A DNA stretch of 54,714 bases. Source: Candidatus Saccharimonadota bacterium (GTDB taxonomy: Bacteria; Patescibacteriota; Saccharimonadia; Saccharimonadales; Saccharimonadaceae). The position numbers were made by a program, and so were the translations under genes. This document shows, in pieces, positions 1 through 54,714 of the stretch. A model generated the notes under the pieces. That model did not search any database and had not been told where the DNA came from. It saw only the letters and a program-made list of their open reading frames with translations. The stretch lies in the NCBI GenBank assembly GCA_027492975.1, contig JAPUDS010000022.1, forward strand, positions 1-54,714, in the 5' to 3' direction. Each line of letters starts with the position of its first letter. Within the stretch, counting starts at the first letter, position 1.

Positions 1-68
1 CTATCGGTGCGCTTATCGGTGTTGTCTCGTCGCGACTCGCGGTGCGGCGGTATCTCAAGTTGTCGTAG
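1..68 (+). CDS. 3' end of a CDS that starts outside the window. The C-terminal peptide IGALIGVVSSRLAVRRYLKLS* resembles the last TM helix and basic tail of FtsX-type permeases.
   Basis: The frame is open from the window edge to TAG at 66-68. It has a hydrophobic stretch followed by an RRYLK tail. The next gene is a PcsB-like hydrolase, the classical FtsEX partner. Confidence 0.35.
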   Translation, partial: IGALIGVVSSRLAVRRYLKLS

Positions 69-70
69 CT

Positions 71-110
71 GGCGAATGCGGAGTCGGGGGAGGTTTTCGA
101 GATTCAGGCC
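71..110 (+). repeat. Copy A of a ~40-nt intergenic repeat: GGCGAATGCGGAGTCGGGGGAGGTTTTCGAGATTCAGGCC
   Basis: Near-identical copies lie at 3238-3279 (+) and 3153-3192 (inverted), with a partial copy at 10674-10696. Copy A ends 9 nt before the -35 at 120. Confidence 0.8.
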
Positions 111-119
111 TTGAAACTG

Positions 120-148
120 TTGACATTTAAAACGCTAAAGGCTATAAT
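120..148 (+). promoter_or_regulatory. Consensus sigma70-type promoter (TTGACA-17 nt-TATAAT) for the CHAP hydrolase gene
   Basis: TTGACA at 120-125, a 17-nt spacer, and TATAAT at 143-148, 24 nt before the ATG at 173. Confidence 0.65.
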
Positions 149-172
149 GAAGAGGTTATTGTAGGTATAAAT

Positions 173-1312
173 ATGAAAAATCAGGCCACCACACCAAAAA
201 ACAACAGATTCTTTCACCGTAGTTTTCTCATCGTTATCGCGATGTTATGTTCGGTTATCGTACCTATTTCTATGGTGCAGACCGTCCAGGCTGATCAGTA
301 TGACGATCGTATACGGGCGCTCGAAAGCCAGATAGCCGGGTATCAGGACCAGGCGTCACAGCTTGCGCAGCAGGCAGCGTCACTTCAGCAGGCTCTCGAC
401 AACCTGACGGCACAGAAAAATACTATCCAGGCGCAGGTTAACCTGAGTCAGGCGAAACATGACAAACTGGTCGCCGATATAGCGGCCAACGAAAAGAAAC
501 TCCAAGCACAACAGGGTGTTTTGACGTCTATCGTATCGCTCATGGTCGCCGAAGAACAGGTGACGCCTATAGAAATTTTGGCGAGTAGTTCATCGGTTGG
601 AGATTATGTCGCGCGGCAAGATCAGCTGACGGCGACATCGGGTCAGCTCCAAAATTCCATAACGACGATAAATAAAGTCAAAGCCGAACTTGCTCAGCAA
701 AAAGCCGATGTTGAAAAGGTGCTTGCAGACCAAAAATCTCAGCGCGACGCGTTAGCCGCAAAAGAAGCGGAACAAGCGGAGCTTTTGGCGGCGACGCAGA
801 ATCAAGAAGCAACCTACCAGTCGCTCATCGGCCAGGCGAGCAGTCAGATAGCGAAACAGCGCGCTGACCAGGCTGCGGCAAATGCCCGTGCGAACTTCAC
901 TGGCCTCGTCTCTGGTGGCAGTGGTTGCGGCGGATATCCAGCCGTCTGGTGCAATGCACCGCTCGATAGTCTGGTCGACAACTGGGGTATGTACAACCGC
1001 GAATGCGTTAGTTATACAGCCTGGAAAGTCGCTTCGACGGGTCGCTATATGCCGTACTGGGGCGGGCGAGGCAACGCAAATCAATGGCCTTCTAGCGCGC
1101 GAACTGACGGTATACCGGTTGGCTACACGCCAAAGGTTGGTGCTGTTGCCATACTGATGTCCGGCTACTATGGTCACTCTATGTATGTTGAACGTATCAA
1201 CGGTGACGGCACGGTTCACGTTAGTCAATTCAACTGGCTGGTGAACGGACAGTGGGGCCGTTACAGCGAGATGGATATCGCAGCATCTGGCTTAACTTAC
1301 ATCTACTTCTAG
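173..1312 (+). CDS. Secreted PcsB-like peptidoglycan hydrolase: N-terminal signal/TM, long coiled coil, C-terminal CHAP amidase/peptidase domain
   Basis: Hydrophobic N-terminus (FLIVIAMLCSVIVPISMVQTVQA). A Q/A/L-rich heptad-like region follows. The C-terminus has C..Y.NRECVSYTAWK...GNANQW...GH..YVE, typical of CHAP. Confidence 0.8.
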   Translation: MKNQATTPKNNRFFHRSFLIVIAMLCSVIVPISMVQTVQADQYDDRIRALESQIAGYQDQASQLAQQAASLQQALDNLTAQKNTIQAQVNLSQAKHDKLVADIAANEKKLQAQQGVLTSIVSLMVAEEQVTPIEILASSSSVGDYVARQDQLTATSGQLQNSITTINKVKAELAQQKADVEKVLADQKSQRDALAAKEAEQAELLAATQNQEATYQSLIGQASSQIAKQRADQAAANARANFTGLVSGGSGCGGYPAVWCNAPLDSLVDNWGMYNRECVSYTAWKVASTGRYMPYWGGRGNANQWPSSARTDGIPVGYTPKVGAVAILMSGYYGHSMYVERINGDGTVHVSQFNWLVNGQWGRYSEMDIAASGLTYIYF

Positions 1313-1462
1313 AATTTTACCCTCCTCGCACACCCTTCCGCGTCACGGCTTACATGTCAGGTCTTTCTCAGGTTGCGGATGTATCGTAAGAGGAATGCTC
1401 GGGTGGCTCGTCTGTCGTCCATTCTGTGCTATAGTGGACTAAGCATAAACGGAGAAATGTGA

Positions 1463-2665
1463 GTGGAGAAGGTTCGGTCGCCAAAACAGGCGCATGCGCA
1501 CACAAAAAAACAAGTCTCGTTGTCAACGGTTGTTATGGCCTGTGTTGTGGTCGCCGTTGGATTTTTTGCACTGGGGACTCGTGCCTACTTACTGCCGTCG
1601 CCATTTTCGAAATCTACGGCGCCGAGCCAACTCGACTTTAGTTCACTCGACGAGCTGTATGCGGTTGTGAAAGATAACTATGACGGAACGCTTGACGCGG
1701 AAAAACTTATCGACGGCGCGAAACACGGCATGGTAGACGCGATAGGCGACCCGCACACGGTATACTTTGATGCCAACGAAGCAAAGGCATTTAGCAGCGA
1801 CCTGAACGGCACGTTTGAAGGTATCGGCGCGGAGCTTGGCAAAGTAAATGGCCAGCTAACGATCTTGAGCGTTATAGCTGACAGTCCGGCGGAAAAAGCT
1901 GCTTTGCAGAAAAATGACATCATACTGAAAGTCAACGGTGAAGATACGTCATCTATGACGGTCGGCGCGGCGGTTTCAAAAATCCGCGGCGACAAAGGCA
2001 CGACTGTTAAGCTGGCGATTCTTCGGGGAGACACGACGAAAGAATACGCGATCACCCGTGACAAAATCACTAGTCCGAGCGTGAGCACCGAAATTCTGGA
2101 CGGAAATGTCGGCTACTTGCGTATCTCGCGTTTTGGTGACGACACAGCGTCTCTCGCAACGCAAGCGGCTGAAAAATTCAAGTCACAGGGTGTCACAAAA
2201 GTCATTTTAGACCTTCGGGGTAACGGCGGCGGGCTGCTCATAGCGGCACAGAGCGTTGCAAGTTTGTGGCTCAAGGACAAGGTTATCGTGAGCGAACGGA
2301 CCGGCGGGGCGACGACCAGTACACTGCGTTCGACTGGCCAGGCGGTGCTCGAAGGCGTCCAGACTATTGTGCTTGTTGATGGTGACAGCGCAAGTGCGAG
2401 CGAAATTGTCGCCGGTGCGCTCAAAGATCATGGTGTCGCAACACTTCTCGGCGAAAAAACATATGGCAAGGGAAGTGTGCAGGGTGTTGAAGATTTGATC
2501 GGCGGCGGTCAGCTCAAAGTAACCATAGCAAAATGGTACACACCGAACGGGGTCAATATCGACAAAGAAGGTATCTCACCAGATAAAGAAGTAAAACTCT
2601 CCGAAGATGCTGTAAAGGCGGGCAAAGATAACCAGAAAGACGCCGCACTCGCTCAGCTTCGTTAG
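1463..2665 (+). CDS. Carboxy-terminal processing peptidase, family S41, with PDZ domain
   Basis: N-terminal TM. PDZ-like GIGAELGKVNGQLTILSVIADSPAEKAALQKNDIILKVNG. S41 motifs LDLRGNGGG, SASASEIVAGALKD and GEKTYGKGSVQ. GTG start with GGAG 8 nt upstream. Confidence 0.85.
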   Translation: MEKVRSPKQAHAHTKKQVSLSTVVMACVVVAVGFFALGTRAYLLPSPFSKSTAPSQLDFSSLDELYAVVKDNYDGTLDAEKLIDGAKHGMVDAIGDPHTVYFDANEAKAFSSDLNGTFEGIGAELGKVNGQLTILSVIADSPAEKAALQKNDIILKVNGEDTSSMTVGAAVSKIRGDKGTTVKLAILRGDTTKEYAITRDKITSPSVSTEILDGNVGYLRISRFGDDTASLATQAAEKFKSQGVTKVILDLRGNGGGLLIAAQSVASLWLKDKVIVSERTGGATTSTLRSTGQAVLEGVQTIVLVDGDSASASEIVAGALKDHGVATLLGEKTYGKGSVQGVEDLIGGGQLKVTIAKWYTPNGVNIDKEGISPDKEVKLSEDAVKAGKDNQKDAALAQLR

Positions 2666-2710
2666 CACACCCGACTTGTAAGCGTGAGCACTCTGGTGTA
2701 CCATAGGGAT

Positions 2711-3100
2711 ATGGAACCAAAAAAGAAGATATTGCTCGTCGAAGATGATACCGCGCTGGCTACTGTGTATCGTTCTCGACTGGAGCTTGAAGGATTTGAT
2801 GTTGACCACGTTTCGAACGGTGAGCTGGCGCTCAGCCGTGTCGTAGAATACAAACCTGATCTTGTCGTTCTGGACGCGATGATGCCAAAAGTCAACGGCT
2901 TTGACGTGCTCGATATACTGCGTAACACACCCGAGACGACTAACGTTCGGGTTATCATGCTGACAGCACTCAGCCAGCCAAAAGACAAAGAACGCGCCGA
3001 ACAACTCGGGGCAGATGATTATCTCGTGAAGTCACAGGTTGTTATAGGTGATGTCGTAGAACGGATCAAGCATCATCTCGGCATGGATTTGCCGAGGTAG
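2711..3100 (+). CDS. Single-domain response regulator (receiver only, CheY-like)
   Basis: KKILLVEDD ... DLVVLDAMMPKVNG ... IMLTA ... DYLVK receiver signature with no output domain. The ATG at 2711 is preferred over the GTG at 2684. Confidence 0.8.
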   Translation: MEPKKKILLVEDDTALATVYRSRLELEGFDVDHVSNGELALSRVVEYKPDLVVLDAMMPKVNGFDVLDILRNTPETTNVRVIMLTALSQPKDKERAEQLGADDYLVKSQVVIGDVVERIKHHLGMDLPR

Positions 3101-3121
3101 GGAAACAGAGCCTTTTGACAC

Positions 3122-3147
3122 AAACAGGCAGTTCACTGCCTGTTTTG
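3122..3147 (+). terminator. Rho-independent terminator after the response regulator gene
   Basis: AAACAGGCAG-ttca-CTGCCTGTTT hairpin followed by TGTT. Confidence 0.7.
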
Positions 3148-3152
3148 TTCTA

Positions 3153-3192
3153 GCCTGAAATCCCGAAACACTCCCCGCTCCCCGCATTCGCC
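3153..3192 (-). repeat. Copy B (inverted orientation) of the 40-nt intergenic repeat
   Basis: The reverse complement GGCGAATGCGGGGAGCGGGGAGTGTTTCGGGATTTCAGGC matches copies A and C with a few mismatches. With copy C it forms an inverted pair separated by about 45 nt. Confidence 0.75.
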
Positions 3193-3237
3193 AAATCGCC
3201 AACTATGATATCTCTCTTATCTCAGCTTTTTGCAGGT

Positions 3238-3279
3238 GCGAAAAATGCGGAGTCGGGGGAGGTTTTCGGGATTTCAGGT
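3238..3279 (+). repeat. Copy C of the 40-nt intergenic repeat
   Basis: GCGAAAAATGCGGAGTCGGGGGAGGTTTTCGGGATTTCAGGT. It ends 17 nt before the -35 at 3297. Confidence 0.8.
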
Positions 3280-3296
3280 ACTCTATATCATTATAC

Positions 3297-3325
3297 TTGA
3301 CAAAAGGGCAAGTATTTGCTATACT
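3297..3325 (+). promoter_or_regulatory. sigma70-type promoter (TTGACA-17 nt-TATACT) for the 3356 gene
   Basis: TTGACA at 3297-3302 and TATACT at 3320-3325. Confidence 0.6.
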
Positions 3326-3355
3326 GAAAGGGTAAGGTAATGAAAAAATAAATAT

Positions 3356-3907
3356 ATGAGCGAAAATCTAACTTTCAACCAAATAAATGACCAAGTTTCT
3401 TCAGCATATCGAAAGCAGGATGCTATAGAGCCCGCTGTTTTAATTGAGCGATCAGACGGTCGGATAACGACCGGAAAGCTTGAGATAGGCACTAGAAATG
3501 TTTTATTCTCTGAGGATGGCCTGGACAAGATGCGTCCGAACGTCTCTCTCGAGAAATTGTCTGACCAGAACCAGGAGAGGTTGGCGGCGGAGTTGGCTGG
3601 CGTAGCCCTGCATGGTAGCGCAGTTGATAGTGGAGTGGAAAATCAAGAATCTAGCGATGAGGCCAGGATTGCTGAGCTTGAGGCCAGCATAGATGCGATT
3701 CGAGCATCTTTCTCGGCAGAAGACCAGGTCGGGGTATGGCAGTTTGCTAGCTCTCGCTTTCCTCATGAAGAACAAAACGCGCGTGCAAAACTAAGCCCAG
3801 AAGGACACAAGAGAATGGGTGAGCTGTACAAGTTACAAGACCTTTCTAGAGAGCTATCGAAGATTCATACGGCTCGTCATATGGCTCAGTTTGATCACCC
3901 GGCCTAA
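3356..3907 (+). CDS. Hypothetical acidic protein, no recognisable domain
   Basis: 183-aa ORF with its own promoter and a downstream terminator. No motif recognised. Confidence 0.55.
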   Translation: MSENLTFNQINDQVSSAYRKQDAIEPAVLIERSDGRITTGKLEIGTRNVLFSEDGLDKMRPNVSLEKLSDQNQERLAAELAGVALHGSAVDSGVENQESSDEARIAELEASIDAIRASFSAEDQVGVWQFASSRFPHEEQNARAKLSPEGHKRMGELYKLQDLSRELSKIHTARHMAQFDHPA

Positions 3908-3925
3908 TCGGCCTAATCCAAAATA

Positions 3926-3954
3926 AGATACCTTACGCATCCGATAAGGTATCT
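3926..3954. terminator. Bidirectional hairpin terminator between convergent genes
   Basis: AGATACCTTA-9 nt-TAAGGTATCT perfect 10-bp stem between the 3356 gene and rpmA. It is preceded by the tandem duplication GGCCTAATC x2 (3901-3918). Confidence 0.6.
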
Positions 3955-3972
3955 TTCGAGATTAGTTACTTG

Positions 3973-4245
3973 TTACTCGACGACAACTTGTGTGCGGCGA
4001 GCGGTTTTGCCGGTAAAACGGCGGGTTTTGACTTCACGAAAACCAACGACACCGTCTTTGGCGGCGTGGATAGTGAAGTTTTTGCTCATATAGGTTCCTG
4101 GACCGGCTTGTTTGGTTTCGCCGACCTGGCGAACGATAACACCACCAGCACGAACGCTTTGACCACCAAACAGCTTGACGCCGAGGCGCTGACCGGGTGA
4201 ATCTTTGACGTTTTTGGCGGTACCACCAGCTTTAACGTGTGACAT
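3973..4245 (-). CDS. rpmA: 50S ribosomal protein L27
   Basis: MSHVKAGGTAKNVKDSPGQRLGVKLFGGQ...GGVIVRQ.G is the L27 signature. AAGGAG RBS upstream. No rplU is adjacent. Confidence 0.93.
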   Translation of the reverse strand: MSHVKAGGTAKNVKDSPGQRLGVKLFGGQSVRAGGVIVRQVGETKQAGPGTYMSKNFTIHAAKDGVVGFREVKTRRFTGKTARRTQVVVE

Positions 4246-4336
4246 AGTTTCTCCTTACGTTTCTAAACAGACTGGGAAATATTTTAGCAAAAACAGATGT
4301 GAAATGCAAGGGAAAAGACGTAGATTAGGGTTTTCA

Positions 4337-4365
4337 TTGCATTTTCTTCTTGCTCATGCTAAACT
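4337..4365 (+). promoter_or_regulatory. sigma70-type promoter (TTGCAT-17 nt-TAAACT)
   Basis: TTGCAT at 4337-4342 and TAAACT at 4360-4365, upstream of the AGGAG RBS and the ATG at 4425. Confidence 0.5.
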
Positions 4366-4464
4366 ACCCCCATACTCAACTAGAGAGAGTAAGAGAAAAC
4401 CAAAAACCAGGAGCAAACTAAACCATGGGCGAACAAACCCTAGAACAAACTATTCGTATAGTCG

Positions 4465-5973
4465 TTGGCAATGGCGGAGGTACTCTTGCTGACACTGGCC
4501 TCAACCTACCGTTCTTTATTGCTCTTGCCCTCGGTCTCCTCGCTCTCGGTTTCTTGGTCTCTCTTCCTCTCTCATCGCACTCACAAACTCTCCTTCCAGC
4601 ACCCTACCCCCCAAAGCTCTTCACACTCTTCACACTCTCCTCACTCTCCTCACTCTCCTCACTCTGCTTACTCTACCTTCAAACACTCCATCCTGAACAA
4701 CTTCAAAAACCTCACCGTCTTCACTCTCCTCACGCTTAGCATTACCTCACTCGCTTTCTCTCTTCCCACTGTCTCCGCCGCTCCAACTCTCACCCTAGCT
4801 ACTAACCAACAAACCCTCAACCTTACTATCCCAAAAGGCGGAGGAACTGCAACCACCACCACAACCATAACAACTAGCACACTGAATGACACTGGCTATA
4901 TACTTACTGCTGCACTTGAAGCAGCAGAGCCTGGGATAGGGATAGAGCTAAAAGGTGGCAACATCACTACCAACACTCCACTCACAGCAGCAACCAGTGA
5001 GACACCACTCACTCTTGCAACAACGACTGAAGCGAACTCCTCAGACCCAGAATCTTCAAGCGCTACCGATACTACCACCGTAGATCTTACCTTCACAGTA
5101 GACTCCACTGTCACCGAAGGCACGAAACAACTCAAGCTTATATACAAAGCCGTAGACAACGAACCAGCCACCAACACTGAACCAGTAGCTCCTACTACCA
5201 TGCAAACCATGACCAAAGACTACTGCACTAACCACATGACCATCTATGACGGCACTAACCCGAGCGCCATCCTCACCCTCCAAGATAACCGCGGTGCTAC
5301 TCCAGCCGACTACCGGACGTATGAGGTCGCCAAACTTGCTGACAATAACTGTTGGATGCTTGAGAACTTGAAGTTAGGTTCGACAACTGGGACACTAACT
5401 CTAACGTCGGCCGACACCGACATTGCTAGCGACTTCGTACTACCACAAGTTGTCACGACGGGTACTCCGAGTTATGACGATCCTGGTGTGTATGGTCCAG
5501 TACCGGGTGATACTGGCTCGGGCGCTACTAACTATGGGTATCTGTATAACTGGCCAGCAGCTACAGCGGGGGAGTCGCGTACTAGCATGCCGGCAGGGAG
5601 TGGCGATGCACCGTACTCTATATGTGCAGCGGGGTGGAAGTTGCCGACAGGTGATGTCTGGGGTGAATTTGCCGAGCTTGATATGGCTTTCGGAGGAACG
5701 GGTAGTTATGCAAGCTTTGGTCCTTCTCTCAACAGCTGGCGATACAACGGTCCATTTAAAGGACAATTGGCTGGTAGATGGGACAATGGTTTCTGGGCCT
5801 ATGGTTCGTTCGGTCAAGGTAGATGGTGGTCCGGGTCGGTGAGTTCAAGTACTGGCTATGCCCTCGGTGTAAGAGTTCCTAATAGTAGCAGTGGCGATCT
5901 CTTCCCTGGCGACGGCGAAGCTCTTCGTACTTATGGGTTTAGCCTTCGTTGTATACTTCCAACGGTTCTTTAA
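4465..5973 (+). CDS. Secreted Thr-rich protein with a C-terminal Fibrobacter succinogenes major paralogous (FISUMP, TIGR02145-like) domain. The start is uncertain.
   Basis: Internal signal-peptide-like FKNLTVFTLLTLSITSLAFSLPTVSA|AP. Thr/Ser-rich linker. FISUMP-like motifs CWMLENLKLG, YGYLYNW, CAAGWKLPTGDVW and GFSLRCI. An overlapping ORF at 4425-4739 in another frame holds the only good RBS-ATG. Confidence 0.7.
   Translation: MAMAEVLLLTLASTYRSLLLLPSVSSLSVSWSLFLSHRTHKLSFQHPTPQSSSHSSHSPHSPHSPHSAYSTFKHSILNNFKNLTVFTLLTLSITSLAFSLPTVSAAPTLTLATNQQTLNLTIPKGGGTATTTTTITTSTLNDTGYILTAALEAAEPGIGIELKGGNITTNTPLTAATSETPLTLATTTEANSSDPESSSATDTTTVDLTFTVDSTVTEGTKQLKLIYKAVDNEPATNTEPVAPTTMQTMTKDYCTNHMTIYDGTNPSAILTLQDNRGATPADYRTYEVAKLADNNCWMLENLKLGSTTGTLTLTSADTDIASDFVLPQVVTTGTPSYDDPGVYGPVPGDTGSGATNYGYLYNWPAATAGESRTSMPAGSGDAPYSICAAGWKLPTGDVWGEFAELDMAFGGTGSYASFGPSLNSWRYNGPFKGQLAGRWDNGFWAYGSFGQGRWWSGSVSSSTGYALGVRVPNSSSGDLFPGDGEALRTYGFSLRCILPTVL
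4617..4679 (+). repeat. Tandem 9-bp repeat, 7 units (CTCTTCACA x2, CTCTCCTCA x3, CTCTGCTTA, CTCTACCTT)
   Basis: Read directly. It encodes (SSH)(SSH)(SPH)3 in one frame and (LFT)2(LSS)3 in the overlapping frame. Confidence 0.85.
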
Positions 5974-7176
5974 GCTAAGAACTACTTTAGTGAGAACAAC
6001 GAGCTCGCGACCGGTCACCTGGTCGTCGCGGCGGTAGATGAGGTCGCCTGGAGCGGTGTCGAAGCTGACGCGCTGGAAGCCGAGGCGCTCGAGTTCGCCA
6101 AGGACAGGGAGGTGGTGGAGTGTATCGTTGACAAACCAAGCCGGCATGGCTATACAAAGGCGAGCGTCTTTTGGCAGCTGAGAAGCAATATTTTTAAGAA
6201 AACCGCGCATGACAGTGTTGCAGCTATGGATGATGGACTGGAGTTTTTCAGCAGTCGGTTGCTGGCCGCCGAGGGGCTGGCCGAGGTAGGCTTCGGTGGC
6301 TATAGAGAAGGATGAAGGATGAAGGATGAAGGATGAAGAATCCCAGGTACGAGAAGTTGCGTCGGCAGCCTCCAGTTTGATTCTTCCTTCTACCTTCATC
6401 TTTCTCTCTTCTGAAAGCCAACGTAAGTTGGCTGCAGTATAGTCAACCATCTTCTGACTAATATCGCTGCCGTAAACGTCGTAGCCCATGAGTAATGCTT
6501 CCTGAAGGATGACGCCCGTCCCGCAGAAGGGGTCGAGAATTGCTGTTTCTTCCGATCTTCCGATCTCGCCCACAGCGAGATTGACGATGATCTGTGCCAG
6601 CTTCGGCGGCAGCATACCGACGAAGGCATCACGCTTTGGGCGCTCGCGGTCGCGGATGCGGTAGGTGTTGATGTTTTGGACGCTCGTGACGCGGCCGATG
6701 AGGGTTTGGTCGCCGTCGCGGATGAGTACGAACTCTAGTCCAAGGGTGCTAGCTAGCGAGTTATGGAACGTTTGGGCGCTCGAGAGAGCAGGCGTCTCGT
6801 TTGGCACAACTCGAACTGACCGGCCGGATGAGCGGATGATTTTTTTGAGTCGCAGTGCCTCGCCGCCGAGTTCGTAGGGCGATATATCAAAACCGTAGAC
6901 GCTGAGACCAAGTTTTATTTTGCCATCTGCGGGAAGTATTTTCAGGAGGTCGGGGAGTGTGGAGGCGATTTTTTTAAATACGGTTTTGCGCGAAATATCC
7001 GGGAGCGACACCAGAAGCTCGGCTGCTTTGACGCTGCCGCCGAGCCGCGAGAAGTCAACCTCGGCGTCGACAAGCGCGCAAGTTTCGCCGACCGGACGAA
7101 CATGCTCGCTACCATATAACGACTCAAGCTCGGCAAGTCCGAGTTCGGGTTGGCGGCCTAAAACGCAAATAGTCAT
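5845..7176 (-). CDS. Class I SAM-dependent (RNA) methyltransferase, Trm11/UPF0020-like
   Basis: SAM motif I ILDPFCGTGVILQEA, then YGSDIS. The ATG at 7176 (MTICVLGRQPELGLAELE) is preferred over the upstream extension. The 3' end overlaps the convergent FISUMP gene by 129 nt. Confidence 0.6.
   Translation of the reverse strand: MTICVLGRQPELGLAELESLYGSEHVRPVGETCALVDAEVDFSRLGGSVKAAELLVSLPDISRKTVFKKIASTLPDLLKILPADGKIKLGLSVYGFDISPYELGGEALRLKKIIRSSGRSVRVVPNETPALSSAQTFHNSLASTLGLEFVLIRDGDQTLIGRVTSVQNINTYRIRDRERPKRDAFVGMLPPKLAQIIVNLAVGEIGRSEETAILDPFCGTGVILQEALLMGYDVYGSDISQKMVDYTAANLRWLSEERKMKVEGRIKLEAADATSRTWDSSSFILHPSSFSIATEAYLGQPLGGQQPTAEKLQSIIHSCNTVMRGFLKNIASQLPKDARLCIAMPAWFVNDTLHHLPVLGELERLGFQRVSFDTAPGDLIYRRDDQVTGRELVVLTKVVLSLKNRWKYTTKAKPISTKSFAVAREEIATATIRNSYTEGIAST
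6307..6341. repeat. Tandem heptanucleotide repeat GAAGGAT, 4 perfect units plus 1 degenerate, inside the methyltransferase CDS
   Basis: Units start at 6307, 6314, 6321, 6328 and 6335 (GAAGAAT). Confidence 0.9.
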
Positions 7177-7213
7177 GTTTGTATTATACCTGTACGGAGC
7201 TATACTGGATAGC

Positions 7214-8254
7214 ATGATAAAACGCCTGTCTGTAAAGCAGTGGCTAAATATCGTCACGCTCGTGCTTGTGGCGCTCGTCGTTTTTTTTGCGCGGCACGAC
7301 TTGGTCAGGGCGTGGGAGCTGTTATGGCAGGTGAATCTCTGGGTATTTCTGCTCGTTATCCCGCTACAGTTTGTAAGTTACTTTGCAAGCGGGGCGACGA
7401 TCTTTTCGTATCTGAAAATGCGTGGCGACCTCAAGGGTTTGCCACCGCTTGAGCAGCCGAAAATGGCGCTTGAGCTAAATTTCGTGAACCACATATTCCC
7501 GACAGCCGGGGTTTCCGGTGCTTCATATATGACCTACCGGCTAGGGAAACTTGGGGTGAACCACGGTCGGGCGACGCTCGCGCAGTTTGTACGTTTGAGC
7601 GCGACATTTGTGTCGTTCGCGGCACTGATGATCATCGCGGTGCTCTGGGTGACTGTTGATGGTGAGCTGACGCGGTTTACGATACTTGTTGCAAGTAGTT
7701 TGCTGACGATAATTCTAGGAGCGATAATAGCGACTATCTTTTTGCTCGGTAGTCAGAAGCGACTTGCTAAGTTTGAAGCGTTACTTGATGATGTGCTGAA
7801 CAAACGAGTTGCAAAGTGGTTTGGCCGAGGAAAGCCGTTTGTGCAGCGCGAAAAGTTACATGATTTTCTAGCTGACTTGCATGACGACTACGTGACATTG
7901 AGAGCTGATCCGCGTTGTCTCGTCGGGCCTTTTTGGTGGGGCGTGCTGTTCAATGTTGCTGAGGTGCTGATGTATTTTGTGGCGTTTTGGTCGCTTGGTT
8001 CGTTTGTCAACCCAGCATCGATACTTATCGCTATCGGTCTCGCCGGACTTGTCGGGACATTTCTCGTGACGCCGGGCGGTGCTGGCGGGTTTGAAGCTGC
8101 CATGATACTTTTCTTAACTTCTGCGGGCGTACCGCCATCTATCTCTGTCGCTGGTGTTCTGTTGACCCGTTCAGTACTGCTGCTTATCACGATCCTCTCC
8201 GGCTACGTGTTTTATAATGCGGCGATGAAGAAATATGGAAAACCTAGTCGTTAG
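7214..8254 (+). CDS. Polytopic membrane protein, flippase-like / lysylphosphatidylglycerol-synthase TM-region family (UPF0104-like)
   Basis: About 8 hydrophobic helices, an N-terminus WLNIVTLVLVALVVFFA, and a GG-rich helix TPGGAGGFEAAM typical of this family. The start was chosen at the ATG at 7214. Confidence 0.5.
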   Translation: MIKRLSVKQWLNIVTLVLVALVVFFARHDLVRAWELLWQVNLWVFLLVIPLQFVSYFASGATIFSYLKMRGDLKGLPPLEQPKMALELNFVNHIFPTAGVSGASYMTYRLGKLGVNHGRATLAQFVRLSATFVSFAALMIIAVLWVTVDGELTRFTILVASSLLTIILGAIIATIFLLGSQKRLAKFEALLDDVLNKRVAKWFGRGKPFVQREKLHDFLADLHDDYVTLRADPRCLVGPFWWGVLFNVAEVLMYFVAFWSLGSFVNPASILIAIGLAGLVGTFLVTPGGAGGFEAAMILFLTSAGVPPSISVAGVLLTRSVLLLITILSGYVFYNAAMKKYGKPSR

Positions 8255-9326
8255 CGTTTCGGACGCTATAGAACTTATCAACCAAACGCTCGACTATGCT
8301 TTTCCGACACTGGTTATAGAGGGCGAAGTAGCGAGCTTCAAAGTCAATCAGGGAAAGTTTGTCTTTTTCGATATAAAAGATGATGGCGGGACGCTCGGTT
8401 GTTTTATGATGGTATTTCAGCTGCGACAACCCGTTGAGGATGGTATGCGAGTGCGGGTTGTCGTGAGCCCGAAAGTAACAAACTGGGGAAAATTTAGCCT
8501 GACGGTGCGAGATATTCAGCCGGTGGGCGAGGGAAGCTTAAAACGAGCGTTCGAGCTCTTGAAAGAGAAGTTAGATAAAGAAGGGCTGTTTGTACCGGAG
8601 CGCAAACGGACACTGCCGGCGTTTCCGGAGCGGATAGCCGTTATCTCTAGTACGCAGGCGGCGGGGTATGCTGATTTTGTACGACTTTTGAATGAGCGAT
8701 GGGGCGGCGTGCAGGTTGATGTGGCGCATGTTCAGGTGCAAGGGATCGAAGCGCCGAAGCAGATTATCCGAGCATTGCAGTATTTTAATGAACAGGAAAA
8801 CCTGCCGGAAATCATCGTCATCGTTCGCGGTGGCGGCAGCGCGGATGACCTCGCAGCGTTCAATGATGAACCGCTTGTGCGAGCTATCGCCGCAAGTCGC
8901 GTACCGACAGTTGTTGGGGTCGGCCATGAAGTTGACGAGAGTCTTGCTGATATGGCGGCCGATGTTCGCGCGGCGACACCGAGCCACGCAGCCCAACTGA
9001 TCGTTCCCGACAAGCACGACGTTCTTCGCGGGGCAAGACATGATGTGATGCGAGTAGCAAACGTTGTATATAGAGCAACAGATGAATTATCCAACACGAT
9101 TCGCCGACTGCTAACAGGTGCTATAGACGCGTTCGATGAACGATTTGGCCGCGTGAGCGAGCTGCTCGCTACGTCAAGGACCGTCCTTGAAGCGTATGAC
9201 CCGCAGGCGGTGCTTGCGAGAGGGTACGCTATCATACGCGGCACAGCGAAGGTTGGTGGTACGATAGAAGTTGAACAGGCAAAACGATACATAACAGCGG
9301 AGGTAACAGATGTCAGAGACAAATAA
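8235..9326 (+). CDS. xseA: Exodeoxyribonuclease VII large subunit
   Basis: N-terminal OB fold (VIEGEVASFKVNQGKFVFFDIKD). Core IAVISSTQAAGYADF and IVIVRGGGSADDLAAFNDE..VRAI. It is followed by xseB with overlapping stop and start. Confidence 0.9.
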   Translation: MENLVVSVSDAIELINQTLDYAFPTLVIEGEVASFKVNQGKFVFFDIKDDGGTLGCFMMVFQLRQPVEDGMRVRVVVSPKVTNWGKFSLTVRDIQPVGEGSLKRAFELLKEKLDKEGLFVPERKRTLPAFPERIAVISSTQAAGYADFVRLLNERWGGVQVDVAHVQVQGIEAPKQIIRALQYFNEQENLPEIIVIVRGGGSADDLAAFNDEPLVRAIAASRVPTVVGVGHEVDESLADMAADVRAATPSHAAQLIVPDKHDVLRGARHDVMRVANVVYRATDELSNTIRRLLTGAIDAFDERFGRVSELLATSRTVLEAYDPQAVLARGYAIIRGTAKVGGTIEVEQAKRYITAEVTDVRDK

Positions 9327-9513
9327 CACAGTATCAAAAAAACTTGCAAAACTAAGCGAGCTGGTCGCTTGGTTTGAAAGTGACGAGTTCGTGCTTGAGC
9401 AGGCGGTCGAGCGGTTTCATGAAGCCCAAAAACTAGCCGATGAGATAGAAGGTGATCTCGCCACACTAAAAAATGACATAGTTGTTCTGAAGAAAAAATT
9501 TGACGAGGATTGA
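9310..9513 (+). CDS. xseB: Exodeoxyribonuclease VII small subunit
   Basis: 67-aa helical protein (LSELVAWFES..LEQAVERFHEAQKLADEIEGDL) directly after xseA. Confidence 0.85.
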   Translation: MSETNNTVSKKLAKLSELVAWFESDEFVLEQAVERFHEAQKLADEIEGDLATLKNDIVVLKKKFDED

Positions 9514-10004
9514 TGACGGTTTTTCTTTGGTTGTTGGTTATATCGCTCGGGGTTGTTTTTTTCGGAGTGGTGCTTATCGGGCCGCCATTTGTGCCGGCAC
9601 TCAGGCGTGACACTGAAGCACTTTTCGAAGCTCTGAACCTCGGAGATAGGGATTTGCTGGTTGATCTTGGCGCAGGTGACGGCCGAGTGCTGCAGCTCGC
9701 GGCTGAGCGCGGCGCGAAAGTGAGTGGAGTCGAAATCAACCCGTTTCTTGTGTTTGCTGCGTGGGTTCGACTACGCCGCTTCAAGGGGTCGGTGGTGCTT
9801 GGTGATATGTGGAAATATCGTTTACCGGAGGGCACGACACATGTGTTTGCGTTTTCCGCCGAAGTTTTCATGAATAAACTTGAGCGGTATCTTACGACAC
9901 AGCGGAGTCATACCGGGGAGTTGACGGTACTGTGTTATGGATTTCGTTTTAGGGGCAGGGAACCGGAAAAAGTGATAGGTGCTTTTAATTGCTATCGGTT
10001 TTGA
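9510..10004 (+). CDS. Small membrane-anchored class I SAM-dependent methyltransferase
   Basis: N-terminal TM, then motif I LLVDLGAGDGRVL and VSGVEINP. Confidence 0.55.
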   Translation: MMTVFLWLLVISLGVVFFGVVLIGPPFVPALRRDTEALFEALNLGDRDLLVDLGAGDGRVLQLAAERGAKVSGVEINPFLVFAAWVRLRRFKGSVVLGDMWKYRLPEGTTHVFAFSAEVFMNKLERYLTTQRSHTGELTVLCYGFRFRGREPEKVIGAFNCYRF

Positions 10005-10019
10005 CTATAATAACTTTGT

Positions 10020-10670
10020 ATGAATAAACATAACCGAGAAACTGGGTCAGTCAACCCCTTGCTTATCGCAAGTATTTTACTTGGACTGGTCGCGGCAGGG
10101 TTTGCCGGGGCGTTTTTCTGGGCCTATGGCAACTACATTGACCAGCGCGATAACACAACAGAGAAGATAGATGTTGCGGTGACGGAGGCGAAAAAAGCCC
10201 AAAGTGTCGAAGACGAAAAAACGTACCTCGAGAAGGCTAAGCAGCCGTATAGCCAGCTGGTGAGTCCGGATGATCTAGGGCGCGTGACCATAAGCTACCC
10301 AAAAACATGGAGCGTCTATGTTGCAAAGTCCAGTTCGACCGACTACGAAGCGTACCTGAACCCGGTTGCTGTTCCGGCTATTTCGTCAACACAGCCATTT
10401 GGCGCGCGTATGGTGATAACGGGCAATAGTTATGACTCTGTCGTCAACAACTACTCTTCGCTCGTGAAAAAAGGTGACCTGAAATCATCGCCAGTAACAG
10501 TCAATAATTTTAACGGTATCCGACTTGATGGCAAGTTTAGTGCAACACGTTCCGGATCGGTGGTGATTTTTAAAGTTCGGGACAAAACCTTGACGCTTGC
10601 AACGGATATCGATTCGTTGAAAGGCGATTTTAACGACGTTATCGTGAATTCGCTGAACTTCAATCCGTAA
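10020..10670 (+). CDS. Hypothetical membrane-anchored extracytoplasmic protein
   Basis: N-terminal TM (LLIASILLGLVAAGFAGAFFWAY) followed by a soluble beta-rich-looking domain. No motif recognised. Confidence 0.5.
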   Translation: MNKHNRETGSVNPLLIASILLGLVAAGFAGAFFWAYGNYIDQRDNTTEKIDVAVTEAKKAQSVEDEKTYLEKAKQPYSQLVSPDDLGRVTISYPKTWSVYVAKSSSTDYEAYLNPVAVPAISSTQPFGARMVITGNSYDSVVNNYSSLVKKGDLKSSPVTVNNFNGIRLDGKFSATRSGSVVIFKVRDKTLTLATDIDSLKGDFNDVIVNSLNFNP

Positions 10671-10673
10671 TAG

Positions 10674-10696
10674 GAGAGTGTTTTCGAGATTCAGGC
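10674..10696 (+). repeat. Partial copy D of the 40-nt intergenic repeat (3' half)
   Basis: GAGAGTGTTTTCGAGATTCAGGC, starting 4 nt after the stop codon at 10668-10670 and 42 nt upstream of a TATACT box (10738-10743). Confidence 0.6.
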
Positions 10697-10751
10697 GCAA
10701 TGAAGCATAGCCACTTTTTTCGCTGCTTCTCAAGCTGTATACTAGATGTAA

Positions 10752-11459
10752 ATGAAGGAGACAGAGGGTACGCCGGTACATGTATCGTTGCCATCCATAT
10801 ACGTGGCGGCGCATGAGTTGAAGGCTCCACTCGTCCTTATGCGTCAACTAGCGCTTGAGCTACGGTCGTCGAGTTCAGAAGATGCCCAGACTATCGAGCG
10901 GCTACTGCTGACCGTCGAGCGGAGTCTTCGACTTGTTGAGCAGTTAACAAAAACCAGTCGCCTGGAGGATTCGCTGTTTGAAAGCGAGCCAGTGCTCGCG
11001 CGCGCGATCTGCCAGGCGGTGAGCGATGAGCTTACTCCGTTTGCAAAAGCATCAGGACAGGAAATTGTCGTGCGGGTGTCGAGAAAAAGCGGTGTCGCTA
11101 TCGGCCACAGGTCGTTACTCACTGCACTACTTGTGAACCTCTGTGATAACGCCATCGCGCATAATCCTACGGGTTCAAAAGTGATCATCGCGGCTAACGC
11201 AACGAAAAAAGGAGTGTTATTTAGTGTCAAAGACGAAGGCCCGCGCCTTAGTCATGGTATTTTTGACGCGATGCGTTTGCAGCTCGGGAAAGGTCCTTTG
11301 CCAGCTAGCGATAGGCCCAGGAGTAGTGGACTCGGTCTATGGATAGCCTCGCGTTTTAGTGAGGCGATGGGGGGTACTATGACTATGACGCGTCACCACG
11401 CGGCAGGTATCACTGTTTCGCTCGAATTGCCGCATTCTAAACAGATGTCGCTACTATGA
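10752..11459 (+). CDS. Cytoplasmic sensor-less histidine kinase (HisKA + HATPase_c only)
   Basis: H-box AAHELKAPL at about residue 22, N-box NLCDNAIAHN and G2 box GLGLWIASRF. No TM segment or sensory domain. Confidence 0.8.
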   Translation: MKETEGTPVHVSLPSIYVAAHELKAPLVLMRQLALELRSSSSEDAQTIERLLLTVERSLRLVEQLTKTSRLEDSLFESEPVLARAICQAVSDELTPFAKASGQEIVVRVSRKSGVAIGHRSLLTALLVNLCDNAIAHNPTGSKVIIAANATKKGVLFSVKDEGPRLSHGIFDAMRLQLGKGPLPASDRPRSSGLGLWIASRFSEAMGGTMTMTRHHAAGITVSLELPHSKQMSLL

Positions 11460-11824
11460 AAAAAGTGCTTTTGATAGAAGATGATCGTTGGCTAGCCGAC
11501 AGTTATATGCACGTACTCGCGCACGGTGGTTACGACGTGAGTTGGGCCGAAACTGCCGAAACTGCTATGCGGCTTGTCGAAGAGAGTATGCCCGACTGTA
11601 TCGTTGCTGACGTTATGCTTGGAGGCCACACTGTCTTTTCACTGCTTCATGAACTGCAAAGCTATGATGATACACAGAGTATCCCTGTTATTTTGTGTAG
11701 CAATCTGACACATGATGCGCTTGACCGTGAGCGGTTGCGCCAGTACGGAGTGACAGCAGTACTTGATAAAGGGACGTTAACGTCAGATAGACTCAGTTTG
11801 GCTATAAAGGACGCCGTCTCATGA
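11456..11824 (+). CDS. Single-domain response regulator (receiver only)
   Basis: KKVLLIEDD...DCIVADVML... receiver signature. 122 aa with no output domain. Its start overlaps the kinase stop. Confidence 0.8.
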   Translation: MKKVLLIEDDRWLADSYMHVLAHGGYDVSWAETAETAMRLVEESMPDCIVADVMLGGHTVFSLLHELQSYDDTQSIPVILCSNLTHDALDRERLRQYGVTAVLDKGTLTSDRLSLAIKDAVS

Positions 11825-12498
11825 AGCCGATTCGTACAAAAGCCATAGTGCTGCGCCGCACTAACTACGGCGAGGCGGACAGAATTTTGCAGCTACTGAC
11901 GCCGGAACACGGCAAGGTTTCGGTGATGGCAAAAGGTGTGCGCCGCGAAAAGAGCAAGCTTGCCGGTGCGGTCGAATTGTTTGCCGTGTCTGATGTTTCG
12001 CTCACACCCGGGAAGGGTGAAATCTGGACTCTCACAGGGGCCAAAATGGATACATTTTTTGCGCATATCATGACTGATTATGAACGTATGCAGTTTGCAT
12101 ATGAGGTTATAAAACAAGTATCGCGATCTGCCGAGCAGGTCAGTGATCCGGCATATTTTACGCTACTCACGACGGCACTTATGTCACTTAACGACCCGGT
12201 TGTAGCACTTGATATCACGGTAGCTTGGTTTTGGTTGCAGCTGGCCATACTCGAAGGACAGGGGTTGAATCTCGCGACCGATGTCAACGGTATGAAGTTA
12301 GTCGAAGACAAAAATTACGCTTTTGACCCGGAGACTATGGCGTTCGTGTTTGAAGAAAATGGTGAATTCACAACTGAACATATAAAACTATTGCGGCTGC
12401 TCAGCGCCCAATCACCGCAAGTGGCCACCAAAGTCAAAGGGATTACGCCGCTACTAGCTCCAGTTCGGTATCTGGCTGAGCGGGTGATTGCCGGGTAG
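11821..12498 (+). CDS. recO: DNA repair protein RecO
   Basis: N-terminal OB fold KAIVLRRTNYGEADRILQLLTPEHGKVSVMAKGVRR.KSKL, typical of RecO. Confidence 0.8.
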   Translation: MKPIRTKAIVLRRTNYGEADRILQLLTPEHGKVSVMAKGVRREKSKLAGAVELFAVSDVSLTPGKGEIWTLTGAKMDTFFAHIMTDYERMQFAYEVIKQVSRSAEQVSDPAYFTLLTTALMSLNDPVVALDITVAWFWLQLAILEGQGLNLATDVNGMKLVEDKNYAFDPETMAFVFEENGEFTTEHIKLLRLLSAQSPQVATKVKGITPLLAPVRYLAERVIAG

Positions 12499-13144
12499 GC
12501 TTTTGTAGGGCGGCTCGGTCTAAGCGGGCAGTATGGAAGATGGTTGCGACGATATTTTGGCGGAACGTGGCGAGATGTGAGTCGCGCTCCTCGGCGGTAA
12601 ATGCTTCCGGGTGTTTTTCGTGTAGTCTGTCGAAGTATAGTCCGCGAACGACCATGGCACCGATAGCACGAACTGCACGGTTGTTGATGGTCTCTGCGCC
12701 ATCCTCGGGGATACTGTCGCGAGCTTGTTTGAGGACTGGCTTGATACCGGCTTCCAAAAAGTCTTGAGCGACAAACATTTTTGCGAGCGGTTCAACTTCA
12801 CCGGTGCGCCGGTTGGTATGTACTACTGTACCGCCTCTGATAATCTCGATACGATGGAGGTCGATAGTCTCGTTATTATCAGAAATAGTAGCTTCGCCGT
12901 TTTCAATCTCATGCATCAATGACCCGGCGTATGCTTCTAGCCACTCTTTCGGCAGGCGGTATGTTTCAGAGGTGAGATAGCGCGGGTTATTGGGCGAGTA
13001 GGCAAGCCAGTCAAATATCTTATCAACGGCCGACATAGCAAATGACACACGACGTTCGTCGTGTGTCTGTTGTGGTGCCGTCTCTAACGATGCTCGCTGT
13101 TCGGGGCCAATATAACTTATGCTGGCGAAGCCGTCGTGGGGCAT
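12443..13144 (-). CDS. Hypothetical protein (orphan)
   Basis: 233-aa ORF with AAGGAA RBS 6 nt upstream of the ATG. Its 3' end overlaps recO by 56 nt (convergent). No motif recognised. Confidence 0.55.
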   Translation of the reverse strand: MPHDGFASISYIGPEQRASLETAPQQTHDERRVSFAMSAVDKIFDWLAYSPNNPRYLTSETYRLPKEWLEAYAGSLMHEIENGEATISDNNETIDLHRIEIIRGGTVVHTNRRTGEVEPLAKMFVAQDFLEAGIKPVLKQARDSIPEDGAETINNRAVRAIGAMVVRGLYFDRLHEKHPEAFTAEERDSHLATFRQNIVATIFHTARLDRAALQKPTRQSPAQPDTELELVAA

Positions 13145-13310
13145 GAAAGATTCCTTTTCTACTGTTTATCTTACAAGACCTTACCTTTACCATACTCCTT
13201 ACGTTTGCTGCCGTCAACTGTAAAAATAAGACAAATTGAAGAGGGCCGTCACCCTCTCTCTGTAGTAGGAAAGGGTAACGGCCCCAGGTGGACAATAGTG
13301 AGATGACGAG

Positions 13311-14027
13311 CTAGTGGACTCGAGTCTCTTGGGCGGCGAACTTCTTTGCCAGCCGAGCGCGGCGCGTGTCGGACACTTCGAGAAGCCGCAAGGCTTGCTG
13401 CTTGCGTCGATCGCTGGCGTCGTGGCCGGCGACCCACACAGCTGAGTTGACAGAGTCTTTGTCGCCCGTCAAGGACTGTGTGAGTAAAAGCCACCAGTAA
13501 GCAAGTCGCTCAACCGATGCGAATTCCTGCCACTGCTGCTCTTCGACTTCCTCGAGTTTGTCGAGGATGGCTTCGATCTGCCGGCGAGCGTAGTCGGCCA
13601 TGTTCATGGCGACGAAGATCTGCGCCAGCAGTAGCTCATCGAGTAAATACTTCGGAGTGCCGTACTCGTGAAGCTCCATGGCGCCCTGTACGGCGCCGCG
13701 AGCGGCGGGAATTTCACCTTGTGACAGGAAGTACCGGGCGTGACCGTCACGGTACCAGTCCCCGAGCATCTCGGGGGTGAAGTCATTCCAGCCCGGCATG
13801 TCGCTCCAGCGAAGCTGCGTAGCTTTCTTGTCGCGGCCGAGTCGCATCAGGGCGGTGATGTGCTGATACGTCACTGCTGGGTTGCTGAAGCGGCGTATTC
13901 CCTTGGCCGAACAGATGCGGTCGAGTGCTGCCTCGGCGATCCTCACCGTTTCGCGGTAGTCGCCCTGAGCATTGAGTCGCCGCAGCTCTTTCTCCAGTTG
14001 TTCTTCATCTATAACTATAACGCTCAT
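13311..14027 (-). CDS. Hypothetical helical-repeat (TPR-like?) protein in a GC-rich islet
   Basis: 238-aa ORF with GAGGAAGGA RBS 5 nt upstream. All-helical-looking sequence. Locally elevated G+C (36/60 in line 13561) with spurious ORFs open in other frames. Confidence 0.6.
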   Translation of the reverse strand: MSVIVIDEEQLEKELRRLNAQGDYRETVRIAEAALDRICSAKGIRRFSNPAVTYQHITALMRLGRDKKATQLRWSDMPGWNDFTPEMLGDWYRDGHARYFLSQGEIPAARGAVQGAMELHEYGTPKYLLDELLLAQIFVAMNMADYARRQIEAILDKLEEVEEQQWQEFASVERLAYWWLLLTQSLTGDKDSVNSAVWVAGHDASDRRKQQALRLLEVSDTRRARLAKKFAAQETRVH

Positions 14028-14193
14028 AGTATCCTTCCTCGGGTAGAGCGGTTGTCAATGTTCAATTGTCCTAAATGTAATTATAATGTGAAAATATATT
14101 CATGTCAAATAATTGCATAACGCTATTGTTTTAGAGTGATGTTCGTGTTATAACAGAGGTATACGTAAAATTGTATAAAGAAACACGAAAACT

Positions 14194-16260
14194 ATGGAAA
14201 CATCCGGGACATCCGAACAGCACAGAGGCGAATTTGGCAAATACAAGGACCTTTCAGGCGAGCAGCTGCTAGGAGAATTGTTAGAAGACCAAAACGGAAA
14301 TACACAGCTGCAGCAACTTATCGTCGAATACGGTATGGAAAGCCTGAAAATCAATCCTTCAAGAGAACGACTCTCGGAACTTGCGGGTAGGATGGATGGG
14401 ATAGCTGAAAATCTAAAAAACGTACCTTCGCCCGAAAATACCATAGCTCCCGATGACGCTGTAGCTGCTATCGACCGATACAACGCCGCCGCGGTTGCTC
14501 ATGGCGAACAAGCGCCAGTGCTCGCTGAGTACGCTACCGCTGTTGATGATATATATAGCCGGCGTGCGGCTGGACGAACCGAACCACCGAAGGGACCAGC
14601 GCCTCCAGCGCCATCGGGAGGGGAAGGTGGTTCAGGCGGTCGGCTACATCTTACACCGGAGGCCGCAAAGCTCGAAGAATCGCTAGATGCGTGGTCAAGT
14701 GAAGCGCGTAGAAAAGCTCAGGCGAGAAGAAATCGTCACGCCCAGGCCGATGCTCAAAAGACAGGACGCGATGGGACGGTTGGTGTGGAAGGGACGAGTA
14801 CCGCAGACCCGCCTGTTGTCGAGGGCGGAGAAGGTGGCTCGTCGGCGGAGTCGGATCTCGCTACGGCTATTCGGGAAGAAAAGGAAGCTACCGCTCGGGT
14901 TGATGCAGCAGAAAAAGGTTCTGAAGAATTTATAAATGCGCTGCAAGAACAGATCGAGGCCCAGCGATGGGTTCAGGAGCTGCTGGATCGACAGGGCGGC
15001 GAACCGGGGCCGGATGAAACCGAACTCAAGCCTGAACCTGAACCCGAACCCGAACCCGAGTCGACACCTCCAGGGTCCTCTGATCTTTCTGGTGACAATA
15101 GTCAAGAATCACCCGACGAAGCGCTACATGCTCACTATCAGGAGTCGCAAAACCAAACAAACGAGGCGCTTCGCGCGCTTGCGGACGCAGAGGAGCTGCA
15201 TGGTGCGGATTCTCAGGAAGTTAGAGATGCGCGAGATGCACTTGCCGCAGCGCAAGCGCAGGAAAATGAGGCGTACGATGCATGGCGACCAGGTGCGTCC
15301 AGGACCGAATCTGGTCCAACACCTGAACCTGAGCCAGAACCTGAACCTGAACCCGGCCCTGAACCTGGCTCCGAATCAGAGCCGGCACCTAGTCCTGAGC
15401 CTGAGCCTGAGCCAACGCCAGAACCAGAACCAACATTTGAGCCGCCAGTAACGTCTGAACCTACGCCAGGCTCCGAACTTCCCAGTGCTCCGCCGAACAC
15501 TACAGAGACCATATCCGGTGCGGATGAAGCCTATGACACACTCCCCGAAGGTATAGGTGGCTCCGTAGAATCTTTGGGTGGAGCTTCACCAGAGTCGGCC
15601 CCGACGTCCGAAGAGGGGTCGATGACCGCTGACGAAGCATTTGACTCGCTTCCGGAAGGAATTAACCAACCTGTAAGCGAAGCGCCTGGTCCGGTCGAGT
15701 CTGAACCAACGCCAGAACCAGGATCTAGTTCAGAACTAGTACCAGAACCAAGCCCCGAGCCAACACCGGAACCTACCCCGGGCCGCATTGCAGAGGACGA
15801 TATTCGTGCGCGCGAGGAAGCTGAGCTTGAACGTCGTCGTAGCGGAGAGTCGTCAGGAGTAGCTACCGGGACACCGGAACGGCCAGAGACACCCAAGCTT
15901 GAGACAGAGCCTACCCCTAGTCGCCCGGCGGAGGATGGTATTCGTGAACTGATGGATGAAAATAAGATAAATCTTGCAGCGGCTGAAGAAGAGTTACAGC
16001 TTGCCGAGCGTTCTCGAAACATGATCACTGAACGTGTGGCCGCATGGCGTCAGGTGATCGAGAGCGCGCCCCGTCGCGGTCAGTTTGCATCTGTAGAAAG
16101 CCAACAAGCCGGACAGGGTATGCTGGAACTCCTTGAGCAGCAGGAAAAGGACGCGCAGCAGCGGTACGACAAAGCAGTAGAGCTCCGAGAGCGGATCTTG
16201 ACGGGTCAGCGTGAGCTGCAGGAACTTCTCGACCGACAACGACAAAACGTCTCCGAATAA
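14194..16260 (+). CDS. Large hyper-acidic, Pro/Glu-repeat (PEPEPE) low-complexity protein with coiled-coil ends
   Basis: 688-aa ORF with runs PEPEPEPEPES and PEPEPEPEPEPGPEPGSESEPAPSPEPEPEPTPEPEP. ELLDRQ is repeated near the middle and at the C-terminus. No signal peptide. Confidence 0.65.
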   Translation: METSGTSEQHRGEFGKYKDLSGEQLLGELLEDQNGNTQLQQLIVEYGMESLKINPSRERLSELAGRMDGIAENLKNVPSPENTIAPDDAVAAIDRYNAAAVAHGEQAPVLAEYATAVDDIYSRRAAGRTEPPKGPAPPAPSGGEGGSGGRLHLTPEAAKLEESLDAWSSEARRKAQARRNRHAQADAQKTGRDGTVGVEGTSTADPPVVEGGEGGSSAESDLATAIREEKEATARVDAAEKGSEEFINALQEQIEAQRWVQELLDRQGGEPGPDETELKPEPEPEPEPESTPPGSSDLSGDNSQESPDEALHAHYQESQNQTNEALRALADAEELHGADSQEVRDARDALAAAQAQENEAYDAWRPGASRTESGPTPEPEPEPEPEPGPEPGSESEPAPSPEPEPEPTPEPEPTFEPPVTSEPTPGSELPSAPPNTTETISGADEAYDTLPEGIGGSVESLGGASPESAPTSEEGSMTADEAFDSLPEGINQPVSEAPGPVESEPTPEPGSSSELVPEPSPEPTPEPTPGRIAEDDIRAREEAELERRRSGESSGVATGTPERPETPKLETEPTPSRPAEDGIRELMDENKINLAAAEEELQLAERSRNMITERVAAWRQVIESAPRRGQFASVESQQAGQGMLELLEQQEKDAQQRYDKAVELRERILTGQRELQELLDRQRQNVSE

Positions 16261-16376
16261 ACCACCCCAAAGTCCGCTAACAGAGAAATATTGCATAACA
16301 GTTGACTTTTTATAGTTCTTATGCTACTATGGTTATAGTAATCAAATAACCAAAAGCAAAAGGACGCCACAATACC

Positions 16377-17042
16377 ATGACTAAAGAAGCAAATGAAGCG
16401 ACCAAACCTCACTTGGACCGCAAACAACAGGATGCTGCATCAAAAGCTGAATTTCTAAAGTGGTGGGGTAGCTTGAAGATGGATGGCACAGACAAGCCGT
16501 ACGAGCAGCCTTTCGGAGAAGACGGCGATACTATGATATACGAGATATCAGATAAGGGGATTATGGTAGGAGATTTAGTTGTAACAACGGATTATATTCG
16601 AAAGGAAGAAGAAGCTGGCGGGTTTCGTTATTGTTTGGTTGACCTTCGACCTGGCGTCTGGGCTTCAACATCTGTTCAGGAAAAACCAGAAGCTCTGGAC
16701 TGGCTCGTTGCTATGAATGTTCTCCAGCCAAACGAGGCAGAGCAATTTAAGATTCAGAGCCTGCTCACTGATGATGATTCCATTCTCGAACACACGGCTG
16801 TTACGGCGTACATGAAGGAGCTCGAAGCCGGACATACCGATCTGAGCTTTGAAGAGTGGGAGAAGGAGCAAAATGGTGGTGATGAGATTAGTCAAGAAGC
16901 TATCGATGCAATGACTCGTGATATTTTGGATGGTCTCGAGGAACTTGCGCAGCGGCTTCAATCTCGGCGATCTCTTGGTGGTCGTGCTGTTGATGCCGTT
17001 CGTTCTGCGACTCGTAGTCTGAAGCCGAAACGACGGAAATAG
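16377..17042 (+). CDS. Hypothetical acidic protein with basic C-terminal tail
   Basis: 221-aa ORF preceded by TTGACT-17 nt-TACTAT (16302-16330). No motif recognised. Confidence 0.55.
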   Translation: MTKEANEATKPHLDRKQQDAASKAEFLKWWGSLKMDGTDKPYEQPFGEDGDTMIYEISDKGIMVGDLVVTTDYIRKEEEAGGFRYCLVDLRPGVWASTSVQEKPEALDWLVAMNVLQPNEAEQFKIQSLLTDDDSILEHTAVTAYMKELEAGHTDLSFEEWEKEQNGGDEISQEAIDAMTRDILDGLEELAQRLQSRRSLGGRAVDAVRSATRSLKPKRRK

Positions 17043-17160
17043 CGCTAAATATCTCTTCTATAAAACTACCCACACCTTACCTCGCAAACAGGGGTAGGGT
17101 GTGGTATACTTATGGGTAAATATAACTACCATGTTGCCAACATGGAGAAGGGAGTTCTGT

Positions 17161-18447
17161 ATGCCGGAAGTAAAAATGGAAGATGTTGTAGGTCTCGCGA
17201 AGCGTCGCGGGTTTATTTATCAGGGGAGCGAGGTGTACGGGGGTCTGAGCGGTACCTGGGACTATGGTCCGCTGGGTGTTGCGCTAAAACGTAAGATTAT
17301 GAACTTGTGGTGGCAGCATTTTGTCGATGGACGTGATGATATGTACGGTGTTGATGCTGCGATACTGATGAACCAAAAAGTCTGGCAGGCGAGCGGCCAT
17401 GTCGATACGTTTACTGACCCGCTCGTGGAATGTGCGGAGTGCAAAGGTCGTTTTCGTGCCGATAAACTGGATGACCCCAACAAATGTCCAAATTGTGGTA
17501 AAGAGGGAACTTTTGGCGAGGCGCGCCAGTTCAATATGATGTTTAGGACAAATGTCGGACCGGTTGAGGACGAAAATAGTATCAGTTATCTTCGTCCCGA
17601 AACGGCTCAAGGTATTTTCACGAACTTCAAAAATGTGGTTGATAGTTTTTATCCTGACCTGCCGTTCGGGATTGCTCAGCAAGGAAAGGCGTTTCGTAAC
17701 GAAATCTCTCCGCGAGACTTTGTATTTCGCTCGAGGGAGTTTGAACAGATGGAGATCGAGTATTTCGTACATCCCGACAGGTGGCAAGAGTCGTTTGATA
17801 TGCTGCTCGCCGAGACACACGCATTTCTTGGCGAACTAGGGTTGCCGGCAGAGAAAATTCATGAACTTGAGGTGCCGGAAGAAGACCGGGCACACTATAG
17901 CAAACGGACAATAGATATCGAGTTCGACTATCCGATCGGTCGGGAAGAGCTGATGGGCATCGCGTACCGGACGGACTTTGATCTTGGAAATATCCAGCGG
18001 GTGAGCGGTAAAAATATGGAGTACACCGTCAAAGGCACGAATGAAAAATTTGTGCCGCACGTCATAGAGCCGTCGTTTGGTGTTGAGCGGGCACTTATGG
18101 CAGTACTAACCAGCAGCTACCGCGAGGATGAACAGAACGGTGAGAAGCGTGTCTACTTAGCGTTGCCTGAGCACTTGGCACCGTATAGATTTGCTGTTTC
18201 GCCACTCCTCAAAAACAAACCAGAACTTGTTCAGAAAGCTCAGGAAGTGTACGTGAGCTTGAAGGAAAAGTACGGTAATGTTACATGGGACGACAACGGC
18301 AATATCGGTAAACGCTATCGTCGTCAGGACGAAATAGGGACGCCGTCATGTATTGTAGTAGACTTTACAACACTAGAAGATGGCACGGTGACGGTGAGAG
18401 ATAGAGATACGACAGAGCAGCTGCGAGTTCAAATCGAAACCATATGA
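17161..18447 (+). CDS. glyQS: Glycine--tRNA ligase (homodimeric class II, GlyQS type)
   Basis: RRGFIYQGSEVYGGLSGTWDYGPLG, FRNEISPR.F.FR.REFEQMEIEYF, and a Cys cluster CAECKGRFRAD...CPNCG. The ATG at 17161 has GGGAG upstream. Confidence 0.92.
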   Translation: MPEVKMEDVVGLAKRRGFIYQGSEVYGGLSGTWDYGPLGVALKRKIMNLWWQHFVDGRDDMYGVDAAILMNQKVWQASGHVDTFTDPLVECAECKGRFRADKLDDPNKCPNCGKEGTFGEARQFNMMFRTNVGPVEDENSISYLRPETAQGIFTNFKNVVDSFYPDLPFGIAQQGKAFRNEISPRDFVFRSREFEQMEIEYFVHPDRWQESFDMLLAETHAFLGELGLPAEKIHELEVPEEDRAHYSKRTIDIEFDYPIGREELMGIAYRTDFDLGNIQRVSGKNMEYTVKGTNEKFVPHVIEPSFGVERALMAVLTSSYREDEQNGEKRVYLALPEHLAPYRFAVSPLLKNKPELVQKAQEVYVSLKEKYGNVTWDDNGNIGKRYRRQDEIGTPSCIVVDFTTLEDGTVTVRDRDTTEQLRVQIETI

Positions 18448-19169
18448 CTATAGGTATTATCGGGTTCGGTAGTTTTGGTAAGTTTCTGGCTGAAAAGCTA
18501 AGTTCACATGGGGTCGTGAAGGTGTATGACCGGCGTGAGCGGCCGACAACGTGGCGGGCGAGCTTTGAAGAAGTGGCAACCTGTGAGTATGTTGTTCTTT
18601 CGGTACCGCTTGAGGCATATGATGAAACATTAGAGCGTCTGGCCGCGGTGATACCGGAAAGTAGCGTACTCGTTGACGTTTGTTCGGTCAAAGAGCGTCC
18701 AGTTGAGCTGATCCGTCGGTATTTGCCGGGACAGCCGCTAGTCGCAACACATCCACTGTTTGGTCCGGAGTCTGCGAGTGTTTCGCTCGGTGGACAGACA
18801 TTTGTTATGTGTCCGGAAGTGTCTGATCCTCGGCCGTATGCGAAGATACAACAGTTTGCCGAAACGCTAGAACTGCGTGTTGTCGAGATGAGCGTTGCAG
18901 AACATGACAACGAGATGGCAGTCGCGCAAGGGCTGACATTTTTTATCGCGCGGACGCTTGATGGTATGAAACTACATGAGCAACAGCTCTCGACACCGTC
19001 GTTTGAGCGGCTCCTGTATCTTGCCGAGCTTGAAAAGCATCATTCAGCCGAACTGTTTCGAACCATCCAGCAAGGTAACGCACATACGAAAGCGGTACGA
19101 GAGGCGTTTTTAGGGGCGGCGCGGGCGCTCGATGATGAGCTTTTGGGGCTGAACGGGTTAATGAAATGA
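18444..19169 (+). CDS. tyrA: Prephenate/arogenate dehydrogenase
   Basis: Rossmann motif IGIIGFGSFGKFLA, DVCSVK and HPLFGPES. Confidence 0.7.
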   Translation: MTIGIIGFGSFGKFLAEKLSSHGVVKVYDRRERPTTWRASFEEVATCEYVVLSVPLEAYDETLERLAAVIPESSVLVDVCSVKERPVELIRRYLPGQPLVATHPLFGPESASVSLGGQTFVMCPEVSDPRPYAKIQQFAETLELRVVEMSVAEHDNEMAVAQGLTFFIARTLDGMKLHEQQLSTPSFERLLYLAELEKHHSAELFRTIQQGNAHTKAVREAFLGAARALDDELLGLNGLMK

Positions 19170-19594
19170 CGGAATTTATTGCAAGAACGGTATATCTGGC
19201 AGGGCGTCTCGACACGGGCGAGGGAGATATCGCGGCCTGGTCAGAAGAGCTAGAGGCGCAGGGACATAGAGTCTTAGAGCAGTGGTGGAAACAAGGAAGG
19301 CTACCAAAGCCCTATCTTGATCATGGCGATACTTCGAGACATGCGGCTAATGCAATGATTCATGCCGCTACCAGCAGCGATGTTATGATGCTATTTCCAA
19401 CTGACGATATCTTGGGAGCAGCTGTTGAGTTGGGGGCAGCGCTGGGAAGTGTCGAGACGAACCCTCAGAAAGAAATAATTATCGTTAATCCATGGGAAGT
19501 TCGTCAGTCTGTCTTCTATGCTCATCCGGCAGTTACTGCGGTGCGTGGTTTGGCAGAAGTGCGGGCGATGAGCTGGTATAAAGGACTACAGTAA
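19166..19594 (+). CDS. Hypothetical protein, possibly nucleoside 2-deoxyribosyltransferase-like fold
   Basis: VYLAGRL... N-terminus and AAVELGAALG motif. A weak call. Confidence 0.35.
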   Translation: MTEFIARTVYLAGRLDTGEGDIAAWSEELEAQGHRVLEQWWKQGRLPKPYLDHGDTSRHAANAMIHAATSSDVMMLFPTDDILGAAVELGAALGSVETNPQKEIIIVNPWEVRQSVFYAHPAVTAVRGLAEVRAMSWYKGLQ

Positions 19595-19611
19595 AAAGAG
19601 AGGATGAAACT

Positions 19612-19992
19612 ATGGCATACGAAGGCACAAAACTACACAACTTTGAACCGCGCGGGGAAGTGAAAGAGCTCGAGATTATTGACGTCGAAGTGGGTACTGG
19701 CGAAGAGGTGAAGCCGGGTGCGACGATCACAGCGCACTACACCGGTGCCCTCTGCAAAAATGGCATAATCTTCCAAAGCAGTTTTGATTTTGGCGATCCA
19801 ATAACATTTGGGCTTGACCAGGTTATCGCCGGTTGGACGCGTGGTGTACCGGGTATGAAAGTTGGCGGAACACGCCGACTGGTCATCCCGGCTGAGCAAG
19901 CGTATGGTGCGGCGAGCCCATCACCAAATATTTCGGCAAACAGCGACTTGGTGTTCGATATTGACCTGGTGGCGATACCGCGAAATGGGTGA
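19612..19992 (+). CDS. FKBP-type peptidyl-prolyl cis-trans isomerase
   Basis: VHYTG-like AHYTGAL..G..F.SS, VIAGWTRGVPGMKVGGTRRLVIP...AYG and LVFDIDLV. Confidence 0.88.
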   Translation: MAYEGTKLHNFEPRGEVKELEIIDVEVGTGEEVKPGATITAHYTGALCKNGIIFQSSFDFGDPITFGLDQVIAGWTRGVPGMKVGGTRRLVIPAEQAYGAASPSPNISANSDLVFDIDLVAIPRNG

Positions 19993-20542
19993 GTACATAC
20001 AGCACCTTGGACTTGTCGCCATTATCCTACTGAGTATCTCGGGGTTTTATACCATGCGGCGATGGCCGATGGCCGCGAGACGGTCATTTAGTGAAAATGT
20101 CGCGCGCGATCGTTCGTCATTGTTGTTTTTCGGTATTTATCTGACGATCACAACAGTAGTATTTTACGCGTTTTTACTTTTCTGGCTAGGGCCAAATCTT
20201 GGGGTCGGACTGAGCTTTTATGTACTCGCTTGGACAGCCTTTTTCTTGCAGCTACTCCTTTCGTGGGTGCCAGCGACAACTGGCCGTTCTATGGCTATCC
20301 ATAACGTAGGTGCCTACGGTATCGCCTTCATAATACCCTTGTCTGTCATGGCTATTCTTTTGACGGCTACAGTTGAAGTAACTTTTGTACAACGTGTTAT
20401 CGTTACCGTGTTTATGGTGATCACGGCAATCATCTTCTCACTACTTTTCTTTGTGCCGAAAGCTCGAAATTTTTTTCTATACGGTCAGTTGGCGTATTTC
20501 GCCAGCTTTTGGGTAGTTGTACTTGCTTTTACATACCTCTGA
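19985..20542 (+). CDS. Hypothetical polytopic membrane protein
   Basis: The ATG at 19985 overlaps the FKBP stop. 5-6 hydrophobic helices. Confidence 0.55.
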   Translation: MGEYIQHLGLVAIILLSISGFYTMRRWPMAARRSFSENVARDRSSLLFFGIYLTITTVVFYAFLLFWLGPNLGVGLSFYVLAWTAFFLQLLLSWVPATTGRSMAIHNVGAYGIAFIIPLSVMAILLTATVEVTFVQRVIVTVFMVITAIIFSLLFFVPKARNFFLYGQLAYFASFWVVVLAFTYL

Positions 20543-20577
20543 CGAAAGTGGTATAATCTCGAGATAACTAAAAACGG

Positions 20578-21444
20578 GTGGCTAGAAAGGTTGGGTCGCA
20601 AGTGGCTGTTGAAGTTGATGATCCGGGCGATGGGAAGCGCGACGACAAAAAGCAGTCTACTTCTACTGGTGCCGACGAGCCGCAGGTAACCCGGCTTGGC
20701 GATAGTGCTGATGTAGCGCGGTACTACGATAAAATGGGGCGGATTCGGCCGCTGAGCAAAGAAGAGGAGAATGCACTTTCCGAGATAAAGTTGCCGCCCA
20801 GGAAGAGCCAGGAACTTTTTCCGGCATATGCGGAGTATCTTCATAACGAAGAGCAGTTTATGCTGCATGTTCAAAGTATGGTAGACATACAGAAATCCGA
20901 TGATGAACGTCAGGAGGATGACGATACACTAGATGAACTAACTGATTTGATAAAAGAAAACTTTGTAGCGACTCTTCAGGGTATGTATAAATATTATGGA
21001 GAAGAAAACAAAGAAGATTTTCTGGCCTTTGCAAGTATATTTATAACCGAGCGGACGAACGCCCGCGTGTCGGATCTTCAACTGGCGTTCAGTGAGAATG
21101 GACTGTTTGCCTGCGCTAGACTAAAGAAGACCATCAAACGGGTTGCGGGGATCGCGGTTGCGAGTAACTCCGACAAAGAACTACCGGATGAAATTGGACT
21201 ATACTTTATGAAGTTACTCGATGAAGATGTTGAAACTCTACGGGAACTGATGAAAGGGATTTACCGCGATCAGGATATACACGAGATGAAAGGGTATATG
21301 CTGCGAATGTGTGAAATGCTTGAGGAGATGAATGGAGAAGGTAGACCGCGTAGATGGGGAGCCCGTGTACTCGGTGTCCTCAACGCGACACGTGGAGTTG
21401 TCGCCGGGTTTGTAGCTGGTCGGCATACACCTAGCGATGAGTAG
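20578..21444 (+). CDS. Hypothetical acidic protein. The N-terminal segment resembles sigma-70 region 1.2.
   Basis: 288-aa ORF (GTG start uncertain). DVARYYDKMGRIRPLSKEEENAL resembles the D.VR.YL.EIGR..LL..EEE motif. The rest is unassigned. Confidence 0.45.
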   Translation: MARKVGSQVAVEVDDPGDGKRDDKKQSTSTGADEPQVTRLGDSADVARYYDKMGRIRPLSKEEENALSEIKLPPRKSQELFPAYAEYLHNEEQFMLHVQSMVDIQKSDDERQEDDDTLDELTDLIKENFVATLQGMYKYYGEENKEDFLAFASIFITERTNARVSDLQLAFSENGLFACARLKKTIKRVAGIAVASNSDKELPDEIGLYFMKLLDEDVETLRELMKGIYRDQDIHEMKGYMLRMCEMLEEMNGEGRPRRWGARVLGVLNATRGVVAGFVAGRHTPSDE

Positions 21445-21525
21445 CAAACGAGCTGGATTTTTAGCTGTTGAACGCTTAAAATATGCGTATGTATAGTATC
21501 GGATACGTGGAGGGGTTTGGTCGTC

Positions 21526-23049
21526 ATGGATCAACAACTTGCGCTTGAGATTTTGCTCGATGGTCACAATGTTTTACTGACTGGAGCGGCGGGGTCGGGC
21601 AAGACGTATGTTTTGAACGAGTTTATTCGCCGGGCGAAAAAATCAGGAAAGCATGTGGCAGTGACAGCGACGACGGGTCTTGCAGCAACGCATATCAGCG
21701 GGACAACGATTCACGCGTGGAGCGGGATAGGTGTGCATGATGAATTACCAGAAGACTTTGAGGACTATCTGCTCAAAAGCCGGCGGGATATCATCGAGAC
21801 AACTGATGTGCTAGTGATCGATGAGATCTCCATGTTGCACGACTATCGTCTCGATATGGTCGATCTCGTTGCGCGCAAAGTTCGAGATGACGAGCGGCCA
21901 TTTGGCGGTATACAGGTTGTGCTGTGCGGTGATTTTTTCCAACTGCCGCCGGTGAATCGTCAAGACGCCAGGGAGGGTAGCTTTGTAGTAAATGCGGTGG
22001 TCTGGGAACAACTCAACCCAGTGGTGTGTTACCTCGCGGAGCAGTATCGTCAGGATGATGAAGTGCTGCTTGGTATCTTAAATGCGCTCAGGTGTGGCGA
22101 TATACGACGGCGACACGCTGAGACGCTGCTTGGTCGTGTCGATACGTATATTGGCGATGTCACAGAGCTGCATACGGTCAATGTCGATGTCGACAGGATA
22201 AATCAACAAAAACTTGATGCGCTCGATGGTGAAGAGCAGGTATATATGGCCGCCACAACCGGTAAGGAAAACTATGTCGCGTCGCTGAAACGTTCCTGTA
22301 TAGCACCTGAGCGGCTTGTGTTAAAGCAGGGCGCGCTCGTTATGGCGATCAAAAATAGCCCTGAACGAAAGTATGTCAATGGTTCGATAGGTGTTGTGAA
22401 AGCGTTTGAAGAGGTGACGAATTATCCGGTTGTTGAATTTTTGAGTGGTCGTACTGTGACCATGAAACCTGACACGTGGGAGCTGCGTGATGGTGATAAA
22501 AAACGGGCTGGTCTGAGCCAGGTGCCGCTGCGTCTTGCGTGGGCGATCACTGTGCACAAGTCTCAGGGCATGACACTTGATGCGGCACGGATTGATCTTC
22601 GAAAAGCTTTTGTTGAAGGTATGGGCTATGTCGCGCTCAGCCGAGTGCGCAGTCTGGACGGTTTGAGTCTGGTCGGTATCAACCAGATGGCACTCAGGGT
22701 GAGCGACGAAGCGCTACGGATTGACACAACGCTGCGCAAAAAGGCAGCAGATGATCATGCACGGTTTGAACATTTGCGAGCAAGGGCGCTGAAACGTCAA
22801 AAAGAGGAGACGAAAAAGGTCGCTCTGAAGGAGAAGAAAGCGTCATCGTGGGCGGAGCGGCTCGAGAAGATGCGCGCGAAACATCCAAATGCGTATCGTC
22901 CGTGGACACATGAACAGGATGAACAGTTAAAGCAGGGATTTCAGACTGGCGAATCAGTCAAGAACCTCAGTAAACAACTTGGACGGCACGAACGGTCGAT
23001 CCTTTTGCGCCTGCAAAAACATTTCGGCGAAGATGCTGTCGTGCTGTAG
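21526..23049 (+). CDS. Pif1/RecD-family ATP-dependent DNA helicase with C-terminal Myb/SANT-like tail
   Basis: Walker A LLTGAAGSGKTY, TATTGLAA..I.GTTIH, Walker B VLVIDEISM, GDFFQLPPV and ITVHKSQG. An alternative TTG start lies at 21517. Confidence 0.78.
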   Translation: MDQQLALEILLDGHNVLLTGAAGSGKTYVLNEFIRRAKKSGKHVAVTATTGLAATHISGTTIHAWSGIGVHDELPEDFEDYLLKSRRDIIETTDVLVIDEISMLHDYRLDMVDLVARKVRDDERPFGGIQVVLCGDFFQLPPVNRQDAREGSFVVNAVVWEQLNPVVCYLAEQYRQDDEVLLGILNALRCGDIRRRHAETLLGRVDTYIGDVTELHTVNVDVDRINQQKLDALDGEEQVYMAATTGKENYVASLKRSCIAPERLVLKQGALVMAIKNSPERKYVNGSIGVVKAFEEVTNYPVVEFLSGRTVTMKPDTWELRDGDKKRAGLSQVPLRLAWAITVHKSQGMTLDAARIDLRKAFVEGMGYVALSRVRSLDGLSLVGINQMALRVSDEALRIDTTLRKKAADDHARFEHLRARALKRQKEETKKVALKEKKASSWAERLEKMRAKHPNAYRPWTHEQDEQLKQGFQTGESVKNLSKQLGRHERSILLRLQKHFGEDAVVL

Positions 23050-23077
23050 TTCTCTCGTTTCATAGTACAATAAACAT

Positions 23078-23743
23078 ATGCATATTATTTTCGGAGGCAC
23101 GAGTGGGCTGGGGCTTGAGATGGCGCGGCTGTTTCGTGCCGATGGAGGCCGTGCAGTGGTTGTTGGGCGGTTTTACGATGCGGCGCAGCATGGTGAAGGA
23201 TTTGAACTTGATGTGTATGATCGAGCCGCGGTGGATTGGGCTGTTGGGGAGTGTGGTCGGCAGCTGGAAGGCGAAGTGTTGGAATCGTTCGTCTGGTCGG
23301 CTGGGTATATATGGCGCGGTAACTTTGCCGAACAACCGGATATTCGAAGTATGGCGGAAGTAAATTTTGCCGGAGCACTGCCGCTTGTTCAGTGGGCGTG
23401 GCAGCGTATGACAGAGCAAGAAGCGGTCGGAAAACTGGTTGTTATCAGCTCGACGAGCGGTGTAAAACCACGGGCCGACGAAGCGGTCTATGCGGCGACA
23501 AAGCATGCTCAGGTGGGTTTTGCGCGCAGTCTCGGCATGGAAGCTGAAGGTCGGAACAGTAACGCTCAGGTGCTACTCTGTTTGCCTGGAGCGACGAAGA
23601 CGCCGTTTTGGGACGGTCACCAGCCGGACGACTATGCGTCGTTCAATGACCCGCAGAAAGTTGCAGCAAAAATTGTTGCAACTATGTCGAGCCAAATAAC
23701 GCCATATGCCGAAATTGCCATGCCGCATGGCACACTCGTGTAA
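23078..23743 (+). CDS. Short-chain dehydrogenase/reductase (SDR) family oxidoreductase
   Basis: GGTSGLG cofactor motif and catalytic YAATKHA (YxxxK). Confidence 0.75.
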   Translation: MHIIFGGTSGLGLEMARLFRADGGRAVVVGRFYDAAQHGEGFELDVYDRAAVDWAVGECGRQLEGEVLESFVWSAGYIWRGNFAEQPDIRSMAEVNFAGALPLVQWAWQRMTEQEAVGKLVVISSTSGVKPRADEAVYAATKHAQVGFARSLGMEAEGRNSNAQVLLCLPGATKTPFWDGHQPDDYASFNDPQKVAAKIVATMSSQITPYAEIAMPHGTLV

Positions 23744-23753
23744 AATAGAGTAT

Positions 23754-24461
23754 ATGAAATTATTGTTAACATCTGGCGGGATCACAAATGACACGCTCGC
23801 GGATGAGCTTTCAGGCCTCGCGGGTAAGCCATTTAGCGAGTTGAAGATCGGTTTTATCCCAAGTGCCGCGTTTGGCGACACGAGCGATAACAAGTGGTGG
23901 CTTATCGATGATATGTATCGGCTGAAAAACAGGGGTGCGAGAGTCGCTATCATCTCGCTTGCCGACTTAACTCCGGAAGAAATTGCCATACAGCTCGAAA
24001 CTGTCGATGTGATATTTGTTGGCGGCGGCCAGACGTTTTATCTGAGCTGGCTGATGCAACAGAAGGGACTGACTGAGCTCATTCCGCGACTGCTTGAGTC
24101 AAAAGTGTATGCAGGTATAAGTGCCGGCAGTATGATAGTAACGCCGAAGCTTCTTACGGTTTCCTTTGCTATGCGACAACCAGGTATCTCTGATGAAGAA
24201 CTTGAAGAGCTCGGTCCAGAAGGCCGGTCGTCTGCTCAGACGCTTGACTTGGTTGATTTTATGCTTCGACCGCATATGAACGGCGAGGCAAAGTTTGCGG
24301 ATATTACACAGGAGATGATCCAGCAAGTAGTTGACAGAGCGGGTATTTCGGCATATATTCTCGATGATAACTCTGCGGTTCGGGTGGTTGATAGTGATGT
24401 AACGGTTGTTGGCGAGGGCGAATGGATGCTGCTACACCCAAGTACTGCAAGCGTGAAATAA
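23754..24461 (+). CDS. Peptidase S51 (dipeptidase E-like) family protein
   Basis: MKLLLTSGG, IGFIPSA, IFVGGGQTFYL and GISAGSMIV (nucleophile Ser). Confidence 0.72.
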   Translation: MKLLLTSGGITNDTLADELSGLAGKPFSELKIGFIPSAAFGDTSDNKWWLIDDMYRLKNRGARVAIISLADLTPEEIAIQLETVDVIFVGGGQTFYLSWLMQQKGLTELIPRLLESKVYAGISAGSMIVTPKLLTVSFAMRQPGISDEELEELGPEGRSSAQTLDLVDFMLRPHMNGEAKFADITQEMIQQVVDRAGISAYILDDNSAVRVVDSDVTVVGEGEWMLLHPSTASVK

Positions 24462-24472
24462 GGAGGAAAACT

Positions 24473-24829
24473 ATGGCAAGCGAGAAGAAGATCTACAGAT
24501 ACACAGCAGGCGGAAGCGGGTCGTCGACGCAAGTTGATGAAGTGGAGGTCGTACGCGAAAAAGAGAACATGGTACTTCGAGGCGCTAATTATCTGCTTGG
24601 GCGACTGCCAGTCACGAAGAATGAATTTGAACACTGGTCAAAAGTGAAACGAGTGGTTATCGGCTATTTGCTTTGGCTGGTCGTACTGCCTATTTGGCCG
24701 CTTGTCGTACTCGTCGTTTTACTCATAGGCGGCAGGGTGGCGCGCAAGGGGCTTGCAGCTGTCCTTCTCGGCTTTGTGGCGCTGCTGTGGTTCTGGCTGC
24801 TTATCAGCCTGCTTAGCCGCGTCGTATAA
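24473..24829 (+). CDS. Small membrane protein (hypothetical)
   Basis: AAGGAGGA RBS and ATG at 24473. Two C-terminal TM helices. Confidence 0.55.
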   Translation: MASEKKIYRYTAGGSGSSTQVDEVEVVREKENMVLRGANYLLGRLPVTKNEFEHWSKVKRVVIGYLLWLVVLPIWPLVVLVVLLIGGRVARKGLAAVLLGFVALLWFWLLISLLSRVV

Positions 24830-24877
24830 CGGGACGCGTGGTAGCGCTTAGCCGGCGAAAACAGTATACTGTCTGGT

Positions 24878-26140
24878 ATGGCGAAAGATACTCTGAAGCT
24901 GAAGTTTCCAAAACGATTTTTGTGGGGCGCTGCAACCAGCTCGCACCAGGTAGAAGGCGGCAATCACAACAACTGGACGGTTTGGGAGCTTGAAAATGCC
25001 AAAGCGTTTGCAAGTGCGGCAAAGTATAAGATAGGGCATCTGGACGCGTGGCCGGATATAGAAAAACTCGCGATATCACCTGAAAATTACATCTCGGGCC
25101 GGGCTATCGACCATTACAACCGCTACGAAAGCGACTTTGACATCATGAAAAAAATGCACTTCAACGCGTTTCGTTTCAGTATAGAATGGTCGCGTATCGA
25201 ACCAGAAGAAGGTGTCTGGGATGCTGCGGAAGTAGAACACTACCGGCAGTATATTGCGGCGCTGAAAAAACGAGGACTAGAGCCGCTCATAACGCTGTAT
25301 CACTGGACAACTCCGGTGTGGTTTGCAAAGAAAGGCGGATTCGCACGGGCTGGAAATATTAAATATTTTGTTCGTTTTGCTGACAAAGTACTCGAGGAAC
25401 TTGGCGCGGATATACGACTTATCACGACTATCAACGAACCGGATACGGTCGCGAGCCATGGGTATATGTTTCAAGATCATCCGCCTGGGGCGCATTCGCT
25501 TTTCAAAATGATTTGGGTATATCGTAACCACCTCAAAGCGCATAAGGAAATTTACATGCTCGCAAAGCGCCGTTCACGCCGTTTTCATGTCGGATTTGTA
25601 AAAAATTATGTTTGCGTTCAACCAGCAAACGAACGGTTTCTTAGTCGTTTTGCGGTCTGGCTCGACTATCTGTTGCGCGATGGTGTAGTGCTCGGTTACG
25701 TTGGACGCAAAACAGCATTTATAGGGGTGAACTATTATTTTACCGACACATACGACGGGTTTAAAGTTGTCCATGACGACACAGCAAATAGCGATCTCGG
25801 CTGGGAGATGCGCCCGGCAAACTTGCTACATGTTCTTCGTCGACTCGGCAAACGCCGGAAGCCACTTCTTGTTATGGAGACTGGCGTGGCAGATGCGCAT
25901 GATGCATACCGTAAAACTTGGCTCAATGAAACGATCCGCGCCGTGCAGTTAGCGCTCGACGAGGGCGTTAATGTTCAGGGGTATCTACACTGGAGTATGT
26001 TCGATAACTTCGAGTGGGCGTATGGACGCTGGCCGCGTTTTGGGCTCGTTGAGGTGGATTATGACAATAATTTGCAGCGTAAACCCAGAAAGAGCGCTGT
26101 ATACTACGCGGCGATTGTAAAAAAGGCGAGAGGACTGTAG
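24878..26140 (+). CDS. Glycoside hydrolase family 1 (beta-glucosidase-like)
   Basis: FLWGAATSSHQVEGG, FRFSIEWSRI, acid/base TINEP, nucleophile METG, and WS..DNFEW. Confidence 0.87.
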   Translation: MAKDTLKLKFPKRFLWGAATSSHQVEGGNHNNWTVWELENAKAFASAAKYKIGHLDAWPDIEKLAISPENYISGRAIDHYNRYESDFDIMKKMHFNAFRFSIEWSRIEPEEGVWDAAEVEHYRQYIAALKKRGLEPLITLYHWTTPVWFAKKGGFARAGNIKYFVRFADKVLEELGADIRLITTINEPDTVASHGYMFQDHPPGAHSLFKMIWVYRNHLKAHKEIYMLAKRRSRRFHVGFVKNYVCVQPANERFLSRFAVWLDYLLRDGVVLGYVGRKTAFIGVNYYFTDTYDGFKVVHDDTANSDLGWEMRPANLLHVLRRLGKRRKPLLVMETGVADAHDAYRKTWLNETIRAVQLALDEGVNVQGYLHWSMFDNFEWAYGRWPRFGLVEVDYDNNLQRKPRKSAVYYAAIVKKARGL

Positions 26141-27148
26141 ATGAACCAGGCGGTCACGGATAAAAAAGTAGTAGTTATAGGCGGTGGAACGGGTAGTTTT
26201 GTTATGCTGTCGGCACTAAAAAAGTTTACAAAGTGTCTAAGCGCTATAGTAAACATGGCTGACGACGGCGGTTCGACTGGGGTGCTACGCGACGAGCTCG
26301 GCGCTCTGCCGCCCGGCGACGTGCGTCAGTGTCTCGTGGCACTGAGCGACTCACCGAAACTTCGTGAACTTTTCAGCTACCGGTTTGAAGAGGGGACGTT
26401 CGGCGGGCATTCGTTCGGGAACCTTTTCCTAACCGCGCTTGAAAAAACGACCGGAAGTTTTGCTGAAGCGGTCGAGATGGCTAGTAAGATTTTGCGGATT
26501 CGCGGCACAGTCATACCGGCAACACTCGACGATGTGCGTCTGAAGATGGAATGGCCGGATATGAGCGTGATCCTGCACGGCGAGAGGGTTATAGACGCAG
26601 AACATTTTAAAAACGATCCGAGAAAGGCTGAGCTGTCGCTCGTACCAGCACCAGTGGTAAATTCAGCAGCGATCGACGCCATAAAAGAGGCAGATCTCGT
26701 CGTGATCTCGGCCGGTGACCTCTATACGTCGCTCGGGCCGCTACTCGTCATAGATGGTGTTGGCCGGGCACTATATGAAACAAAAGCAACGGTCGTTTAT
26801 GTATGCAACTTGGTGACAAAACATGGTCAGACGGACAATTTTACAGTGTCGGATCATGCTGCCGAGATAGAACGATTTGGCGGTCATGGTTTTCTGGACG
26901 CAGTGCTCTATAACCAGCAGATGCCGGACGCAGCGCTTCTTGAACGGTACAAAGAGGAAGATTCGGCGATGGTCGCTATCGACGAAGAAAACCTACGCAG
27001 CGCACCGTACGAAGCTGTCGGAGCTGATCTTTTGGGGCAGGTGACCGGAGGGCCAGATAAGGCTGAAACCATAAAAGTACCGCGTACGTTCATCCGGCAT
27101 AATGCCGATGAGGTTGCAGCGCAGCTCATGAGGATTCTTGAGGTATGA
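26141..27148 (+). CDS. YvcK/CofD-family gluconeogenesis factor-like protein
   Basis: VVIGGGTG...AIVNMADDGGSTG.LR......PPGD.RQC. Confidence 0.85.
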   Translation: MNQAVTDKKVVVIGGGTGSFVMLSALKKFTKCLSAIVNMADDGGSTGVLRDELGALPPGDVRQCLVALSDSPKLRELFSYRFEEGTFGGHSFGNLFLTALEKTTGSFAEAVEMASKILRIRGTVIPATLDDVRLKMEWPDMSVILHGERVIDAEHFKNDPRKAELSLVPAPVVNSAAIDAIKEADLVVISAGDLYTSLGPLLVIDGVGRALYETKATVVYVCNLVTKHGQTDNFTVSDHAAEIERFGGHGFLDAVLYNQQMPDAALLERYKEEDSAMVAIDEENLRSAPYEAVGADLLGQVTGGPDKAETIKVPRTFIRHNADEVAAQLMRILEV

Positions 27149-27882
27149 CGAGCGGACGCCGACTTGTATTTCTCGACGGCGACCGAACCCTTTGGCGCAC
27201 AGAACGCTTCATGGATATAGTATACGAACAACTCGAGTCCCGCGGTATCGGGCGAGAGCAGATCATCAAAATGAAAGAACAGGCAGAGCTGAGCGGGGGT
27301 TCGTTCGATGCCTTTAGCGCACTTCGCTCCAGCTACGGCGAGACACTTGTTGACCAGGTAGTACAGGCTGTTGAAGCGGAGGCGGCGTTGCGACGAGACG
27401 TACCATATGATGACGAGCGTTGTCTACTCACGCCGGGTGCGCGCGAGCTGATAACGGCGATTCCCGCGGAAAACAGAGTCGTCCTGACCAGAGGCGGCGA
27501 AGAGATGCAACTTGCAAAACTGCGTGGTATAACTGGGATCGACGCGCAGCACGACCTTTTTGAGATTACCGACAGGGAAGACAAAGGCGAGCTGCTCGCT
27601 GAGTCGTTTGATGCCAGCCAGGGTATATTCGTTCTTCCGTGGGTTCGAAACGCGCCGAGTGACTTCACGGCTACTCACGTCGTACTTGTCGAGGATAAAG
27701 GCAAGGCGCTTGCCGGGCTGGAACGGCTCGGTGAGCAAGCAACTGGCTACTGGTACCGGGATCCGGATGAGCCATTGCTTCCGTCGCAGCAACTTCCGGT
27801 TGGTGTGATGTTGCCGTCAAACGTTACCGTAGTCGGTAGTCTGTATGCGGCGAGAGATGCTATACTTACCATACAATTTTAG
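27145..27882 (+). CDS. HAD-superfamily-like hydrolase (hypothetical)
   Basis: Motif I FLDGDRTL (DxDxT) at the N-terminus. The rest is unassigned. Confidence 0.45.
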   Translation: MTSGRRLVFLDGDRTLWRTERFMDIVYEQLESRGIGREQIIKMKEQAELSGGSFDAFSALRSSYGETLVDQVVQAVEAEAALRRDVPYDDERCLLTPGARELITAIPAENRVVLTRGGEEMQLAKLRGITGIDAQHDLFEITDREDKGELLAESFDASQGIFVLPWVRNAPSDFTATHVVLVEDKGKALAGLERLGEQATGYWYRDPDEPLLPSQQLPVGVMLPSNVTVVGSLYAARDAILTIQF

Positions 27883-27897
27883 GGAGTTGGAGACGAT

Positions 27898-28719
27898 ATG
27901 AGTATTACAAAAGCGGTTATCATGGTTGCGGGGTACGGGACGCGGCGCCTGCCGGTCACAAAGACGATAGAAAAGTGCATGCTGCCGTTTGGCAACCGTC
28001 CGGTGGTTGACTACACTGTTCAGGACTGTATAGCGGCAGGTATCACGGATATATATTTTGTCGTGAGCGAACAAAGCACGCAGATTCGCGACTACTACCG
28101 AACAAATATCGATCTCAAAGATTACCTCATGCGCAACGGCAAAGACAACCTCCTGCCGCTCATCGCCCCGCCTGACGTCAAGTTTCACTATGTCACGCAG
28201 CCGAACTACGGCAACCGCGGCACCGCTGACGCTGTCGGACGTGTTGCGCCGATGATCCCGGAAGGCGAGTCGATCGTCGTGCTTGGCGGCGACGACTGTG
28301 TTTATAGCGAAACCGGTTCCGAGATAGCGCGGCTTATCGAGGCGGCGAGCCAGGGCGGCTCAGCTATGATGGGCATCCGCGTCGAACGCGAAAAACTGCC
28401 GTCGTACGGTGTTATCGAAGCTGACGAGGCGGGTCATTTTGTCAGTATCCATGAAAAACCGTCGGCCGAAGAAGCTCCGAGCGACATGATCAATATCAGT
28501 AAGTACGTGTTTGACTACAAACTTTTGAAACTCACCGAAGCCTATCTCGAAACGACCATCACCTCTGGTGAATACCTGATCACCGAGCCGATAAATCACT
28601 ATGTATCGGCTGGCGGAGCCATGAAGGTTGTTCCCGCAGAGGGCGAATACTTAGACAGCGGCACACTCGAAAACTGGGTTCATGCCAATAACTGGCTGTT
28701 CGAGCGCATGCAAGGGTAG
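27898..28719 (+). CDS. galU: Sugar-1-phosphate nucleotidyltransferase, UTP--glucose-1-phosphate uridylyltransferase-like
   Basis: KAVIMVAGYGTRRLPVTK..EK.MLP and GTADAV, LGGDD. Confidence 0.72.
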   Translation: MSITKAVIMVAGYGTRRLPVTKTIEKCMLPFGNRPVVDYTVQDCIAAGITDIYFVVSEQSTQIRDYYRTNIDLKDYLMRNGKDNLLPLIAPPDVKFHYVTQPNYGNRGTADAVGRVAPMIPEGESIVVLGGDDCVYSETGSEIARLIEAASQGGSAMMGIRVEREKLPSYGVIEADEAGHFVSIHEKPSAEEAPSDMINISKYVFDYKLLKLTEAYLETTITSGEYLITEPINHYVSAGGAMKVVPAEGEYLDSGTLENWVHANNWLFERMQG

Positions 28720-28721
28720 GG

Positions 28722-28872
28722 AAGGCTTTCTCCTCTTGACACCCTCTCCGGGGGGGGGGTACCATAAAAGTAACAATAAGCACTAGTACAATCACCTTGC
28801 TTATCGGTATGAGACACATTACTTTTCATAAGGAGGAACCAACAATACCATGACAAGACTACCCACCCCAGG
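28722..28872 (+). repeat. Copy 1 of a duplicated promoter-leader-start cassette. Bases 28760-28872 are identical to 54383-54495.
   Basis: Direct comparison of both stretches. The 113 nt after the G tract are identical, the upstream 40 nt are near-identical, and the coding sequences diverge after codon 8. Confidence 0.9.
28736..28765 (+). promoter_or_regulatory. Putative promoter TTGACA-18 nt-TACCAT whose spacer contains a G10 homopolymer (28750-28759)
   Basis: TTGACA at 28736-28741, spacer CCCTCTCC+G10, TACCAT at 28760-28765. An ~85-nt leader runs to AAGGAGGA and the ATG at 28850. Confidence 0.55.
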
Positions 28873-30188
28873 ACAAGACGCCGGTGCATGGGGCCAAATC
28901 CTCAACGACTATCTCTCAGCAGCTCATAAAGCAGATGGTACGCTAAAGGATAATGCTGTTACTGGTATTACTATTGCAAATGATTCTGTCACAGAAGCTA
29001 ATCTTGCACCGGAAGTAGTAGACAAACTAAACTCAGCTGGTGTTAGTTCTGTAGCTACACTAACAGGAGATATAACATCACCTGATCTTGTAGATGCACT
29101 AGAGACAGATCTCAGACTTCAGTATGCTCCGGTGGCTGGATCGAATTTGACGGCTAGTGGAGAGGACTCCTGGGCGGAGGGACGGGGGGCAACGGCGAGT
29201 GGGAATAATTCGCATGCGGAGGGGTTCCGGACAACCGCATCAACGACTGGTGCTCCTGGAGCACATGCGGAGGGGGCAAATACAGAGGCGACTTTCTATG
29301 CAGCACACGCTGAAGGTGATGGCACAAGAGCGACTCATGCTGGAGCGCATGCGGAAGGAATGACCACGACGGCATCTGCAGCAGGTTCTCATGCAGAAGG
29401 TAGTGGAACTGTGGCAAGTAGCCCCTCTGCTCATGCCGAGGGCAGCCATACGACTGCTAGTGGTACTAAATTCCCACGCAGAGGGTCAAGATACTGTGGC
29501 GAGTAGCAGCATTGCTCACGCGGAGGGCAACCATACGACTGCCAGTGGTGTAAATTCCCACGCAGAGGGTCAAGACACTACCGCCAGTGGAACCAGTTCG
29601 CACGCTGAAGGGTATGGGACGATCGCTAGTCAACCGAGTTCTCACGCAGAGGGTCAGCAAACTACTGCAAACGGACCTCTTTCACACGCCGAGGGTATGT
29701 CAACAACCGCCAGTGGAGCGGTTTCTCATGTCGAAGGCACTAGCGTAACTACCTTTCGTAGTAACGAGTCAGCTCGTGGTAGTGGTGGTTTTGTCCAACA
29801 CGCTTTCGTCCCTGCCAGCAACGGAGCCGCTCATCAAGCGGGTGTTACGTATGTCGCCGCCACCGGTGTTATCACTATCCCAATCCATGGAGGTATCACT
29901 AGTGGCAAGGTTACGGTACTAACCGAAGATGGTGCAATACGTTGGGATATAACCTTTTCGGCTAACAATAATGCCACTACCTATGCAACTAGAGCAACTG
30001 GAACAGTCAGTAGTATCGTAAGTGCGGGGACAAGCAGTCCAACACTCGGCACATCAAGTATCACTTGGACTGTATCTGGCAATACTACGGGGCAAGTCGT
30101 TATAACCCCAAACACCGCACCGCCAGCAATACGAGTATGGTGTGAACTGCTACAGCTTGGATCTCTCGCACAAACAAGACCAGCGTAA
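28850..30188 (+). pseudogene. Surface/fibre-like protein with a conserved N-terminal domain and about fourteen 14-residue SHAEGxxTxASGxx repeats (YadA-head / Hep_Hag-like beta-roll periodicity). The reading frame is interrupted by 1 extra nt at 29465-29468.
   Basis: ORF 28850-29506 and ORF 29391-30188 carry the same repeat in different frames. The total length is 1339 nt, or 3n+1. GGTACTAAATTCCCACGCAGAGGG aligns with the intact unit GGTGTAAATTCCCACGCAGAGGG, showing 1 extra base. Confidence 0.7.
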
Positions 30189-30386
30189 GAAGACTCAATC
30201 TCAAAAAGAATGAATCTCAAAAAAGTCTTCTTTAACAGAGAAGATTTCGTGCAATATAGTTTTACCCACAGCGCTTGAGGAGTTTTCCACGGGCGTTTTC
30301 GGTTATTTGACCAGAAAAGGGGCGGGTGAGGCAAACATTGCGAAACAATATACTAACCATTCGTCAACAGATGAGAAACACAATAC

Positions 30387-30415
30387 TTGACAATATATCA
30401 AGCTTATGCTAAGAT
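30387..30415 (+). promoter_or_regulatory. sigma70-type promoter TTGACA-17 nt-TAAGAT
   Basis: TTGACA at 30387-30392 and TAAGAT at 30410-30415. The ATG at 30422 lies about 7 nt downstream. Confidence 0.5.
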
Positions 30416-30421
30416 GGATAT

Positions 30422-30571
30422 ATGGTACACATCACAAAACCAACACAGCACTACAACATAACAGAGGTCAATGCACTAGTTCTCCAGGATCTTAAGTATT
30501 CGATGGTGATTATTTCACTGTTGATAAACCTGACAGTTTTCGTTACTTGGCTTGTTGTTGCAGTTGCATAG
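30422..30571 (+). CDS. Candidate leaderless small ORF (49 aa) with a C-terminal TM helix
   Basis: Manual translation: MVHITKPTQHYNITEVNALVLQDLKYSMVIISLLINLTVFVTWLVVAVA*. No RBS, but the ATG sits at the expected transcription start site of the promoter above. Confidence 0.3.
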   Translation: MVHITKPTQHYNITEVNALVLQDLKYSMVIISLLINLTVFVTWLVVAVA

Positions 30572-30670
30572 CTCAGAAATACATCATTTTTCGTCATGTG
30601 ACTCGGCAGGGGAGCTACCGCTGTTATGCGTGTAAGTTTTCCACAGTTTGTCGGTTGAAAATGGCAATAT

Positions 30671-30739
30671 GTGGGTATTTTCTTTGAAAAAACTATTGCA
30701 TGTGGGTAGCAGTGGGTAGTACACTACTTTCAGTGGCAC
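30671..30739 (+). promoter_or_regulatory. Helically phased GTGGGTA/GTGGCAC direct repeats: candidate MraZ operator
   Basis: GTGGGTA at 30671, 30702 and 30712, and GTGGCAC at 30733. The spacings are 31, 10 and 21 nt. The array lies about 100 nt upstream of mraZ. Confidence 0.45.
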
Positions 30740-30836
30740 CCACCGGCCCGGCAAAATAAAAAGGCTGGCGGGCAAAAAGAAAAACCACCACAGGAACTAC
30801 AAACCTTAAAAAAGCAGGATGTTACGGTAGCCAAAA

Positions 30837-31196
30837 GTGGCAACGGTCGACTATTTTGAACGAAAGCTTGACGATAAGCGGCGGTTAACCATACCGGCGG
30901 AGCTTCGAGCTGAGTTCGCAGGCGGCGTCGTTATCACAAGAGGCTTCGGTGAGTACCTGCATATGTATCCGTCAGTTGTCTGGAACAACGATGTTGAACC
31001 AGCGCTCAACGGCGATATACTCGACGAACGCGTCGCGGACCTGAATGTTCAGTTCCGGGAAGGCAAAGTCGACGTACTGCCCGATGAGAAGCAGGGACGG
31101 ATAACGCTAGAGCAGCACTTGCTCGACTATGCCGGGATGTCACGCGATGTCGTGGCGGTCCGGGCAGGCAAGTACTGGCGGCTGAGAAAAGCGTAG
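30837..31196 (+). CDS. mraZ: Transcriptional regulator MraZ (short form)
   Basis: Two SpoVT/AbrB-like halves: LDDKRRLTIPAELR and DEKQGRITLEQHLLDYAGM..DVVAV. GTG start. First gene of the dcw cluster. Confidence 0.75.
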   Translation: MATVDYFERKLDDKRRLTIPAELRAEFAGGVVITRGFGEYLHMYPSVVWNNDVEPALNGDILDERVADLNVQFREGKVDVLPDEKQGRITLEQHLLDYAGMSRDVVAVRAGKYWRLRKA

Positions 31197-31655
31197 TTCT
31201 TCGGTACAAGCACGTACATTGACAAGTTGGCATGTAACACCAGATAGAGAACACCCACGAGGTCAACTATCTGGCAGTCAGCAGAAGAAAAAAGCGACTT
31301 CTGAAATCACCGCTTTTGTTCATTCGTTTTTTAAAAAACACCTCCCAAAAAACTCCACCTCACACATAAGTCTCTCTCACTCTCTCTTTTTAGTCAGTGG
31401 GAATCTCCGGAGCAGACAAGTACGCTTGATCTGTTTCACACCACAACAACTCCATTGACACACTAAAACAAAAATATCTGCGAAAACAAAAAACTGGCTG
31501 TCAGTTAGGTGACCTCGTTAGAGGAGGGGCTTGCCCCTCCAGCTACCGACGAAGTAAATTCGTCAGCAGCTTCCTCCTCCTAAAGGCTCGCTTGCGCGGC
31601 TTGTGCCTTTTGGCACAACGGCAAAAGCACGCTAAAATAGGGAGAGGTCTAATAT

Positions 31656-32555
31656 ATGAGTAAAAATATTCCACCACAACAACTCCATATTCATATACCC
31701 GTTCTCCTTAAACAGGTCGTAGAGCAACTTGCTCCGCGGCCCGGTGAATCATATCTTGATCTTACTGCAGGCTACGGCGGACACGCTCGGGCTATTTTGG
31801 CGCATACACAGGCTCCCGAAAGGGCAGTTCTCGTGGACCGCGACCAGATGGCTGTCGACGCGCTGAAACCGTTTGCTGAACGTGGAGCAAGTGTTATACA
31901 TGATTCATATGCTGAGTACGCTCAAGAAGCGTCTGAGGCGGGGAAACGGTTTGATATGATCCTTGTTGATCTTGGGGTATCGTCACCGCAACTTGACAAG
32001 GCAATTCGTGGGTTCTCGTTACAACGAGATGGTCCGCTCGACATGCGCATGGACCAACGTCAGCAGCGATCAGCCGCTGATATTGTAAATCGCACGTCGA
32101 AAACGGAGCTCGCGGAACTACTGGAGCTATACGGTGAAGAACCGAAAAAGCAAGCTTTGAGGATAGCTACGGCGATCATTCGGGCTCGACCAGTAACAAC
32201 TACGGAACAACTTGCCAACGTCATACTGAGCACTCATCGCGGGGCGTACCAAAAAACGCATCCAGCGACGCGCACCTTTCAAGCAATTCGGATCGTCACC
32301 AACGACGAACTGGGACAGCTCGAGAAACTACTCGAAGTTGTACCAGAACTCCTGACCCCAGGAGGACGAATTGCAATCATCAGCTTTCATAGCCTGGAAG
32401 ACAGGCGAGTGAAACGCTTTTTCGCCGAGCAGGCGAACGCTGGCTACGAAGCGAGCCTCAGCCTGCTCACGAAAAAAGCTATTCGCGGGAAGCTTGTGGA
32501 CGATTCCAATCCGCGCGCCAGAAGCGCTTCGCTTCGGGCCGCAGTGAAAAAATAA
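31656..32555 (+). CDS. rsmH: 16S rRNA (cytosine1402-N4)-methyltransferase
   Basis: HIPVLL..V...L....G..YLD.T.G.GGH, DLGVSSPQLD, RGFS...DGPLDMRMD, ISFHSLEDR.VK. GGGAGAGG RBS. Confidence 0.92.
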   Translation: MSKNIPPQQLHIHIPVLLKQVVEQLAPRPGESYLDLTAGYGGHARAILAHTQAPERAVLVDRDQMAVDALKPFAERGASVIHDSYAEYAQEASEAGKRFDMILVDLGVSSPQLDKAIRGFSLQRDGPLDMRMDQRQQRSAADIVNRTSKTELAELLELYGEEPKKQALRIATAIIRARPVTTTEQLANVILSTHRGAYQKTHPATRTFQAIRIVTNDELGQLEKLLEVVPELLTPGGRIAIISFHSLEDRRVKRFFAEQANAGYEASLSLLTKKAIRGKLVDDSNPRARSASLRAAVKK

Positions 32556-32764
32556 ACATTTTCTTACTCCAAAACAGGGTAAGCGAAAGAAAGGGTAACA
32601 GAGCGATGGCTATCCAAATCGTGAATAAGTCACGCGCCCAGAAGGTCGAAGTACGCGTCGTTAAACGCGCGTAGTAAGTCCCTTTTAGGCCCCATCGACC
32701 GGCTCCGGCATGCCTGGTGCTGGTCGAGGCGGGCGCGAAATAAAAACTACTAAACCACCACACT

Positions 32765-33133
32765 ATGTCATATTTCCGCACTCCTCCCGGCGCGGCTGAG
32801 TTTCGTGCCAGGCGGGACACCACCACAAAGTGGCAGCGCAATCAAAATACTGTTGCTTATGCTGCTCCGGCGCGTATGGGCCCCATAACCCATACCGTTG
32901 TCGTAGCGCTTATGGTCGCAGTGCTTGGACTTATTTATCTCTCGCAGGTAACAAAATCCAGCACGTTCGGCTATACATTGCAGCAGCAAAACGATACGCT
33001 TGCCTCGCTTGCGGCCGAGCAGCAAGATCTTGAGATCGAAAATGCACGTTTGCAGGCACTTACCACTGTCAAAGACAGTAATGTTGCGAGGGCGATGACG
33101 GCTCCGGCCAGCACGGCTTCGGCAACAAACTAG
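32765..33133 (+). CDS. ftsL: FtsL-like cell division protein
   Basis: Single TM (VVVALMVAVLGLIYL), then the coiled-coil LQQQNDTLASLAAEQQDLEIENARLQ. Located between rsmH and ftsI. Confidence 0.6.
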   Translation: MSYFRTPPGAAEFRARRDTTTKWQRNQNTVAYAAPARMGPITHTVVVALMVAVLGLIYLSQVTKSSTFGYTLQQQNDTLASLAAEQQDLEIENARLQALTTVKDSNVARAMTAPASTASATN

Positions 33134-33212
33134 CAGTTAACGCCGCTTCAATACGAGAGGGGCGTTAATTGTCTGGTTTCTTAGCTGTTATACTATATAG
33201 AAGAACGTAATT

Positions 33213-34988
33213 ATGTTTAATCTGAGTTCATATCTTCAGAATGTCAAGGGGCGTACTGTCTGGCTTGGTCGGCTGGTTGCGCTGGCATTTTTGATATTTG
33301 CACTCAGATTGTTTGATGTGCAGGTTTTGCAGCATGATCGTTATGTGGCGCTTGCAAAACAGTCGCAAATTACCAAAAACACGATTTTTGCGAAGCGAGG
33401 CGATATCTTAGCTCGAGATGGCGCGAATGGCACTGCTCCGCTGGTGCTAAATGAAACAGTGTATACGGTATTTGCCGATCCGCACGAGGTAAAAGATACC
33501 GGAAAAGTCAAAGAGGTGTTGCAACGCGTAGCCGGCGGGGAAGTGCTGAACGACGCGTTTGGTTACCTGAGCGATACATCACGGCGGTATCTTGTCCTGG
33601 CGCGTCAAGTAACGAGAACGCAGGCAGAGTTGATACAGAAAGAGGATCTGGCGGGCATCGGGCTGCAAAAAGGGTCGAAGCGGGTGTATCCAGAAGGAGC
33701 GCTTGCATCGCAACTGCTCGGCTATGTTAACGCCGATGGCGAGGGCCAGTACGGAGTTGAAGGAGCGCTTGACGCTCGTCTGGGCGGTACAAACGGCGTG
33801 TTGCAGTCGGTAGCTGATGTGCGGCGGATACCACTGACTATTGGCGACGACAACACGGAAGTGGCCGCAAAAAACGGCGACACGCTCGTCCTATCCGTCG
33901 ACCGGAATATCCAGTTTCAACTAGAGACATCGCTACAAGCACATTTCGATAAAGTTCATCCAACTAACGCGAGTGCTGTAGTGATGGATCCGAGCACTGG
34001 TCAGATCGTTGCCATGGCAAATTATCCAACCTATGATGCGAGTAAGTATTCGACGGTGACCGACTACAGTCTTTTCCAGAACCGCGTTATAAGCAACGCG
34101 TACGAGGCTGGGTCGGTGATGAAAACGTTGACAGTGGCTTCAGGGCTTGATGCGGGGGTGATCACACCGACATCGACATCGCCAAACCCGACAGGCTGTA
34201 TGACAATCGACGGGTCAACGATATGCAACGTGATCCGAAACGGCATCACGAGTCCAACAACGCAGCAAACATTGCTGTATTCGTTTAACACCGGTGCGGT
34301 AAGCGTCGTTCGGTCACTTGGCGGCGGAGCGATCAATAAGACTGGCCGCGACAAACTTTATGATTATTTTGCAAATCGTTTTCGTCTTGCAACGACAACT
34401 GGAGTTGAGCAGTCTGGTGAGGCCGAAGGGGTGATGTACTCGCCAGATAACGAACAGGGCAATAACGTTCGCTATGCCAATATGTCGTTTGGCCAGGGTA
34501 TGACGACGACCATGCTGCAAGTTGCGGCGGCATTTTCGGCGACGGTAAACGGCGGGACATACTACAAACCGACGCTTGTATATGGGACGAAAAACAGCGA
34601 TGGGACCATACAAAAACAGGCATCGACGGTTGTTGCGGCTAGTGTCGTAAGCAGTAAAACGTCAGCTGAGATGCGTGAACTTGTGTACCATACCCGTCAT
34701 GATAACAGCGTTAGTCGAGCTGCCGACCCGGTTGGCTACTATATCGGCGGCAAAACAGGGACAGCTCAGACGATCGATCCCAAAACCGGTCAGTATACAT
34801 CTGACTTGACTATCGGTAGTTACCTCGGCTTTGTCGGTGGCAGCGCAAACGCCACGCCAAACTATGTCATAATGATACGCATGGATTACGCCCAAGGGGG
34901 CACTTTCGCGGGGTCTATCGAAGCGAACACGATGTTTGGCGAACTGGCTCGCTGGCTTATAAACTATGACGGAATAGCACCGAATTAA
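33213..34988 (+). CDS. ftsI: Penicillin-binding protein 2B/FtsI-type peptidoglycan D,D-transpeptidase
   Basis: N-terminal TM and PBP dimerisation domain. Active-site motifs GSVMK (SxxK), SFN (SxN) and KTGTAQ (KTG). Confidence 0.9.
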   Translation: MFNLSSYLQNVKGRTVWLGRLVALAFLIFALRLFDVQVLQHDRYVALAKQSQITKNTIFAKRGDILARDGANGTAPLVLNETVYTVFADPHEVKDTGKVKEVLQRVAGGEVLNDAFGYLSDTSRRYLVLARQVTRTQAELIQKEDLAGIGLQKGSKRVYPEGALASQLLGYVNADGEGQYGVEGALDARLGGTNGVLQSVADVRRIPLTIGDDNTEVAAKNGDTLVLSVDRNIQFQLETSLQAHFDKVHPTNASAVVMDPSTGQIVAMANYPTYDASKYSTVTDYSLFQNRVISNAYEAGSVMKTLTVASGLDAGVITPTSTSPNPTGCMTIDGSTICNVIRNGITSPTTQQTLLYSFNTGAVSVVRSLGGGAINKTGRDKLYDYFANRFRLATTTGVEQSGEAEGVMYSPDNEQGNNVRYANMSFGQGMTTTMLQVAAAFSATVNGGTYYKPTLVYGTKNSDGTIQKQASTVVAASVVSSKTSAEMRELVYHTRHDNSVSRAADPVGYYIGGKTGTAQTIDPKTGQYTSDLTIGSYLGFVGGSANATPNYVIMIRMDYAQGGTFAGSIEANTMFGELARWLINYDGIAPN

Positions 34989-34996
34989 GGGGGAGT

Positions 34997-36037
34997 ATGG
35001 GCGAAGCACTACTGGTATCACAGATCACGGACGCGCTAGTCAAACTAACAGTGCTTGCTATGGCGGCATTTTTGTTTTCTATGGCGCTCACGCCGTTATA
35101 TACGTATGTTGCGTACCGGTATCGGTTCTGGAAACGGCCGCGCGAAACAGATATGGGTGGAAATCCGCTCGCTATCTTTGCGAAACTGCATAAAAAAAAG
35201 CACGAACGACACATACCGACGATGGCTGGTATCATCGCGGTGGTTGTCGTGATACTTATCACAGTTGTTGCAAACCTCGACAGGCGACAGACATGGTTGC
35301 CGCTTGCAGCGCTTGTTGGCGGTGCGGTTGTTGGGCTTATCGACGATATCATCAACATTCGGGGCGGGGGCGTCGGTGTCGGCGGGCTGCGCTCAAGCTT
35401 GAAGTTTGGCATGATTACCGCTGTTGCTGTCGTTGCGGCGTGGTATTTCTTTACAAAACTCGGGTACTCAACGCTGCACATACCGTTTGTCGGGCCGCTC
35501 GAAATCGGCTGGGCGATCATACCGATCTTTGCTTTTGCGGTTGTTGCAACGGGAAATGCTGTCAATATCAGCGACGGACTCGATGGGCTGGCCGGAGGGC
35601 TTTTGGCGCAAGCATACGGCTTTTTCGGTATCATCGCGCTTTTGCAGGGAAACTATGGTATCGCCGGTTTTTGTTTTACGATACTCGGCGCGCTACTCAG
35701 CTACATATGGTTTAACATTTATCCGGCGCGCTTTTTCATGGGTGATGTCGGTAGTTTTGCGCTCGGAACCACGCTCGGGGTTATCGCTATGCTGACAAAT
35801 ACACTACTGTTACTCCCGGTTATCGGGCTGGTGTTTGTTCTCGAAGCTGGCTCGAGCTTGCTTCAGATTACGTCTAAAAAGTTCTTCGGGAAAAAGATTT
35901 TTCTCTCGGCACCGATCCATCATCATCTTGAGGCGTCGGGCTGGCCGGAGACAAAAGTCACTATGCGGTTCTGGGTTATCGGTGCGGTTGTTGGGTTTCT
36001 CGGGCTTTTGCTTGCACTCGCAGGAGGAAATATTTAG
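34997..36037 (+). CDS. mraY: Phospho-N-acetylmuramoyl-pentapeptide-transferase
   Basis: NAVNISDGLDGLAGG, FMGDVGSFALG and APIHHHLE. Confidence 0.93.
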   Translation: MGEALLVSQITDALVKLTVLAMAAFLFSMALTPLYTYVAYRYRFWKRPRETDMGGNPLAIFAKLHKKKHERHIPTMAGIIAVVVVILITVVANLDRRQTWLPLAALVGGAVVGLIDDIINIRGGGVGVGGLRSSLKFGMITAVAVVAAWYFFTKLGYSTLHIPFVGPLEIGWAIIPIFAFAVVATGNAVNISDGLDGLAGGLLAQAYGFFGIIALLQGNYGIAGFCFTILGALLSYIWFNIYPARFFMGDVGSFALGTTLGVIAMLTNTLLLLPVIGLVFVLEAGSSLLQITSKKFFGKKIFLSAPIHHHLEASGWPETKVTMRFWVIGAVVGFLGLLLALAGGNI

Positions 36038-37333
36038 ATGCGCGTCTGGCGGCCAAAACCCGCTCCAGTTGACTCGTCGGCCCCTCTGGTGCGTCGCCAC
36101 CGGCCGGATTATCAGATAGTGCTATTTATGGGTTTGCTGATGCTGATCGGGCTGGTTGTGCTGTACTCTATCAGTCCGGCGCGGGCCGAGCTGATAAACG
36201 CAAACACAAACAGTTCGCTTGAAGCTTCGTATTTTATGCAGCGCCAACTCATCAGCCTTGCGGCGGGCTTAGTGGTATTTACAGTCGCAGGTTTTTTACC
36301 TGTTAAATACTGGAAGAAATACGCTTGGCCGCTCCTGCTTGCGGGTATTGCTGCGAGCACGCTTCTCGCAGTACTTGGGCTTGTCATGGATGATGGCCTG
36401 ATCATAAAAACTAACGGCGCAGTACGGTGGTTTAACCTCGGTTTTATGTCATTTCAGCCGGCTGAACTACTCAAGTTCGGATTTATCATCTACGTCGCGA
36501 CGTTTCTCGGTCGGCAGATCGCCAAAGGGAAGCTAAACGATGTAAAAACAACGTTTTTACCACTTGGTATTTTACTAGCCGTTGCGGGACTGTTCATCAT
36601 CGTTTTTCAGAAGGATATGGGAACCGGTATTACACTTATCGGGGCGTTTGCCGCGCTGTTGTTTGCCGCTGGAGTCGATAAACGCTGGATGACTATCGGT
36701 GTTATCGGTGCTCTTTGTCTCGGTATTCTCCTCATCATCACATCGCCACATCGTATCGAACGAGTAATGACATTTTTACAACATACATCAAACACGGTAG
36801 AGGTGAGCGACGCCTCGTCGTATCACATTGAACAGGCGATGATCGCGCTCGGGTCGGGCGGGTTATTTGGTAAGGGACTGGGGCAGGGGATTCAAGCCTT
36901 CGGATATCTACCAGAGGCGGTGAATGACTCGATATTTGCCATTTTAGGCGAAACGTTCGGTTTTGTCGGACTCATCGTTATCATGCTGTTGTTCGGCGGG
37001 TTGCTTAGACGCGTTTTACTCGTTGCCGAACACACTGTTGATGTTACCGACCGGCTGATTGTCGCGGGAATTTTCGGCCTCATTGCGTCGCATATCATCG
37101 TCAATATCGGTGCAATGACCGGGATTTTTCCGCTGACCGGCGTGACACTGCCATTCCTTAGCTTCGGCGGAACTAGTTTACTCTTTACTTCACTTGGTCT
37201 AGGTGTCGTCTTTTACATTTCGCGGTATACTACTCATAAGGAAATAATTCAACAGGAGGGCAGCAGTGAAACTACTGTGCGTCGGCGGGGGGTCGGGCGG
37301 CCACGTTACGCCGGTTCTCGCCGTTATCAATGA
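36038..37333 (+). CDS. ftsW: SEDS-family peptidoglycan glycosyltransferase FtsW/RodA
   Basis: FQPAELLKF, QKDMGT, LPE...DSIFAILGETFGFVG and PLTGVTLPF.S.GG.S. The tail overlaps murG by 68 nt. Confidence 0.88.
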   Translation: MRVWRPKPAPVDSSAPLVRRHRPDYQIVLFMGLLMLIGLVVLYSISPARAELINANTNSSLEASYFMQRQLISLAAGLVVFTVAGFLPVKYWKKYAWPLLLAGIAASTLLAVLGLVMDDGLIIKTNGAVRWFNLGFMSFQPAELLKFGFIIYVATFLGRQIAKGKLNDVKTTFLPLGILLAVAGLFIIVFQKDMGTGITLIGAFAALLFAAGVDKRWMTIGVIGALCLGILLIITSPHRIERVMTFLQHTSNTVEVSDASSYHIEQAMIALGSGGLFGKGLGQGIQAFGYLPEAVNDSIFAILGETFGFVGLIVIMLLFGGLLRRVLLVAEHTVDVTDRLIVAGIFGLIASHIIVNIGAMTGIFPLTGVTLPFLSFGGTSLLFTSLGLGVVFYISRYTTHKEIIQQEGSSETTVRRRGVGRPRYAGSRRYQ

Positions 37334-38411
37334 ACTCGCCAGGCATCAGCCTGATCTTTCTGTGATGTTTGTCACTGACAAGGCATTTTTAAAGCAGACT
37401 GAAGGACTAGTCGCTCGAGCGGCGGTACCTATCGCGGTACGAACTGTTACGGCGGGAAAATTTCGCCGTTATATGGATATAGCACTCTGGAAGCAAGTAC
37501 TTCGACCAGATATCGGCGGCCGCAATATGGTGGATGTTTTTAAGGTTGCTGGCGGTGTTGCACAGAGTATTCGCCTGCTAAAACGGTTCAAACCGGACGT
37601 CGTATTTGCAAAGGGCGGTTACGTGTCGCTACCGGTTGGCTATGCTGCTCATCTCTTGAAAGTGCCTCTTGTTATCCATGATTCTGATGCCCGCCCCGGG
37701 CTAACAAATCGTGTTCTGTCACGCTGGGCAACACTCATCGCAACCGGAACGCCGGTGAAAAATTACCGGTACAATGCTGAAATCGCTCACTACACGGGTG
37801 TTCCGGTAGGGAGCGAGTATCACCCGTATACGTCAGCTGAGCAGAAAAAGGCGAAAAAAGCGCTCGGACATGACGCCGACCGACCTCTCGTCGTTGTGAC
37901 CGGGGGAGGGCTCGGTGCGAAAGATATCAATCAAGCTATGTTGAAGGTCGGCCCTCAACTTCTTACGACGGGCTACGATGTTTATCACGTGACCGGTAAG
38001 ACGGTATTTCCGGAATTATCAAAAGAGTTGCCGCAAGACGCGCGGTATACGGCCGTTCCGTTTGTTTACGACGGCTTAGCGTCCGTATTCGGAGCGGCGG
38101 ATGTTGTCGTAACTCGCGCAAGTGCAACAACGCTACAGGAACTAGCTGCGGCAGCCAAGCCATCGATCATCATCCCAAATAGTTCGTTAGGAGACCAGCT
38201 TGAAAATGCTGAGGCGTACGAGAAAGATGGTGCCGTGCGAATGCTCCGCGACGAACAGCTTGCGGGTAATCCAGAAGTGCTGTACGAGGCGATCAGGGAG
38301 CTCCTTCGGAGTGCAGAAACCATGAAGGCGTTGTCTACGGCCATCTCTGCTTATGCGAAGCCCGGTGCGGCCGAAGAGGTGGCGCAACTATTACTAAAGG
38401 CGAAGCGATAG
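37266..38411 (+). CDS. murG: UDP-N-acetylglucosamine--N-acetylmuramyl-(pentapeptide) pyrophosphoryl-undecaprenol GlcNAc transferase
   Basis: GGGSGGHVTPVLAV N-terminal motif, a C-terminal TGGGLGA, and TRASATTLQELAA...P.I.IP. GTG start. Confidence 0.88.
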   Translation: MKLLCVGGGSGGHVTPVLAVINELARHQPDLSVMFVTDKAFLKQTEGLVARAAVPIAVRTVTAGKFRRYMDIALWKQVLRPDIGGRNMVDVFKVAGGVAQSIRLLKRFKPDVVFAKGGYVSLPVGYAAHLLKVPLVIHDSDARPGLTNRVLSRWATLIATGTPVKNYRYNAEIAHYTGVPVGSEYHPYTSAEQKKAKKALGHDADRPLVVVTGGGLGAKDINQAMLKVGPQLLTTGYDVYHVTGKTVFPELSKELPQDARYTAVPFVYDGLASVFGAADVVVTRASATTLQELAAAAKPSIIIPNSSLGDQLENAEAYEKDGAVRMLRDEQLAGNPEVLYEAIRELLRSAETMKALSTAISAYAKPGAAEEVAQLLLKAKR

Positions 38412-38424
38412 GGGCGCCCAAGCG

Positions 38425-39327
38425 GTGGGACTGTTTAAAAAACAACAAAAACCGGTGAGACAGCCGCATATCGGTGACGATACGTACGCATTTCGGCGCA
38501 GTCGAACGATGACCGGGTCGTCGTCTGACTCGGTACGCACAGTGGCGGGAAAACATGCCGACCTCCAGTCTGACCGTCTGAAGCACCATATATTACGCAA
38601 AAAACAGCGTCACCTCACACTATATCTGTTTCTTATTTTGACGTGCGCCGGTAGTTTGTTGCTTCTCCTAAATAATTTTATGATCACGACTACCGTCACT
38701 GACGGTGGTGGCGCAACGGTAGCTGACGTAACCAGTTATCAGCAGACTATCAACAACTATCTTTCTTCGCATCCGAGTGAACGCTTTTCATTCTCCCTGC
38801 GCGGTGACGGTTTGCTCAGAGAGTTGCAGGGGAAATATCCGGAAGTGCACTCTGTGACCGTGACGACGCGGCCGTGGCTTCAGGCAGCGCATGTTACTGT
38901 CGAGCTTCGAAAGCCTATCGCAAGCTGGACTATCGGTTCAACAAAATACTATATCGACAGCGGCGGCGTGGCTTTTCAAAAAAATTACGGTCCCGAGCCG
39001 ACACTTGTGGTTGAGGACAATACAGGGATTGATCCGACCAGTACGGCCGCTGTTGCCTCTGAGCGCATGATCCGCTATATCGGTCGTCTGGTTGCGCTCC
39101 TACAACAAAACGAACTAGCGGTTCAAAGGCTTGAACTGCCTCCAGCGACGAGCCGTCAGGTTGATGTTTGGCTGGCGGGTAAACCGTTTAGTATCAAAAC
39201 TAATATCGACCGCGACCCGGCGGGGCAGGTGGCAGATATCGTCAACGGTGTGAAGTACCTGACTCAACAAGGGATAGTTCCGTCATACGCTGATGCTCGG
39301 GTGAGTTCAAAACTATACTATAAGTAA
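38425..39327 (+). CDS. ftsQ: FtsQ/DivIB-like cell division protein
   Basis: Basic cytoplasmic N-terminus, a single TM (LYLFLILTCAGSLLLLL) and an extracytoplasmic POTRA-sized domain. Located after murG. Confidence 0.55.
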   Translation: MGLFKKQQKPVRQPHIGDDTYAFRRSRTMTGSSSDSVRTVAGKHADLQSDRLKHHILRKKQRHLTLYLFLILTCAGSLLLLLNNFMITTTVTDGGGATVADVTSYQQTINNYLSSHPSERFSFSLRGDGLLRELQGKYPEVHSVTVTTRPWLQAAHVTVELRKPIASWTIGSTKYYIDSGGVAFQKNYGPEPTLVVEDNTGIDPTSTAAVASERMIRYIGRLVALLQQNELAVQRLELPPATSRQVDVWLAGKPFSIKTNIDRDPAGQVADIVNGVKYLTQQGIVPSYADARVSSKLYYK

Positions 39328-39356
39328 AATAGGGAAACCCCTGCACTTTCGATAGT

Positions 39357-39377
39357 GTTCTATTTTTGTTCTATATT
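39357..39377 (+). repeat. Left copy of a 21-bp direct repeat, GTTCTATTTTTGTTCTATATT
   Basis: Matches 39905-39925 (GTTCTAGTTTTGTTCTATATT) at 20 of 21 positions. Confidence 0.85.
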
Positions 39378-39904
39378 TTGAAATATTTAAACTATATAAA
39401 AACATACAAAAAACACAAAGTCAAACAAAAGTCAAAATAGGGTGGTAGTGGGGGCGTGAAAACAAAACCGTGAAAAAGTCAAACATTACTGCAGGTTGTG
39501 TGGAAAACTTGAGACGAGTGTTGTGCAAATACACAACAACCCGGAGATAGCGTCCGGTAGAGTGACATAAAAGCGGTATGTCACAACGAAGAACAGACGA
39601 GCATTGGCAGTCCGGGGTGATAATCGCCAAAACTCCCCTGTTTGAGGGGTATTGCATATCATCCGAGGGGTATATTATGTATGACGTAAAAGATATATTG
39701 TGCGACGTAGACTATATACACTAATGTTGATTCATTATGCTTTCCTTGCGGTTTATAGTGAGTAAAAATTTCAGCGTATTTTACACTCATCACTTTCCTA
39801 CGTTTCCACTGCCGCATGTTACACGCTATCGTATAGATTCCTGGCATATTGATTTGGGACCACCGGTTAACTCTTGCTGTACGTTTATCTACTGTATATT
39901 ATAT

Positions 39905-39925
39905 GTTCTAGTTTTGTTCTATATT
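39905..39925 (+). repeat. Right copy of the 21-bp direct repeat
   Basis: See 39357-39377. The two copies bracket 527 bp of AT-rich sequence with no convincing ORF. Confidence 0.85.
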
Positions 39926-39990
39926 GAATTCTTACAGACCTATTAGTTGGTAGAAGTATCTTATAGTTCCCTGACGACTTGGGTAATTAC

Positions 39991-40581
39991 CTAGAGAGTA
40001 GAGTTGAGTCGTTGCTGTTCGCGTATTTCTATACGCTTCATAGCCTCTTCGGGTGTTTTGAGCACTGGTAGCTGAATACCAAAGCTCTGCTCGTTCCATC
40101 GATGGATACGTTCAGCAAGATCTTGGCGAGACGCGTAGCCATATCGTTGCATCTGCCATCGATCAATATAAGAACTCCACGAATTATAAGGGTTTGCCGA
40201 GACGGCTGAAATAGCGAGGTTTGGTAGAGTGGCTCCAGGGGCATAAAATGGCAGGGCATATAGCGGTTCTAAGCGATCACGTAGTGTCACGGAGTATTTA
40301 ACGCCTTGAGCGCCTATCGCAAGCGCGTATCGTGCATGCGAGAGCTCATGCTCGATGACTTCAGCGGCTCTCCATGGCATGGCTGCCGGTGCTCGATATC
40401 TTAGGATATGTCGATATAAATCTTCAGGATCCTCAAAATATGTACGCCCAGCCTCTTCCTCAAGCGGTTGCATGTGGTAGGGTCTTTGGTCTATCAAATC
40501 ACGTCTGTCCTCGTCTGTTATTCGGCGAAGGAATTCCTCTTGCATATCTGGAGGTATTTGTTCAAATTCAGAATAGTGCAC
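39991..40581 (-). CDS. Hypothetical protein with an HExxH motif (possible zinc metallopeptidase)
   Basis: 196-aa ORF with a GTG start and AAGGAA RBS. Contains VIEHELSHARYAL (HELSH). No further assignment. Confidence 0.5.
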   Translation of the reverse strand: MHYSEFEQIPPDMQEEFLRRITDEDRRDLIDQRPYHMQPLEEEAGRTYFEDPEDLYRHILRYRAPAAMPWRAAEVIEHELSHARYALAIGAQGVKYSVTLRDRLEPLYALPFYAPGATLPNLAISAVSANPYNSWSSYIDRWQMQRYGYASRQDLAERIHRWNEQSFGIQLPVLKTPEEAMKRIEIREQQRLNSTL

Positions 40582-40635
40582 TTAAGGTTCCTTGCTTTCC
40601 TGGGTTTCTAAGGTTCTTTGGTGGTGTCCGGACTC

Positions 40636-43401
40636 TTAGTGCCTCAGCCTCAGTTCAGTCGGGTCTTTTCTGTCTGGTTGAGGGGTTGGTGTGGATGGGG
40701 ACGGTTTGTCGTGCGTAACCGTTAGTGTCGCTGGCTTGGGGGCCGCGGTAGGGGTGGTAGGGGCGGCGCCCTCCCCTGCCTCACTCTTTTTCTTCCGGGA
40801 ACGGCTGCGACTGCGTTTGCGTTTTGATTTTGGTGAAGCGGACTCTTCTGTGCTGACCGGGATAGGCGGCGAAGTTTCTTTAGGAGGCTTGACGTCTGCT
40901 CCCTGCTCTACGTTTGCCATGGGTGGTTTCTGCATGGCTGGGATGGCGCTGACAGCGATCGGTTTTGGTGTAGTGGGCGCGGTTGACGGCGAAATACGGT
41001 TGTTGATCTCCTGTTCTACTTCTGCCCTGTCGCGTGAATACAGGCGGCGAGAGTTGTCGACGATGTACGAGAAGTAATCAGTTTGCGAGGTTGGTATCGT
41101 GAGAGTTGTTGCGCTAAATGCCGGTGCTTTTTCACCTTTTATGACCATGTTGATAATAAAACTGCGGTTGTGCATCTGTAAGAGGTCGCCGGGTTCAAAT
41201 TGAGGCTCGAACTGCTTAGCGAGCGTTGGCGCGTCGTCTGCTGAAACACGGAATGAAATCATCGTGCCAACATTGCCAAAAACAGCATTACGAACGTTCT
41301 CTTGCAACTGTGCGATGTATTGGTTGGCAACGGTCAGGTTGAGGCCGTATTTGCGGGCTTCCGAGAGGATGACGGCAAAGCTATCGGTCGCAAAGTTCTG
41401 AAATTCGTCAACATAGAGATAGAATGCTCTGCGATCCTCGATGTTTGGTATGTCGGCTCGACTCATGGCGGCCAGCTGGATTTTGGTGACGAGAAACGCG
41501 CCGAGAATAGCGGCGTTGTCTTCGCCGATAAGCCCGCGCGATAGGTTGACGATGAGGATTTTACCTTCGTCCATGATCTGCCGGATGTTGAACGTACTCT
41601 TGGGCTGACCGATGATATTGCGGATGATCGGGTTTGCAACGAAGGCGCCGACTTTGTTGAGGACTGGTGCTATCGCCTCAGCCTGAAACTTGTCGTTCCA
41701 GCTGGCGAATTCGACGTTCCAAAACTGCAGTACGACCGTGTCCTGGCAAGTTGCGAGCACTTCTTTGCGGAATTTTTTATCGGTGAGCATGCGGGTGATG
41801 TCGAGCATGGTCGTATCTGGATGATCAAGTAGCGCCAGGATAGTGTAACGAAGGATGTATTCGAGCCGCGGGCCCCATGACTCGCCAAACATGCGTTTTA
41901 GAACGCCGATGATTTCCGAGGAAATATTATTTTTCATGCTCGGGTTGATAACTTCCATAGGGTTAAACCCGAGCGGATATGCGGTGTCGGCCGGGTTGAA
42001 GTAGACAACATCGTTGATACGGTGCGATGGGATAAATTTCAAATTGTTTACAGCAAAGTCGCCGTGCGGATCGATGATAGCGTATCCTTGATTGTGATAG
42101 ACGTCGCTCAGTGCAAATAGCTCGAGGAGACCTGACTTCCCTGCTCCGGTTTGACCGATGACATAGACATGGCGTGACCGGTCGGTACGCCAGAGGCCGA
42201 ACTGTTGGTTTATGCCACGGAAATTCGTGAGTCCAAATGCACTGACCTGGTCGTCGGTGGTTGGATTGCCGGTGAGAACCGGTAGATTTGACGGCGGCTC
42301 GGCGGTTTTGACGTTCGCCCAGACGATATTTGGTGTTTCGACGTTTGTGTGCGGCAGGTGAAATACGCTTGCAAGCTCTTCGATATTCAGGATGAAGCCT
42401 CGATCTATAAAGAACCGGGCGGTATACTTTGCGATATCGTCTGTTTTGAAGCTGGCATTTGCCAGTTTGAAACCATTAAGATTTGTCGAGTTGAACTGTT
42501 TGAACGCACCGACTATCGCCTGCATACGGAGCTTAGCGGTCGCCTGGTTGTTGCCGAGATACGCGATACGGATTTTCACTTGGTATCCGAGTTTGGTCGA
42601 CTTTTTCTCTATCTCAGAGATACGCGTTTTGTCGCGTTCAGACAACTCCCGTTTGCCTTCTTTGGCACTTTCCTCGGGCGGTTTCCAGAGGGCTTCGAGC
42701 GCTTTGAGGAGATATATGCCGACCCGGGCGAGACCATCGCCAGTACCAGCAAACATCGTGCCGTTTTTTATACTTTCAGCGTAGCTGCTGGCTCGTCTGT
42801 GCCAGTTGTCCGGGATTGGCCGTGCGAGAAATTGTATCCAGACCTCTTCGTCGGCATCCTCAAGCTTTGCAAGTGTCGCTGTGATACCAGCGAGCGGATC
42901 AACTTCAAAGCTCTGAAAGGTCTTTATAGGTAACATTTCGTTGTCCGTCGGGACGAGCTCTGTCGTGTAGACCACGTCGTGTTTGATATGTTTCTTCGTA
43001 TAATCTTCGTCCGCTTCGTGGATTTGTACTGTTGGATACTGGGCGTAAATCTGCCCTTCAACAAAGTTCTGCAAATGTTTCGGCACCCAAACATAGAAAC
43101 GGATGAGCTTGCCGACGGCAGCGATTTCAAAACTGATATGCTCTTGCATACCACCGCTCATACGAAGTTCCGTGCGGTCGCGGAGGATACCGTGCAGGCT
43201 TGCGAACATCTGTTCGGCGGCGAGTTCTTTCTTGTCGTTTGTGCGCGGAATCTCAAGAATCAACAAACGATGCTCGATATGCTCGAGCGTATCAGCCTTT
43301 TTATAATTGCGCCGTGCCAGGTAAACAAGCACTACAACAACAGGTATCCAGATATACCATAGGGACAAAAGGCTAAGTAACAGCGATAGAAGTGTGCCCA
43401 T
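40636..43401 (-). CDS. Membrane-anchored TraD/VirD4/HerA-like P-loop ATPase (type IV coupling-protein-like) with a ~400-aa unassigned N-terminal domain and a disordered Pro/Lys-rich C-terminal tail
   Basis: N-terminal TM(s) LLSLLLSLLSLWYIWIPVVVVLVYL. Walker A GQTGAGKSG at about residue 420 and Walker B FYLYVDEFQNF. The tail includes KSKRKRSRSRSRKKK. Confidence 0.65.
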   Translation of the reverse strand: MGTLLSLLLSLLSLWYIWIPVVVVLVYLARRNYKKADTLEHIEHRLLILEIPRTNDKKELAAEQMFASLHGILRDRTELRMSGGMQEHISFEIAAVGKLIRFYVWVPKHLQNFVEGQIYAQYPTVQIHEADEDYTKKHIKHDVVYTTELVPTDNEMLPIKTFQSFEVDPLAGITATLAKLEDADEEVWIQFLARPIPDNWHRRASSYAESIKNGTMFAGTGDGLARVGIYLLKALEALWKPPEESAKEGKRELSERDKTRISEIEKKSTKLGYQVKIRIAYLGNNQATAKLRMQAIVGAFKQFNSTNLNGFKLANASFKTDDIAKYTARFFIDRGFILNIEELASVFHLPHTNVETPNIVWANVKTAEPPSNLPVLTGNPTTDDQVSAFGLTNFRGINQQFGLWRTDRSRHVYVIGQTGAGKSGLLELFALSDVYHNQGYAIIDPHGDFAVNNLKFIPSHRINDVVYFNPADTAYPLGFNPMEVINPSMKNNISSEIIGVLKRMFGESWGPRLEYILRYTILALLDHPDTTMLDITRMLTDKKFRKEVLATCQDTVVLQFWNVEFASWNDKFQAEAIAPVLNKVGAFVANPIIRNIIGQPKSTFNIRQIMDEGKILIVNLSRGLIGEDNAAILGAFLVTKIQLAAMSRADIPNIEDRRAFYLYVDEFQNFATDSFAVILSEARKYGLNLTVANQYIAQLQENVRNAVFGNVGTMISFRVSADDAPTLAKQFEPQFEPGDLLQMHNRSFIINMVIKGEKAPAFSATTLTIPTSQTDYFSYIVDNSRRLYSRDRAEVEQEINNRISPSTAPTTPKPIAVSAIPAMQKPPMANVEQGADVKPPKETSPPIPVSTEESASPKSKRKRSRSRSRKKKSEAGEGAAPTTPTAAPKPATLTVTHDKPSPSTPTPQPDRKDPTELRLRH

Positions 43402-43445
43402 ACTCCCTTCTATTTTCTCTCAAATTTCCCCAAGAAGCAAATCGC

Positions 43446-44501
43446 TTATGCTGCCGGTTCCCGAAGTTCGTACGTTGCCTTCGCAACACGCTTGAATTCC
43501 GGCTTGCTTTGGAGATTCAGAAGAATGGTTGTTTCACGGACCTGGCGGCTCTTCAGAACACGCTTCACTATCTCATCACGGTGGAGTGGGCCAGCCTCTT
43601 TTTTCAGGATATCAGCGATGATATCAGAGACGGTACCCTTTTTGTATCCCCACTCAGCCAGCGCATAGATGCCGCGGCCGATAAGTACGAAACGCTTATC
43701 TTTGATGAGTTCGTTGTGAATTGCTTGGGTAGTAACGTCTTTGCGTTTAAAGTCAGACTCTTTGATAGCCTGCGCGATGTCCGAAAAGTGCAGCGGTTTG
43801 CCGCCGTCGCTCAGGATAACATAGATCTTGTCGCGGATGTTTTTCGGGTTGACACTTGGCCATTTGCCGAGTCCCCAGACACCCTTAAGTTCAGCGAGAT
43901 CTTTCGAAAGTGTCGCGATCCCGCGGACTTCGCTCGGTTTGTTGTATCCTTCCGTTTTTGAGAACAGCGTCTCGAGGTCGATAGCGCTGCCGTACTCTTT
44001 TATGATTTTCACCATGTCGTCAACAGCTTTCTTGAGACCTTTTTCGTCCTCAAAGCTGCTTTTTAGCGCAACACCCTGATAGTAGCGGTCATTTTCGTCG
44101 AGTACGGTCAGTCGCGGTGCGAGTTCGGCGATAAAGCCGACCTGAGCTTTCAGTCGATCGTCGGCACTAGGTTTGATGGTAGCCGCAAGATCGGAAAGAC
44201 GGGCTACGTTTCCCATTTCACTGAGGTGGCGGACGAGGACTTTTTCGATCTCAGCGATATTTTCCTGCCCTTCTTCAGCGGCGATCTTGAGGCGTATAAG
44301 GATGGCTTTTTCAAGCTGGCGGACGCGTTCGCGGGTGATTCCCAGCAGTTCGCCTATCTGTTCGAGCGTTTCTTTGCGGTCATACAGCCCAAAACGGCGT
44401 GACACGATTTCACGCTCGCGTTCCCGATCTATGTGTGCTAGAACGGCCTCAACGGCTTTTTTAACATCGGGGGTGGTTTCGGTTATGACTGGTTCGCTCA
44501 T
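43446..44501 (-). CDS. Sigma-70 region-4 domain protein fused to HARE-HTH-like winged-helix modules
   Basis: REIVSRRFGL....TLEQIGELLGITRERVRQLEKAIL matches region 4.2. GKPLHFSDIAQAI and EAGPLHRDEIVKRVL resemble HARE-HTH. No sigma region 2 is seen. Confidence 0.5.
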   Translation of the reverse strand: MSEPVITETTPDVKKAVEAVLAHIDREREREIVSRRFGLYDRKETLEQIGELLGITRERVRQLEKAILIRLKIAAEEGQENIAEIEKVLVRHLSEMGNVARLSDLAATIKPSADDRLKAQVGFIAELAPRLTVLDENDRYYQGVALKSSFEDEKGLKKAVDDMVKIIKEYGSAIDLETLFSKTEGYNKPSEVRGIATLSKDLAELKGVWGLGKWPSVNPKNIRDKIYVILSDGGKPLHFSDIAQAIKESDFKRKDVTTQAIHNELIKDKRFVLIGRGIYALAEWGYKKGTVSDIIADILKKEAGPLHRDEIVKRVLKSRQVRETTILLNLQSKPEFKRVAKATYELREPAA

Positions 44502-44595
44502 GGGTATATAAGTCCTTTTCTTCCTCTTATCCTTAGTACATCTTTGGTTTCGCCGGTGCCCAACTTAGCGAATGACTTGTATGTATTTTACAACT

Positions 44596-44621
44596 AATTG
44601 TATTTAAAGTCAAATACAATT
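44596..44621. promoter_or_regulatory. Perfect 10-bp inverted repeat AATTGTATTT-6 nt-AAATACAATT upstream of the sigma-r4 gene (candidate operator)
   Basis: Read directly. It lies about 95 nt upstream of the start at 44501 in an AT-rich 380-bp intergenic region. Confidence 0.35.
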
Positions 44622-44882
44622 TTTCATATAATTTTTACCTCTGTTATGTTAAGTACATAAGTTCGGTTTCTTGCGTCAGGAAAGTTGAGATACATTCAAT
44701 TTTCTGCTCGCTACACTAGCAATTATAGCACATTTTAGACGCCTAAGATAAATAATTATTTCGAACTTTTTGTATGAAGAAGATTGTGGTTAGCCTGTTC
44801 ATATTTCACGCTCGCGTCAAGAAAATGCGCTATAGACCCCTTTGGGTTGCAGGATCTAGGAGTGAGAGAAGGGATGAAAACT

Positions 44883-45683
44883 CTACAATAATCGCTGCGT
44901 TGCTTTGAGCGCGGCTGTGCGAAAACCTGGCATGCGAGCGAAAAGGTTGATGCCGAGAGCACCGAGAGCACCAATTTTGGCTTTTGTGATGGCACGCTTT
45001 CGTTCGTTTGCTTCTCGATGCGGTTCTGAGAACTGCGCCCATTTGAGCGCTCGCACACCCAGTTTCCAGCCCTTGCTACGGTCGCCGTAGAGCGATTCGG
45101 CCATACTAAACCGCCTCGTGCCATTCAGTTCGTACTGATGAGGGATTGCTTCTTCAGATGCATCAAGCTGGCGAGCTGTTTCAAACGAAGCTTGTGATGC
45201 GTGCATGAATGACAAGGCCGAAGCACCAAGTTCACGCCGTTCTGCCTCGGAGTGTCCCCTGCTGTTCAGCTCTACTGCCATAGCGGCTTTGAGTGCAAAT
45301 GCACCGAGGTAGAATTCGTCGGCAGCGATTTCACGGTGGATTTCCGGTCCGGTGGGGTTGCCTTGTTTGGCAAGGTTTGTATGAAGTGTACGGGCAACGG
45401 TCATCGCTTCTTGGGCATACTCATCCATACCGAGCCGCTCGTAAGTCGCACCGATATTACGGTAGTTACCAGCCACAACACTTTCCAGTTTTGGGTCGCT
45501 GAGGTTGCCGACAACTCCTTGTGCTTCGGCCGGGTCGAGCGTAAAAAGCTTGCCAGTCAGAGCTTCATTTGCGCCGATGCGCAGTTGCAGAACATCATCG
45601 TATCTTCCGGCGATGTGAAGACTTGTTGCCTCACCCATCGCTTCGTGGAAGGCGTCGACGGACCTGTTCCGACTTTCGTTCAT
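44883..45683 (-). CDS. Hypothetical helical-repeat protein (GC-rich gene)
   Basis: 266-aa ORF with AGGAG upstream. TPR-like segment NYRNIGATYERLGMDEYAQEAMTVA. 36/60 G+C in line 45301. Confidence 0.55.
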   Translation of the reverse strand: MNESRNRSVDAFHEAMGEATSLHIAGRYDDVLQLRIGANEALTGKLFTLDPAEAQGVVGNLSDPKLESVVAGNYRNIGATYERLGMDEYAQEAMTVARTLHTNLAKQGNPTGPEIHREIAADEFYLGAFALKAAMAVELNSRGHSEAERRELGASALSFMHASQASFETARQLDASEEAIPHQYELNGTRRFSMAESLYGDRSKGWKLGVRALKWAQFSEPHREANERKRAITKAKIGALGALGINLFARMPGFRTAALKATQRLL

Positions 45684-45871
45684 ACGTTCAAACGCTCCTC
45701 TTTTCAGTAGTATTAGTCTATCTTTTCATAATAGCACACTTTATATATTTTGTCAATATCTCCCCTGTTGCGGCAAGTAAATATGACGAACCCACCCTGA
45801 CGGCGAATTCCTTTTCTCTCGATAGCCACTAAGCCATCAAGGTGGTATTCGTCACGGGTGGGCTGGGGATC

Positions 45872-46183
45872 TCAGTTGGCGACGATCGCCTCGAGATCCT
45901 TGATGTGCTGCTCGAGCGCTTGTGCGTAGCGTCCGCTTCCGCCGTTCTTGCGATGGATCGCATACTCGGAGCGCTTGTGGCTGAGCATGCGGTCGAAGAT
46001 TCGCTTGATGTCCTTGATTGCCAACTCTGTGGCCTCTTCGGTCTTGAGAGGGGAGTCGAGGTGAACCCCTTCATCCTCGAGGTGGTCTTCGACCCACCAA
46101 CAGGTCCCTCCCCCGAGATGGAACTCACCGTCGGTTGCTCGCATGGCGAGATCCCAGATGAGTGAACGGTATGTTGTTGCCAC
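45872..46183 (-). CDS. Hypothetical small protein (GC-rich islet)
   Basis: 103-aa ORF with a GTG start and GAAGGGAAG upstream. Its composition is protein-like, unlike the two overlapping S/T/R-rich ORFs. Confidence 0.45.
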   Translation of the reverse strand: MATTYRSLIWDLAMRATDGEFHLGGGTCWWVEDHLEDEGVHLDSPLKTEEATELAIKDIKRIFDRMLSHKRSEYAIHRKNGGSGRYAQALEQHIKDLEAIVAN

Positions 46184-46281
46184 GTTTTCTTCCCTTCTAC
46201 TCTGGTGTGAAGTAACGCTTGCGAGTCATGATACAAGAAAGAGGCGTATCTGTCAACTGTTGCGAAATGAGTTCTCTGGTG

Positions 46282-48633
46282 CTATTTCTTTTTCCGCGTA
46301 AATCGCCGTTTGCCGGTTTTCGCCGGTGCTGCGGCAAGCAGCTTTTTCGCTTCGTCGTGGGTGATAGTCTTCGGGTCGGTATCTTTCGGAATTTTGGCAT
46401 TTTTCTTGCCGTCGGTGATATATGGACCATAGCGGCCGTTGAGGACTTTAACGCCGTCGCCAAAGTCGGCAATGTTTTTCTCGGCTTCAACTTTCAACTT
46501 TTCGGCGTAGAGTTCGCGGGCTTCCATCTCCGAAATAGTGTGCGGGTCGAGCGGTTTTTTGATGCTGACGTAGAGTTTACCAACCTGGATATACGGCCCA
46601 AATCGACCGATATTGGCTTTGATCTCCTGGCCGTCGTCAGTGGTACCGACAATTCGCGGCAGCTCAAAGGCCTTGAGCGCCTGTTCGAGCGTGACGGTTT
46701 CGACGCGAGTGCCTTTTGGCAATGGAGCGAATTCTGGTTTCTCCTCAGCTTCTGTGCTGCCGAGCTGTAACAGCGGTCCAAAACGGCCAAAACGGGCAAA
46801 TATCGGCTTGCCGCTCTTTGGTTCGATACCAACTTCCCTTGCCTGTGCAACGCTAGCGCGGTCGATATCGCCCGAACCTTCGATGCGCTCATGGAACGGC
46901 CCGTAAAAATTCTTGAGCATAGTGTTGCGGTCAAGTTTTTCGGCGGCAATCTCGTCAAATTCTTTCTCAACGTTCGCAGTAAAACCATAGTCGACGATCT
47001 CGTCAAAATGGTTAGTCAAAAAGTCGGCTATCAGCTCACCAGCCGGCGTCGGGACGAGCTTGCCTTTGTCCGCCCCGGTTTTTTCGACAATCGTGCGGTG
47101 AGTGATATTCTCATCTCGTTCTTCTCTGTCGGCTGTCGACTGCGGGCTGTAGATTAGTTCTACAACTTCCCGTTCTGTCCCTTCGCCAACTCCTCGCTCA
47201 ACATAACCGCGGGTCTGGATAGTGCTGATAATTGTCGCATAGGTGCTTGGACGACCGATGCCGAGCTCTTCAAGCTTCTTCACGAGCGAGCCTTCGGTGT
47301 ACCTGGCTGGGGGTCGTGAGAAGGTCTGGCGCGCAAGAGCTTCAGCTAGGTCGAGAATATCGCCAGTTTTCAGTACTGGCAACAGGTTGTCTTCTTTTGA
47401 ACGCCCGTACACTTTCAGGAAGCCATCGAACGTTACGATTTCACCCTTCGCAACAAATTCTTTATTCTGTCGGCTGTCGGCTGTCGGCTGAATAGAGATT
47501 GTGATCTCTGTTCTCTCCAGCTTGGCTGGTGTCATCTGGCTCGCGAGAGTGCGGCGACGTATAAGATCGTAGAGTTTTTGGTCGTATTCATTACTGGATG
47601 CAATCTCGCGGCTCATATCTGTCGGGCGAATAGCTTCATGAGCTTCTTGAGCACTTGTATTCTTCGTTTTATACGCACGTACTTTAACGTAGTCTTTGCC
47701 AAATGCTTGCTCTATATACCCCGCAGCAGCGGCCATAGCTTGTTTTGACAAGTTGACGCTGTCAGTACGCATATAGGTGATCTTACCCTCTTGATACAGC
47801 TTCTGGGCGGCTTGCATGGTTGCCTTTGAGCTAAAACCAAGCTGTGCGTTGGCAGTTTGTTGCAAGGTACTGGTCGTAAACGGCGCGGCTGGATTGCGGG
47901 TTCCGGGACTTTTAGAGACGGCACTGACTTGAAAGGATGATTGTTGCAGCTGCTCAAGAAACGTGCGAGCCTCGTCTTCGGTCGCAAAGCGCTCGGAGAG
48001 CTCAGCTTTGATCGTTTCGCCGTCGTGCTCAAAGAGTCCAGTTACCTTAAAGTCAAATTGGCTATCGAAACTGCGGATCTCGCGTTCGCGTTCAACAAGG
48101 AGTCGAACTGCTGGACTCTGAACGCGTCCGGCCGACTTGCCGCCAGGGACTTTTTGCCAGACAACCGGGCTGAGTTCGAACCCGACGAGCCGGTCAAGGA
48201 TTTGCCGAGCTTGTTGTGCCCGCACCAGGCTCATATCGACAGTACGCGGGTTTTTTACCGCTTCTTCTATGGCGCTTTTGGTGATTTCATGAAAGACGAT
48301 GCGGTTCGTTTTCGCCGGGTCGAGTTTCAAAACTTCACAGAGGTGCCAGGCGATCGCCTCCCCTTCGCGGTCTTCGTCGGTTGCGAGCCAGACAGTATCG
48401 GCTGCTTTAACGGCTTTTTTTAGTTCAGTGATTGTCTTTTTCTTGTCGCTATCGACTTCGTAGACTGTTTCAAAACCATTCTTTATGTCTATCGGCGGCG
48501 TGCCGTCTTTGGTTTTTTTAGCGATCGAGCGGATATGACCGATACTCGAAAGCACCTTGAAGTCTTTTCCAAGGTAGCCTTCGATAGTTTTTGCCTTTGC
48601 TGGTGACTCTACGATAACGAGATTTTTTGACAT
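46282..48633 (-). CDS. topA: DNA topoisomerase I
   Basis: Toprim N-terminus LVIVESPAKAKTIEGYLG, ATDEDREGEAI, active-site region YMRTDS, and C-terminal GRFGPY/GRYGPY repeats (zinc-free type). Confidence 0.93.
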   Translation of the reverse strand: MSKNLVIVESPAKAKTIEGYLGKDFKVLSSIGHIRSIAKKTKDGTPPIDIKNGFETVYEVDSDKKKTITELKKAVKAADTVWLATDEDREGEAIAWHLCEVLKLDPAKTNRIVFHEITKSAIEEAVKNPRTVDMSLVRAQQARQILDRLVGFELSPVVWQKVPGGKSAGRVQSPAVRLLVEREREIRSFDSQFDFKVTGLFEHDGETIKAELSERFATEDEARTFLEQLQQSSFQVSAVSKSPGTRNPAAPFTTSTLQQTANAQLGFSSKATMQAAQKLYQEGKITYMRTDSVNLSKQAMAAAAGYIEQAFGKDYVKVRAYKTKNTSAQEAHEAIRPTDMSREIASSNEYDQKLYDLIRRRTLASQMTPAKLERTEITISIQPTADSRQNKEFVAKGEIVTFDGFLKVYGRSKEDNLLPVLKTGDILDLAEALARQTFSRPPARYTEGSLVKKLEELGIGRPSTYATIISTIQTRGYVERGVGEGTEREVVELIYSPQSTADREERDENITHRTIVEKTGADKGKLVPTPAGELIADFLTNHFDEIVDYGFTANVEKEFDEIAAEKLDRNTMLKNFYGPFHERIEGSGDIDRASVAQAREVGIEPKSGKPIFARFGRFGPLLQLGSTEAEEKPEFAPLPKGTRVETVTLEQALKAFELPRIVGTTDDGQEIKANIGRFGPYIQVGKLYVSIKKPLDPHTISEMEARELYAEKLKVEAEKNIADFGDGVKVLNGRYGPYITDGKKNAKIPKDTDPKTITHDEAKKLLAAAPAKTGKRRFTRKKK

Positions 48634-48804
48634 ATGCTCTTTTCTATATAGTACAGCCACCTATACTAGCACCAAAAAATGATTTGTAAATAAAGAGATT
48701 GCGGTTGACGCCAGAAAAGCATAGGCGTATAACGGGAGGTAGCTGTAAGTGTTATAAAACAAAAACAGCGGTAACTATAATTTTGTAGATATAGGAGAAA
48801 AAAT

Positions 48805-49059
48805 ATGACTGCATCTTTAGTTGAACAAAAATTTGCGCCTGCTGGTGCGGAAACATGGCGTAGCAGCGGGTGGGACAACCGAGAGCTCGGAGCGCGTGCC
48901 ACTAGGCCGCCGAGATGGAATGATGATGTTAACCATACTAACCCTGTTATGGCAAATTGGCCCGGTACGAGAGTGTCGACGGATAGTGACGAGCTAGGCA
49001 GATACCATCAATATGTGGCTAGAATGTACGCCGACGGGACGCTGGGCGACGAAGCATAG
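48805..49059 (+). CDS. Hypothetical small protein
   Basis: 84-aa ORF with AGGAG RBS 9 nt upstream of the ATG. No motif recognised. Confidence 0.45.
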   Translation: MTASLVEQKFAPAGAETWRSSGWDNRELGARATRPPRWNDDVNHTNPVMANWPGTRVSTDSDELGRYHQYVARMYADGTLGDEA

Positions 49060-49300
49060 AGGTGCGTCTCCGGGACGTTAAAAGCCACCCGGAGGGACGG
49101 GTGGCTCGGGTGCGGGATGGGATTTCCGCGGTGACAGTGACGGCTCGTCGGGCCTACCGGAGCTACCCCGGTATTATGGACCTGCTTCCCAAGCAGGAAT
49201 TATGACATATCCTTTCGGACATCCGTAGATCTAACTACGGCCGTTTGGCGTTTATAGCCCGAAGCACGGAGGTACGCTTCGGAACGCTTGAGAGGAGAAC

Positions 49301-49873
49301 CTACTTGGCCTTGGTGACGCAGAGCGTCACGCCAGCCGCGGGGGCGCTGTCGTTGAACTTCTTGGCGAAGTTCGCGGTCAGCGTTACCTTCGCGCCATCG
49401 TTCTTCATCGGCTCGATGGCCGACACGACGGTATTGCTACCGTCGAAGATCGCTGCCACGTAGGCGTCCCCGTGGACCGGTTTGCCGGTGATCCGGATGA
49501 TCACCGAGTCGTCGGTCCACTCAGTTGCCACCTTGTCGCCGGTCGGGGCGTCCACCTTGCCGTCCTTCTTGAGGATGAGCGAGACGAACCCTTCTCCGCA
49601 CTGCAGCCGGCCATCGCGGATCGCGACGCCCTTCGGGAGCATGTCGCCGGCTGGCGACAGTCCCTGGCTGTAGTTCGTCTTGACGACCTTCTCCTCCTTC
49701 TCCTCCTCCTTCGCGTCGCTCGAGGGACGCAGGTTGGAGAAGAGGGCTACCGTGAGGATCACGATGATGACCAGCAGGCCGATCACCACGCCCATCACGG
49801 TTGTCCGGCTCCATCGAGGAGCGCGGGTGCCGCCCGGGCCAGCCGAGGCGGCGGGGGTTGGCGTTGGTGCCAT
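49301..49873 (-). CDS. Membrane-anchored extracytoplasmic protein of unknown function in a ~62% GC islet
   Basis: AAGGAGG RBS 5 nt upstream of the ATG at 49873. Pro/Ala-rich N-terminus, a TM VMGVVIGLLVIIVILTVALF, and a beta-rich C-terminal domain. G+C is 38/60 and 37/60 in lines 49561 and 49741. Confidence 0.6.
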   Translation of the reverse strand: MAPTPTPAASAGPGGTRAPRWSRTTVMGVVIGLLVIIVILTVALFSNLRPSSDAKEEEKEEKVVKTNYSQGLSPAGDMLPKGVAIRDGRLQCGEGFVSLILKKDGKVDAPTGDKVATEWTDDSVIIRITGKPVHGDAYVAAIFDGSNTVVSAIEPMKNDGAKVTLTANFAKKFNDSAPAAGVTLCVTKAK

Positions 49874-50026
49874 GACAGCCTCCTTGGGCTGACCCGTGTA
49901 CGCACGAGCACGGGGAGTACGGATGTACCCCACTTCAGCTATCCCTCAATAGCTTCATTTTTTATAGTAGCACAAAAATAACTATAAGTCAATGATTAGA
50001 TCATGAAACATAAGAATTAAATAGTA

Positions 50027-50878
50027 TTATAACGACCAGTGATTTCCCCCAAGGGGGCGAATAACACCGCGCAGTTCAAGCATTGTTATAGTTGTTGAGT
50101 AGGTACTCGCGTCGAGATGTGATTTCTTCTGTAGTTCATCTCCATCAGAAATGCCGGACTGTATAAGGTCTAAAACAGCCTGTTCTTCCGGTGTTTGAGC
50201 GAGCAGTAGCGCCTGTTTGGGTATCTTTTCGAGTGGTACAAACTGGTCGACGAACGCGTCGATATCGACGATGGGTATTGTGCCTTGCTCGATGAGCTTG
50301 TTGCAGCCGGCACTCATGGGACTTGTGATATTTCCTGGTACAGCGTAGACATCCCGCCCCTGTTCGAGAGCGTGCATAACTGTGTTCATAGTACCGCTCC
50401 GCGCGGCTGCTTCCGTTACTATAACGGCATCAGCGAGGCCGCTGACGATCCGGTTTCGCTCCAAAAACTGGTGTGCAAGCGGTGGCGTGCCGGGTTCGTA
50501 TTCGCTGATGATAGCGCCGTCTTTTGCGAGAATTTGCTCCGCGAGCTGTCGATGGCTCGTCGGTGTTATGACGTCGACGCCGCTTGCAAGCACGGCTATG
50601 GTTCGACCGCCAACATTGAGCGCTCCCTGGTGAGCAAGGCCGTCTATACCGAGTGCGAGTCCGCTAACTATGATCACGCCGCGTTTTGCTAGTTTCTCAG
50701 CAAGATCCAAGGTAACTGCCCTACCATAAGGTGTGGGTTTTCGGGTCCCTACGATGGCGACTGCCGGCCCGAGGACCGCCGGATTACCGGTAGCATAGAG
50801 TTTTCTGGGAGGCTGCGATATCGCAGAAAATGCTGGCTTGAAACAGGGGTCAGAAATGCTTATGGTATTGAATTTCAT
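50027..50878 (-). CDS. dprA: DNA processing protein DprA (Smf)
   Basis: VAIVGTRKPTPYG, IVSGLALGIDG.AH.GAL, EY.PGT.P....F..RNRI.SGL, and SG...T...A.EQGRDVYAVPG.I. Confidence 0.9.
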   Translation of the reverse strand: MKFNTISISDPCFKPAFSAISQPPRKLYATGNPAVLGPAVAIVGTRKPTPYGRAVTLDLAEKLAKRGVIIVSGLALGIDGLAHQGALNVGGRTIAVLASGVDVITPTSHRQLAEQILAKDGAIISEYEPGTPPLAHQFLERNRIVSGLADAVIVTEAAARSGTMNTVMHALEQGRDVYAVPGNITSPMSAGCNKLIEQGTIPIVDIDAFVDQFVPLEKIPKQALLLAQTPEEQAVLDLIQSGISDGDELQKKSHLDASTYSTTITMLELRGVIRPLGGNHWSL

Positions 50879-50898
50879 ATAAATTGTGGTAAAAAGTA

Positions 50899-50927
50899 TT
50901 GACTTTATGTTAAATACGTGCTAATAT
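50899..50927 (+). promoter_or_regulatory. Near-consensus sigma70-type promoter TTGACT-17 nt-TAATAT with no ORF downstream
   Basis: TTGACT at 50899-50904 and TAATAT at 50922-50927. Confidence 0.6.
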
Positions 50928-50933
50928 GTGTAA

Positions 50934-51257
50934 TGTATTTGGCAGCAATAGCCGCCAAAACGCACCTTATACCCCCATTTTAACAGATAAAATTCTGTTA
51001 GGCGGTCCAGTGAAACGTCTGAAAGTTTCTACCCTCCACTTCCAGACATTTATGTTTCACTGACCTCTAACCCCTTTAACCCCCAGACTGACTCCTGCGA
51101 GTTCAGTGTGGGATCCCGTTCAAGCATGGACTATACAGTAGTGTGAAAGCAGGCGTACTTGAGTCATAAGTGACCTTGTAGCGCTTCCCTGCGGGGTGGG
51201 TTGAAGGGACAAATAGCGGCTCAGCGATGCCCACCCTTGCTGAGTCGCTTTTTGTGT
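50934..51257 (+). ncRNA. Candidate structured non-coding RNA of about 320 nt, class unknown
   Basis: Bounded by the promoter above and an 11-bp-stem terminator with a T-run (51215-51256). It contains several helices: 50981-51000, 51004-51021 with 51043-51065, and GGGTGGG 51194-51200 with CCCACCC 51230-51236. No ORF with an RBS. Confidence 0.45.
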
Positions 51258-51268
51258 AGAAAATGAGT

Positions 51269-51300
51269 AAGCCCCAACCGTTACGGTTGGGGCTTTTGGG
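51269..51300. terminator. Strong hairpin terminator (GCCCCAACCG-TTA-CGGTTGGGGC + TTTT), usable from both strands
   Basis: 10-bp GC-rich stem, followed by TTTTGGG on the plus strand. It lies 4 nt downstream of the stop of the minus-strand gene 51304-51654. Confidence 0.7.
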
Positions 51301-51303
51301 AGC

Positions 51304-51654
51304 CTAGAGGCGAGTGGACTCAAGTGCGTCAAGCAACCTCACGAGCCGGAACAAATCCAGCGACTCGAGGCGGACGCGCTGCGGCTTACGGTAGACGATC
51401 TCGCTGCTGTTGTTGAGCGGGAGTAACTCCTCCAGATACAGTGCCCCCTTCGAGTCGAGATAGATTCGAAAGTCATGCTGGGGGTAATCGTCGAAGTCGT
51501 AGTGGATATACCCCACTTCGGCGAGAAGCAGCGGCCGCCGCCCGAGCCGCTTGAAGGGTCTTCCGGAGACCCATTCATCACGTTCAAGCTCGATGAGCTT
51601 TGCTCTGACGGCTTTCTGGATCGCCCGCAGGACTACCTTCTTCTGCTTAGCCAT
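51304..51654 (-). CDS. Hypothetical basic protein in a ~65% GC islet
   Basis: AAGGA RBS 6 nt upstream of the ATG at 51654 (MAKQKKVVLRAIQK...). 39/60 G+C in line 51361. Confidence 0.5.
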   Translation of the reverse strand: MAKQKKVVLRAIQKAVRAKLIELERDEWVSGRPFKRLGRRPLLLAEVGYIHYDFDDYPQHDFRIYLDSKGALYLEELLPLNNSSEIVYRKPQRVRLESLDLFRLVRLLDALESTRL

Positions 51655-51789
51655 TCTTTTCCTTTGTCTCAAGCTCCTTTTTCGGAGCGGGTATGGGTCG
51701 GAGTAGAACTCAAACAACTCTCGTCGCTCGACGAAAACAACCGTAGTATAACATACGTGAGAGTTATTGCAATTTTGTTGCAGTAAGCA

Positions 51790-52200
51790 TTAGCCTTTTC
51801 GGCAATCGCTACACACACCTTGCAGTTCGATATGATGCGTGGTGAGTGTGTAATCGTGAGCGCTGGCAAGTTTGCTCACGAGTTTTTCGAGTCGAGGTGT
51901 GCGTTCAAGGTCTACCAGAGAACCGCATTTGACGCAAACGAGGTGATGGTGGTGTGCTTTGAAGGGTTCTGCGAGCTCGTAGCGCTGTTTGAAGCCGACT
52001 TGAACGATATCGACGATACCAAGTTTTGTGAAGAGTTGGAGTGTGCGGTAAACGCTCGTGCGCTCGGCGAACTGGCTGGCGCGCAGGATTTCTTGGAGTG
52101 TTAGTGGTTGGTCGCGGCTATCAAGTATGGAAAATATGTCCCGTCGTGGTTCGGTAAGACGAAGATCATGGTCCCGGAAAAATGCCTCGAGGCGTTCCAT
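51790..52200 (-). CDS. zur: Fur-family metalloregulator (Zur-like)
   Basis: RLT.PRR.I...L.....P.T..EI, a winged-helix TVYRTL, then HHHHLVCVKCG ... CSDC metal sites. Divergent from a ZIP transporter gene. Confidence 0.8.
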   Translation of the reverse strand: MERLEAFFRDHDLRLTEPRRDIFSILDSRDQPLTLQEILRASQFAERTSVYRTLQLFTKLGIVDIVQVGFKQRYELAEPFKAHHHHLVCVKCGSLVDLERTPRLEKLVSKLASAHDYTLTTHHIELQGVCSDCRKG

Positions 52201-52237
52201 GTTGCAAGTATACAGCCTACTGCAACATATTTGCAAC
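52201..52237. promoter_or_regulatory. TTGCAA-type inverted/direct repeats in the zur-zupT divergent region (candidate Zur box)
   Basis: GTTGCA at 52201-52206 faces TGCAAC at 52221-52226. The palindrome TGCAA-CATAT-TTGCA lies at 52221-52235. Confidence 0.4.
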
Positions 52238-52286
52238 AAGACCTCGGTATGCGATATGCTTTTTTGCGTATGAAAGGACAGAAACA

Positions 52287-53033
52287 ATGAATTACTGGTA
52301 CATGGTCATGGCGATCGCCATCGGTAGTGCTCTTTCCTTGCTTGGCGGCGCGACAATATTTTTAGCGAAAAAGAAGCGAAAACGTGCTGTGGCGATCGCC
52401 CTGCCCTTTGGTGCTGGTGCATTGCTCGCGGCGGCGTTTTTTGACTTGCTACCGGAAGCGTTCGAGATTGGCGATGCGGGGACGTTGTTGGTGTGGGCGC
52501 TCGTCGGATTTTTGGCATTCTTTATGATGGAGCGGAGTGTAACATGGTTTCACCACCATCACGAACACATGCTAGGCGTTACGAACCGATCTCAGGGTGT
52601 TATGGTGATGATCGGCGACCTGCTGCATAACATGATAGACGGCATAGCCATAGGCGCGGCGTTTCTCGTTAACCCTACGACTGGTTTTATAACGACGCTT
52701 GCGGTGAGTGCGCATGAGATACCAAAAGAACTCGGTACGTTCGGTATACTGCTCTCTCGCGGCTGGAAAGACAGAAAAGTTATGCTGGCGAACATTGCGA
52801 CTGCCGCGGGTACGCTACTTGCTGCTAGTATGACATTTTGGCTCGGTTCTACGATGCGCTTGCCGGTTGCCGAGCTTCTCGCGCTGACCAGTGGGTTCTT
52901 TATCTACGTTGCTGCAAGCGATATAATTCCCGATATTCACGAACAGCCGCGCAAGATCGGCACGGTTCAGGCCGGCATACTAGTGCTCAGCGTGGTGTTT
53001 GTTGGCGTTGTGATACACTTGATCGGTGACTAG
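52287..53033 (+). CDS. zupT: ZIP-family divalent metal (zinc) transporter
   Basis: FFDLLPEA, His-rich loop HHHHEH, HN..DG.AIG..F and SAHEIPKELG.F. Confidence 0.85.
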   Translation: MNYWYMVMAIAIGSALSLLGGATIFLAKKKRKRAVAIALPFGAGALLAAAFFDLLPEAFEIGDAGTLLVWALVGFLAFFMMERSVTWFHHHHEHMLGVTNRSQGVMVMIGDLLHNMIDGIAIGAAFLVNPTTGFITTLAVSAHEIPKELGTFGILLSRGWKDRKVMLANIATAAGTLLAASMTFWLGSTMRLPVAELLALTSGFFIYVAASDIIPDIHEQPRKIGTVQAGILVLSVVFVGVVIHLIGD

Positions 53034-53587
53034 CTCGTCACTAATTTAGTTACCTCAAACGACCCATCCAAGAACTTTTGAACCTGCGTTTTTACGAGCG
53101 GCATGACAGTTTCCGAAAGGACAGTCCTTTCGGAAGGGGTGAATTTGGCAAGGACGAAGTCGGCTGCGTCCATGTGTTCGGTACGCTCATTTCGTGTGCC
53201 GATACGGAGGCGTTTCGTGGTATGTCCAAGGTGAGCGTTGAGGGATTTTATACCGTTATTTCCGGCGTCACTCCCCTTTTCGCGTGTTCGGATCGTGCCG
53301 AACGGCAGTGCGAGTTCGTCGTGGATGATCAGTATGTTTTCTGGTGGGATTTTGTAAAAATCAGCAAGCGCCCGGACCGCTTCGCCGACTAAGTTGTAGT
53401 ATGTCGTTGGTTTGACGAGTAGTGCGGTTTTATCCGGTAGCTCGGCGACGAGAGCTTTAAATTTACTCTTCGACTCCCACTTCAGACCTTCTGCCGCTGC
53501 AAATTCATCGACGATAAAAAAGCCGGTGTTATGCCGAGTACCGTCATATCTTTTCTCTGGGTTGCCGAGGCCGACGATGAGTTTCAT
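53030..53587 (-). CDS. pth: Peptidyl-tRNA hydrolase
   Basis: MKLIVGLGNPEKRYDGTRHNTGF, ILIIHDELALPFG..R....GS.AG.NG..S. Confidence 0.93.
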   Translation of the reverse strand: MKLIVGLGNPEKRYDGTRHNTGFFIVDEFAAAEGLKWESKSKFKALVAELPDKTALLVKPTTYYNLVGEAVRALADFYKIPPENILIIHDELALPFGTIRTREKGSDAGNNGIKSLNAHLGHTTKRLRIGTRNERTEHMDAADFVLAKFTPSERTVLSETVMPLVKTQVQKFLDGSFEVTKLVTS

Positions 53588-53644
53588 AGTACTAAGTGTA
53601 GCATTTTTCGGTACCCCAGGGGATGAAAATCAAGCAGAGCGTCA

Positions 53645-53653
53645 TGGTATAAT
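53645..53653 (+). promoter_or_regulatory. Extended -10 element TGGTATAAT, ending 7 nt before the ATG at 53661 (leaderless transcript predicted)
   Basis: TGGTATAAT at 53645-53653. There is no SD sequence between it and the ATG. Confidence 0.45.
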
Positions 53654-53660
53654 CTCACGT

Positions 53661-54338
53661 ATGAACACAGGATCAAAAGATACGGGTAAGGCGGCGCGCT
53701 TCCGACGTTCGCGGTTGACCGATGTGCTGTGGGGTATCGCCACGGTTGCTCTAGTTGTAGGGATTATCGGTAGTATCGTATGGACGGTTGTTAGCATACC
53801 CGGAGATGTTGTGAAGAAGCAAGAACTGAGGGCGCATGGTGTGCAAACGTCGGCGGTTGTTATCAATACATGGCAAGGGTTTTTCGCCCGGGATTATGGG
53901 CTGGCCGGAGTGTCGCATAACGTTAGCTATCGCTTCGAGTATACGGATGGTGATGGCGGCACAAATACATACACACAAAGCGGCATAGAAGTGAGCCCGG
54001 GTGCCTTTAGTCAGTTGGCTATCGGCGGTGAGATACCCGTGTATTACCTGGCGTCCGACCCTGCGATCAATGTGCCTGCGAGCGAAATAGATAGTCTTGC
54101 GCGCGATGTCCACCGAACTGCGCGGCTCATCATACTGTTTACCATGTGGATCATAATGTGTGTTGGTATAGTGATAGTGTATAACAGACTGGCGCCTAAG
54201 CTCAAAAAATATCGATCCCGCAAAAGTAAGGTGGACGTACCAGTTATTTTTCTCCTAGGCTCGGTGACGGCAGCGTTGCTGATAAGCTATGCGCTCTCGT
54301 TTCCTCTCATGGATATGATAGAAAAAGCTGTTATGTAG
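53661..54338 (+). CDS. Membrane protein with DUF3592-like architecture (TM, beta domain, 2 TM)
   Basis: TM VLWGIATVALVVGIIGSIVWTVV, a soluble segment ...VSYRFEYTDGDG....GGEIPVYYLASDP, then two C-terminal TMs. Confidence 0.45.
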   Translation: MNTGSKDTGKAARFRRSRLTDVLWGIATVALVVGIIGSIVWTVVSIPGDVVKKQELRAHGVQTSAVVINTWQGFFARDYGLAGVSHNVSYRFEYTDGDGGTNTYTQSGIEVSPGAFSQLAIGGEIPVYYLASDPAINVPASEIDSLARDVHRTARLIILFTMWIIMCVGIVIVYNRLAPKLKKYRSRKSKVDVPVIFLLGSVTAALLISYALSFPLMDMIEKAVM

Positions 54339-54495
54339 GCTCTTGCTCTCTCCTCCCCTTGACACCCCCTCCGGGGGGGGGGTACCATAAAAGTAACAAT
54401 AAGCACTAGTACAATCACCTTGCTTATCGGTATGAGACACATTACTTTTCATAAGGAGGAACCAACAATACCATGACAAGACTACCCACCCCAGG
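54339..54495 (+). repeat. Copy 2 of the promoter-leader-start cassette
   Basis: Bases 54383-54495 are identical to 28760-28872. The upstream part is near-identical and includes TTGACA and G10. Confidence 0.9.
54359..54388 (+). promoter_or_regulatory. Second copy of the TTGACA-18 nt-TACCAT promoter with a G10 tract (54373-54382) in the spacer
   Basis: TTGACA at 54359-54364, spacer CCCCCTCC+G10, TACCAT at 54383-54388. Confidence 0.55.
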
Positions 54496-54714
54496 CTCTG
54501 ATGCCGGTGCATGGGGTCAAATCCTCAACGACTATCTCTCAACTACCCATAAACAAGACGGTACTCTCAAAGACAATGTCGTCGGTAGTGCTCAACTCCA
54601 AGACAACGCTATAACAACTACTCAACTAGCAGATGATACCGTCACAGAGTCTAACTTAGCTCCTGAAGTAGTAGATAAACTAAACACTCCTCCCTCCTGG
54701 ACAGACCTTACCGA
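54473..54714 (+). CDS. 5' part (runs off the window) of a paralog of the 28850 surface-protein gene
   Basis: MTRLPTPGSDAGAWGQILNDYLSTTHKQDGTLKDN...LAPEVVDKLN compares with MTRLPTPGQDAGAWGQILNDYLSAAHKADGTLKDN...LAPEVVDKLN in the 28850 gene. Open to the window end. Confidence 0.75.
   Translation, partial: MTRLPTPGSDAGAWGQILNDYLSTTHKQDGTLKDNVVGSAQLQDNAITTTQLADDTVTESNLAPEVVDKLNTPPSWTDLT

Follow-up and report, generated by a model that had tools for sequence, protein, structure and literature searches.

A G10 tract in the promoter spacer of two Saccharibacteria fibre genes as a candidate slipped-strand expression switch

The fibre genes A and B and their promoters

The window, that is, the whole stretch of 54,714 nt that was analysed, is an ordinary Saccharibacteria chromosome segment. 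It encodes an NTP-transferase whose relatives were found in Saccharibacteria MAGs only, with no more than 75% protein identity among the GTDB species genomes, and genes for a GH1 glycosidase, CofD, mraZ, mraW, a PBP, topoisomerase I, DprA and pth lie nearby; neither tRNA genes nor Rfam matches were detected in the window. Two paralogous genes encoding repeat-rich fibre proteins, designated A and B, are each preceded by a promoter-like sequence with a run of ten guanines (G10) in its spacer:

28736..28741, plus strand: -35 hexamer TTGACA of locus A (direct reading and consensus scan)
28742..28759, plus strand: spacer of locus A, 18 nt, consisting of CCCTCTCC (28742-28749) and G10 (28750-28759)
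28760..28765, plus strand: -10-like hexamer TACCAT of locus A (4/6 matches, without a TG extension)
28766..28849, plus strand: predicted 5' leader of locus A, with a putative start site at about 28772 and AGGAGG at 28831-28836
28850..30188, plus strand: fibre gene A, comprising ORFs 28850-29506 and 29391-30188, split by a +1 frameshift
54359..54388, plus strand: promoter of locus B, TTGACA, then CCCCCTCC and G10 (54373-54382), then TACCAT; spacer of 18 nt
54389..54472, plus strand: 5' leader of locus B, 100% identical to the leader of locus A
54473..54714, plus strand: fibre gene B, a paralogue running off the contig end, about 80% identical to gene A past codon 8

The ATG start codons of genes A and B are located at 28850 and 54473, respectively. 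The first-pass annotation had described, at 28736-28765, TTGACA and TACCAT separated by 18 nt of which the last ten are G, and had spoken of two such loci; direct reading confirmed the former, and the second, near-identical copy is that at 54359-54388. In a consensus scan locus A was the sole sigma-70-like site within 28300-29300, with 10 of 12 matches and a spacer of 18 nt; its -10 box, TACCAT, is weak and lacks TG. Judged by the consensus and by a comparison of four promoters, G10 is placed between the -35 and -10 boxes at both loci. A sigma-70-type promoter at the fibre genes is, on these sequence grounds, very probably real.

It is highly improbable that the tract is not a promoter feature at all, but part of an RNA hairpin, terminator or leader element transcribed from upstream, or an artefact of assembly or sequencing. 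Pairing of CCCUCUCC with the G10 after it is conceivable; however, no terminator-like site was found, the tract is not followed by a U-run, the homology between the paralogues begins about at the -35 box, and the leader of locus A gave no Rfam match, either at the gathering score or at E <= 1, while its fold did not surpass that of shuffled controls (z = -0.33). No intrinsic terminator of the upstream gene was found at either locus. As for an artefact, those of the poly-G type do occur on two-colour sequencers, but such an origin is unlikely here since the tract lies within the contig between conserved flanks and was seen again in an independent assembly (L094, described below).

In the predicted product of gene A, an N-terminal domain of about 100 residues is followed by some 18 copies of a 14-residue unit (SHAEGxxTTASGxx) and by a beta-rich C-terminal domain that is conserved. 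Its frameshift is due to one extra base at AAA 29468-29470: the gene reads ACT AAA TTC CCA, whereas ACT AAT TCC CAC (T N S H) would be expected from its own repeat unit and from intact homologues. Each of the two halves is collinear with P0001, P0002 and P0008, homologues that are intact and differ mainly in repeat number. Gene A could be a pseudogene, or the extra base could be an assembly error or a polymorphism; being frameshifted, the gene may thus leave the promoter of locus A at the head of a pseudogene. A second frameshifted member of the family is found in L004 (GCA_029975385.1), where a fibre homologue is split at about 905-915 by A6 in place of the A5 of L002. A pilin-like (N_methyl) gene adjoins the fibre homologues in L003 and L004.

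The repeats of gene A match the BpaC head in PDB (E = 7.5e-12). The Pfam domain YadA_head scored 21.7 bits in gene A, under the 25-bit cut-off, and 62.7 bits, over the cut-off, in the homologue from L104. The N-terminus of gene B gave weak matches to PHROG tail fibres, and relatives with the same repeats bear the tail-fibre C-terminal domains Peptidase_S74 and Peptidase_G2. No YadA anchor domain was found in the Pfam scans of gene A, L104, P0001 and P0008, the N-terminus of gene A (MTRLPTPGQDAG) contains neither a hydrophobic segment nor a signal peptide, and no coiled-coil stalk was called in the fibre proteins. The AlphaFold model of P0008, with a mean pLDDT of 44.7, was too poor for a fold search. 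A trimeric autotransporter adhesin was rejected, as both the C-terminal YadA anchor beta-barrel and the N-terminal signal peptide are absent. The fibre proteins share with the YadA/BpaC adhesins of that type the 14-residue head-type repeats, but differ from them in the lack of a signal peptide, a stalk call and an anchor, and in an N-terminus that resembles phage tail fibres. The sequence therefore supports a fibre protein with YadA-head-like repeats, and that part of the earlier description as an adhesin/fibre repeat protein stands; the adhesin part does not follow from a protein with a tail-fibre-like N-terminus and neither signal peptide nor anchor. For the latter reason surface exposure is only assumed, and the protein may or may not act as a surface adhesin.

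The region downstream of gene A contains further features. Within 30387-30571, a hydrophobic ORF of 49 aa (30422-30571) is preceded by a canonical promoter, TTGACA-17-TAAGAT with TG; this ORF is conserved upstream of mraZ, with 58 aa in L103 and 49 aa in L109, and is followed in the window at 30660-30735 by GTGGGTA repeats typical of MraZ boxes. Elsewhere in the window a 30-nt element, AATGCGGAGTCGGGGGAGGTTTTCGAGATT, occurs in direct copies at 75-104, 3244-3273 and 10662-10691 and in an inverted copy at 3154-3188; two of its copies lie about 16-24 nt upstream of strong promoters with 17-nt spacers at 120 and 3297. In-frame repeats are present at 4624-4674, where the 9-nt unit CACTCTCCT is repeated 5.7 times (SHSPHS...) close to the N-terminus of a Fib_succ_major-like protein of 502 aa, and at 15015-15443, where Pro/Glu-rich (PEPE-type) repeats are part of a 688-aa protein. 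A perfect GAAGGAT repeat of 4.6 units at 6307-6338 is located inside a minus-strand ORF (7257..5845, 470 aa) encoding a UPF0020, N6_N4 methyltransferase-like protein. As its unit of 7 nt is not a multiple of 3, one unit gained or lost would shift the frame, and from its sequence this repeat is a possible second repeat of the contingency type.

Rarity of the tract and conservation of the promoter

Loci A and B are identical over 127 nt (28746-28872 and 54369-54495), from the spacer through the leader and the first eight codons, while past codon 8 their identity falls to 79.5%. The homology sets in about at the -35 box, a few bases upstream of TTGACA, and the one mismatch (T/C) lies in the non-G part of the spacer. 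The two copies are 25.6 kb apart. Such a sharp step in identity would result from gene conversion or from a constant expression cassette ahead of diverging genes; the promoter, leader and first eight codons probably form a constant cassette common to the paralogues and homogenised by gene conversion. The G10 of A and the G10 of B, belonging to one converted cassette, are therefore not independent, and the three G10 tracts known (A, B and that of L094) amount effectively to two independent observations.

Runs of this length are exceptional in the lineage. In the 54.7-kb window G10 at locus A and G10 at locus B are the only G/C runs of at least 7 nt, and both pass the length of about 8 or more G/C at which a mononucleotide tract is considered hypermutable. 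The run-length spectrum established for 716 kb of DNA from 96 Saccharibacteria loci comprised 2393 G/C runs of 4 nt, 251 of 5, 32 of 6, 3 of 7, none of 8, one of 9 and one of 10. The counts thus drop about 10-fold per extra base and end at 7, save for one G9 and one G10; the lone G10 in this set belongs to the orthologue of the fibre-gene promoter in L094. Extrapolation from the spectrum gives about 0.0003 expected G10 runs per 55 kb, against two seen, in the same promoter position. Chance as the origin of the G10 pair can be excluded.

The G9, the sole other G/C run of at least 8 nt in the 716 kb, is located at 5066-5074 of L086, a distant Saccharibacteria MAG (WRLL01000013.1), in codons 27-30 of a gene for a 496-aa acidic protein. 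This gene lies directly downstream of the NTP-transferase gene, which is the syntenic site of gene A, and its G9 is, by its position in the coding sequence, a candidate translational on/off tract. Among phage contigs, L106 (8815-8848, G14, spacer of 22 nt) and L108 (3831-3859, G9, spacer of 17 nt), which are 88% identical, contain TTGACA-GAATACCC-Gn-TACCAT; a Cys-rich ORF of 58 aa and a tape-measure-like gene lie downstream. The tract-length polymorphism of this look-alike is real; as the search pattern forced its architecture, it is no evidence on the fibre locus.

The spacing between promoter boxes was surveyed in about 770 kb (the window and the Saccharibacteria loci) by pairing each TTGACA without mismatch with -10 boxes that agree with TATAAT in at least 5 of 6 positions. 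The distribution peaks at 17 nt, with 18 of the 29 pairs, and none of the 29 has 18 nt; this sharp peak indicates that the lineage uses canonical promoters. With -10 boxes of at least 4/6 matches, the window alone holds seven promoters with 17 nt and two with 18 nt, the latter being the G10 promoters alone. The earlier statement that the loss of one G would give the optimal 17 nt agrees with this survey: these genomes prefer 17 nt, which a G9 would provide. The G10-containing spacers of A, B and L094, of 18, 18 and 19 nt, are all near this optimum.

An exact look-up of the NTP-transferase of the window returned no record, the nearest having 91% protein identity, and hence the collection is without strain-level relatives. 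The closest relatives were reached via NTP-transferase homologues about 90% identical at the protein level. The promoters compared are the following:

Window A: TTGACA-CCCTCTCC-G10-TACCAT, spacer of 18 nt
Window B: TTGACA-CCCCCTCC-G10-TACCAT, spacer of 18 nt
L094 (flanking NTP-transferase gene with 79% nucleotide identity to the window): TTGACA-TCTCCTCCA-G10-TACCAT, spacer of 19 nt
L104 (flank with 78% nucleotide identity to the window and 92% to L094): TTGACT-TCTCCCCAAAGGGGAGGG-TACTAT, spacer of 18 nt
L113: TTGACG-N17-TATACG, spacer of 17 nt, no repeat

TTGAC is invariant in A, B, L094 and L104, and the -10 box is TACCAT in L094 and TACTAT in L104. In the latter two the core promoter is 79-84% identical to that of the window and the remaining leader 49-54%; for L094 the figures are 81-84% and about 54%, respectively. 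The retention of the hexamers while the leader drifts supports a real promoter. In L094 the non-G part of the spacer is N9 and G10 occupies the same position as in the window; the promoter is followed by an ATG (MTRLPTPGS), and the contig stops 30 nt into the gene. With G10 and a 19-nt spacer in L094, the tract length is not visibly tuned to a constant spacing. In L104 the G-rich stretch is interrupted (AAGGGGAGGG, 18-nt spacer) and heads a 410-residue fibre homologue; compared with L094, one nucleotide has been gained or lost in this stretch and there are three G/A substitutions. The L104 spacer contains the dyad CTCCCC-AAA-GGGGAG. L113 encodes P0008, a homologue with a compact repeat region. 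The homologous fibre genes of L104 and L113 are thus driven without a homopolymer, and those with 58-67% identity (L002-L013) have ordinary upstream regions.

Comparing tract lengths across related loci had been suggested in the first-pass annotation as a check on the switch that it proposed. In the consensus assemblies no variation in the length of the tract was seen, the tract being G10 in A, B and L094, interrupted in L104, and replaced by a spacer without a repeat in L113; the sole difference in length is the 1-nt indel that separates L094 from L104.

The fibre gene itself is not a constant inhabitant of this site. The gene and its promoter were absent from all 80 GTDB NTP-transferase loci, and the gene is absent at the site in L103, L095-L102 and L109-L112, in which the NTP-transferase gene is directly followed by a small ORF and mraZ; the NTP-transferase of L095-L102 and L109-L112 is 80% identical. 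Its absence from several relatives indicates that the fibre gene is a variably present island between the NTP-transferase gene and mraZ. L104 carries the fibre gene together with a Fic-domain gene, both of which are missing from several relatives. Some contigs stop at or near these genes: the window includes no more than the first 240 nt of gene B, and L105 finishes with the stop codon of the gene upstream. The pattern TTGACACC-N8-28-TACCATAAAAGTAAC had no match in the GTDB species genomes and a single unrelated chance match (L001) in the JGI metagenomes; among viral contigs the leader motif had no match.

Operator, unselected run or slipped-strand switch

Three explanations of the tract as part of the promoter can be weighed against these data. 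The first is a static operator, in which the C-rich and then G-rich spacer would be a dyad site for a regulator, e.g., a MerR-like activator of promoters with over-long spacers, and G10 a degenerate palindrome of fixed length. The clean inverted repeat in the L104 spacer would suit such a site, as would the fact that four promoters are all pyrimidine-rich and then G-rich, with spacers longer than 17 nt, and that three tracts are exactly G10. On the other hand, C8/G10 makes a poor, off-centre palindrome, the spacer DNA with G10 folds no better than shuffled sequence (z from +0.1 to +0.65), the L113 spacer is plain and 17 nt long, and no gene for a MerR-type or other HTH regulator adjoins either locus. 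Moreover, a run so far beyond the spectrum of the lineage would slip whatever binds to it. A fixed operator is accordingly improbable. A MerR-type promoter in particular was rejected: MerR spacers have 19-20 bp, as against 18, 18, 19 and 18 nt here, the dyad is clear in L104 only, and the neighbouring genes are those for NTP-transferase, mraZ/mraW, pth and ZIP.

According to the second explanation, which is unlikely, though less so than the operator, the promoter is real but the tract has no function: a G-rich spacer would have drifted to a pure run in a sub-lineage and been copied by gene conversion, and the run, even if it slips, would be tolerated noise or a step toward gene decay. The frameshift in gene A is in line with decay, the run is missing in the relatives L104 and L113, several relatives can dispense with the fibre gene at this site, and the observations of G10 come down to two independent ones. 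Yet the pure run persists in spite of only 79% identity of the flanks and about 54% of the leader, and without mismatch repair an unselected run should shrink or be interrupted, as happened in L104; long G/C runs are otherwise purged from these genomes. The occurrence of a pure G10 in two lineages so far apart in their flanks, in genomes otherwise purging such runs, argues for its maintenance by selection and not by accident.

The third explanation, a slipped-strand "volume control" of the fibre gene family similar to those of porA and vlp, is in our opinion the best reading of the sequence, with a probability of about one in two. Replication slippage (slipped-strand mispairing) would add or remove guanines and in this way change the distance between the -35 and -10 boxes. 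G9 would give 17 nt, the optimum of the lineage, and the strongest promoter; G10, with 18 nt, would give an intermediate level; and G11 or longer, with at least 19 nt, a weak promoter or one that is off. Cells of a population would then differ in the amount of each fibre, the paralogues switching independently, and the cassette would remain constant across the paralogues while the repeat and C-terminal parts diverge. Frequent slippage is expected because Saccharibacteria are reported to be without MutS and MutL, neither of which was found in them (PMC8406219); in Neisseria the loss of mutS raises the switching of mononucleotide tracts up to about 1000-fold (PMC3639595). The G10 tract is quite probably unstable in vivo; whether its promoter serves as an adaptive switch is an evenly balanced matter. 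Promoter conservation, the retained G10, the reported absence of MutS and MutL, and the porA precedent together make slipped-strand change among 17, 18 and 19 nt the most likely mechanism; where transcription starts, that the tract slips in vivo, how this would affect expression and a part of the fibres in attachment are inferred. The phase-variation switch proposed in the first-pass annotation thus gained from the anatomy, rarity and conservation of the tract and from the preferred spacing, and lost from the failure to find length variation and from the relatives without the tract.

The closest parallel is the poly-G/poly-C promoter tract of Neisseria meningitidis porA (and likewise opc), in which a homopolymer of about 9-11 G lies between the sigma-70 boxes of a surface-protein gene and one-base changes grade expression (PMC3639595). 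With the porA poly-G between -35 and -10, expression is highest at 11G, 2.2-fold lower at 10G and 13-fold lower at 9G (PMC3639595). The Saccharibacteria tract differs in that it occupies the -10-proximal part of its 18-nt spacer and belongs to a phylum reported to be without mismatch repair; its product is a fibre with YadA-head-like repeats instead of a porin, and two paralogues share the cassette. In Haemophilus influenzae, according to van Ham et al. 1993 as cited in PMC5084427, a change in the number of TA repeats at hifA/hifB alters the -35/-10 spacing and hence fimbrial expression; the promoter there is divergent, serves both genes and has a repeat unit of two nucleotides, whereas the fibre-gene promoter is unidirectional and its repeat is a mononucleotide run.

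With regard to the organisation of the family, the vlp genes of Mycoplasma hyorhinis, reported by Yogev et al. 1991 and Citti and Wise 1995, offer a further likeness. Each copy of this family reportedly has a poly-A run in its promoter spacer, and the family is said to combine a highly conserved promoter and 5' end with divergent, repetitive distal coding regions in a host with a reduced genome. The fibre genes resemble this reported arrangement in being paralogues whose promoters and 5' ends are conserved, whose spacers contain a homopolymer and whose bodies are repetitive and divergent. They differ from it in having poly-G and not poly-A, in the lack of a lipoprotein signal peptide, and in that the two copies in the window are 25.6 kb apart and do not form a clustered array.

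Implications for episymbiotic Saccharibacteria

Phase variation driven by simple sequence repeats did not turn up for Saccharibacteria or CPR in the literature search, in agreement with the earlier remark that no description of the mechanism in such genomes was known; the nearest case is a Gracilibacterium gene with a hypervariable 9-mer repeat (PMC6851277). The slipped-strand switch of the fibre genes would add a member to an established class of switches and may be the first such candidate in CPR bacteria. If no variation exists, the locus is only a slightly unusual promoter.

A wider reading is offered tentatively, being less probable than the promoter switch as such: the fibre family may be a multi-locus contingency system, with a selected G10 and a cassette homogenised by gene conversion, producing fibres stochastically for host attachment or choice, or for phage exposure. 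If true, it would be the first simple-sequence-repeat phase variation in CPR bacteria, and the G9 of L086 and the 7-nt methyltransferase repeat of the window would be further members of the repertoire. This contingency reading sets such a system in the tiny genomes of Saccharibacteria, with few regulators and no MutS or MutL. A fibre promoter switch, if true, would also explain the breaks in MAG assemblies at these genes.

In a cultivated Saccharibacterium, Tn-seq revealed that several adhesins are needed for epibiotic growth, and nanoluciferase and GFP reporters already work in Saccharibacteria (PMC10633639). A heritable stochastic fibre switch, if true, would mean bet-hedging on host range and on immune or phage exposure in cells poor in both regulators and repair.

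Follow-up and report, generated by a model that had tools for sequence, protein, structure and literature searches.

The vlp genes of Mycoplasma hyorhinis share a conserved 5′ block, made up of a homopolymer-containing promoter, a leader, and the N-terminus, ahead of divergent and repetitive 3′ parts, and they switch independently of one another. In Neisseria meningitidis porA and Treponema pallidum tp0126, a G homopolymer lies within the spacer of a sigma-70-type promoter, and the length of the run sets how far the −35 hexamer lies from the −10 hexamer and with it transcription, with 17 nt being the optimal spacing (PMC7864442). Variable poly-G tracts are also found in the promoters of T. pallidum tprE, tprG, tprJ, tprF, tprI, and tprL, and many poly-G tracts in that genome vary in length (PMC7864442).

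The window, meaning the whole 54,714-nucleotide stretch of DNA analyzed here, carries two copies of a promoter–leader cassette with a G10 run, each placed before a gene of the same family. The window is from a Saccharibacteria-type (TM7, Patescibacteria) chromosome. The best organism-named matches of its RsmH are Candidatus Saccharibacteria at 65–67% identity, and other relatives reach 88%. The cassette is probably a promoter-repeat phase-variation module that drives tail-fibre-like paralogs and whose 5′ end undergoes gene conversion, a reading that we favor with reasonable rather than full confidence. Its features, and those of the two genes that follow it, are listed below.

28720–28735, + strand: pyrimidine-rich stretch of copy 1, between the stop codon of a GalU-like gene and the −35 hexamer; similar YYCCC-TTGACA flanks occur in relatives
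28736–28741, + strand: −35 hexamer TTGACA of copy 1, from the promoter scan; the hexamer is conserved in relatives
28742–28759, + strand: 18-nt spacer of copy 1, CCCTCTCC followed by G10 (28750–28759), the proposed slippage tract
28760–28765, + strand: −10 hexamer TACCAT of copy 1, from the promoter scan; abuts the G run
28766–28849, + strand: 84-nt leader of copy 1, with the 5′ box AAAAGTAACAATAAGCA, a lineage-specific insert, and AAGGAGG at 28830–28836
28746–28872, + strand: exact block of copy 1, 127 nt, equal to 54369–54495
28850–29506, + strand: gene 1, first frame, 218 aa, with the N-terminal module, 10-residue repeats, and six initial SHAEG units of 42 nt (14 aa)
29465–29474, + strand: +1 frameshift in gene 1, placed by repeat phasing; one SHAEG unit has 43 nt instead of 42
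29475–30188, + strand: gene 1, next frame, carrying the other six SHAEG units, then a C-terminal domain of about 130 aa; the ORF at 29391–30188 is open for 265 codons
54339–54358, + strand: pyrimidine-rich stretch of copy 2, between the stop codon of a 308-aa ORF and the −35 hexamer
54359–54364, + strand: −35 hexamer TTGACA of copy 2, from the promoter scan
54365–54382, + strand: 18-nt spacer of copy 2, CCCCCTCC followed by G10 (54373–54382), from the promoter scan
54383–54388, + strand: −10 hexamer TACCAT of copy 2, from the promoter scan
54389–54472, + strand: 84-nt leader of copy 2, the same as in copy 1, with AAGGAGG at 54453–54459
54473–54714, + strand: paralog 2, first 80 codons, with the N-terminal module again, one 10-residue repeat more than gene 1, and then ..NTPPSWTDLT; runs off the window

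The two copies form a repeat that is beyond chance. A preliminary description of this DNA had reported 113 of 113 identical bases between 28760–28872 and 54383–54495, and direct comparison confirms that identity; the exact block is longer than this, extending over 127 nt (28746–28872 and 54369–54495, + strand) and taking in the G10 run together with the last four spacer bases ahead of it, upstream of the −10 hexamer. When mismatches are allowed, the repeat grows to 226 nt at 92% identity (28730–28955 against 54353–54578). The few upstream base differences that had been described are found on the promoter side at 28745 (T/C, in the spacer) and 28734. The −10 hexamer and the ribosome-binding site lie within the block as described, while the leader measures 84 nt rather than about 85, and the coding part comprises codons 1–7 and two bases of codon 8 rather than eight full codons. 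No second exact repeat of at least 30 nt is present in the window, all 98 repeated 30-mers falling inside the 127-nt block, and apart from the G10 tracts at 28750–28759 and 54373–54382, one in each copy as previously noted, the window has no run of eight or more G or C.

Past the block, the coding sequences diverge. Identity falls to 65 of 82 nt (17 of 82 differ, 21%), and just past the block 7 of the 23 codons that encode the same amino acid in both paralogs differ synonymously; the encoded peptides are MTRLPTPGQDAGAW..SAAHKADG in copy 1 and MTRLPTPGSDAGAW..STTHKQDG in copy 2. The second cassette does stand, as had been proposed, before a diverged paralog. At 21% divergence, the probability of finding no difference in 127 nt is approximately 1.5e-13, and the perfect 5′ identity most plausibly reflects a recent exchange between paralogs, by gene conversion or recombination; of the two explanations first offered (gene conversion or homogenization, and functional constraint such as a regulatory RNA structure), the former is the better. 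A second example comes from a pair of family genes in another assembly (L093 and L097, JGI), whose leaders are 98% identical and whose coding sequences are 71% identical.

A different account of the same identity, unlikely but credible, is that the two loci are real and that the 127-nt identity, or the linkage between 5′ and 3′ parts, was made during assembly by bubble collapse or path choice. The true copies would then differ in the leader, like other paralog pairs. A k-mer size of 127 is common, and maximal, in widely used assemblers, so a block of exactly this length could owe its perfect identity partly to assembly. The contig ends 219 nt past the copy 2 block, and exact blocks shared between cassettes in other genomes span only 26–56 nt. 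Family genes also often break assemblies, many family matches being contig-end fragments and some contigs starting inside G runs. Each copy nevertheless has distinct promoter bases and distinct coding sequence that are contiguous with unique flanks, the contig runs through copy 1 and on for 26 kb, and the leader pair with 98% identity was found in an independent assembly. Since the flanks are distinct at both loci, two copies exist either way, and an artefact would leave both the G10 promoter and the paralogy standing.

Both copies score as sigma-70-type promoters in the promoter scan, with 10 of 12 consensus matches, which suggests that the TTGACA and TACCAT hexamers form an active promoter. 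In each copy, the spacer consists of eight pyrimidine-rich bases and the G10 run, with the G run directly adjoining the −10 hexamer, and the homopolymer thus lies between the −35 and −10 hexamers (28736–28765 and 54359–54388). AAGGAGG, a strong ribosome-binding site, is located 13 nt 5′ of the ATG in each cassette, and each cassette begins no more than about 20 nt past the stop codon of the upstream gene. In the favored phase-variation reading, slipped-strand mispairing in the G run at replication would change the spacing between the −35 and −10 hexamers. Starting from the 18-nt spacing in the window, a G9 run would give the canonical 17 nt, and longer runs would give poorer spacing. By analogy with porA and tp0126, run length would be expected to control expression, and the transcription of each paralog could be switched or graded independently, heritably, and reversibly. 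The 18-nt promoters in the window would fall within the range of run-free relatives, while most cassettes elsewhere, with spacers of at least 19 nt, would be weak or off. Recombination among the paralogs would preserve a uniform switch module as distal parts diversify, and could also reassort those parts.

The G run recurs upstream of related genes. The set consisted of 81 family genes (including the closest homolog, L001) in bins mostly labelled Saccharibacteria, with 200 nt upstream of each gene and a threshold of seven or more G. Runs of this kind precede 20 of the 81 genes, about a quarter; the upstream regions, 15.9 kb in all, thus contain 20 G runs, whereas the remaining 440 kb contain only 7 runs of G or C, and the repeat is over-represented at the promoter position in the window as well as in the relatives. 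Without exception, the runs are bracketed by TTGAC(A) and a TAnnnT hexamer (TACCAT, TATACT, TATCAT, TATGGT, and others). They range from G7 to G17 in relatives, with G10 being the commonest assembled length, and are found in spacers of 14–23 nt with a mode of 19. This spacer range is wider than a simple one-step switch needs. Four of the seven background runs are further promoters of the cassette type: one precedes a tandemly placed second family gene, two precede type IV pilin-like genes, and one precedes an unknown ORF. The other three are coding. A linkage between the family and pilin genes was also considered and rejected, as a pilin-like gene lies within the flanks at 8 of the 81 loci, which is near chance on a rough expectation.

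Single genomes can carry many such cassettes. A promoter-only pattern search of JGI metagenomes finds at least seven G10 cassettes with conserved leaders in the Saccharibacterial metagenome genome Ga0209572, all before family genes, and CAZGGJ01 has four; in the 54.7-kb window, two paralogs have their own repeat promoters. Other relatives have the promoter without the run. The closest homolog keeps both hexamers with a 17-nt spacer and has no G run. Among run-free promoters, the spacing from TTGAC(A/T) to TACCAT is canonical, at 17 nt in L001 and L005, 18 nt in L058, and 16 nt in L064, and the last two carry interrupted G runs such as GGGGAGGG and GGGGTGG. Another kind of repeat, (GA)7–9, occurs inside a conserved upstream element before 5 of the 81 family genes and is absent from the 440-kb background.

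Run length varies at one locus that is represented in several samples. The P0067 locus was recovered from six assemblies, four of which have G14, G14, G12, and G16, with spacers of 18, 18, 16, and 20 nt, while the remaining two contigs start inside the G run. Among these four assemblies, the upstream 1,300 nt show 0–7 differences, with flanks at least 99.5% identical, and the only other differences at the locus are length changes in the collagen-repeat region. At the P0010 locus, all five samples have G7 and a 14-nt spacer, which is expected if short runs are more stable. Multi-sample look-ups at six further loci (P0004, P0110, P0089, P0091, P0083, and P0023) found no G run, so that P0067 is the one informative polymorphic locus among those examined and comes closest to a test of hypermutability. 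The window loci come from one assembly, and both have G10.

These lengths bear on the view, which we consider unlikely, that the promoter is static and that the G run is a fixed family feature, such as a spacer element, a discriminator, or a site where a regulator binds, inherited with the family and subject to conventional control. The invariant G7 of P0010 and the prevalence of G10 among assembled runs fit such a feature, and proteins could bind at the 5′ box of the leader (AGaaGTAAAcTAACCACAAGCA) and at the pyrimidine-rich flank. A fixed element is harder to reconcile with runs that extend from G6 to G17 among paralogs and orthologs, with the P0067 run differing between samples within near-identical flanks, with relatives that manage without a G run at the same hexamer spacing, and with the replacement of the pure run by interrupted runs in L058 and L064.

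The genes behind the two cassettes share an N-terminal module, which reads MTRLPTPGQDAGAWGQILNDYLSAAHKADGTLKDN in gene 1. In that gene, the module is followed by two 10-residue VTxxxIAxD-type repeats, a linker, twelve 42-nt SHAEG units, and about 130 aa of C-terminal domain, and the L001 homolog carries the same C-terminal domain. Because the downstream frame of gene 1 stays open for 265 codons, the frameshift is recent, polymorphic, or an error. Gene 1 may be a pseudogene. Several relatives are likewise interrupted, and together with the frameshift this indicates that some copies may be dead. Read-through or recoding at in-frame stops was rejected, because most continuations past a stop are the next gene of the operon; true mid-gene stops use both TAG and TAA. 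Paralog 2 is cut by the window end 80 codons in, as the preliminary description had pointed out. Its P-x-W-x-x-L motif follows the module in long relatives with beta-helix or DUF2961 domains.

The N-terminus, MTRLPTPGQDAGAWGQILNDYL, has no hydrophobic segment when read from the sequence, and the module therefore offers no classical export signal. The proteins show neither a signal peptide or lipobox nor a sortase motif or membrane anchor, and the window contains no LPXTG-type motif; the proteins thus lack the export signals that characterize surface families of the Vlp or Tpr type.

The family was defined by a profile of the N-terminal module, which spans about 35 aa. Searches with this profile return 80 loci in species-representative genomes, nearly all labelled Saccharibacteria or Saccharimonadales. 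Single genomes often hold several of these loci, with 4 to 7 or more copies in relatives, in agreement with the multi-locus family that had been claimed. In a library of 1.84 billion cluster representatives, 6,521 proteins match the profile with E ≤ 1e-3, and 3,268 of them reach E ≤ 1e-10. Nearly all carry the module at residue 1, and the proteins range from 78 to 1,831 aa in length. The N-termini are conserved, with 20 of 64 positions of the module invariant, whereas the shafts and tips that come after the module and its adjoining 10-residue repeats are very diverse. Distal parts in relatives include collagen triplets, DUF5907, PTR (phage-tail-repeat), pectate-lyase beta-helix, DUF2961, Phage_tail_C, and SHAEG repeats.

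Several of these proteins have counterparts among phage tail proteins and bacterial adhesins. PHROG tail-fibre and minor-tail families match family proteins, and the module itself is present in Streptomyces phage BRock (56% identity over 36 aa) and in a high-GC IMG/VR phage contig (L149), where it lies amid same-strand ORFs that are putative tail genes. In gene 1, the SHAEG repeats resemble the head region of BpaC, a trimeric adhesin (PDB 7o23, E 7.5e-12), and the frame-repaired gene 1 protein scores 26.0 bits against a cutoff of 25 for PF05658 (YadA-head-type). No Pfam or NCBIfam model covers the module, a search of its profile against PDB sequences returned no relative, and no YadA-anchor beta-barrel was found with Pfam. 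AlphaFold modeling of the 218-aa product gives a mean pLDDT of 59.6, with confident residues at 11–100 only, and Foldseek searches against PDB and BFVD returned nothing significant except the phage BRock protein. The resemblance to phage tail fibres and trimeric-adhesin heads would fit the surface location that had been proposed, although the proteins carry no signal peptide or anchor; the products may be trimeric fibres displayed at the cell surface that serve contact with a host bacterium or avoidance of phage.

The surroundings of both copies are cellular. Copy 1 has CofD and the GalU-like gene upstream and MraZ, RsmH, and a division and cell-wall cluster downstream; copy 2 has DprA, a ZIP transporter, and Pth nearby upstream, and the 308-aa ORF directly 5′ of it has no Pfam match. 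No tRNA genes and no Rfam matches were found in the window, no exact protein records were found for the window genes upstream of both cassettes, and a 24-nt piece of the leader had 0 matches in JGI metagenomes, so that this search yielded no additional copies from the same organism. In a related 934-kb contig (L159), rsmH is 84% identical at the DNA level, and the order CofD ... GalU-like, small ORF, MraZ, RsmH is kept. Window positions 28720–30261, which hold the cassette and gene 1, are absent from that contig as a clean 1.5-kb single-gene indel. The cassette and gene 1 are missing together and hence behave as one presence/absence unit.

This context weighs on the proposal that the genes are prophage or phage remnants, with fibre genes left by integrated phages or serving a phage- or tailocin-like particle and the shared 5′ end being a phage late-promoter region. 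We consider that quite improbable, even though the module and several distal domains are common to phage tail proteins and some relatives lie beside large LamG or beta-helix genes in fibre-like operons. The neighbors in the window belong to the cell (GalU-like, CofD, the MraZ–RsmH cluster, Pth, ZIP, and DprA), neither copy is flanked by other phage genes or by a phage structural cluster in the window, the cassette and gene 1 differ from a close genome by a single-gene indel, and the cassette also drives pilin genes elsewhere.

The weakest alternative, a leader RNA element such as a riboswitch, thermometer, or attenuator whose fold keeps the 84 non-coding nucleotides perfectly conserved, is very improbable despite short A/U-rich complementary segments (AAAAGUAA/UUACUUUU and AUAAGCA/UGCUUAU), and the regulatory RNA structure suggested in the preliminary description was not borne out: the leader has a minimum free energy of −10.5 kcal/mol, no better than the −9.5 ± 3.0 of shuffled sequence (z −0.32), RNAalifold finds 0 consensus pairs in 20 related leaders, the leader has no Rfam match, those 20 leaders share only the 5′ box and a ribosome-binding box (CTATGGAGGTG) with unrelated inserts of 0–45 nt between them, and leader length across relatives runs from 38 to 148 nt, so that, with no conserved fold, constraint on RNA structure does not account for the identity.

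Saccharibacteria live as obligate epibionts on other bacteria. How CPR epibionts recognize, hold, and change their hosts is poorly understood, and the cassette and its genes offer an abundant and tangible candidate system. Thousands of proteins make up the family, which has a phage-fibre-like build and no name, and about a quarter of the genes sampled, along with some pilin genes, sit behind what would be a hypermutable G-run promoter. A broader and more tentative idea, which we hold to be possible but doubtful, is that Saccharibacteria keep a domesticated repertoire of fibres resembling phage receptor-binding proteins with a shared N-terminal docking module, and that these fibres and some type IV pilins are under one recombining G-run cassette that switches genes at random. 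Such a system would continually vary, across the population, which host structures are grasped or degraded, or which of the cells' own phage receptors are exposed, and would amount to a host-range contingency system of CPR bacteria. The cassette also explains a practical nuisance, in that family genes and G runs break assemblies and truncate gene calls.

Full-text searches of the literature on Saccharibacteria, Patescibacteria, or CPR found no paper connecting any of them to phase variation, to homopolymeric tracts, or to a tail-fibre-like family such as this one. As far as our searches show, what is new is not the switch, which is known, but the phylum and the gene family in which it is found and the use of one cassette for pilin genes as well. 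Should the switch work as it does in Neisseria and Treponema, CPR would gain its first described contingency-locus system, as far as the same searches show, with consequences for host range, escape from phage, and variation between strains.

The 14-residue SHAEG repeats of gene 1 match the head repeats of YadA and BpaC, which have a beta-barrel anchor and a signal peptide; gene 1 has neither, and the window proteins are therefore not trimeric autotransporters. Saccharibacteria are not known to possess the outer membrane that such adhesins need. Actinophage fibres, as represented by the collagen-repeat protein of Streptomyces phage BRock, have the module and the modular build in common with the window genes, but they belong to a virion cluster, whereas the window genes are single, stand in cellular neighborhoods, and have their own promoter.

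Among phase-variable systems, N. meningitidis porA and T. pallidum tp0126 resemble the window in that poly-G occupies part of the promoter spacer. The window differs in belonging to a Patescibacterium and in encoding a tail-fibre-like product, where porA encodes a porin; runs of the window type always adjoin the −10 hexamer, and in the window the link between run length and transcription is a proposed one. The tpr genes of T. pallidum resemble the window family in comprising several paralogs, each with its own poly-G promoter. The tprL run overlaps the −10 region, whereas the run in the window is in the spacer, and Tpr proteins have signal peptides and an outer-membrane location, unlike the Saccharibacterial proteins, which lack an export signal and are of a different fold class. 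The vlp family has a poly-A tract, a lipoprotein signal peptide, and clustered genes, in contrast to the poly-G, the absence of a signal peptide, and the dispersed genes seen here; like the window family, it combines multiple paralogs, a conserved 5′ block, and divergent, repetitive 3′ parts.

Type IV pilin-like genes (GFTIVELLIVI..) lie behind the same G-run promoter cassette as the family of phage-tail-fibre-like proteins in two of the loci retrieved from relatives (L033:2326-2357 and L068:2319-2350), and in the second of these the leader box is also the same as in the family cassettes. Another pilin-like gene, near position 4275 of L135, carries a C8 run (gene strand) directly 3' of its -35 hexamer. 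Upstream of a pilin gene and of an unrelated ORF (L061:6033), the CAZGGJ01 genome has one and the same sequence from -35 to -10.

In nearly all cassettes, the part of the spacer that separates the -35 hexamer from the G run is rich in C (CCCTCTCC, AACCCCTC, TCCCCGCCA and others), so that the G run is faced by a C-rich stretch. The window holds two copies of this part of the spacer:

28742-28749: C-rich spacer part, first copy
54365-54372: C-rich spacer part, second copy

In many leaders, unrelated inserts separate the 5' box from the ribosome-binding box (L012, L063/L065, L004 and L130 among the relatives, and 28776-28826 in the window). Several of these inserts are near-perfect hairpins, such as GGAACTATATACC-GTCA-GGTATATAGTTCC in L063; the window insert has weak, A/U-rich complementary segments.

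Relative to a related 934-kb contig (L159:8710-8721), cassette and gene 1 together (28720-30261) are a clean, roughly 1.5-kb indel, located between the GalU-like gene and the small ORF that precedes mraZ.

Interruptions are common among the family genes. In gene 1, a +1 frameshift lies at 29465-29474, where a single 43-nt unit sits amid 42-nt repeats, and L001, the closest homolog of gene 1, carries an in-frame TAG at 10583-10585, between SHAEG repeats. At P0067, a family locus recovered from several assemblies, codon 60 is an in-frame TAA (L143-L145:1678-1680) in all five assemblies with sequence reaching that codon, and at a second such locus, P0091, a frameshift occurs in eight assemblies (L135:2501-2668). 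In every one of these four cases, the frame past the interruption stays open for hundreds of codons.

Length differences were also observed at P0067. In L143-L146, samples whose flanks are nearly identical differ by indels about 260 nt past the start codon of the family gene, where it encodes collagen triplets; this region is also a site of assembly breaks or masking.

A second repeat type, (GA)7-9, lies 50-96 nt 5' of the start codon in five of the 81 family genes (L022, L035, L043, L051 and L052), within the conserved element ..TAATCACAAC..AAAAT-(GA)n-C.ATAAAAG. The (GA)7-9 element has no occurrence in the 440 kb of other sequence around these 81 genes, and it may represent a second type of variable promoter.

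Other repeats are present in the window:

4610-4745: array of a 9-nt unit (CCTCACTCT and variants), eight copies in two groups
75-104, 3154-3188, 3244-3273 and 10662-10691: 30-nt motif AATGCGGAGTCGGGGGAGGTTTTCGAGATT and inverted partner
15015-15443: long Pro-Glu (PEPEPE) low-complexity repeats within a 688-aa ORF (14194-16260)

The 9-nt array overlaps two + strand ORFs (4425-4739 and 4465-5973); depending on the frame read, it would encode short three-residue repeats (LTL or SPH, for example). The 30-nt motif occurs as three direct-repeat copies and one inverted partner, which lies 55 nt from the second copy, with arms of 35 nt that are 83% complementary.

Outside Saccharibacteria, unrelated metagenome contigs (within L082-L110) carry a bare form of the promoter pattern, TTGACA-N6-11-G(8 or more)-TACCAT, upstream of lipoprotein-like and response-regulator genes. 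One homologous pair of these loci, L087/L108, differs in run length (G8 versus G9). Such matches may reflect chance, or other phyla may also have promoters of the poly-G type.
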